A DNA stretch of 64,000 bases from Bugula neritina (lineage: Eukaryota > Animalia > Bryozoa), in assembly GCA_964035545.1 (NCBI GenBank), contig OZ037766.1:14188722-14252721 (forward strand). The letters run 5' to 3'. Under the pieces are notes generated by a model, which was not told where the DNA came from, ran no database searches, and worked only from the letters and a program-made list of their open reading frames with translations. A program made the translations under genes and the position numbers. Below are positions 1-64,000 of the stretch, piece by piece; position 1 is the first letter of the stretch; each line of letters opens with the position of its first letter.

Positions 1-3000
1 TGACAGAAAAGATTTCTGTGCTCATTATGCTGTACAGTTTTGTGTAGAAGTCAGGATATTCCAAAGAGTGTTGCGTCATCAGAATAAAAAGTCCATTGAG
101 AGCCATTAGGCTGACTGCACCACCTTTAAGTATATATGAAGTAATGAAATAGTCATGGATTAACATAAACTATAGAAATTTCTATTACTAACTTGACAAA
201 GATAAAACTCATTTTAATTCAATATGAAAGTAAGATATGATTCAAATGAAATTAGTAAAACTTACAAGGGCTAGCACAAAAACTTAGATGTGAAATTATC
301 GTTACAGACAAATGACACAAACAAAAATAACAGTAAAATCGATCATATCAAATTTTATTTCAAAGGCATTTTATTGGCTATAAAAAACAGATAAACAACA
401 TGCTAATATTATTGCAAAAATTATGGCAGCAATTGATGACTGTTGATGTGGTCTATAACCATAGGAGTTATGTTACTGACCTTTGTCATAGCAAGATAAC
501 AGCCAATCAGATACAACCAAGGGGTCAGAAAGGTGAGGAATAATTTTATCTGGCAATGCAATAAGAATCTTCTTGTAGATGGCACTGGTCAACTGTAAGC
601 ATAAATATAACATACAGAACCCACAGTCTGATAGAAATGTTACTCCATATGTCAACTTGTAAACTGAAGTAAAAGTGGATACTTAATTTACATACTTTGG
701 TATTGAAGAATTCCAGCCACAATCTGGTATACAACTCTCTTTGAGCTTTGACACTAGTAATGCCAGATATTGCTACAACAGAGAAATATAGATTTTAATA
801 TGCAGACAGCAAAGAAGTGACACATGCCAGTATTTACAGTTATTATTAGTTAATAATATGATGACACATACCATTATCTACAGGAATGAGCATGTTGGAG
901 AGTTTTACTCCATTTGGGGGTAACTTAAGAATAGATAGGGCCGTGAGAGTATTTGTGAGGTGGTGGTTAGCAGTGAGATTTTCAGATTCTATACCGTCAG
1001 TTTTCTAAAATATATATAGAGAATAGATTAAACGTGAGTAAGATATGGAGTAACAGATGACACTAATGGCCAAGTATTCATTGGAAGCTCACAAATTTAA
1101 CATACATTAGGCCTTAGGAAATTAAATGTCTATGGTGAATATTTTCTTACAAAAAGAAAGGACAAAATGCCTTTCAGTCTGTACTGCTACAAAATAAAAA
1201 TAATTAAAATAATTTTGCAACTAGTTTCTGCCCAACACTTATTAAAAATTCAAACGTGATGAGCAAAAAATTACTATAATTTTACAGCCCAGAAGCTCAA
1301 TTGAAGAAATGGATGGACAAAACATCAAATTTTAATCAACTGATGGCCAAAAAAAACTTAATTCAATAGAATCCCTCCGTTAACTTATTTTAGTTGCCTT
1401 TATTTTCAAAGAAAAAGGTATGAAACTACAAATGAAAAATATTTTTACATAAAATTTGTTTTGCTTCAAAACTCTATATAATCGGTAATTTTTTATTTTT
1501 ATATTGGTCAAAAGCAAATGTATTACAATTTACTTAACTTTTGGTTTTGTTCTTGTCCCGAAAAAAGGAGAAAATGATTAAGGAATGTGAATGCACATAC
1601 ATGTATCTATTTTCACAGTTTGCATCCAAAAATTTGCAAAATTACACTATAAGATTAATAGCAGCTGGCCATTTCAAATACATAAATTCAAGTTACTTTT
1701 AAATTAAACATAACAAATCAGTACTTGCTCTACAAGTGTGTATTGCCCATGAGAGCTTTTTATTAACTTCGAGTAATAATAGCTGTCAAGTATAAACACT
1801 TACTAGCTGTTTAATAAAACTAAGCAGATACTTCATACAGTAGTGTCGCACATCATCATAATCTAGGTACTCCTGGAATCTTTCAATCAGCTCCTCTTGG
1901 TTTTCTGTAGACTGCACTAAACTTTCGATGATTTTCTATAACATTGTAAATATTATATGCTGAAATTAGTACTAGAACCACGTGTAAACACCAGAGAAAA
2001 TGAAAAGCTGACAGATGAAGCTCAAGTTTTTCACCCAACAGTTGTTCACAGCTGAAACCCTCCCCCAACGCAACATTTTCACAGTGCAATGGGTTGTCTT
2101 TTCCGTAAATTTTTTTCTGTGGACTTTAGTGTGGCCTAATTGTTGTGCAGATATTTTAAATGCACAAACCATTGGAATTATTTTATTGCCTATACAAAGC
2201 TGAAAAGACTTGATCAGTAGAAGAATTAGTACACTTATATTAGCCAAGCCTTGGTGATAAACATATAACATATTCAAACATTTAACCTTTGATAAAATTA
2301 TTTTTTTTCTGTTTTTTTTTTAGTAAACTTATTATGCAAATATTGATAGAATGTGTGACGTATTGATAAGTATGCTAACCTCAAATAAGCTAACAGGAAA
2401 TGAGGCAGTTGAAGTACTCTTGCCAACCAATTGCTTCTTTCCTTCAGTTTCTACATATTTCATCAAAGTACAGAGCGACAACTCCTGAAAATACAATTCA
2501 TCATGTTAAATAGTATATTTGCCAGACATAAATTATGTTACAAATATGGTATATGTACTCAAGCAATCATGGTAAGGGAACAAAGGTGAAAATTCTGTAA
2601 TTTACTCTGAAGCTTAGAGTCACTATCCCTGTGAGAACCCCTGATGAAAAGGGTTTTTAAAGCAGGTTAGACACTTATTAATATCTGATACAGGAGCAGT
2701 TATGACTGGATGCTCTTCCTGACATCACAAATGGTCTTTACTGGGGTTCAAACCCATGACTATGTACTTTGAAGCATTTAGATATTAGATAAAATGCATT
2801 GTTTTACTACGTGTTGGTGAGTGACATACTCAAGAGCTTGTTATTGTTTATGCAAACAAGTCAGTTAAAACGGTCGTCTTAAAATTAAGGATTTCATTTG
2901 CTTATGCTTCAGTATCGTCCTTCTACAATTCGTTACGTTTGACAACTTGCTACACCATAAAACCTCACACATATTTCACTTATGTATTTAAAAAGTAAAC

Positions 3001-4215
3001 CAAGAGAGTTGATTAAAGATTTAGGTTTTTTGCAGACTTCATTTCATTGCAGTGTGAAATTTCTAGATATCTAAGGATATAACAAATGTGTCAAATGACA
3101 CAAAACCTTTCAACAAATGCATTCCACCCAATAACCTTGCCACAGCACTACTAGGAGTAAACCAAAACTTCCCAGACAAAACTTGTAATCAAATTCTACC
3201 TTAACAGCAACAAACTCGTGTAAAAGGTATTCCAGAAGTATTTGTCTCGATTCGCTATATCGATCTTTGAGCCACTGACGGAACTTAGAAACATTGGCAT
3301 CATCTAAATAAAGAAAAACTGTTGAATCAATTTTAAAATAACGGTAAATACATAAAATTGCAATTGAGTTGTTTAAAATTGACTTATTTTGCAGCTCAAG
3401 ATTTCATATTTGATTTAAACAAAAGTTAAGAAAACAGAATTGAAATATTAACGATGTACATTATAAATTGGTGGTTGATTTTGCAATGCTAGTCTCCCAC
3501 AAATGCTTTTGGCATGCCTGTATACTTGATAGTAGTTTTTCGTAAGTCTTTATATTTTGCACGATTCTTGTGCAACAATAACATATTTTACATCACTTTT
3601 GTACAATCTTATTTTCAGTTTAGCTGCTTAAGACAAATTTTTGTGAAATATTTCTACAATTTGTCTAAGTTGTCTGTTTATCATGATATATCCAATTTAT
3701 AGTTGTTATTTTTATTTAAATTGCCTATTGTATGTTTATTGTCATTTTATTAAAGCAAACCTGTATCTGAGCTTTCAGGCAGTGTGCATTGCATTTCTCC
3801 AGCTTCCAAATAGTGACAAAATATTTTGTGCAATGCTCTTATGCAAGCCACAGAGATTTCTTCCGAGGTTTTATGCTAGAAAAGTAATAGAGGCAGAGTT
3901 ACAGGTTTGGTGCATCATAAGCTTGGTAGTGTAAGTCAGATGTACGATGTAATAAAACAGCAAAAAATCAAGTAATTCAAGTGTGCAAAGACTTATTCAA
4001 AAGTAAGTACATAGAATGAGATAGGCATATGACATTACAGAATCAATAAGTTTAACACTATACTAAGCCAAACTTACCTCCTGAATAATTTCAAATAGTT
4101 CCAATATTTGATTGCAGTTCTTCTTTGATGTCACTACATTTTTGGATATTTGTTTTGATTTGTCTATAATAGCTGTCAAAACTATTTTAGCTGACAACTT
4201 TTCTTTCAATTTCAT
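1..4215 (-). CDS. NOC4L: Nucleolar complex protein 4 homolog (CBF/Mak21 family), multi-exon, 3' end outside window
   Basis: Hand-spliced minus-strand exons: MKLKEK...KKNCNQILELFEIIQE (ATG 4215), HKTSEEISVACIRALHKIF (~3761-3880), SKFRQWLKDRYSESRQILL (~3200-3303), LYTRLWLEFF, LTSAIYKKILIALPDKIIPHLSDPLVVSDWLLSCYDK (~481-592), GAVSLMALNGLFILMTQHSLEYPDFYTKLY (1-123). These match recalled Noc4/NOC4L motifs. Confidence 0.9.
2690..2765 (-). mobile_element. Degenerate tRNA-derived SINE fragment in a NOC4L intron
   Basis: Reverse complement aligns by eye with 41680-41755 (ttatgactggatgctcttcctgacatcac vs ttatgactagatgctctttctaacatcac) and has a B-box-like GGTTTGAACCC. Confidence 0.55.
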
Positions 4216-4849
4216 GACTCTAAATGAGAAAAATATGTATATATGTATTTATCATAAAATTTCATCTAATGCCATAGGGGTAAGGAGAGACCAGCTTAAA
4301 CCCAGTGCTACTAACACTGGGAAAGAGTTTTAATGAGGACATGTAACTATGTAAAGTCATCAACATCACTTGGAGTCAAAGAAATTCCCATAGTTGTGTC
4401 ATAACAATGAAAAAAATATATACATGATAGCATTATCATGGTCACAATGTATAAGTATGTTGTACTATGAGAATTAATGCTGATGCAAATTTAATTATGT
4501 GATTTGAATTTCAACTATCACACAGCAATAACAAAGATATATGGGTCTATACATTATACTCATACTGATCATAGTTATAATATTAATAAATAAAGACAAG
4601 CAATATTTCGCTATACATGTAAAGGCTAATTTGGTAGTGATGTTCATCACAGGCTCTGCAATGCTCTATAGCACTGTTAGTTTAAATACAGATGAGACTT
4701 GAAAAACATAAAAAACTAAAAAGTTAAAACAAACACTATGTTTGTATGGCTAAAATTTTTGCATCTTATAATCAAAACAAGAAAAAGCTGTACCTATGTT
4801 GAGTTATGATACTTTTAATCCAGGCTCATAAATGAGCATGCAGCATAAC

Positions 4850-6950
4850 ACTATGAATGATACAGTTTAGTAACTCTTTGCACCAACTAGTTCATATTAA
4901 TACTATGACTATTACTATGATTACTAATCATACACTCATAGTGATGGCGCACCATACTAATATGTAATTGTGAGATCCTGATAGACCTATGGTCAGAATG
5001 AGAGTGCTAGATTTACCCATACTCATACTTTTAGTCTTCGAGTTTGTTTCAATTTTTAGTTTTACCCTAACTTCTAAGTCTTAGATATTCAGATAGTATT
5101 AGTATCCAGTAATGCTAATGGTCAGACTCATGATCTAATTCTGTCATACTTATAACAATACTATCAAGATCAGTGTGACTATCACTGATATAAGGTAAAC
5201 TTATATAACAAAAACTTTAGCTGATAGTTCAAATATTTATTATCTTGACTGTATGAAATCTTGATATTAGCAGCAACTTATAAGACCAACAGTAACTCTA
5301 AGCAGTAAACACAAACTGTAGGCTACATACATTTATTTTTAATTTTATAACTAACAGTAATACTTATACTATACACTATACAGTATACTTATACTATAGA
5401 CATAACATTAACTATCACTCAGCAACTGTAAGCGTAGCACTCTGTCTATAGTCATAACTACTAAAAGTAAATAGTAGATTAAAACAACTAAAACTTCAGT
5501 ACAACTATTAATATTACAAATTCATTTACTAATAGTAGTACTATATTCTACATAATATTATTTATAACATTTCAATTTATAATTTAATTTTACATAAAAT
5601 AGCAGCAAGAGTAACTCACACTAGCTGTAGGACAAAGAGTAACTGCAAGAGTAAGAATAAGAGTAACTGTAAGAGTAAGACTAACTCCAAGAGTATGGGC
5701 AACTCTAATCAATATGACTATCACCAGTATCACAGGTACAGTATGAGTATCACTATCAGCATAAATGGCATAATATCAATTATTAATAATCATTACAAAT
5801 CATAATAATAATGGTGTAATAATAATTATGATGTATCACAATCAGTATCACTATGACTATCACTATGAGTATGACTAATCTTAATAGTAATACTATCACC
5901 ATGACTATGAGCATCGCTAACAGTAACAGTAAGTGTAACTCCAAGTAACTGTAATATTAATAGAATGACTAAGTCCAATGAGTAATTAGTTATATATTAC
6001 TATAAACTATTAATATTAGTATTACACTTTGACTTACAGTATGAGTATTACTATTAGACAGGTACTGTTGGTATCAGTATGAGTCAAACTTCAAAGCTAC
6101 TGTTAGTGTTACTGTAAAGTGTTAGTGCTACACTAAAAAAAGCTACGAGTACGTCTACAGTGTTACACTTAATCTTACTAAGTAGTAGTACTACGAGTAC
6201 TACTACTACTAGTACTGTAGTACTAGTACTAGTTACAATAAATATAATATTAATTAAAGAAACTTTAGAGTCACGTAGAAAATCAAGCCGTATAAAGTTA
6301 CTACTTCAATTCCTAGCTAATGAAAATGTCTGTCCTGAATACCTAATAATAATACCTTCCAAGAACTAACAAATTGTCCATCTATGCTAACACGTAACAT
6401 GGCCAGACATATGTCTCGTTCATTACTAACAAATTCTAACATATACTTTAAGTTTAATACTAACACTAACAGTTTCCTTCCTAGAACAATAAGACTAAGA
6501 GACCATAGAATCTGAATCTCTGAAGTTACGCCTTTAGTTTATAACATTCCAGACTGAGACTTTCTCCGTGAAGGTCTGAGTCTCCTCTTCCCTCTCGAAG
6601 GTCTAGAGACTCAACACAGATACACTTTCACTTTGACCTACAGATACTCTTACTGATACTGATAGTGATACTGTGATACACTTACAGAATTATTATCATT
6701 ACTGTTACTGTTAGTGTTACTGTTACACTTACTGACTTAGTCTTACAGTTACTGAGTTAGTGTTACTGTTAGTGTTACTTATCAATATTATAGCCAGACA
6801 CTATAAATAATTATTATTATAATACTAAATCTAATACTAAATTTAATAATAGTAGTAGTATAAGTGTAACTACACGATTAAGTATCCGACACTGACAGTT
6901 ACTGGTAAGAGTACTACTACTAGTACTACTTACTAGTAATGATGTTGTTA
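4850..6950. repeat. Cryptically simple AT-rich tract of degenerate ACT/AGT/TAA tri- and hexamers
   Basis: Dense agtaac, actaat, tactac, gttact words with no credible ORF; lies between the NOC4L start and the shared promoter. Confidence 0.7.
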
Positions 6951-6954
6951 CGGA

Positions 6955-7375
6955 GTTAAATCCCACGTGAAAAAACTTGAATCTTTCGTACGCAAGGCCA
7001 TCGGAGACAGAGGAAAGATAAATCCAATACGTTGATGGGCGTGGTATGCCAAAAGGCCAATAATACTAGAGCTAGTTACAAAATTATTTTTCTCTCGATT
7101 TCACGCGTTGAAACTAACAAGAGTCCTTTACGAGCTCTCCTGCTTGCAGAGAAGATGTGAAACTTTATCTCATTAAATGTATTCAACTGATAGTCATCTC
7201 CAGTTCATGGTAATTTATCTTTATACATGCATTTACAAAATTTTCACTAGTGAACATTTTTGTTACTAATGTACATCAATTTTGCATTATAAAGGTATTG
7301 CAATAATCTTGTCAGTCGCCATTTTGTTGCGAAAGGTCTTTTTGGCGGGATTAAAAACAATAAGTCAAGTGTATG
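6955..7375. promoter_or_regulatory. Probable bidirectional promoter for NOC4L and domino, including a domino non-coding first exon
   Basis: Local CpG enrichment; E-box CACGTG 6964-6969; YY1-like CGCCATTTTG 7317-7326; E2F-like TTTTGGCGGGA 7340-7350; donor-like GTATGT at 7371; acceptor ttttgcag at 7940 just before the domino ATG. Confidence 0.5.
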
Positions 7376-7957
7376 TTAACTTCAGTGCTCATCATTTTTC
7401 CAAGTTAGTTCAGCTAAACAAAATTATTTTATGCAGCTAAAAGGATTAAAACTATTATAAAAATAAATAATTAGAAGCCCAAGCGTTCAGAAATGAGAAT
7501 TGTTCTAATCACGACTAATGTAAAACTAAATGAAAATCAGTAATTGTAAATCACTAAATGACAAGGTTCACTTCCCATTGACATGTAATTCAAATCGTTG
7601 AACCCAAAGGCTACAGCACACAACCAATACTATTACTGAATTAGTATTACGAACCGCAACTGGTACTACATTTTTACATGGGGTTTTACTTCAGGTTCAT
7701 TAAAATTCACATCGAATTTGACGTTACTGTTGGTGTTCATGCTGCTTTATAATTTAATATATGTTCAATAAAACTGTTAGTGTTTCAGCGTGCATAGCCA
7801 TCAGCACTACTATTAAAAAACTGAAAATTCAATTTAAAATGCCTTGTAGCACTAAAAATCCTGGTTGTATCCGTAATATTGCAGAGTTACAGTTGGCTGC
7901 AATTTAAAATAACTGCTTAATTTCTTAATTATTTTTGCAGTAGTGACTACATGAGGA

Positions 7958-23132
<15,175 letters not shown>

Positions 23133-23511
23133 CTCAATAGTCTCTTGTGACCTTTGCTAATATAATTTTCTACCATTTCTTCATATTAAGTTATTTTCAA
23201 TTTCTTTCCTATTGACTATTTATATTCCTGTACATATTGTTTGAATATACTATTTTTATACTCAAAGAATTGCATTGGTTCAACACATGGTAGCACACCT
23301 TTTTCCCCACCTGTTTAGGAATGGTAAGTAACTATGTCACAACTTATAAAGATGCACTGCAGTTCATAAAGTTTTTGAAACTTTTCTCTCTGTTTCATTG
23401 TTGAGTAAAAGTATATCATGTTTTCCATTTATTAGATGTCCAGATGGGCTGTGATGCGAATCTGATGTCTGCTGTGCAGGTAATGGGTGTTAACAATAAA
23501 TTGTGTTCACA

Positions 23512-23575
23512 GTGTATGATTATAAGATACTGGCCCAGTCTTAAGGTTTCATAATGGATATGCTGATTTAATTAA
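23512..23575 (+). ncRNA. SNORD31-like copy A1 (degenerate)
   Basis: C-like ATGATTA 23516; guide TACTGGCCCAGT is mutated relative to TACCGCCCCAGT; D region diverged. Confidence 0.45.
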
Positions 23576-23624
23576 TTAATTTAATATCTCCAAGGTCAGT
23601 GAAAACAGCTCTTTGGTTCCTCTC

Positions 23625-23757
23625 TGCCTCAATAATAATGCGGCACAATGAATTATCTGCCATCATGTGTCTTCTTAGTATATGAGTAGATTATTATTCA
23701 TTATAACACATTCTCTAGCTATACTGCTCTTGAGTGCATCTAAGTATTGATACACAC
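23625..23757 (+). ncRNA. H/ACA snoRNA copy D1 (diverged snR42/ACA27-target guide)
   Basis: Homologous to 24832-24968; H AGATTA 23688-23693, ACA 23752-23754. Confidence 0.55.
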
Positions 23758-23945
23758 TATATAATAGTGATGCTTGTTCCACTCAACAGTCAGCACGTTT
23801 TGCATCAATTTGAATTGTCTTCAGTGGTATGTTGTGTATTTCAGGTGTTGTGACCCCTTGCGTGACCTTTATCTCTGCAAGCTCACTGCCTCTCTCTTAG
23901 AGCAGGTAATTTTTACTGCAATCATTATTTGTCATAATTCCTTTG

Positions 23946-24007
23946 TATTCGTGATGCATTTCTTTCGTTCTCCGGGGAAAACATTGTTAAGCAAACATTC
24001 TGAAATA
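23946..24007 (+). ncRNA. SNORD59-like copy B1 (D' box mutated)
   Basis: C GTGATGC 23951, guide CTTTCGTTCT, D CTGA 24000-24003. Confidence 0.6.
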
Positions 24008-24144
24008 AATTTTGAATAGTTCTGATAAACTTGATAATTCTCCAGTTCATCTTTGTTTTGTAGATAGCCAAAAACTACTATTGGTTTTTCACTAATGCTG
24101 GAGGTGAGATTTAAGGTTATTATTATTAACTAGTATTAAAGACA

Positions 24145-24210
24145 CTAGCGTGATTAAACGATGCCGCCCCAGTCTTAAGTGTAATGTGGATACGGTTATT
24201 TAATGATTTT
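24145..24210 (+). ncRNA. SNORD31-like copy A2
   Basis: C-like GTGATTA 24150; guide CCGCCCCAGT antisense to LSU ACUGGGGCGG (yeast Gm2619 / human Gm4166 region); D' CTTA; D ATGA 24203. Confidence 0.75.
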
Positions 24211-24382
24211 ATTTCTTTCATTTCTATCTTTGTATTTAATTTGGCTTTCCTTTCCTAATTACTTTTATATTCTTCTTAGGGTTAATCAAGACTTCCGCTC
24301 ATGATGTTGGAGACTTTCACTAATGTGAGTTTGAATGTAACTGTTTACTTATCAATTCTAAATGTCACGTGATAAACTGCAA

Positions 24383-24448
24383 GATATATGATTATAAAAT
24401 ACCGCCCCAGTCCTAAGGATAGTGTGGATACGGTTTTTGAATGAGTTA
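24383..24448 (+). ncRNA. SNORD31-like copy A3
   Basis: ATGATTA 24388, AATACCGCCCCAGT as in recalled human U31, D' CCTA, D ATGA 24441. Confidence 0.78.
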
Positions 24449-24603
24449 ATTTAGTTAAACTTTTTCATGTTGTGCTACATTCTTCAACATGTAATGTCTT
24501 TGTATGTTTTACAGATAGATGTTGCTGCTAGTCTGGCTTTCTCTTGTTCGGTTTCCACTCGCAGTAAGTGATTTCAATTAATACTTGCTAATGGATTACC
24601 ACG

Positions 24604-24667
24604 GAGATATGATGACAATTCTTGCCCTCTCTTAGATATAGTGCTGATCTGTGTACTATCTGATCTC
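24604..24667 (+). ncRNA. SNORD103/85-like (18S Gm601-equivalent guide) copy C1
   Basis: C ATGATGA 24609; guide CTTGCCCTC antisense to 18S GAGGGCAAG with the 5th nt before D' CTTA opposite the G601 equivalent; C' GTGCTGA; D CTGA 24660; stem GAGAT/ATCTC. Confidence 0.82.
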
Positions 24668-24831
24668 AACTTTGTTTTATAAGGATGCAACTTCTGTATG
24701 TTTCTTCGTCTTTTCTTGTAGCCTTTCAACCAAAAATTTTTGTTGTAGTTTGCTGTGTTACGTGGTGGAATTCAAATCTGAATATAAAATAACAGGTCAG
24801 TAGAAACAGCTCTTGGCTCCCATTTATTTCA

Positions 24832-24968
24832 TCTCCCAATCAACGCGGCACAATGATTTATCAGCCATCATATGTGTCTTTTTAGTATATGGGTAGATCA
24901 TTATTTGGTATTTAAAACACATTCTTGTGCTACACTGCTCATGAGTGCACCTAAATATTCATACACAT
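24832..24968 (+). ncRNA. H/ACA snoRNA copy D2, predicted guide for the LSU site equivalent to yeast Psi2975 (snR42) / human Psi4522
   Basis: H AGATCA 24895-24900, ACA 24963-24965; 3' hairpin pocket TAAAAC + ACCT pairs AGGU-UA-GUUUUA, 14 nt from ACA. Confidence 0.75.
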
Positions 24969-25141
24969 TATTGTGCTGTTTATAATAATGCTTTTGCATA
25001 CACTTGGGCGGTATTCAATTTCATGCTGTATATTCCAGGTTTTCTGACCCCTTGCGTGACCTTCATGTCTCTGCACACTCACTGCATCTCTCTTTGAGCA
25101 GGTAGTTTCTACTGCAATCCTTATTTGTCTTGATTTCTTTG

Positions 25142-25202
25142 TATTCGTGATGCATTTCTTTCGTTCTCCTGAAAAACATTGTTGAGCAAACATTCTGAAA
25201 TA
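25142..25202 (+). ncRNA. SNORD59-like (18S Am1031-equivalent guide) copy B2
   Basis: C GTGATGC 25147; guide CTTTCGTTCT antisense to 18S AGAACGAAAG; D' CTGA 25169; D CTGA 25195. Confidence 0.8.
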
Positions 25203-25370
25203 AATTTTTAATAGTTCTGATGAACTTGATAATTCTCCAGTTCCTTCATGTTTCTGTTTTTTATGTAGCTATTTTGATCCTCCTGCTGATTTGGCTTGGT
25301 GCTACATTCCAGCAAGAGTTGGATAAGGCTGCATCTTTTCACAGGTAAATATTGCTATTTGTTTTGGAAT

Positions 25371-25503
25371 ATCGGACTAGAGTCATTGGTTGGTATATTC
25401 AACAGCCAGTCAATGCTAAAATGTCGCGTAGATGAAACTTGGTACATCTGATATGCTTGGTCAATGCATGCTGCATTGGCTTTCACCTTTGGTGTATACA
25501 ACC
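25371..25503 (+). ncRNA. SNORA3 (ACA3)/snR11-like H/ACA snoRNA copy E1
   Basis: Starts ATCGGACTAGAGTCA (human ACA3 recalled as AUCGAGGCUAGAGUCA). Pocket 1 pairs LSU GAGC-UU-GACUCUA; H AGATGA 25430. Pocket 2 TATGC + CACCT pairs AGGUG-UA-GCAUA, 14 nt from ACA 25498. Confidence 0.82.
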
Positions 25504-25738
25504 TAAAGTTTTTCAAATACTTGCACGTTTGGGTGTAAAACCAACTTTTCCTATTAGTACCCTTGCGGATTGTTGCGTGATGACACAAGTTGTTTATATA
25601 TTTATAGTTTGTCCTGTTTTTCAGTTTAATTTTGATTTGTAGATTGTCGCAACTCTCTACTGGTTTTTGCTGGGGCTTTCACTAATGCAGTAAGTTAAGA
25701 GTCTAATTTGTTCGTATTAACAAGTACTATAAAAGACA

Positions 25739-25804
25739 CTATCATGATTATACGATGCCGCCCCAGTCTTAAGTCTAATGTGGATACGGTTATTTAATGA
25801 GTTC
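25739..25804 (+). ncRNA. SNORD31-like copy A4
   Basis: ATGATTA 25744, CCGCCCCAGT-CTTA, D ATGA 25797. Confidence 0.75.
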
Positions 25805-25965
25805 TCTTTCATTTCTATCTTTGTATTGAATTAAAAAATTTATTTTCTAATTACTTTGATTTTTTCGTAGGTTTGGCCAAAGCTTATGTTGGCGGTGATA
25901 GGCTTCAAACTAATGTGAGTTTAAATCTAAATGCTACTAAAACTATATGTCACTTAATTGTGTAA

Positions 25966-26030
25966 GATATATGATTATAAAATACCGCCCCAGTCCTAAG
26001 GATAGTGTGGATACGGTTATTCAATGAGTT
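25966..26030 (+). ncRNA. SNORD31-like copy A5
   Basis: ATGATTA 25971, AATACCGCCCCAGT-CCTA, D ATGA 26024. Confidence 0.78.
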
Positions 26031-26185
26031 AATTTAGTTTATCTTTTTATGTTGTGCTGCATTCTTCAACATGTAATGTCTTTGTATGTTTTACAGATAG
26101 ATGCTGCTGCTAGTCTGGCTTTCTCTTGTTCGACTTCCACTTGCAGTAAGTGTTTTCAATTAATACTTGCTAATGGATTACCACA

Positions 26186-26249
26186 AAGATATGATGACAA
26201 TTCTTGCCCTCTCTTAGATATAGTGCTGATCTGTGTACTTTCTGATCTC
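26186..26249 (+). ncRNA. SNORD103/85-like copy C2
   Basis: C ATGATGA 26191, guide CTTGCCCTC, D CTGA 26242. Confidence 0.82.
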
Positions 26250-26413
26250 AACTTTGTTATATAAGGATGCAACTTCTGTATGTTTCTTCGTCTTTTCTTC
26301 TAGCCTTTCAACCAAAATTTTTTGTTGTAGTTTGCTGTGTTACGTGGTGGAATTCAAATCTGAATATAAAATAACAGGTCAGTAGAAACAGCTCTTGGCT
26401 CCCATTTATTTCA

Positions 26414-26550
26414 TCTCCCAATCAACGCGGCACAATGATTTATCAGCCATCATATGTGTCTTTTTAGTATATGGGTAGATCATTATTTGGTATTTAAAAC
26501 ACATTCTTGTGCTACACTGCTCATGAGTGCACCTAAATATTCATACACAT
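26414..26550 (+). ncRNA. H/ACA snoRNA copy D3
   Basis: Appears identical to D2; H 26477-26482, ACA 26545-26547. Confidence 0.75.
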
Positions 26551-26725
26551 TATTGTGCTGTTTATAATAATGCTTTTGCATACACTTGGGCGGTATTCAG
26601 TGGCATGTTGTATATTTCAGGTTTTCTGACCCCTTGCGTGACCTTCATGTCTCTGCACTCACTGCATCTCTCTTTGAGCAGGTAATTTCTACTACAATCC
26701 TTATTTATCCTATATTTAAATTTTT

Positions 26726-26788
26726 GTATTCGTGATGCATTTCTTTCGTTCTCCTGAAAAACATTGTTGAGCAAACATTCTGAAATAC
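26726..26788 (+). ncRNA. SNORD59-like copy B3
   Basis: C 26732, D' CTGA 26754, D CTGA 26780, terminal stem GTATT/AATAC. Confidence 0.8.
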
Positions 26789-26941
26789 ACTTCAATTGTT
26801 TCTGGTGTTTTTTGAGAATTGTTCAGCCCTTTCATGTTTCTGGTTCTATTCTGTAGCTGATTTGGCTTGGTGCTACATCACAGCAAGAGTTGGATAAGGC
26901 TGCATCTTTTCACAGGTAAATATTGCTATTTGTTTTCAAAT

Positions 26942-27074
26942 ATCGGACTAGAGTCATTGGTTGGTATATTCAACAGCCAGTCAATGCTAAAATGTCGCGT
27001 AGATGAAACTTGGTACATCTGATATGCTTGGTCAATGCATACTGTATTGGCCTTCACCTTTGGTGTATACAACA
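26942..27074 (+). ncRNA. SNORA3-like copy E2
   Basis: Near-identical to E1; H AGATGA 27001, ACA 27069-27071; substitutions in hairpin 2 preserve pairing. Confidence 0.82.
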
Positions 27075-27518
27075 AGTAATATATGCCATATTTCAATAAT
27101 AACAAACTAATACATTTTTTATACATGCCCAAATTATATTTTAGCTTTGCGCAACTTCTTTAATTTTCTACAACAGTGTAACTATCTTTAATGGTACTTT
27201 TACTTGTTCCTCACTATTTCAGTACCTTGATGCCAACTGTCTTTCTTTGCTGAAGTTTGAGTGCACTGTGGGAGAGCAGACAAAACAACAGTATCTGATA
27301 ACTGCTACTTCAGACTAAGCTTCACTGTTTTGTTGAAAAGTTTATTTTGTACTGGTTTTGAAAAATAAAAATATGAAGTTTGATATAAAATTGTCTCATC
27401 AATACTGTTGGGTTCACAATCATAGAGAACATTAACGTGAGATAAACAAATGATGGTGTATACGCAACAATGTTTCTGGTTGCTTAAGATTTCTACTGCC
27501 TGTTTCTTCAACTGTCTT

Positions 27519-30500
27519 TCAAGACTCGTATTTCAAAAATCTTATTAGGTGTTTAGGTAATGGTAGTGCATCCAAGTGTTCGTTGGTAGTAATATGTTTC
27601 AACACTTGTTCTCTGCAAAGTGTCTTTAATGTTTCACCTGTAAAAAGCAAGCCGTCATCAAATATGTATTGGGCTGAAGAATGTCTCTGCAGGTACCAAC
27701 TAAATAACCTGCATGATTATAACTTGGCAAAAATAACCTTGAAAAAACCATTGACCATAACTTACTAATTGTTAGATGAATTATTTGCACTTGCTTAGTA
27801 GTCCCATACACGTCTATTACTGGCCACAATGGACCATCAGATAATCTAAAACATGAATAATGCTATAATTTAACAAATGTGAACAAAGCACATCATTATT
27901 TTGACTGGCATAACATATTTATTAAACTAAATCCACAACGCACGGGAAACTGGCAACGAATGCTCACATATAGTTGATTTGCATGAACTGAACAATCCAT
28001 TCTCATAATGTGAAGCTTAGAAACTAGGTGAATGCCTTATTACGTTTCGCTCACTAAGAGAGGGTAACTACTCACGGTATATCAGCAGCCATTGGGCCGT
28101 ACTCGTCACCATTCAATATGATATATAATTCGCCTTTCTTACCATTACTAGTGAATATCATCCCTGCAACCCATACCAAATTGGTTATAATATTTGAGTC
28201 CAATTTTACCTACATTCATATAGGTAAGTTCATATTAGTAACCACATATTATGTGGGTTACTAATGGCCTCCATTGAAGGATAGAGGCCAATTCTAATAT
28301 GATGGCTGCTCATGTAAAATTGAAACTCATGATATTTCAATATTGGAGTTTATCTACATTGTTGGAGTTACAGCTCAATAACACTAGAGCCACATTGAGC
28401 ATGATTTCACAATTGTATCAGTCATTCAGTTTACTATCTATGTTATAAAATACTTCATTTTGACATCTCAATAAGGAATTTAAATAATTAAAATAACATC
28501 AAACTTGAATGCAAAAGGTGGAGCTACTAAATAGTTTATTCAGTATTTTGCCCACATTAAACTGGCACAAAGCAGACCAATTATCTGCTTGTGCTATGTT
28601 TGCTGTGAAAACAGTCACTCTATGTGGTTGTGGGTTAACAGAAGTTTTACAGAATCTGGCAGTGTTGGCCTTGATAATAGTAATGTTGCAGACAAACAAA
28701 ACCTATACGCTGATAATGTTCAAAGATTTGCTATAATTTTAAAATAATAGAACAGTTGATAAAACATTGGCGGTGGTTATTCATTCAGGGAATGGCTGTT
28801 TGTAATGTATTCAGCAAACGAAACTGAAATATAAAATTAAATCCTAAAATTATCTTTTCGCATTGGTTTGTCTACACATCACTTATAGCGAGCACACAAC
28901 TGCTCCATTACAATATATCAATAGTAAACAAAAATTAGCCTCTGAGTTAAAGAGAGCCCAACTGAAGTAGAAATGACTAAGATGGTTTAAAACTGAGTAA
29001 AATATTATATAAAACCTATTGCATTACAAATTGATGAAGACGTGCTCATGAAGATAAGACTTATAATATAAAAGGCCTAAGACGAAAGGCCAGAGCTAGA
29101 CCATAGTCACATTGACTCCAGTACCTACTGACTAAATTCATCAACATTACTTGACGGTGTGCGACTTTTGCTGCAACATTTTACTATTTTAGTTTAATAT
29201 AATACTATGCTAACTTTCACCTGTACTTGAAAAGCAATATATTTCCCTGTCTATAGTATAGCAATATACGTGGCTAAGATGATAGAGAGATGACAACAAG
29301 AAAGGTAGCCTTAAAGCTAAAATTACCAAACTTCAATTTTAAACTGGTGCATAGCTAAATGGAACAATTTGGAAAGATTTTAATTCAAACAGTGCATAAA
29401 AAGTGCATAATTGAAAACATCTTATGTACAAGCCTGAATTGATCACCTGTCTCTGCATCTAAATGTAGAAAAATTCTTGTTATGTTATTTGAAAGCTAAA
29501 ATTCTTGGGTTAAATTATATGAAGTTGAATAATTGTTTGAGTATAATCTTGTATCATTTTACATTATCTCTTAGTTATTTCTATTAGCAACAAGGACTGT
29601 GTTTTTAAGAACATTTGTAATTTAACAATATGAACTACTACATAAGTTACTAAATATTATAGCTACCTATTCTGCTACCAACTTCTGTGGGTAAAATCGG
29701 GCTACTAGGATGTGAAGAGGCAGATTCGGCATTTAGTCTCTCTGAGATACTTGATTGGCTATTTCTGTTTAATGCAGGTGATTCGTGAAAGAATTCAGGT
29801 GACCGTTTAGATTGTGGTAAAAGCTGGTCTCTTCTCACAGTTCCACATCGAGTTCTAATCCAGTCACCATGTCCTAGCAAACATCATTCAACATTTGTTT
29901 AGACCGGAAAGTAAATATGTCACACATTTAACTGATAGAAAATGTGAATTTCATGCTACAATATGTATCTACATTAATTATTGAGCAAGCAAAAAATATT
30001 ATTATAATCAATTTATTTATTTCTTACTCCTCTGTTTGAAACAAAGAATTTGGTGGCTAAGAATAAACAGAACCAAGTCATCAAATAGTGGCGAGGACTT
30101 AGTGTGAGAGCTGCTTGACAGGGAAGAACACCAGCACATAGATTACTAGACAGAGAACCTTCAAGTTAGAGACCTTGGATATAGAAGAATAATGATACAT
30201 GAAGGAACATTAGAACATTTAGAACAGAAGCAAACACATTTATTACACGATTCAGTATGGAGAAAATAAAAAAATAGAACAAGACATATACTCACCCAAT
30301 AACCTTTCTGGACGTGTGTCGTCTTCTTGATCAACTACTGGCGTATCCAGTCCATGATCTTCACTATCCCTGAACAAATATCTCTGAGTCTTAGTAATGG
30401 CCATCACCCATGACTTGCCTGAAAATAACTTTTTCAACTAAAATTGTATTGTGAGCACTAAATAGAAATAAAACACAATAGTTGATGTGCTTCATAGGAC

Positions 30501-31503
30501 TGTTGAAATGCGTAAAAAAAAATTCATACACATTATCAAAATAGATTTAATAATGAAAGCAAACTGCCTCCAAAATTGGCCATCATATTACGGCAATGCA
30601 TTTTTTAGTAGAATCGATTTTTTAACATGCATGCAAATAACATTTGATTGTGAAGTTTTTTACTTAGAAATAGAATTGGATAATTCAGCATATATAATAT
30701 TTTTATTTAATTTTTATTACTCTTTTTTTCGTTTTTTGTCTACGACTACTAAAAAACTGACCATAATAGCACTTGAATATATTAGCTTCAACACTACTAA
30801 CCTTGAGGTTTACTTGGCAGAAAAACATTAAAATGGATATGCAAAACAGTGTGCGATATTTAGGCTTTGGAAAGAAAACCTGAACCTAACCGAAAATTAG
30901 CTTTGATAAGCTCCATTGAAAATTTAACCTTCTCATTAGTTGATTCCATAACCAGTTGGCTAACTATAACATGAAATTTTAATAAAGAAGAAACTCTAAT
31001 TGTTTGCCTACTCTAGTAATCATGAATCAAGCAATCCACTGCTTCATCATTGCAAGACATTGGATCGCAGTGATTGTATTTTACCTAACAAGGTGACCAG
31101 GTCAGGTAAAGCGTACTGAGGTAACTCAAATAAACTGTCAGGGTTGTGTTGGGTCAACCCAATCCGCAAATTGCCACTCCAGCCTCTCTCATTGTTCATG
31201 ATTTCCACCAGAAATATTTCACCCTGCAGCCACAACAATATAGATGAATTTATACTTTAGCAGCTCTGAAATATTAGTTAAATTCAGCATTATTGAAAGA
31301 AAACTTGAGGAAAAAAGGTTTTTCCTTACAAAAAATTTAAATGTATTTTCTATTGTAGCTTTAATCAATAAAACTACCTGATTTAATGGGCGATTTCCGA
31401 AACATATTCCATGAGCAAAGCTGCAGGTCCTAGTAGCAATTAGTCCATCATCTGCTATGTGAACATTTTTACCATGATGGGAGTGAAATCTCATTGGCTG
31501 CAT
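27519..31503 (-). CDS. NEURL2: Neuralized-like protein 2 (NHR domain + C-terminal SOCS box, Ozz-E3 type), 7 coding exons
   Basis: [16 protein letters not shown]...[21 protein letters not shown]...[15 protein letters not shown]...[55 protein letters not shown]; SOCS box [12 protein letters not shown]...[16 protein letters not shown], stop at 27519. Confidence 0.9.
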
Positions 31504-32848
31504 TTTCCTTCAGGAATAATAATTGTTCCTAAAACTAAAATGCAGAATTCAGAAGCAAAACCTAAACAGCCATCAAGTTCGCCATTGATTTTTAATAAAT
31601 TATGTTCCTATTTTAGCATAAAATTCAAGTTAGCACTAGTCAAATTATCCATTATTATTATGACTACATCCATAGTGATGATTCTAATTAACTTATTATG
31701 AGTCATTCTCAATATGATTACTACTGACATTGAGTATATTGATATATTATATTGATTAAATACTTTCTCAAGTCAATTCAAGGTAACCTGAGGCAACTTA
31801 AGCAATTGATTAACAACTTAAACCTAAATGTTTTGTCCTAACATTATATGGTCACAGCAGATGCTAGTTTCGAATATCTAAAGTTAATTTAATACCACCA
31901 TTGTTAGCATTAATTATTACATTTGAACTAACTTAGTATTTGAATGTATTAACCTTGCTCATAACTTTAAGTTTAGGGAGCTCAGCATAACCTTTAGGAT
32001 TGAACTGCAAAGAAATAAATAAATAATAATTGAAATTGATAACTATAACCGTTATTGTACTGTGTTACAAGATTGAAATTGTGATAACCATTATTATAAT
32101 ATGTATAACTACTATTGGTCATTGACTTATTAACATATCAGTATAACATTAATGTACACCCACACATAAAGATTGATATAAAATGATAATAAAAAATTAT
32201 AAAATCATAAATCACAAAATAAAAAATCATAAAATAAAAAAACATAAAAAATCTAAATATATAAAATCAGCTGTTATTTCATTAAGCATGATAAAATACT
32301 ATTACAATATTTGTAATATTACTAAACTTTAATTTAAAATTGATTAATTAGTAAACCACTCAGTTTTAGCGAACCTAGAGTTAGTTTCAGTCTTCCTTTA
32401 GTAAATTTAAAATAACTTACTCATAAGTATACAGTATAAACTATATTATATAATTATCACTATAGATTATATTAGGAAGACATTATTATTAGCATTTTAA
32501 CATCCAAGAACAACTATTAACATAGCGTTAATAGAATGCAACTAATGTAAATTATATCTAAAGAAGATTACTAAGATTAGTTGGTATAACTATTACTACA
32601 AGCATAACTGAAGTTTGGAAGCATCAAGTCTTAAAACCATAACAAACATCAATTGAGTGTTGACTTACGACTAAGTGTTATCAGTGATAGCCTGATACTG
32701 GTAATATACTGAATAGATGAAATCAATTATATTTATTATTATAATAATTCAATATCAATAACATTAACTATCATTATGAATAACAAATAACTATATGTAA
32801 GTTATAACTTCTAATAACAACATGAACAATGATATATTGTAATAAATA

Positions 32849-33775
32849 CAGTAACGCATAAAAAAGTTTTGCAACACCCCATATTTAAAGCAATGTCATA
32901 TTGTTGCATATTATTTTGTAGCTATTTTCCTAGTCTGACTAAACTAGATTAAATAAATTCAAATGACTAAGATATTATATTTGCTCTAACAAGTTCCTAA
33001 CCTAATGTGAATTTTAGAGTTTTTTTGCTATTGTAAGTTATTTTTGTCTCTATATTAATGCACATTTACAGGAAAATGATATAGCGTGAGGAAATATTTA
33101 CAACAGTTTATCCTTGGATCAGACATTGAGCAACTCAAAATGTAATTTCATTACAAACTGAGTAAACAGCTATAATATACGCTGCCTTTCAATTCTACTG
33201 ATTCTCAAGGCTCAAGTTTGATACATTTCATTATGGTGAATGATAGAAAACTAGCTTCTCAGCAGAGGGCAGTTATATTACATGAATATCAAACTGGAAT
33301 TACTTGAAAGATAATATCAGCAAAAACTTGGTTTGATCTGGCAGCAATACAGAAAACTGCAAAGTAATTTTAAAACAATATCAGGACTGGCGCAACTTAT
33401 TCACTTCAAACATATTGCTCAAAATTACTACTTCACGGGAAGACCTGGTAAGATGAAAATGTGTGAGGGATAAATGCATGCTGCTAACCAACTGCAAATT
33501 ATGCAGAAAGAAACAATTCCATTAAGGGCAGAAAAATACTTTTTACAATATGTTGCTTGTCACATGGCCAGAAATATCTGAAAAATGCTTCAAGTAAGAA
33601 AAAATTAAGTGTTCCAGTGGGCCATGCAAGGCCCAAACAAACCAATAGAAACATTTTTCAATGGCAATAAAAAGAGTAGCTATTGTAAAACTAACATAAG
33701 CAAGGCCAGTTCAGCTGAAGACATCATCAATGCATGGTACAGGATGATGCAAGATGAACCAGAAAACTAACTGCA
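32849..33775 (+). mobile_element. Decayed, internally deleted Tc1-family DNA transposon
   Basis: TA followed by TIR-like CAGTAACGCATAAAAAAGTTTTGCAACACCCC at 32849; broken transposase remnants (HTH-like start at ~33233, KITTSRED, W-P-C..P..NPIE-like at ~33620) with stops and frameshifts; no right TIR seen. Confidence 0.6.
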
Positions 33776-34837
33776 GAATACAATCATAATATTATTATAA
33801 ACTTAAATCAATTGATACTTTAAGTTTACACTTTATTATTGTAGCACAGACACAGGAGCACGAAGCACTTACAGAACTTACTAACACTAAGACTAAGAAT
33901 GGTTTAACAGCAACACAAACACTAACTTTAGCCTAACAGTAAAAATAATTCAAACTGTGATTTGCAGTTAAGTTCAATTATAATATTAATCAAACAATTA
34001 TAAATAGTTTTATTATATTATAGCAATTATGATCAGTGTGACCATCATCATCATTATGATTATCACTAAGACAGAGTGAAACAGCATGACTATCAATATC
34101 ACTATAAGTATAAGTATAAGATTAACGGTTTTAAGTAATTTAAGTAATTTAAAATCAATTAGTAGAACTAGAAGATTAAAATTAATTCAAGTACTGAAGT
34201 AGTTTAAACTATTATTCCATTGGTTATCATTGTGATTATGAGAGCATTAGCAGTAATACTAACACTAATACAGTAATACTAATACTATTAGTAAGAGTAA
34301 TACTAACAGTAATACTAATACTAATAGTAATAGTCATAACTCAAATAACTTATAAGTAATACCACTACCAGTTCAAATTCTACTTGTAGCGTTTTTATTC
34401 CTATTTTACCTGCAAGCAGCAGTACACTGTACTGTGCAACTTGAACTACAGGTATAAGTACAAATAGTAGTACAACTTGAACTACAATGAATAATCATAA
34501 AACCAGTTTAACTTTTTAAATTCTGGCAAGGTAAAGGTGACACTCACACTGGCAGAAGTTTATAAACAATATAAAACTAATTTAGTAATTAGAATGAGTG
34601 AAACTATGCACTAATTTACTCCAACTCTTAGTCTTATACTATTGCAATTACTAAAACCATAAAATCAAATATAATTAAGCCTAAGCCTAACTAATAATAT
34701 TACTCAAACTATTTGATTAATTCACAGTCACCCATCACTGTGTCTGTTGGTGGTAATTGTTGAGCATTACGATTATTATTATTACTCAATATAATATTAA
34801 CTTGCGCTTCCTGTTGGTTTTGTTGTTACGATTACAA

Positions 34838-34872
34838 TGATTGGCTACATTTATATTATCAAAAATTCAAAC
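34838..34872 (+). promoter_or_regulatory. Inverted CCAAT box and CHR-like element upstream of the CaaX gene
   Basis: ATTGG 34840-34844 and ATTCAAA (reverse of TTTGAAT) 34865-34871, about 35 bp before ATG 34907. Confidence 0.4.
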
Positions 34873-34906
34873 TTGTGACCGCTTAAATAGTAATACGTTG
34901 TTAAAA

Positions 34907-37900
34907 ATGGAAGAAAAGTGGGTGCCTGGACCAGATTTCACATTCAAGACCCCTAATAAACGGTAGGTAACGGTGTAGCTTACAAATTTATCAGTGAATA
35001 AATATCAGGAATATAATTCATATTTGCAAACCTGAAAATTTACCGCTGCTAGACTAATAGTAATACTTATAGTTATAGTAATACTAATACTAATACAATA
35101 GTAATACTTAATCTTATTACTACACTATAACTATTACTATTAGTATTAGTATTAGTATTACTATTTCTATTAGTATTACTATTAGTATTAGTATTACTAT
35201 TACTATTAGTATTACTAATACTAATACTGTAATAGTAATACTTATACTTATACTATAGTAATACTAATTAATAAATTGGTAATTATTAGTCTAATACTAA
35301 TACTAATAGTAATAGTAATACTAGTAATACTAATAGTAATACTTATACTAATACTAATACAGTAATAGTAATATTAATACTTAAGAGTTAGAGTTAGTGT
35401 TACTGTTAATCTTATAAATAATTATAATAATATACTTATATAGGCTACAACTTATAAGTTATACTTACTCTTAGTCTTATACTTTCAGTTATACTTATAG
35501 TAAGTGTAACACTAACAGTAAGTGAGTAACGGGAGTAATCACTAACAGTAACTCACTAACAGTAACCGTAAGTGTAAGACCCAGATTATCATTAAGTGCT
35601 AGTGTAACACTTACACTAACGTAACTCACTGTTGGTGTTACTTAAAGATTTACTTTTAGATTCATTCACCAACTCTGTCAGTCAGTTTCATACTCATACT
35701 CATACTCATACTCATACTCATACTCTACTAAATCTAATACCATAAGTATAACTAATAGTATAATTCTAAAAAGTGATACCTCTACTTAGACTTAGAGTTA
35801 GAGTGATACTAATAGTAATAGACTAAGCGAGTGAGATTATAATTATACATCTCAATTTAGTTTTACAGTTATACTTGCTCTCAGTCTTATTGTTATTGTT
35901 ATAGTTTTACTTTAACTTATACTTATACTTATAGACTATGAAATTAGTTGATTAAAGTTGGTATTTACAACCTAGCTTGAAAAAAGTTGCTATGCCTATC
36001 AAGTTTATTTTGGTTGATTGTACTGAAAAATTAGCACCATTGTAATGGAATACTCCCAATATATTTTAATTGTTCCATGGTGACATTGTGTGATTGTACT
36101 TGTAGGCAAACTGTGTTGGCTGGTGGCAATGTCCGTTCACCTATCAATACTAGGAGGAGAACGACTATGGCCCTGTGAGTAACAATTGTAGCAGATTCCT
36201 TGTCTAACTGTAGCTGTCTAGTTCATAAATGCATCCAATATTCAACTTTATTTATCGCTTTATAGTCAGTTTTTGTTTTGCTCTTGTTGCAAACGAAAGT
36301 GTTACATTGCAACTACAAACTTGTGTATGTTTGCCTGTGACATTACAGAATATATGTTTAAATAGAATAGCCTTCACTGTCATGTTATTTGTTTTGCTTG
36401 CTGTTATTCTGTAGAGGCCATCACACAGGGCCTCTGATAGGTCAAGGAGATTTGGATGAGACTTTGCCAACCAAGCTTGCTCCCAAATCATTCTACAAGT
36501 CTAATACTGCTTCGGCTACAGAGGTTTGTCCCCTCTCATAGTTTAATCATACGTGCATAATATTGGTTGTTTGTTATTCACTTAGTAAAACATCACCATG
36601 CTGCCTGTCATGTTTTACTCTTCTTTGTGTCCTTTATTATAACATATTAATAGTAATATTAAGTCTGGCAGAATATCATTCCATAATGAGTAAAGTTTGT
36701 CTCTAATGCATATACTGGATGTGAAATATGCTGTTGCAGTGTAGTGCCTAGTTCTACTGTGTACATACATATTTTAGCAGCCTTCAGATGGGAGAGATGA
36801 GGCTACTGCTGCTAGTATCCCTGCTTCATTATATGGAGAAACAAATGCTTATTCTACAAAACCAGTGTCAAGTCATAGTTCTTCAGTTGAGATTATCGAA
36901 AAGCCTGCTTTCTCAAAGAATATGACTAAAACCTTTCCATCAAAGAAAGTACCACCTTCTTTGAAAAAGACATCAAAACCAGCATCAAAGCAAACAGTAA
37001 ATACTTCTAGAAAACTTTCTCCAATACTCACCCGCCGCCTGACTAGAAGACAAAGTGTTCTTATGTCAAAAGAGAAAGTAAAGTGTCTCATTGCAGATGT
37101 TTCTAATACCTCACTTGCGCCAAGTGTTGATCAGGTTTCTTCAAAGATGCCTTCAAGTCGACATCAACAAAAGGGTACCATCGTTAGTCCTAAGAATCTA
37201 AGGCAAAGAAAAAAGTTGGATTGTACTAGGACTGATAGCAAGTTAGATAAAACTACCACTCGTCCCTCTAAGAAGCCTAAGACTTCATCTGCGAATATAA
37301 GTGTGGAGCAATCTACAATTGAGCTGGGTGAGAATGACAGAAAAAGTGTTATAGCAGAGAGTTCAGAAGCAGCTACACATATCTCAACAGTGGTGGTCTC
37401 TGCTTCTTGTGGAGATATGAAGTTAGCACCAGCTCTGGCAAACTCTGCCAACACTTGTTTACCCATGGCACCAACACAAGCTTCAGCAACACCAGTGCCA
37501 GCAAAAAGTAACTCTTCCAACACAAGCAGGTCACTCGTGAAACTAACCAGTGAAAGGACAGCTAAAAAGCTTGCCACAAAAAGGAGAAAGTCTATTGCAA
37601 GCATGGTGGTTGCTACGCAACCGCCCACTAAAAAAGCATTGAGTAGCAACATCCTAGACATACCAAAGAGTTCACCAGCTCGCAGATCGGTTCCTAGTCC
37701 AACAGCAATAGCTGACCTGGTGAACGAACAATCTGAAAGCTTAATCAAACCTGCACCGAAGGTTATCTTAGATACGCCCGATATTCAGCAGCATGACAGT
37801 ACTAGTAGTCCATCTCAGCGTATAACTCCCAGCGAGTCAACTCTCGGCCAGTCAACACTTAATGGGAAAACTGAATCATCCAAAAAACGTTTGTCTGCTG

Positions 37901-38523
37901 AAAAAACTACCCCTGCTAGAAAAGCACCTTCTACCAAGAAAACTACCCCTGCTAGAAAAGCACCTTCTACCAAGAAAACTACCCCTGCTAGAAAATTACT
38001 ACCTACAGAGAATATTGTCTCTAATCAAAACTCACCAATTTTTTCATTAGAAACAACCTCTACCAGAAAGCCGTTACCTGTTGAGAAACCTACTCCAAAC
38101 CCCAGAAGATTACCAGCTACCAGAAAGTTGACACCCAATAGGAACATGGTACCTGCTAAGAACATGACACTTGCTCTGAAAACGACACCTTCTAGAAAAT
38201 TGACACCTGCCAAAAAACTTTCTACTGCCAGAACACCAACACCTTCTAGGCTTACTCGTTCTTTAAGAAAGATGACTGAACTAGAGAATTCCATATTTAT
38301 GACACCAGATGCTCATTTAGAGTTGCGGCAGGGTGATGGTACGCCCTATCACACGCCACTAGTGGACTCGGTTAACTCAAGTAGCTGTAGTAAGGGTGTT
38401 TGCCAGACTGCTGAACCAGGATCTGACGAGTCAGTTCTCAATGAGACTGTGCTAAGTGAAGTCAGCGGTTCTGGTGACTTTGTGTCAGGAGAGGCAGGAA
38501 AGTCCTGGTGTAGTGTTATGTAA
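34907..38523 (+). CDS. Uncharacterised basic Ser/Thr/Pro/Lys-rich disordered protein with C-terminal CaaX (CSVM), 4 exons
   Basis: Phase-consistent splicing: MEEKWVPGPDFTFKTPNKR (34907-34962), ~36106-36174, ~36415-36523, then ~36778-38523 in frame with the 552-aa ORF; many S/T-P-x-K/R motifs; ends KSWCSVM*. Confidence 0.78.
35050..35950. repeat. Low-complexity AATAGT/AATACT hexamer tract with orientation switches and (CTCATA)n, first intron of the CaaX gene
   Basis: Directly visible; (CTCATA)n at ~35690-35722. Confidence 0.8.
37901..37995 (+). repeat. Coding 36-bp tandem repeat (KTTPARKAPSTK, ~2.6 copies)
   Basis: aaaactacccctgctagaaaagcaccttctaccaag repeated; degenerate 12-aa periodicity continues to ~38250. 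Confidence 0.9.
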
Positions 38524-40561
38524 TATAAAGGCTTTTTGAGTTAACATCAATTTTATAAGTCAACTCTGTTTTTTTGTTTTAATATTATTTGGGTTTTATT
38601 TATATGAATATGTGCTATTCAATTATTTCTTGTTCAGTCAAGCATTGTTAGTTGCTTAAAGCCACTCTATAGTTATCATATAACCATAGTATGATTTACC
38701 CATATTCTGTAGTGGATAATTATATATTATATGCATGTGCCACTACCTTAAATCAAAAGTCATCTCTTAATAAAGTATATACTATAACAATAATATTAAA
38801 GCAGCCTTTCCTTTATGTTGATGAAACAAACAATAACAATGGAGACTTCCGTAAATACAGCGATTGAAATAGTGTCAAACAATAGACCATGTAAAACTCA
38901 GCCAATCAGCGAAGTGTACCAGGTCAATGTCTTACCATTGTAACTGATATAAAATTCTGCAAGTTCAATTGCAAAATGCATGCTTCTAAAAGCTAGTTGT
39001 GCAACTTTTTTTTCATGCATTATTTAATTTCATATCTTTAATTGATGACTCTTAAAATGATTTTTTAAAATGTCTAAATTAAGTGTTTATAAAATGCAAT
39101 TAAAAATTGCATGTCTAAAAAAATGACCTGGTACACTTTTGCAACTTAAGGCCAATTATTACATAACTGCCAGCTTAGTAGTTATTTGTTGTTGCAGCTT
39201 GAATGGGTTATTGTTTAGCATTGAAAGCTTGTAGTAAACGTCTGTGAATTTGGTACATGACTTTGATTGGCTGGTTTTTGAATGGCCTTTTAGTATATGC
39301 ATCTGGATGGCTGGGTAGTGTAGGCTCCGCCTACATCTAGCTAATGTACAGTAGCCAATCCACAGTAGTATTACAAAATTTCTGTTTAACATATGAAATA
39401 TTCTGGTCATTTGTTTTGTACTTTACAATAGTATATATTCTATTCAACTGGAATTTTATTGATATTCATCTATAGATGCATGTATATATCAGTTGCATGA
39501 TTCATCATATTCCCATGGTAGTTTAGAACAGTGTGATAATGTATTTGTTATGAAAATACAGAAACAACTCTATTTCACACAAACTAATTATTGTGCAGGT
39601 TAACTGTCGACCTCATCCAGTTATATATATCTATATTGTGTATAATATATTACACACGCACGAACACACACACATACGTATATACATATATTATATATAA
39701 TGTGTTATATTGAATACATCATTACATTTAGCACTTAATCAGTCTTAATAAAAATATTCTATAGTTTTATATTATGTAGTAAGGCTAGAAAAATATATAT
39801 TTGAATTTGTGATACGAAATGCCTCATTTAGATAAAATTGCTTCAATTATGTAACATACTTTATTAATAACATTTCTGCATGCACAAATTTTTCGTTGTG
39901 TTTCTGCAATGAAAATGTTGTATGACATTTCTGCAGGTAACCTGAAAGAGAGGGGTGACAGTACTAGCTCTTTTTCCTCTACACAGTCTGCTTTTTATTA
40001 GACTGGAAGATAATTCACAGCTACTAGTCATAATGATAAAAGATTTAGTCTACAATAATTTTCTTTATCACTGAGTCACCCATGACTACTAAAACAATAA
40101 AAGGTGAAGTATTTAGGTAAAACATATTATATATATAACTATTTGGTGCTTCTGGTATTTTATAATATTTTATATTATCTTATATGCAGTTATTTCTATA
40201 CTTCATGCCAAATATTTAAGCTTTTTGATTCAATATGTATTGTTTATGCATGCTTTTTGCTACTTTGTTATGAGGCTTATTTAGAATATTATGATCTTGT
40301 TCACTATAACACAGCATATTATTGTATGCATGGGTCTCAGGTTAAAAATAGAAATATGGAAAATTTATCATTCATTTCGGATAGAAAGAAGGATTTCCTC
40401 TTCAAGTGGACCTAGTGTCTGCACCAATTGAAACATTTATTAGCATAACATAGATTGTATATTATACTGTATATATTTATTAATTTATATATTAACAAAA
40501 AATATCGACACAAATATATGTAGACACAGTAAGGCTAGAATAAAGACCCAGAAAAAATTGA

Positions 40562-42195
40562 CTATTCCTCATCTGGTGCACGGCAACAGCAGAAAACTCT
40601 CTGCAAGAACTTCATAGGTCTTGATGAATTGCCATCAATGAGCTCTCTTGTCTCTCTTTCTGCTACAACAGAGAGGATTGTCAGTGTTGCTTACAGCACA
40701 TCATACTTCATACGACAAAGGCAACGAATTATATAAAAACAGAATACTATTTAATCTTCAGATGCTAAACGAAAACAATAAGCTTAATGTATCTATTTTG
40801 AACGCCAACTTACCATCATTATATACATTAGTATTGACCTCCTCTCCAGCTTCTTTGACTCTGTTCTCTTCTACCAACTCAGGTCCATTGGCTCTGTCTG
40901 TCATTTTATAGCTTGTGTCGCTTTTCGTGATTTTACTGAACTTTTCTTCCAGTGCTTCGCTATCACCAGCCATATCACCAAAGATTACTTTTTGTTCAGG
41001 GTTTGCTTCTTTAATTGGCCCATTTTCTGGAAGTTCTTTTTTGTTAACACTCTCAGTTGCTGCTTCATTTTTTCCCATCTCAACTAACAGATCTTTTTCT
41101 ACAAACTCATTAGCTATTTCTATCTTTCCTTTTATTCCTTTGTCATGTTGTTCATTTCCTTCTTTCGTCAATCCTCTTTTCTCTATATTTAAAACTTTAT
41201 CTTTGTCTTCGACTCCTTTGATTTTATCTATTTCTCTTTGCATGGTTTTTTCGTTTTCAACAGGCCTATCTTCTAGTTTTGCTTTGTTTTCTTCTTTTGG
41301 CACTTCCGTCTCAACTCCACCTTCAATCTTTTCTTTTGCAAGTAGCTTGCCTCTATCACCACTTTCCTTTACTTCTGCTATCCAATTTTCTCTTCTTCCC
41401 TTAAGCTTATGATTTTCATTCTCCACCTCTTTTTTCCCTGCCATCTCGGCCGATCCATGATTTGTCCTTCTATTAGAAAAATTATTATTTAGACTTAGCT
41501 TATATCTGCTTAGCTGAAGTTGCAAAATGTTACATGTTTGCTTACAGTAGCAACTTTTTATAGTTAAAATATACAGCAATAGAGAAGCTAAAGACTATAC
41601 TTTTAAAACTATCCAAATATTATATTAATAGATGGCAGAAGTAGCTGTAGCCTAATAGTCAAGGCCTATAATACTGACACACATCATGGGGTTCGTGCCC
41701 TATAGTCATTGGTGATGTTAGAAAGAGCATCTAGTCATAATTACTTCTGTTACAGCAAAAGCCCTCAGACCATGTAGCCAGCATGATCTGAGGCTTAACC
41801 CGCTTAAAAACTTTCCCAGCACTGAAGGCTTCTTACAGAAATGAAGACTTTTAAACTTGAAGATGGGTTTTATAGAAAGGTGTGCTTAGCAAACTGTGAA
41901 ATACTAAAGGTGCATGACTTAAACTTAGGAACAGCTTAAAAGATAATGAAAACAATTTCCCCAGTGTTGACCTTCATAGTGCCACCAATGACTATTGAAA
42001 AATTCCAATCCAATGCCATGCTAATTTGTTGCATCTATCTACTGGAACTAAGTTGTTTCTTAAATATTGAAAATAATAATATAAGTATTATAACTATAAG
42101 TATTACATCATGGTCAACAAAACCTATTGAGTTTAATTATCTCACAAAATACTTTATTAAACTTACGAGTACACAAAGCTGTCTACAGTGCCCAT
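40562..42195 (-). CDS. Uncharacterised Glu/Lys-rich 261-aa protein with N-myristoylation motif (MGTVDS) and C-terminal FCCC, 3 coding exons
   Basis: Exons 42195-42167, 41469-40814 and 40662-40562 sum to 786 nt and splice in frame with GTAAGT donors and TAG acceptors: MGTVDSFVYSRTNHGSAEMAGKKE...MKFLQRVFCCCRAPDEE*. Confidence 0.72.
41641..41760 (+). mobile_element. Degenerate tRNA-derived SINE
   Basis: A-box-like TAGCCTAATAG, B-box-like GGTTCGTGCCC, then TTGGTGATGTTAGAAAGAGCATCTAG, which resembles the conserved GGTTGGCGTCAGGAAGGGCATCC SINE core as I recall it; second copy at 2690-2765. Confidence 0.55.
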
Positions 42196-45100
42196 CTTCC
42201 TAATCAAGCAGTAGATGCAAAAAGGCAATAAAAATACGCATATCGTTTGCAATAAAGGAATACTAAAATAAATAATATCGCTTAGTACCTCCATTTTGTT
42301 TAATTCAATTAATCTATAAATTATGGCAATAGTTTGATTGTTGGGAAGAATGTTTACCATATTAGGAAATTCACTGTTTTATTGTTGCAATTGACCTCTA
42401 CGCATATTTTGGTAAATCTTACTGTTTACAATACAATGATTGTTGCAATTGTTTAGGATATTGTTTTGTTTTTACATTAACTGAGAAGTTGTGTTCTCTA
42501 AATGTTATGTTGCCCAATGCTTAACTTTATGCGTTCATAAAGAGGAGTGTATTTTATTAAAAGTGTGTTGAATTCGCCTTTAAAGTCTGAGCCTTAATAG
42601 GATATATAAATAAGATATTTGCTATATATTCACAACTATTTGGCAAGAATGTGCACTAACAATTTTGTATAATGGCTTGCCAATACAATAACATACTATA
42701 AAGTCATTAGTCCTATATGAAGAGTTCCATTTCAAAATGGGACACATCCACTTTGTGCAATTGTAGATAAACACACTTTAAAGTTTTAAGCAAAATTTCA
42801 TGTTAAAATCTAAAACTTTTTTGTAATTTATATCTATGTTGTAACAGTAAACTTTTTAGTTCATGCTAAAAGATGTAACATTTTAACTGGTGCTTCTGTA
42901 GGCAAAGACATTTTCATGTTTTGTTTCAAAAGGGAACATATCTCTGGGTATGTACCACTTTGCTACAAATGAAGAAGTTGAGTGTGCAATAGATTAACTA
43001 TTTTTTTACAAAAAACAAATAAAACTAAAAGGATACAAGATTTAAAAGTTGAAATCAAAAAAATTAAATGGTATTCGGTATTAAAAGGTGTGTCAGTACT
43101 TAAGCCTGAGAGCATTCATTCACACTCTTCTTTAAATTATTAGGCATGGTCATTATGTTTTATTGTTATATAATATTATGTCACATGCTTGTACATGGGT
43201 CACAGCTGCTCCATGCAAAACTTCAAGAGTTGAACTCTGCCATCTTTTTTTTTACCTGATATTCTATATCATATGAAATTAGTAGTACATACTACATAGC
43301 AGTCACAACTGACAAGAAATGCAGTATTATTGATATTTTAATGTTGAGTTCTAAAGTAAACTCAGTAAAACATGCACCATATTGTATAGTAAACTGTGAA
43401 ATGTAAACACGTTTCGGTTTCATACAAACTAGCAATACAAAAATTGTTTCAAATGCAGCAAAATAATGCATAAGTAGTTTCAGGTAAAGTAAATTTGAAA
43501 CATTCATCAAACAAGCATGAAAGAAGCAATTTTTTGAACCAAAATGTATTTAAAAGGTATGTAAGTTCAAGGTTCAGGTGAGGTGAATTTAAGATATTCA
43601 TCAGACAAGCTAACCCCATAATATTCATATTAGAAGTAAAGGGAGATAGTCATAGTAGAGGTAAAGGGGAGATAGTAATATAGGAGGTAAAGAGATGATA
43701 GTAATATTGGAGATAAAGGAAAGATTGAAACTCAAATGCATGTATAATGGAGAAGGAAGCTTCAAGTGTTCCAGTATCCATGCTGACAAGGGCTATATAA
43801 AACTCCATCAACTTTCTGAAAGGTAAATTTAGTACTGTATGCTTTATACTAACTAACCGACACTCATAGCTAACTGACTTTTCCATATAGCTGTGGTATA
43901 TAAATTTTTGATATGACTTATAATGATATATACTAGGATATGATTATATATAATATAGTATAATGTTGCATTGTATTAAATATAGCACTAAATTCATTCA
44001 GGCAGTAAACAAAAGTCAGTAAAAGAGCTGTTTAGTTTTCTTAATAAATAAATAATAATACATATACAAATAAATAATGTGCATGTAACATATATGTCAG
44101 TATATATATATATATATATATTGTCACAAAACTGTAGGTAGCAGTGTGACGAGTTCGAAAAGTCTGGTAGTCAGAAGTATAGAGACAAGTAGCATACAGC
44201 TTGCTAATCCAGTTGAGAGTAATAGAGTTGTGGATATAAGTAGACTTTATTTCTCTAGTAAGATATGCACAGATGAATTTGTAAAAATTAACTCCGAGAA
44301 TGAACTTATAAAAATGAACTGATTCGTAAACACAACTGCCTCAGTATTTATAGTAAACAGAAAAACTCTAGAACATTCTCAAGCATTCCAGTATAGAAGA
44401 TTCTAGTAGGAAACATTCCCCACATGCCAATACTATAGAATGACACTCTTTGCTATGACTCTTGCTTTAGAGTGACACTCGAGCTTATACAGCCTGACTA
44501 GGAATAGGGAGGGTTTTAGACGTGATCAGAGTTTATTTGAGTCACCAAATACTGACCAAATGCTGACCAAACACTGACCGTAAAAACTAAAATAATAATG
44601 ATACAACATAAGGCATAAGGCAAACAAAATGTACGTAATATAATAAGTATGTATGTAAAAGCACTAGCAATGTATATCATAAATTGTAGATAGCAGCATG
44701 AAATAATGATTCAACATAGCATGCAACTACAGCCCATATTATTAAAAACTTTATAACATAAAAATGTAATAACGATATATAATTGTAAATAGATGCTCAT
44801 TACCTCTTTTCTCTCTCTCCTAGTCTACTGTTATGTTGATGCTGTGGCTTTGCACAGTCTTTCAAATAATGCTACTCTTTGGTAGTCTTACATAAATTTA
44901 ATGCTGTCCAAACTGACAGCATGACTCTAACAATATTCCAACTACTAAAAATGGTTTTGTCTTATATACTAATCCATTTGATAAACATTATTGTGTTGTA
45001 AGAGGTATGATTTTACAATTTACTATTTTGGGGTAGGATCTTACTGTTTCAAGAAGTGGGCTGAAGTAAACAAGCATGTGTGACATCACAGCTGATGCAA

Positions 45101-45393
45101 GCATAACTGCTGACTATGAATCATTCTACATGCGTAGCTACTGTTTTGGGGTAGTAATTAAAGAAGCATTAGGTTGACTACTGGCAGCTAGTGGTTATAG
45201 GCTAATTTGAGGTTGATGACATTGTGATTGTGTGTGATTGTACTACAAGTTATAATATCTGTAAACATCCTATTTCGTAACATTACACTCCCCCCTTTAA
45301 TTTCTCTCTATTCACTTAGAGGGAATTAACAATTATATTATTATGCATTTAAAATACTAAGCTAAAATACTAATATAGGTATGCATGCAAAGG

Positions 45394-48300
45394 TTATGGG
45401 GTAAATAGGTAAATTAATTTGTGGATAGGCCTATCTAAGTATGTGGGTGGAGCTAGTCTCACACCTTTACTGTTCAACTCTGTAGTTGCTAGTTGCACCT
45501 TTACCTTACGAATTAAGTCATCTCTAGTTTTATGTGTTTCTATCACTCTAGCTATGGGCCATTCGTTCCTATGTGTATTTTCATTTTTGACAAGTACTAT
45601 GTCACCTTTGCGAATATTTGATTGCGGCTTATGCCACTTTTGCCTTCCCTGAAGATTGTGCAAATACTGTGTTTTCCATTTTGTCCAGAACGAGTTAGCT
45701 AGGCTTTGAACTTGTCTCCATCTTTTATTGGAGTACATATCATTTTGGTCAAATTGTCCTGGTGGCGGTGGTACATGCTTTGATTTCATTGTCAAGAGTT
45801 GATTTGGTGTTAGTGGTGTATTACCATCATCTAGTGTGTTAAGAGGTCTACCATTTACTATGGCCATTGCTTCATAAAAAAATGTTCTCAATGTTGTTGA
45901 GTCTAGCCTGGTTTTATGCATATCTAACATGGAGTTTAGCACATTTCTAACACTTCGTATTTGTCTCTCCCATACACCACCCATATGGCTGGCACTCGGT
46001 ACATTTGTAACAAAGTCTAAATCGTTTTCCCTTGCAAAAGACTGGATTCTTGTTTGGTTTGACTTGAGTTCTTTAAATGCGCCAACAAAATTTGTGCCAC
46101 AGTCTGATCTAAGTTGTCTGATAGGTCCCCTAATAGCAATGAGGCACCGCAGTGCATTTATGAAAGCATCTGTAGTCATGTCATCTAATATTTCTAAGTG
46201 AATTGCCCGTGAGGCCATGCATGTAAATATTAGACCGTATTTCTTTAATTCTGCTCTCCTATCCTTTACAATAAATGGTCCAAACACGTCACATCCTACA
46301 TAGGTAAATGGTGGAGCTGGTTCAACTCTTTCTACTGGCAAGTCTGCCATCTTTTGGGTCATTGGAGCATGTCTTTGTTTTCTACATGTTATGCATTGGT
46401 GAATGTAAGAGCTTACTACTCTTGAGATTCCTATAATGTAATAGCCTGTAGACTTAATTTCACTAATTGTCAAATTCTTTCCTTGATGTGCAACCTTCTC
46501 ATGGCACTGTTTAATCACAAGTTTGGTTACATGTGAGTTGCTTGGTAACATTATTGGGTGCTTTTCATTATAGTTCAACTGTGAATCTCGGAGTCGTCCT
46601 CCTACACGTATCAAGCCATGTTTGTCTAGAAATGGATCTAACTGCGTTAGTTTACTATCTTTACTTACACATTTGTCTTTACTTAGCCTGCAATATTCAT
46701 CTGAAAATGACTCTTTTTGTACCCACTGCATTATTAGATGTTTGGCATCTGTCAAGTCATCAATTGTGAGTCTGGGAGTTATGCTACCTTTATGCTTTAC
46801 CAATCTTTTGACTGCACTTACTGCTTTGATAGCATTTTTTAGGTCTGAGAATCTGCTTAGGTGTTGCTCTAATGAGCACTTAGATTGAGGCTCTGTGTTG
46901 GTTTGTAAACATAATTTGACCTCTGGGTCGGAGGAATCTATCTCATAGTTACTGTCTGTATTTAGCATATGTGATAAATCTGGCTGCCATAAAAATTTTG
47001 GTCCTTGAAACCAGTCTGTACTGAGTAGCTTTTTGATACTGGCACCTCTGGATGCTATATCAGCTGGATTTATGCTTGTGTTGATGTAATTCCATTGTGC
47101 TGCTTTGCTTTTGGATAGAATTTGTTGTACCCTGTTTGCTACAAATGGTTGAAATTTCTTAGTTGTGTTGTGTATGTAGCCCAAGACTACTTTAGAATCA
47201 GTCCAGAAATATTCATTTGTTATAGGCATTGCTAATTCTGTGGTTACTACAGTGGACATTTTTGAGGATAGTACAGCTGCCATTAACTCTGCTCTTGGCA
47301 TTGTTATAGGCTTTATTGATGCAACCCTAGATTTTGCAGAAAGCAATGTGCAGTGTATGTTGTCATTTACATCAACTAGTCTCAGATAAGTGCATTGACC
47401 CAAACCATTGTTACTGGCATCACAAAAGTGATGTAGCTCTGTTAGTCTGATAGTACTTAGGCTTTTAGGTTTCAAGCATCTTGGAATTTTTATTTGAGGC
47501 AGTTCTGCTAATTCTCTTTGCCATGTTACCCAACTGTTTTCTAGTTCTGGTTTTAGTGCATCATCCCAATCAGCTTTGTCTTTGCACATTTCTTGCAAAA
47601 TGTTCTTTCCAATTAAAATAACTGGTGAGAGAAACCCTAAGGGATCAAAAACTGAGGCTATTGTAGACAAAACGCCTCTTCTAGTATGTGGTTTCTCTTT
47701 CATGCTAGCTTTGAACTGAAATTCATCATTTTTTATGCACCAATGAACACCTAGCACACGTTCTACTGGCATATCTGTGTTTAAGTTTAAATCTTTCATT
47801 GTTTCAGCATGTTCAGATTCAGGTATTGTGGCTAGAACTGCTTGGTCATTGGATACAAACTTATGGAGTCTTACATTTCCCTTGGCACATATATCAATTG
47901 CACTCTTGATTACACTGGCTATTTGTTCTTGTGAGTCTAGGCTCATTAGTCCGTCATCTACATAAAAGTCATTTTCAATAAAGTTCACTGCCTGTTTGTC
48001 ACTGTCAGTACCAGAGTCCCCGTGATCTCTAGCCAATGTTCTTAAGCCGTAAGTCGCACAAGCAGGAGATGATTTAGCCCCAAATAAGTGAACTGTCATG
48101 CGGTACTCAACAATGTCAGTCATAGTCTCGTCTTTAAACCAGAGAAATCTAAGGTAGTCTCTATCTGACTCATGTACTTTGAACATGTGAAACATTTTTT
48201 GTATATCACACATTACAGCTATTTGCCCTTTTCTGAATCTATGCAATACTCCTACTAGGTTGTTCATAAAGTCTGGTCCTTGTATCAAGTGATCATTGAG

Positions 48301-51075
48301 ACTTGTGTTCTTAAATTTTGCTGCGCAGTCAAAAACTACTCTAATCTTGTTCTTTTTGGGATGGTACACGCCAAAGTGGGGAATGTACCACTGATGATTG
48401 CTTGCCTCACAAGTTGTAGGTACCAATTCTGCATCGCCATTGTTTATTATGTCTGTCATGAATGCCACGTAATCTGTTCGATATTTCTGGTCTTTAAGCA
48501 TTTTAGTTTTGAGGGTATCAAGTCTGTGCACAGCTAATTGTCTATTGTTTGGTAATTGTGGCTTAGCATTTTTAAACGGCAGTGGCATGCTGTAATAATT
48601 GTCTTCTCTTTGTTTAATATTGTTGCGCATGTTATCTAAAAACTTGGCATCTTCCTGTGACATTTTATGAGTACCAATGTACTTTGTGTCAGTATAATCT
48701 TGCTGTAGGACATTCAAGATATCTGAGCTCAAGTTCTGCTCATGAGCCATAGCCCTATTGCATGTGGGAAATGAGTTTGTTTCATGCTCACCACTATTGC
48801 CTACAATACACCATCCTAGAGGTGTTCTCAGAGCAAAGGGATCATTGATTGCAGGGCCTATTTTAGTTTCAAGTGGTACTAAAGCTCTGGAGTTGTCATA
48901 CCCTATAAGCATTCCTATCTCTATATCTAAACTTTGTGGTATTTCACCTGCAATGCATTTAAGGTGTGGCCATCTATTGGCTATTTCTGGTGTGGGTATG
49001 TGCTGCTTGTTAATTGGAATGCTGTCCCTACTGTAAGTCTTTCCTACTTGTATCTGCTCATGCATGTTAAGTCCTCTAATGGTCAAGTTATTGTACACCT
49101 TACACTTCATTTCCAAGTTGTCAGCTGTCATTGTTGTTAGTTTAAGAGAAACTGGTTTGCTTGTAGCTGTTTGTAGCTTACTAACAACTTGGTTAGTTAC
49201 AAATGTGGTATCTGACATGCTATCTAAGAGTGCATAAGTTAGCACTTCCTCATTAGGGTTATCTACAGTTGCTAGGTATATAGGCACAACCATTGAGCAC
49301 AAGCCATTTGTTTTAGCCACTGTATTGTTGCTGTTAGCTGTTACTTGCTCTGGGTTGTTGCTACTTGCTACTTCATTTACCTGCACTGTTTCTACTTTGG
49401 TATTACTGTTGTTAGCTTGTGTAGCTGGCTGATTGCTTCTATGCGTTACAGTAGGATGCCTTTTTTGGCATATTTTACAAGTAGCTCTATTTCTGCATTC
49501 TTTTGTCATGTGACCTATTCTCAAGCAACCAAAGCATAATCTTTTACTAGCAATGAACTGTTGTTTTTGATCAACTGGTATGCTAGCCAGTTTTCTACAC
49601 TCATGTGTGCTATGATTACTGTAATTGCAGTAGAGGCATAGTTTAGCTTTGTGGTTTTCTGTACTTTTAACACCAGGAGAATGCTCTTCTATGCTAGTAG
49701 CAAAGCTAATGCCCTTGTTGTTGTGCTTTTGAGGCTTATGTGAGTCTATGACCCTTGAACCTGGCAAAGATGAAGTGATTGGATCGTTTAGGATTTCTGC
49801 TTCTGTTTGCACAAACTTTACAAACTGACTAAAACTGGGGTAACTCCTGTGATTTTTCCTATGTGTGGTTACCTCCCGCTTCCATCTGTTTATCATGTTA
49901 TCTGGCAGCTTGGACATGAGCTCAAGATTCTTTTCGCAATCATTTAAAATTCTCAACTCTTTAATATCTTTTGCTGCTATTTCACAATGTGTGAGGAAGT
50001 CAGAAAATGATTGTATCTGCTTATGTTCATGTGGTTTCATTTTGGGCCAAGCATTAATTTTCTTTCGAAATTCATTAGCAACTGTGAATTCTGACCCAAA
50101 TCTTTCTTTCAAAATTATTCTGGCCTTTTGGTATGCTGCTAGTGTATGTAAACTGCATAGGCCACTAATTGCTTCCCTAGCAGGTCCATCAACATGCTGT
50201 TTCAAGACATACATTTTACCATCATCACCTATCATTTTATCCTTGATGTAACTCTCTATGGCATATTCCCAATCTATAAAGTCTAAGGGATTTCCCCTAA
50301 ATATTGGTGGCTTTGGCACATTGTTGGCTTGTATTGCTCTTGTTAAGCATGTGGCCAGGTATTCATTACTGCATGTAGAATGCTGTGATTCATTGTTTTG
50401 CATGCTGCCTATTTGCTGTGGTTGGTTGCTTTGTAAAACTTCTACTGGCCTACTAAAAATAACTTCACTATTGCTTTCTTGATTCACTATTGGTTGGCAA
50501 TTATCTAAATACTCTGCTAGCTCATCTCTAACATCTACATCATGTTCCTCTATTATTTCCTGCCTTATTCTCAGTTGTTTCTGTTTTTCTAACAGCTTAC
50601 TTTTACTTAATTCCAACTGGACATTGGCTAACTGCCTTTCTAGCTCAGCCTGTCTTTGCATGGCTTCCATTTCAATTTCTAATTGTGCAACTTGCAATTT
50701 TGTCTTGGCTGAGATGAATGAGCTTGCTTTTGATGTGTGTTTACTGCTAGCATGTACTGAATGGCTTTCGCCCTTACATTGTTCATGTATACTGTTAATT
50801 TGCTGTGTTAAGTCCTCAAGGTGAGGATGACTTGGAGCTAATGACTTTAGAATTGCTAAGTCAGCATCTGCATCTAACATAATTCGTTGTATGTCATCCC
50901 AAAATTCATTATCATGATTGTCTGTTGCTGCATGCCTACTTCTAAACCTTTTAATTGCACTTGTGACAGATTTAAACCTTTTTTCTACCTCTAATTGTTT
51001 TCCCTTTGTAGATAGGGTTTTGACTCGGCTGCTAATCCTAATGCTATTACTACATGTGGATGTGTCATCATTCAT
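45394..51075 (-). CDS. BEL/Pao Gag-Pol polyprotein
   Basis: Intact 1893 aa: triple zinc knuckle, protease LLDSMS, RT YIPHFGV...RVVFD...FYVDD, RNase H HHFCDAS, integrase H..H/CxxC/DDE, C-terminal RWRQVQ...WPIARV. Confidence 0.96.
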   Translation of the reverse strand: MNDDTSTCSNSIRISSRVKTLSTKGKQLEVEKRFKSVTSAIKRFRSRHAATDNHDNEFWDDIQRIMLDADADLAILKSLAPSHPHLEDLTQQINSIHEQCKGESHSVHASSKHTSKASSFISAKTKLQVAQLEIEMEAMQRQAELERQLANVQLELSKSKLLEKQKQLRIRQEIIEEHDVDVRDELAEYLDNCQPIVNQESNSEVIFSRPVEVLQSNQPQQIGSMQNNESQHSTCSNEYLATCLTRAIQANNVPKPPIFRGNPLDFIDWEYAIESYIKDKMIGDDGKMYVLKQHVDGPAREAISGLCSLHTLAAYQKARIILKERFGSEFTVANEFRKKINAWPKMKPHEHKQIQSFSDFLTHCEIAAKDIKELRILNDCEKNLELMSKLPDNMINRWKREVTTHRKNHRSYPSFSQFVKFVQTEAEILNDPITSSLPGSRVIDSHKPQKHNNKGISFATSIEEHSPGVKSTENHKAKLCLYCNYSNHSTHECRKLASIPVDQKQQFIASKRLCFGCLRIGHMTKECRNRATCKICQKRHPTVTHRSNQPATQANNSNTKVETVQVNEVASSNNPEQVTANSNNTVAKTNGLCSMVVPIYLATVDNPNEEVLTYALLDSMSDTTFVTNQVVSKLQTATSKPVSLKLTTMTADNLEMKCKVYNNLTIRGLNMHEQIQVGKTYSRDSIPINKQHIPTPEIANRWPHLKCIAGEIPQSLDIEIGMLIGYDNSRALVPLETKIGPAINDPFALRTPLGWCIVGNSGEHETNSFPTCNRAMAHEQNLSSDILNVLQQDYTDTKYIGTHKMSQEDAKFLDNMRNNIKQREDNYYSMPLPFKNAKPQLPNNRQLAVHRLDTLKTKMLKDQKYRTDYVAFMTDIINNGDAELVPTTCEASNHQWYIPHFGVYHPKKNKIRVVFDCAAKFKNTSLNDHLIQGPDFMNNLVGVLHRFRKGQIAVMCDIQKMFHMFKVHESDRDYLRFLWFKDETMTDIVEYRMTVHLFGAKSSPACATYGLRTLARDHGDSGTDSDKQAVNFIENDFYVDDGLMSLDSQEQIASVIKSAIDICAKGNVRLHKFVSNDQAVLATIPESEHAETMKDLNLNTDMPVERVLGVHWCIKNDEFQFKASMKEKPHTRRGVLSTIASVFDPLGFLSPVILIGKNILQEMCKDKADWDDALKPELENSWVTWQRELAELPQIKIPRCLKPKSLSTIRLTELHHFCDASNNGLGQCTYLRLVDVNDNIHCTLLSAKSRVASIKPITMPRAELMAAVLSSKMSTVVTTELAMPITNEYFWTDSKVVLGYIHNTTKKFQPFVANRVQQILSKSKAAQWNYINTSINPADIASRGASIKKLLSTDWFQGPKFLWQPDLSHMLNTDSNYEIDSSDPEVKLCLQTNTEPQSKCSLEQHLSRFSDLKNAIKAVSAVKRLVKHKGSITPRLTIDDLTDAKHLIMQWVQKESFSDEYCRLSKDKCVSKDSKLTQLDPFLDKHGLIRVGGRLRDSQLNYNEKHPIMLPSNSHVTKLVIKQCHEKVAHQGKNLTISEIKSTGYYIIGISRVVSSYIHQCITCRKQRHAPMTQKMADLPVERVEPAPPFTYVGCDVFGPFIVKDRRAELKKYGLIFTCMASRAIHLEILDDMTTDAFINALRCLIAIRGPIRQLRSDCGTNFVGAFKELKSNQTRIQSFARENDLDFVTNVPSASHMGGVWERQIRSVRNVLNSMLDMHKTRLDSTTLRTFFYEAMAIVNGRPLNTLDDGNTPLTPNQLLTMKSKHVPPPPGQFDQNDMYSNKRWRQVQSLANSFWTKWKTQYLHNLQGRQKWHKPQSNIRKGDIVLVKNENTHRNEWPIARVIETHKTRDDLIRKVKVQLATTELNSKGVRLAPPTYLDRPIHKLIYLFTP

Positions 51076-51600
51076 TGTTGCTGTGTTAGTAATAGAGACA
51101 GTTAGTGAAAAGCATGCATTTACTTACTACAGCTATTTTATAACCTAAATTCAGTAGGAAAACTAGTTTGAACTAGTTTGTCAAGAACTATCACTAGCCA
51201 ACAGCTAATGCAAACAAACAGCTGATGCCAGCACAGGGATTGCACCCAACTGCCCAATCAGAAACAGGGAGATCCTAATTGATTTTATGGGGCTTTGACA
51301 CAATGTCTATCAAATGGAGTTTCTATAATTACAATACTTCCAAAAAATAAATCTGCATGCAAGCCTAATTATTCTAATAACTTTCCATTCAACTATTTCC
51401 TTTATAATTATGTCACTTATATGTGAAGGTGCGGGTTATATGGTAATCTCTCACCAATCTGCTGATTCCAGGTCACCTTTGTATGTAGTTGAGAGTAGTT
51501 GAGAATAATCCTGATAAATGTTAGTAATGTTTATATAGTTGAGGTGGGTAGAAGTGAGGTTCTCTTTGTGGTCGTCTTATGTTTGTCGACTTCTTTTGTT

Positions 51601-51729
51601 GGACTTGAGATGGAGCTTTTTCTCCCGGACTTGAGTAAGAGTTTTTACTCCCGCACTTTGAGAAAGAGTTTTTACTCCCGGACTTTGAGAAAGAGTTTTT
51701 ACTCCCGGACTTTGAGAAAGAGTTTTTAC
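51601..51729 (-). repeat. 27-bp tandem repeat at the PBS position of the BEL element
   Basis: Minus-strand unit GTAAAAACTCTTTCTCAAAGTCCGGGA; the 9-mer occurs at 51721, 51694, 51667 and 51640, with a degenerate fifth copy. Confidence 0.92.
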
Positions 51730-52874
51730 TATAGAATGACACTCTTTGCTATGACTCTTGCTTTAGAGTGACACTCTAGCTTATACAGCCTGACTAGGAA
51801 TAGGGAGGGTTTTAGACGTGATCAGAGTTTATTTGAGTCACCAAATACTGACCAAATGCTGACCAAACACTGACCGTAAAAACTAAAATAATAATGATAC
51901 AACATAAGGCATAAGGCAAACAAAATGTACGTAATATAATAAGTATGTATGTAAAAGCACTAGCAATGTATATCATAAATTGTAGATAGCAGCATGAAAT
52001 AATGATTCAACATAGCATGCAACTACAGCCCATATTATTAAAAACTTTATAACATAAAAATGTAATAACGATATATAATTGTAAATAGATGCTCATTACC
52101 TCTTTTCTCTCTCTCCTAGTCTACTGTTATGTTGATGCTGTGGCTTTGCACAGTCTTTCAAATAATGCTACTCTTTGGTAGTCTTACATAAATTTAATGC
52201 TGTCCAAACTGACAGCATGACTCTAACAATATTCCAACTACTAAAAATGGTTTTGTCTTATATACTAATCCATTTGATAAACATTATTGTGTTGTAAGAG
52301 GTATGATTTTACAATTTACTATTTTGGGGTAGGATCTTACTGTTTCAAGAAGTGGGCTGAAGTAAACAAGCATGTGTGACATCACAGCTGATGCAAGCAT
52401 AACTGCTGACTATGAATCATTCTACATGCGTAGCTACTGTTTTGGGGTAGTAATTAAAGAAGCATTAGGTTGACTACTGGCAGCTAGTGGTTATAGGCTA
52501 ATTTGAGGTTGATGACATTGTGATTGTGTGTGATTGTACTACAAGTTATAATATCTGTAAACATCCTATTTCGTAACATTACAAATACTATTTATAGAAA
52601 CTCAAAACAAAACAAAACATTGGAATTTCCATGGTTATTTCGCAATTATTGCGCAATACCTTGTTTACATTGCTGGGCAGTAGTTAACATGACCAACCAA
52701 AACAGTAACAATGAACAATGACCCATCTCTTTGATTAGTCTAGAATATTTATGAACATTCCTGTATAATCATTAGGAAAAACCCGATAAGTCTATTTATA
52801 GGTATATGTACACTCAGAATTTGTGACAACCCCCCATTCTAAGAGAAATTATCTTGATCATTTCTCCTAACTAC

Positions 52875-55800
52875 TTAAAATTCTGAGTCAATTCGGCTTA
52901 GATAATCGGCTCCAACATTGTCCTTTCCTTTGATTGACTCCACCTTGATTCTGAAGTTCTGTAAATACATAGCCCATCTCATCACTCTGCTGTTCTCAAA
53001 TTTGGCCTGGTTGATGTACACCAGCGGTTGGTGATCAGTCTGCAGCACGAACTCCACACCATATAAATATTGTAGATATTTCTTGACCGCCCATACCACA
53101 GCTAAGCATTCCTTCTCTATGGCTGAGTAGTTTCTCTCTCGGTCTAGTAATTTCCTACTTGCGTAGCTCACAGGGAACAGCTTTCCATCCTGAGGCTGCA
53201 TCAGCACTGCCCCTAGCCCAACATCTGATGCATCCGTCCTTAGCACAAACGGTTTGTGTACATCTGGCAATTTTAAAATTGGTGCACTTGTCAGCATTGT
53301 TTTTAAGGTGGTATACGCCTTCTCTTGTGGTTCCTGCCATTTGACTTTCTTTGGTTCTCCCTTCTTTGTTAAATCCGTTAGTGGACTCGCTATGGTTGAA
53401 TAATGAGGGATATATTCTCTGTAGTAACTAGTAAGTCCAATGAACGATCTCACTTGCGTCTTATTGGTTGGCCTTGGCGCAGCCCTAATTTTCTCAATGT
53501 TGTCATCCATTGGTTTAATTTCACCCCTGTAAAGTTTATGTCCAATGAACTCCATGTTTGTTCCTCCTACTCTACATTTACTTGGTCTAACGGTAAGTCC
53601 AGCTGTGGCAAGTCGGCTGAAAACTTCTGTTAGCATTTTAACGTGTTCTCCCCAACTTTCCGTGTGCACTAGAATGTCATCAATGTAGTTGTCCACTCCT
53701 TTCAGGTTTACAAAAAGTTTTCTCAACCCTCTCACCAGTGTCGCTCCAGAGTTAACCATCCCAAATGGCATCTTGATGAATTCATAATGTCCATCGGGTG
53801 TCACAAATGCAGTTTTAGGAATATCTTCTTTCTTCACTGGTATTTGCCAGTATCCCTTGGATAAATCAAGTTTGGTAAAGTATTTATCTTTACTGAGCTT
53901 TCTGAAAACGTCATCTGTTTTCACCATTGGTTCGGGATCGAATACTGAGACTCGGTTTAGTTTGCGATAGTCTATACAAATCCTGTTGCTTCCATCTGGC
54001 TTCTTTACTATCACCGTTGGTGAGGCGTAGGGAGAGGTAGATGGCCGAATAACACCCATCTTCAACATGTCCTCGATGTCCGTCTTGAGAGTTTCTCTTA
54101 CCCTGTAGGGCAATCCATATGGTTTGGATTTCACTGGCTCATCAGTCGTGAGCTCGATAGAATGTTCTATTCCCGTTGCATTTCCTGGCAAGTCACTGAA
54201 GATACCTTCAAACTTTCTTAGTAACTCCTCCAGCTGTCTTCTTTGCTGATTCTCCAGCTCTTCACTCAGAATGACATCTTTACTTGTTTCTGTCTGCTGT
54301 TTCTTACCATACAGGTCCAACAAATCATCTTGGCCTTCTTCTCTTTCCTCATCATGATCAATAATTCCAGTACCAGCAGCATCTAAAGTCATCACAGCCC
54401 CAACAGTCATAGGGTCGGTAGGCGTCTCCCGCTCAAAATATTTCTTCAGCATGTTGGCATGGTATGTTCTCCTCTTGCCTCTAATGTTGATAATGTAGTC
54501 ATTCAGTCTGACTTTCTCCTCAATATTGAATGGTCCTTGCCAATGCATCAGCAATTTATTTCCATCCGTAGGTAGAAGAATGAGCACTTTGTCACCAGGT
54601 CTGAAGTCTCTCTGCTTAGCTTTCTTGTCAAAATAGTGTTTGTATCTTTTTTGACTGTCTTTTAGCGAAGCTAGTGCCATCTCCATCATGTCATCTAAAC
54701 GCTCTCTCAATTCAAAAACATGCTGATAGCAGGTCTTGACTTCATCGGCAGTGTCTTCTTTTGTCCAAAGTTGTCGCAGGATGTACATTGGTCCACGTAC
54801 AGTTCTTCCATAGAGTAACTCGAATGGGGCGAAGCCTGTTGATTCCTGTGGGACTTCTCTATATGCAAATAGAGCCGCATTGATGAACCGATGCCACTGT
54901 CTTGGCTCTTTAGCACACAACTTTTTTAACATACTTTTGAGGGTTCCGTTGAACTTTTCCACAAGTCCATTGGCCATTGCATGGTATGGTGAAGTAGGAA
55001 GTTGTCGCATGTCAAGTAATCTGGTAAACTCTTTCATGTAGTCCGAGATGAATTGAGTTCCTTGGTCGCTTATCACCTCCTCTGGTATCCCAACACGACT
55101 GTATATGTCAAGCAGCGCTTCAGCTACAGTAGCTGAGTCAATGTTCTTCAATGGTGTAGCTTCAGGATATCTTGTAGCATAGTCAACTAAAGTTAGGGTG
55201 TAGCGGTGTCCTTTCTCACTTGGAGGGTTAATTGGTCCGATTAGGTCTATTGCACATCTCTTGAATGGGGTGTCAATTAGTGGAGTTTCTTGTACTGGGA
55301 CTTTCATGACTGAGCCTTTTTTCACTGTTTTCTGGCAAATGTCACATGACTGACAGAAACGTACGACATCTCCGTTTAGTCCTGGCCAGAAGAAGTTGGA
55401 AAGCACTCTATCAGTGGTTTTCTTTACTCCTAGGTGTCCGCTCATTATGCAGTCATGAGCTTTCTGTAGAACTTCCTTCCTCAGTGAACTGGGTACCATG
55501 AGTTGTTTAACAGGTTTTACACTGACAGACTTCGAGTCGGTGTACTCACGGTACAGAATCTTATTCCTCACCACAAACCTAGTGGTGCATCCCTTTTTCT
55601 CCTTCACTTCTTTTGCATCAAAGAAACGTTCCAATGTGGGGTCGTCCCTCTGCAGTCTGGCTATCTCATCTTTCCCTATACTTAATGGGTTAGCATTTGA
55701 ATCAATCTTCAGTGGTTTGTCTCCTGACTTTTCCTTGACAGCTTGAGCTCTTGTGGTTACGGCGCAGTCCTTCCAGTTTTCCAGCGGCTGGTCAGCTGAT

Positions 55801-57311
55801 CTTGCTCCATCCACATTCCCAATAAGCAGGTCACAAATCGTCTTGTCCATTACTGCAGCTTTGACGACACCATTGTAAAATGGTGAGCGTACTGAGATAA
55901 GTGCCCACTGAGCCTCCCTAACACTTGCATCAGCCATATTCAGATAAACTGATTCTCCAGTTAAGTGTTGAGGTTGCACATACTTTGCATTGACTACAAT
56001 GCAACCACAGCCGGTGTCGCGCATTACAGTAGCTCGTTGGCCATTAACTTCCGCATCAAATATTGCTGTGCCCCCATCTTTGAATTTAGGTCCATTCTTG
56101 CAGACAGCAGCGTTGACAAACTTTTTACCATTAACTGTGATTTCCGTAGGTTCTTCCACTTTAGATGAAATTCCTGGATCTGTGACCACAGTCTTATTCT
56201 GAGTAGTCGCTATTGCAGCAGCAGCATGCACTGACCTTCCACCATACTTTCTGCAGTCTGAAGTATTGTGATTGTTCATCTTGCAATGTGAACAGTACTT
56301 CTTCCCTCGCCGTGGGCAATTACGAGCAATGTGTGACTTATCTTTGCAGATGAAGCATGCCCCATCGCTTTTACTTCCTTGTTCAGCATTCATGCTACCG
56401 GTGGGTGTGTTTTCCATCCTTTTTGTATTAGTTTTCTTAGTCTTTGCTAGTTTTCTTCCACGGGCGTGCAAAAACAGTGATGCTGCATCACACATATCTT
56501 CACTGCTGTTGTAGGAACTTTGCTTTAAATGCACAGCTAGGTCGTCTGGGCATGATGATATAAATTGTTCAGTCGCCACTAGTTTGGCTATGTCCATGCC
56601 CCCTGAAAGCTCCACCCACTTGTGCACGTAAGTTTCTATCCTAGTGAATAGTTGGGCAGGAGTTTCATCCTCGTAAGCTTCTGCCTCTCTGAGCTTTTTT
56701 CTGTAGCCCTCTTGAGTCAAGTTAAAGCGCTCCAACAAGGCTTCTTTGACTTTTTTATAATCTCTGCGATCGGTAGGTGACAACCGGATGTAAGCTTTTG
56801 TTGCTGTACCCCTTAGGTACTGACTGAGATGGTAGGGCCAATCTCCCTTGTCCCAGTTACATCCTTCGGCAACCCACTCGAACCGCTCTAAATAGCTATC
56901 CATTTCGTCTACCTTCTCATCAAAGAATGGTATTATTGGTTTTGGCTTATTAGCTATTTCTAACCTGGTGCTTTCATGTTTTGAGTGCTCCAAACTTGTG
57001 TTAGCTTTCAGCTTTTCCATATCTAATTCATGTCGTTGTCTTCTCTCTTCTGCCTCCTGGTCAGCTTTTATCTTCATCTCCATTAAGGCTTTCTCATTTT
57101 CTTGCTTGATCCTTTCCGCCTCACGCTCTAATCTACGCTCCTCTCGGTCCTTTTCTTTTTCCTCTCGGTCCTTTTCTTTTTCCTCTCGTGCCTTTTCTTT
57201 TTCCTCTTGTGCAGCAACAATGGGTAGGTTCTTTTCAACAAAAGCTACGAGCTTGTCCTCCACCAGTCCAAGATCTTTACCCATCTGTGTCACTCTCTCC
57301 AACAACGCCAT
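52875..57311 (-). CDS. Gag-Pol polyprotein: Gag (2 CCHC), protease (DTG), integrase, RT (YIDD), RNase H
   Basis: Uninterrupted 1478 aa. Integrase (AHD...GHLG...CQSCDIC; IDL, ISDQG, GLVEKFN) precedes RT (PYASP, LDLSKGYWQ, YIDD) and RNase H (TDAS, EKECLA, TDH). Confidence 0.95.
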   Translation of the reverse strand: MALLERVTQMGKDLGLVEDKLVAFVEKNLPIVAAQEEKEKAREEKEKDREEKEKDREERRLEREAERIKQENEKALMEMKIKADQEAEERRQRHELDMEKLKANTSLEHSKHESTRLEIANKPKPIIPFFDEKVDEMDSYLERFEWVAEGCNWDKGDWPYHLSQYLRGTATKAYIRLSPTDRRDYKKVKEALLERFNLTQEGYRKKLREAEAYEDETPAQLFTRIETYVHKWVELSGGMDIAKLVATEQFISSCPDDLAVHLKQSSYNSSEDMCDAASLFLHARGRKLAKTKKTNTKRMENTPTGSMNAEQGSKSDGACFICKDKSHIARNCPRRGKKYCSHCKMNNHNTSDCRKYGGRSVHAAAAIATTQNKTVVTDPGISSKVEEPTEITVNGKKFVNAAVCKNGPKFKDGGTAIFDAEVNGQRATVMRDTGCGCIVVNAKYVQPQHLTGESVYLNMADASVREAQWALISVRSPFYNGVVKAAVMDKTICDLLIGNVDGARSADQPLENWKDCAVTTRAQAVKEKSGDKPLKIDSNANPLSIGKDEIARLQRDDPTLERFFDAKEVKEKKGCTTRFVVRNKILYREYTDSKSVSVKPVKQLMVPSSLRKEVLQKAHDCIMSGHLGVKKTTDRVLSNFFWPGLNGDVVRFCQSCDICQKTVKKGSVMKVPVQETPLIDTPFKRCAIDLIGPINPPSEKGHRYTLTLVDYATRYPEATPLKNIDSATVAEALLDIYSRVGIPEEVISDQGTQFISDYMKEFTRLLDMRQLPTSPYHAMANGLVEKFNGTLKSMLKKLCAKEPRQWHRFINAALFAYREVPQESTGFAPFELLYGRTVRGPMYILRQLWTKEDTADEVKTCYQHVFELRERLDDMMEMALASLKDSQKRYKHYFDKKAKQRDFRPGDKVLILLPTDGNKLLMHWQGPFNIEEKVRLNDYIINIRGKRRTYHANMLKKYFERETPTDPMTVGAVMTLDAAGTGIIDHDEEREEGQDDLLDLYGKKQQTETSKDVILSEELENQQRRQLEELLRKFEGIFSDLPGNATGIEHSIELTTDEPVKSKPYGLPYRVRETLKTDIEDMLKMGVIRPSTSPYASPTVIVKKPDGSNRICIDYRKLNRVSVFDPEPMVKTDDVFRKLSKDKYFTKLDLSKGYWQIPVKKEDIPKTAFVTPDGHYEFIKMPFGMVNSGATLVRGLRKLFVNLKGVDNYIDDILVHTESWGEHVKMLTEVFSRLATAGLTVRPSKCRVGGTNMEFIGHKLYRGEIKPMDDNIEKIRAAPRPTNKTQVRSFIGLTSYYREYIPHYSTIASPLTDLTKKGEPKKVKWQEPQEKAYTTLKTMLTSAPILKLPDVHKPFVLRTDASDVGLGAVLMQPQDGKLFPVSYASRKLLDRERNYSAIEKECLAVVWAVKKYLQYLYGVEFVLQTDHQPLVYINQAKFENSRVMRWAMYLQNFRIKVESIKGKDNVGADYLSRIDSEF

Positions 57312-57955
57312 AATGTCTCAACAACTGTTAATTAATCCTGTGTATACTCACGTTGTAACTAATAACTTCCCTGTGTGCGACTGAGACTTCCCGGAGCAGC
57401 CCCCAATTGTCACAAAACTGTAGGTAGCAGTGTGACGAGTTCGAAAAGTCTGGTAGTCAGAAGTATAGAGACAAGTAGCATACAGCTTGCTAATCCAGTT
57501 GAGAGTAATAGAGTTGTGGATATAAGTAGACTTTATTTCTCTAGTAAGATATGCACAGATGAATTTGTAAAAATTAACTCCGAGAATGAACTTATAAAAA
57601 TGAACTGATTCGTAAACACAACTGCCTCAGTATTTATAGTAAACAGAAAAACTCTAGAACATTCTCAAGCATTCCAGTATAGAAGATTCTAGTAGGAAAC
57701 ATTCCCCACATGCCAATACTATTTATAGAAACTCAAAACAAAACAAAACATTGGAATTTCCATGGTTATTTCGCAATTATTGCGCAATACCTTGTTTACA
57801 TTGCTGGGCAGTAGTTAACATGACCAACCAAAACAGTAACAATGAACAATGACCCATCTCTTTGATTAGTCTAGAATATTTATGAACATTCCTGTATAAT
57901 CATTAGGAAAAACCCGATAAGTCTATTTATAGGTATATGTACACTCAGAATTTGT

Positions 57956-57959
<4 letters not shown>

Positions 57960-57996
<37 letters not shown>

Positions 57997-58122
57997 TGAC
58001 ATATATAGCACTAAATTCATTCAGGCAGTAAACAAAAGTCAGTAAAAGAGCTGTTTAGTTTTCTTAATAAATAAATAATAATACATATACAAATAAATAA
58101 TGTGCATGTAACATATATGTCA

Positions 58123-58196
<74 letters not shown>

Positions 58197-58322
58197 TGAC
58201 ATATATGTTACATGCACATTATTTATTTGTATATGTATTATTATTTATTTATTAAGAAAACTAAACAGCTCTTTTACTGACTTTTGTTTACTGCCTGAAT
58301 GAATTTAGTGCTATATATGTCA

Positions 58323-58357
<35 letters not shown>
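57960..58357. repeat. Perfect palindrome: two inverted 128-bp units with CTGACATATAT termini, separated and flanked by (TA)n
   Basis: 57996-58123 is the reverse complement of 58196-58323; a direct copy lacking the left terminus lies at ~43980-44100. Confidence 0.92.
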
Positions 58358-58364
<7 letters not shown>

Positions 58365-58743
58365 AAAATATATTCATGTAAAATGCATTACAGATAGTGC
58401 ATGCATGCAGCCCTAAATCATGAATTTCATATTATATCTCTATATGCAGTATATTAACAAGAAATAATTGTCTGCTATTGTTTATATTATAAGAGACATT
58501 AAGGCGCAAAATAGTGTTGATAGTCCCTTAGCTACACCCTAGTGAATGGTTTATAACAGATGCTAAACTCATGGGTAAAGCGTAGCTACTCATGTTCTTT
58601 ATGATAGTCTCCCAGCCTGCCTACAAGAAAGTTATCTGTCATATCAGTTGTTTCAGTTTTGCTATAAGCAGTGTGATGCATTGTGCTGATTCCGGGCTTT
58701 ACAAATAATCTGGGCCATGACTGATGAAATATTCTGATAAAGT

Positions 58744-61700
58744 ATGGATGACCGTATAATAGCTCTGGCAGATGCTATTAATTCAGCAGCTCCGGGTAAG
58801 TTATTTTTTCAACTATTCACTTAAATACATTTGCAGTTCTACATTAAAGTCTGTTGTAATCATTTAAAACACATATATCATTTAAAGTCCCTCATAAATA
58901 AATCATTGCTTTATTTTATTTTATTACAAAGTTCCAAACATATTTGTAATATAATCTTTCCATACTTCAACTAAAAGGTACATGTATAGTATGGTTTTGT
59001 GTTTTACTTTAAAGCACCAATCTCTATTTAATGTTGACTAACCAAGTAATAAAGTATGTAAAATCAGTGAGCTATTTAATGAGAATAAGTCTGGTATGAT
59101 TGCTAGCTGGAGCACAATCTGTAGTAAGATACAATTTGAGAACACTTTCCCCTACTCTGCCGTCCCAAAGTAAAATAGTTCCGTATATAAAGCTGACAAA
59201 AAACTATGAAAGAAAGTGGCACAGAGCCATGAGAAAGGCTAAAATAGTGAATATGTTGATGAGAATGGGCAGAGATCGGGTGAAGAGGAGAGAGAGTGAT
59301 GAAAAACTTCACCTTGAGGTACGTATGCTGTGCTATAACAGGGATAGCAAGATGCTATAATGTATACTATATACTGTGCTATAACAGGGATAGCAAGATG
59401 CTATAATGTATACTATATGCTATGCTATAACAGGGATAGCAAGATGCTATAATGTATACTATATACTGTGATATAACAAAGATAGCAAGATGCTATGATG
59501 TATACTATATACTGTGCTATAACAGGGATAGCAAGATGCTATGAGGTACGTATACTGTGCTATAACAAAGATAGCAAGATGCTATGATGTATACTATATG
59601 CTATGCTATAACAGGGATAGCAAGATGCTATAATGTATACTATATACTGTGCTATAACAAAGATAGCAAGATGCTATGATGTATACTATATGCTATGCTA
59701 TAACATGGATAGCAAGATGCTATAATGTATACTATATACTGTGCTATAACAGGGATAGCAAGATGCTATGATGTATACTATATGCTATGCTATAACATGG
59801 ATAGCAAGATGATTTAATGTATCCTATATGCTATGCTATAATTTAAATAGCAAAATGTTATAATGTATAGTGTATACTGTGTTATATACTCTCTACAAAT
59901 GTTGAATGTTGAATAATAATTCTATAGGTAAAGTTGGATACGGTGAATAAACAAAAGGAAAAACAAATGGAGGACAAAACCTGTGAAAATTCTACCAGTC
60001 TCTTACAAGAATGTGACATTAGGTATAAATTATATGAATCGGTTCGCTAACTGGTTAGCAAAGTATTAAAGCTAAACTAATGATATATATAATTGAAATA
60101 CAGGCAACATTTAACTCCACCATACTAAGCCTCCAGCCCTATGCTTTTACAGAAACAAGACAATTGAAAAATGTTCAAAAGACAAGCCATGTGCCGATCA
60201 GCAAGTAGAAGAGAGTGTCCATGTCAGTGGCAGCGATGGAGCAGATGAGGTTGTGAATGCTGTTGCTATACAGGTTGGATACAGACTGTATTCTTTTAAA
60301 TTCATATTTATAAATGTGGCTGGCAGGTAATGAATTTAATATGGCTCTGTGCAATAAAATACATTATCATAGTTATGGGCTGTTATATTGTAATAATGCT
60401 AGCCACAAAACAAAGCCTCTATAATTATGCCAAAATTTCTTGCATAATTTTGCTCTTTTACAAAATTATTACTGTAGATGCCGTAAGAAAAAAAGTTTTG
60501 CCGCTATATACTTATATAGATGTATTTAATATGTTCGGAGTGGCTTAGAACGTATTTTATGTTTAGTTAAATAACAATTATTTTAGACAGACATTGTGCC
60601 TGTCCCTCCATTGAATGTACTCAAACAAAAGCCAAGGAAGAAAAAGTCAAGATCTTTGCAAGTTGCCATGACAAATGGCCACCTAGACCTGGCTACTCTT
60701 CGTCAGCTGGAGATAACGTACGGTTGTTGATTTATATATTAAATATTATGTTTATTGATTTGTTTCTTTCAGCTGCGTCCTTGGATATGATTGGTTAGTT
60801 TTATCAGTTAGAGAATAGCTTCTTGAGTAAACAAATTATTATAATATAATTTATTCAGGTCTAACAGCAATAATAAAGAAAGTAAAGGGAAGGGAGCACA
60901 GGTGACAAATAAAAGAAAGAAGATGCTGTCAATTACCAAAAGAAAGCTGAAAGAAAATGAAAGCAGTGAGTCAATGCATAACATTAAATTATTTTTATTA
61001 GAATTTTCCCTAATATTCTTACAATAGACTGTATATACATATAAGGAATTTTCATTTCTTTAATATTTTCAGCATCAAATGTTGAAAAAAAAATCAAGTT
61101 TTTAGCATACATTTTGATTTGTCAAACAGTTTCCTGCAAAAAAGAATACCATGACATTTGAATATTGAAAATAGCTGCATGCAGTTTTTCACTATGTACT
61201 ATGACTTTAAATCTAGGTTGAAGTTAGTTTCTTTGGCCACATTTTCTTCCAAATAGTTTGAAAGTTTTTACAATACAACTTATTTATAAATTACAACAAC
61301 CACTTTTAAGAGCTTCATTTCAACAAATATTTGATCACTTAATAGGTTTTCTCATGCAAGAAATGTATTTGCCTTACATTAGAAGGATGATGGCAAATTT
61401 TTTACCTATGATATTAGTTGCTCAGTTAATATATGCATCGCTACAGTTGCTACAATTATTTCTGAATGTCTAATCATAAGCTTTTTTATTAATTACAATA
61501 ATTTGAAGTATAAGCATAAAAAGTTAGATCAATATGCTTATAATCATTAAAACCACCAAATCAAATTTAATATTTATTTATCTGTCATGAAAGCTTAAAT
61601 GGAACAATATTAATTGGCAGAAATGTTCTTATGTGGTATATCAATAGCTTCCTTCTATAGCCACTAGAGTTTAGTGCTGAAAATAAACCAACTGAAATAA

Positions 61701-62365
61701 AACTGATTATCAAAACAAGATTACATGATGATAATGTCTTATAATGTGCAGGAAAAGGGAAAATAAAACTTAGTACAGGTGGAGCATGCAACTTTTGGCA
61801 GTGTTTTTTCTTTTTATGATTAGTAGAACTTTTGGATTCCTTACTCGCTCTGAAACAATTAGAATTTGTTGATTAAATCTTACCTAATTTACTTTATGCA
61901 CTACAAGAACAATTCTTGAAAGTGCCATGCTTAATATCATTCATACCGACTTGATGCTTTTCAGCATGCAAAGATAGACCTACAAACATACAAAGATCAA
62001 AATTAGAACCAGGACATAAATTTGTTGAATTAACACAAAACAGAAAAGGTGACAACAAGCCTATATATAGAAAGAACTTAGCTAGTAGAAAGACCAAGTA
62101 TAGACAGAAGTCAGAACTTCTGACAAACAAAGTAAAAGATAAACAGCTGAGCCAATCAGGAACCAGAAAGAACAAAGCTGGAAAGTCTAGGTATTTCTAT
62201 GTGTGCGTATGTTTAAATATAGTGGTGTTTGTGTATCCGCTAATTGTAAAATGCTTAATAATATGCAAGTACTAGAGCAAGGTCAAATATAGTGACAACT
62301 GGTATTTCAAAAAGCTAGTCAGATTTAGCGATAAAACATTCTATTACCCTTGTAGAATATTTTAT

Positions 62366-62451
<86 letters not shown>

Positions 62452-62452
62452 C

Positions 62453-62512
<60 letters not shown>

Positions 62513-62515
62513 ATA

Positions 62516-62590
<75 letters not shown>

Positions 62591-64000
62591 TCATGCAGTT
62601 GTAATTAAAGCAGTTCTTTATTCTTGCAGAAATTCTAAAGTGCTTCGTAAAGATACCTGCAGTGCCAAAAAGAAACAAGGTAGTGATAAAATCTATATAG
62701 TTCTACCACTTAAAGCTCTATAGTCTATTTCTTACAATCAGTTACAGTTTGCATTGAATATTTTGTTTATGTATTTTCTAATGGTTTAAGTAGAGGGAGT
62801 AATGAACATTGCCCCGCCTACCAAATCATGTTTCAGTACTCAAAGGGCAAAGAGTTTATAAGCCAAAATCTTCCAGCAGCTCGAAAGATGGACAAAACAT
62901 TGAAGGGTGCTCTCAGGCCAAACCTAAAAGTTCTGAATCTAAAACTAAACCCGGTAAAAACTAATCCTAGTTTAGATATAGGTTAACTTACTAAAAATTT
63001 TATTGTGATTAGCAAAAAGTAAAAGCAATTTTTTAAAATTATTTTCATCTTTTGGCTATTTTCAAGTTTATTTGCATTTTCTTTTTTTCTCAAGGTGCTG
63101 CGGCTAGTAAGAAAACATCTCATGAGCCTAAAAGGTTAGTACTATCATAAAAAAGGCCAAATCTGTAAGAGATGATTTTCAACTGCACTACTTATGTATA
63201 CTATCCCATGGCATATTATATATTTTAATGAAACGGTTTATCCGCAGAGATCAAAGTGCGCCAAGCAAGCCAACTGAGGTAAAGGGCCGGCCGGATAAAA
63301 AGAAAAATGCTCCCAACACTACTACTCGTCCGAAAAATACCAACACTGAAGCCACATTGTCTGTAGCCAAAGGAACTCCTGTACTATCAAACAGTCAAAC
63401 TTCATCTAATTCCAGAAGTAATAAAACACTGGAAGCACCTCTTGCAAAATCTTTGCAGCAAAAACCAGTAGAATTATCAATAAAAAGTAGGTTTTCAATA
63501 GCTCATTCTTTTGTTTTTCTCTGTTTAGTTGGCTATCAATTTGCCAACAAACCAATAATTTTTTGTGTGAATTTTTAAAATGTCAAATTTGTCCCTAAAA
63601 TGGAACATTTTTAAGAAACTCTATAATTTTTTTATAAAGGTAACACACCATCTTGTAAAGAGCAAACTGACACTAAAAGTCAAGTGGAAGAAATGAAAAA
63701 AGCAGAAGAAGGGATAATTTCTCCTGTTATGCAATCCATAATTAAAGAAGACAACTCTGGTGAGTGCTCAATATTTCCTATAACCTCCTGTACTATTGTT
63801 TGACTTTTATATATGTGAGAGTAACAAGTAAACTTCTAAATAAGGCAATCTATAAATTAGCATTATTTGATTATTTCAATAGATAAAACTGCAGCTGCTA
63901 TGAAGAATGAAGAACTATCTGCTAAAAGTAAGTTACTTTCTACATTTTACATTACAGTTTGCTGAGTTTTATATTTGTGATTCAATGAGAAACCTAATTC
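58744..64000 (+). CDS. Unknown multi-exon Lys/Ser-rich protein, continues beyond the window
   Basis: [17 protein letters not shown] (donor ~58796) splices in phase to [13 protein letters not shown]...KLHLE (~59107-59318); further short GT-AG exons follow to the window end; no recognisable domain. Confidence 0.55.
59315..59885 (+). repeat. Intronic 46-bp minisatellite, about 12 units
   Basis: Unit ~TGTGCTATAACAGGGATAGCAAGATGCTATAATGTATACTATATAC; ATAAC recurs at 59335, 59381 and 59427. Confidence 0.93.
62368..62589. repeat. (TA)n microsatellite with rare interruptions
   Basis: Directly visible. Confidence 0.97.

Follow-up and report, generated by a model that had tools for sequence, protein, structure and literature searches.

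A BEL/Pao retrotransposon of the bryozoan Bugula neritina that probably primes reverse transcription with its own spliced RNA

To our knowledge, Tf1-type Gypsy elements are the only ones in which self-priming of reverse transcription has been shown. Tf1, Tf2, and Tj1, which are Ty3/Gypsy chromoviruses of fission yeasts, carry out self-primed reverse transcription (PMC4600332). In Tf1 and Tj1, a 5' part of the RNA pairs with the primer-binding site (PBS); cleavage where the duplex ends then yields the primer that is extended (PMC4600332). Here, we analyzed a stretch of 64,000 nucleotides from Bugula neritina (contig OZ037766.1, positions 14,188,722 to 14,252,721; hereafter the window), whose minus strand carries a complete and intact LTR retrotransposon of the BEL/Pao superfamily (52583..44434). 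Its sequence makes it likely that the element primes minus-strand DNA with its own RNA, in a Tf1-like manner that depends on splicing and uses no tRNA.

Like Tf1, Tf2, and Tj1, the Bugula element appears to have no tRNA primer, as no tRNA-complementary PBS was found with the 35 sampled tRNAs, and the PBS after U5 is predicted to pair with its own 5' mRNA in a duplex of about 10-13 bp, at the end of which a cut would be needed to provide a 3' OH. It differs in belonging to BEL/Pao and in the position of the complementary segment, which, according to indirect RNA evidence, is apparently not formed by the very first bases of the mRNA but lies about 135 nt into the RNA; in the DNA it is split by an intron. 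The Gypsy-type pol and the chromodomain integrase of the Tf1/sushi lineage are also missing, and the resemblance is one of mechanism only. Of the Tf1-like self-priming proposed in the initial annotation, the tRNA-independent and covarying pairing with the element's own RNA was retained, but the anatomy proposed for it was not. In tRNA-primed LTR elements and retroviruses, the PBS begins with TGG and is complementary to a tRNA 3' end. With them, the element shares a PBS next to U5, a polypurine tract (PPT), the layout of TATA box, AATAAA, and U5, and a 5-bp target site duplication (TSD), but it has no TGG in the post-LTR leader that was read and no match among the sampled tRNAs, and its PBS is family-specific and tracks the LTR. 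Retroviruses of the HTLV/BLV type contain a splice donor in R. The Bugula element likewise has a splice site inside R, but here both donor and acceptor are found in R and their junction matches the PBS.

The single 1893-aa ORF had Pfam matches to Peptidase_A17 (Pao; 5.8e-48), DUF5641 (1.1e-27), Integrase_H2C2, and DUF1759. The element was assigned to BEL/Pao because this one gag-pol unit between the LTRs carries the Pao peptidase region, DUF1759, the integrase zinc domain, and DUF5641; its LTRs are flanked by a short TSD, and a PPT precedes the 3' LTR (Table 1). An exact-protein look-up of the ORF returned no record. The closest proteins were those of the bryozoan Watersipora (60% identity), followed by those of fish, echinoderms, a hemichordate, a snail, and a sea anemone (about 50-54% identity), and the homologues had an identical domain set. 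Judged by sequence, the BEL/Pao group of this element is spread among marine invertebrates and fish.

Table 1. Features of the BEL/Pao element in window coordinates (slashes mark exon-intron boundaries here and in the text).
Feature	Position	Strand	Basis or remark
TSD GTATT, 5' side	52584..52588	-	3' copy at 44433..44429
5' LTR, 854 nt, TGTAATG...CATTCTATA	51730..52583	-	self-BLAST and 20 solo/3' LTRs
TATA box TATATAAG	52257..52264	-	sequence; kept among fetched loci
LTR exon 1, ends ...GAGAAAAGAG at GT donor	52100..52235 (5' end approximate)	-	donor context, contig depth, TATA box
LTR intron, 217 nt, GTAATG...TCATTATTATTTTAG	51883..52099	-	GT..AG; excised form in DNA and contigs
Start of LTR exon 2, 7 nt, TTTTTAC, proposed 3' end of the self-primer	51876..51882	-	complement of PBS
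11-bp repeats, three, GGTCAGYRTTT, in R	51840..51875	-	number and type differ between copies
Polyadenylation signal AATAAA	51828..51833	-	sequence
PBS GTAAAAACTCTTT, 13 nt complementary to spliced AAAGAG/TTTTTAC	51717..51729	-	sequence, predicted duplex
27-bp tandem array, 4.9 copies	51601..51730	-	period 27; unit 1 is the PBS
gag-pol ORF, single, 1893 aa	45394..51075	-	ORF and Pfam
Polypurine tract AAAGGGGGGAG	45288..45298	-	directly 5' of the 3' LTR
3' LTR	44434..45287	-	self-BLAST; intron copy 44803..44587, TTTTTAC copy 44586..44580

Self-BLAST aligned 52583..51727 with 45287..44431 with 1 mismatch in 857 positions. The real LTR end is 51730, since the flanks diverge directly after the final A in 20 solo or 3' LTRs, and a position set by diverging flanks is independent of any idea about the primer. 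In all 5' copies, the LTR is followed by GTAAAAACTC. At least 45 LTR matches were found in the genome (216 Mb), and in five genomic copies the RT region was 99-100% identical with open frames; these five near-identical regions, together with the near-identical LTRs, indicate that the family is young. From the near-identical LTRs, the several open frames, and an uninterrupted target sequence beside the insertion (57715-57722), the family is probably active.

At a distance of 5 kb, the flanks of the insertion (44120-44436 and 52584-52828) are found again, 100% identical and joined without interruption, in a stretch that includes the empty target site (window 57406-57959). This stretch represents either a local duplication of very recent origin or the second haplotype of a heterozygous insertion, assembled next to the first. 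A tandem array with a 46-bp unit repeated about 16 times and two blocks of 8-10-bp palindromic repeats were found at window positions 59223-59952, 57899-58373, and 62313-62594; the two palindromic blocks adjoin the neighbourhood of the element. The LTRs of this family end in TA (...CTATA), those of the related families whose ends were read mostly in CA (...ACA), and those of two metagenome families in ATA.

The initial annotation had reported GTAAAAACT in place of TGG after the LTR, its exact 9-nt complement AGTTTTTAC inside the LTR at 51884-51876 (AATAAA about 50 nt downstream, LTR end 155 nt away), and four repeats of the 9-mer in a 27-bp array. All of these observations were confirmed, the first with the LTR end fixed by the 20 solo or 3' LTRs and the distance to AATAAA as 51 nt. 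It had further read TTAGTT as an initiator, so that the RNA would start at 51884 and its first 9 nt would act as the primer, and this part had to be revised. The bases 5' of TTTTTAC (TCATTATTATTTTAG) form a pyrimidine tract with AG as in a splice acceptor, and a donor (GAG/GTAATG) lies 217 nt upstream of it. Three genomic LTRs were found without exactly this GT..AG segment of 217 nt. Additionally, contigs from three runs stop at 52100, and their loose ends run on into TTTTTACGGTCAG..., which is the joined form; these RNA-like contigs are assemblies from libraries only guessed to be RNA and carry neither strand nor 5' ends. Most of the intron is without any contig, and coverage gaps in such guessed-RNA libraries prove nothing. 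Among the matches in the fetched loci, the GT donor was present in 38 of 44 and the acceptor in 32 of 38. These results indicate that 52099..51883 is an intron inside R and that TTAG/TT is its 3' splice site and no initiator, with the contigs as a suggestive part of the evidence.

No TATA box lies 25-35 nt before 51884, as the initial annotation had noted, but a canonical TATATAAG is located at 52264-52257, about 380 nt upstream of that position. It was present in 43 of 46 anchor matches among the fetched loci, some of them overlapping, and TATA-like boxes occur at corresponding positions in sister families. The summed contig depth falls about 20-fold from the bin 52162-52232 to the bin 52233-52303. 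TATA box and contig depth thus suggest a transcript start near 52235 rather than at 51884, and the primer segment would accordingly lie about 135 nt into the RNA and span an exon-exon junction instead of comprising the first 9 nt.

Once the intron is removed, AAAGAG adjoins TTTTTAC, and all 13 nt of this junction are perfectly complementary to the 13 bases that follow the LTR, against 9 nt in the unspliced form. Read by eye, the match reaches 17 of 18 with one bulged base. In an anchored test, in which junction matches were counted by index, complements of at least 9 nt from the first post-LTR base were obtained for 0.5% of 400 random internal 16-mers, and complements of 13 nt for none of the 400. 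The duplex begins at the very base where minus-strand synthesis must start, which makes priming its natural reading. In each of the 11 families checked by hand, a G follows the proposed cut, which is only suggestive of RNase H-type cleavage.

As a spliced-type leader, we folded that of a natural intron-less LTR (L039). The helix between junction and PBS was part of its predicted minimum-energy structure, with a pair probability of 0.88, and the first ten pairs had predicted probabilities of 0.83-0.88; the leader as a whole had z = -5.2. When the window's unspliced leader was folded, the predicted probability of the 9-bp helix was at most 0.26, and the minimum-energy structure did not contain it.

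L039 (G000:C5:13965500-13972900) and L038 (G000:C4:9436400-9443700) are independent insertions of a single deletion derivative, as each is flanked by a different 5-bp TSD; in both, the intron is missing from the 5' LTR and kept in the 3' LTR. The two LTRs of each pair share private changes upstream of the intron, but their 11-bp repeat blocks differ. Such unequal LTRs fit no standard scheme of LTR replication, which predicts identical LTRs. They could have arisen by a late template switch onto the spliced 5' RNA end or by later conversion; if the former is true, both loci would be fossil evidence of 5'-spliced RNAs entering reverse transcription.

The initial annotation had regarded the four 9-mers as redundant primer sites. 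GTAAAAACT begins at 51729, 51702, 51675, and 51648, but only the first unit abuts U5, and DNA primed from any of the later units would end with additional bases past U5. The number of units varies from 1 to 4 among family copies, a form three units shorter was seen in RNA-like contigs, and sister families have a single site without an array. We therefore read the array as a polymorphic by-product rather than as redundancy.

Comparison with related elements, which the initial annotation had suggested as a check, showed that the post-LTR bases covary with the LTR junction of their own family. Sister family B of the same genome has 60% aa identity and a similar layout, with an unrelated LTR sequence. 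Its LTR ends in ...CAACA, followed by GTAAAAACTTTAT, and contains ...ATAAAG/GTATTT, 171 nt, and TTGTAG/TTTTTACG in its interior. At the junction of family B (exon 1 end ATAAAG, PBS ...CTTTAT), 13 nt are again perfectly complementary to the bases that follow its LTR. Two positions at the end of exon 1 distinguish the two families, and for each of them the PBS carries the matching change.

Further relatives were elements encoding homologues of the protein, with LTRs defined from pairs of 97-100% identity. Eleven families were checked by hand, from bryozoans, a sea urchin, a sea star, a snail, a fish, a sea anemone, two TARA contigs, and one Logan contig (Table 2). The spliced matches in Watersipora and the two TARA contigs were 10, 10, and 12 nt, and the anchored test gave p <= 0.0175 in each hand-checked family. 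A pyrimidine tract with an AG acceptor was found in all 11. The starts of exon 2 and PBS changed in pairs (TTTTTAC/GTAAAAA, CTCTTAC/GTAAGAG, ATCTCAC/GTGAGAT, and TTGAC/GTCAA, where the slash separates exon 2 from PBS). The duplex starts at the first post-U5 base in every hand-checked family, with a G-U wobble as the first pair in Lytechinus. In five families, splicing adds one bp, and the choice of donor is ambiguous there; in several, the unspliced match is just 5-6 nt. As the PBS changes family by family with the junction of its own LTR, the post-LTR bases track the LTR, often only in its spliced form; the sequence bordering U5 thus pairs with 5' RNA of its own element and covaries with it, in the hand-checked families and in the 14 families of the scan described below.

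Table 2. LTR ends, splice sites, and match lengths in relatives (first column after the name: LTR end/PBS; matches in nt).
Family	LTR end and PBS	Acceptor/exon 2	Exon 1 end and donor	Match to PBS
Pseudorasbora (fish)	ACA/GTAAGAGCTT	CAG/CTCTTACGG	AAG/GT	spliced 10, unspliced 9
Patiria (sea star)	ACA/GTGAGATCTC	CAG/ATCTCACGG	GAG/GT	spliced 10, unspliced 9
Littorina (snail)	ACA/GTAAAACTCG	CAG/TTTTACGA	ACGAG/GT	spliced 10, unspliced 8
Lytechinus (sea urchin)	ACA/G then TGAAACTCG	CAG/TTTCATGG	ACGAG/GT	spliced 9 + G-U pair, unspliced 7
Actinostola (sea anemone)	ACA/GTAAAATATCG	CAG/TTTACG	CGATAT/GT	spliced 11, unspliced 5
Logan contig L088	ACA/GTCAACGACT	CAG/TTGACGG	AGTCG/GT	spliced 10, unspliced 6

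A wide scan of 39 metagenome contigs, anchored on candidate LTR ends, identified junction complements of 10-12 nt in 18 contigs, representing 14 distinct families; the reversed-sequence control gave 5 of 39 and was not clean. The 18 positive contigs had pyrimidine-tract acceptors and GT donors throughout, with donors mostly near the consensus, and G followed the exon-2 segment in 17 of them. When junction complements were scanned without an anchored LTR end, the result was as noisy as the control. We lean towards the view that these families form an ancient, pan-metazoan branch of BEL/Pao in which reverse transcription depends on splicing, the primer existing only after removal of the intron from the 5' R while the 3' copy is retained and inherited.

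In the elements of the sea urchin, sea star, and snail (L079, L081, and L083), the exon 1 ends are near-identical (CCAACGAG or CCCACGAG before GT), and the LTRs are otherwise unalignable. One locus (L031, G000:C4:11716000-11725999) was rejected as a relative with a different post-LTR sequence, being really a solo LTR in a segmental duplication. This solo LTR is diverged (88% identity) and lies within a segment of 1.66 kb that is present twice, with 6.8 kb between the copies; the flank of the LTR was seen among the RNA-like contigs as well, suggestive of read-through or of a unit with many copies.

A host RNA, such as a piece of a tRNA or a Pol III product with a U-rich end, might instead prime at GTAAAAACTC..., and the match to the LTR would then be incidental. 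Some LTR elements do prime with internal tRNA fragments, as copia does, and our tRNA sample comprised 35 distinct sequences. Within this incomplete sample, taken from 30 genomic loci, the best PBS complement was 6 nt in the comparison with host tRNAs that the initial annotation had suggested, and no TGG was found in the post-LTR leader that was read; a tRNA primer was rejected on these grounds. ARAGORN found no tRNA within the 64-kb window, and Rfam gave no match on LTR and leader. A further search, with up to one mismatch, looked in the whole genome for copies of the 16-mer that would pair with the PBS. The six matches inspected outside the element (one exact and five with one mismatch) lay in no recognisable RNA gene and had no convincing Rfam match; they comprised an exact copy at C2:20042388, a 525-bp satellite on C108, and three single loci. 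The satellite (G000:C108, L041) is a tandem repeat that carries a one-mismatch copy of the 16-mer without an Rfam match, probably by chance. The PBS matches the LTR junction of each family, even for two families in one genome, and such covariation with the LTR is incompatible with a host primer. A host RNA is therefore a very improbable primer and the least probable of the explanations weighed here.

The start proposed at the A of AGTTTTTAC (51884), from which the first 9 nt would pair as in Tf1 with four redundant sites, has in its favour a 9-nt complement that is anchored at the LTR end and kept in nearly all LTR copies, as well as distances to AATAAA and the LTR end that suit the start of R. 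It is nevertheless quite improbable. The acceptor with its pyrimidine tract lies at this very site and recurs in 11 of 11 families, the excised form is found in both genomic LTRs and contigs, and a TATA box 380 nt upstream is followed by a region of high contig depth (52100-52232). Moreover, the complement reaches into exon 1 and covaries there, several families retain only 5-6 nt of unspliced match, and the copy number of the array ranges from 1 to 4. We give slightly more weight to a structural or regulatory function of the pairing between junction and post-LTR bases (packaging, dimerisation, or sensing of the splice state) alongside some other primer, although this is also unlikely. Long-range pairings between U5 and the leader are common in retroelement RNAs, and the stable helix predicted by folding would suit such a function. 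Against it, the duplex starts exactly at the first post-U5 base in the 11 hand-checked families, and the region after the LTR contains no other conserved candidate PBS and no TGG.

Under splicing-dependent self-priming, which we prefer to these explanations, transcription would start about 30 nt past the TATA box, near 52235. The 5' copy of the 217-nt intron within R would be spliced, joining exon 1 (...AAAGAG) to TTTTTAC..., and the 13 nt of the junction would pair with the first 13 bases past U5. As in Tf1, cleavage after ...UAC would next provide a 3' end for extension into U5, while the region upstream of the cut would be restored from the unspliced 3' R. Such re-copying from the 3' R would account for the presence of the intron in about 45 LTRs and its absence from only three, even though the better primer requires splicing. 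The scheme needs the 5' intron to be spliced with the 3' copy kept, or else a primer provided in trans by a second spliced RNA.

The accessible parts of the BEL/Pao literature describe no splicing-dependent self-priming and mention neither PBS nor tRNA, in line with the initial annotation, which knew of no such description for BEL/Pao. The feature is probably a new and conserved variant of self-priming. If this is true, it would explain how reverse transcription starts in a large group of BEL/Pao elements of bryozoans, echinoderms, molluscs, cnidarians, and fish. LTR-annotation tools that seek a PBS by tRNA matches would miss or mis-score such elements. Defences based on tRNA fragments reportedly target the PBS (PMC12853362). 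Elements that offer no tRNA-type PBS would be out of their reach. Furthermore, an intron-split primer would allow the 5' R and the 3' R of a terminally redundant RNA to be distinguished. Splicing would assemble the replication primer and thereby form a new control point, so that only RNA processed by the spliceosome would replicate and no host tRNA would be required.
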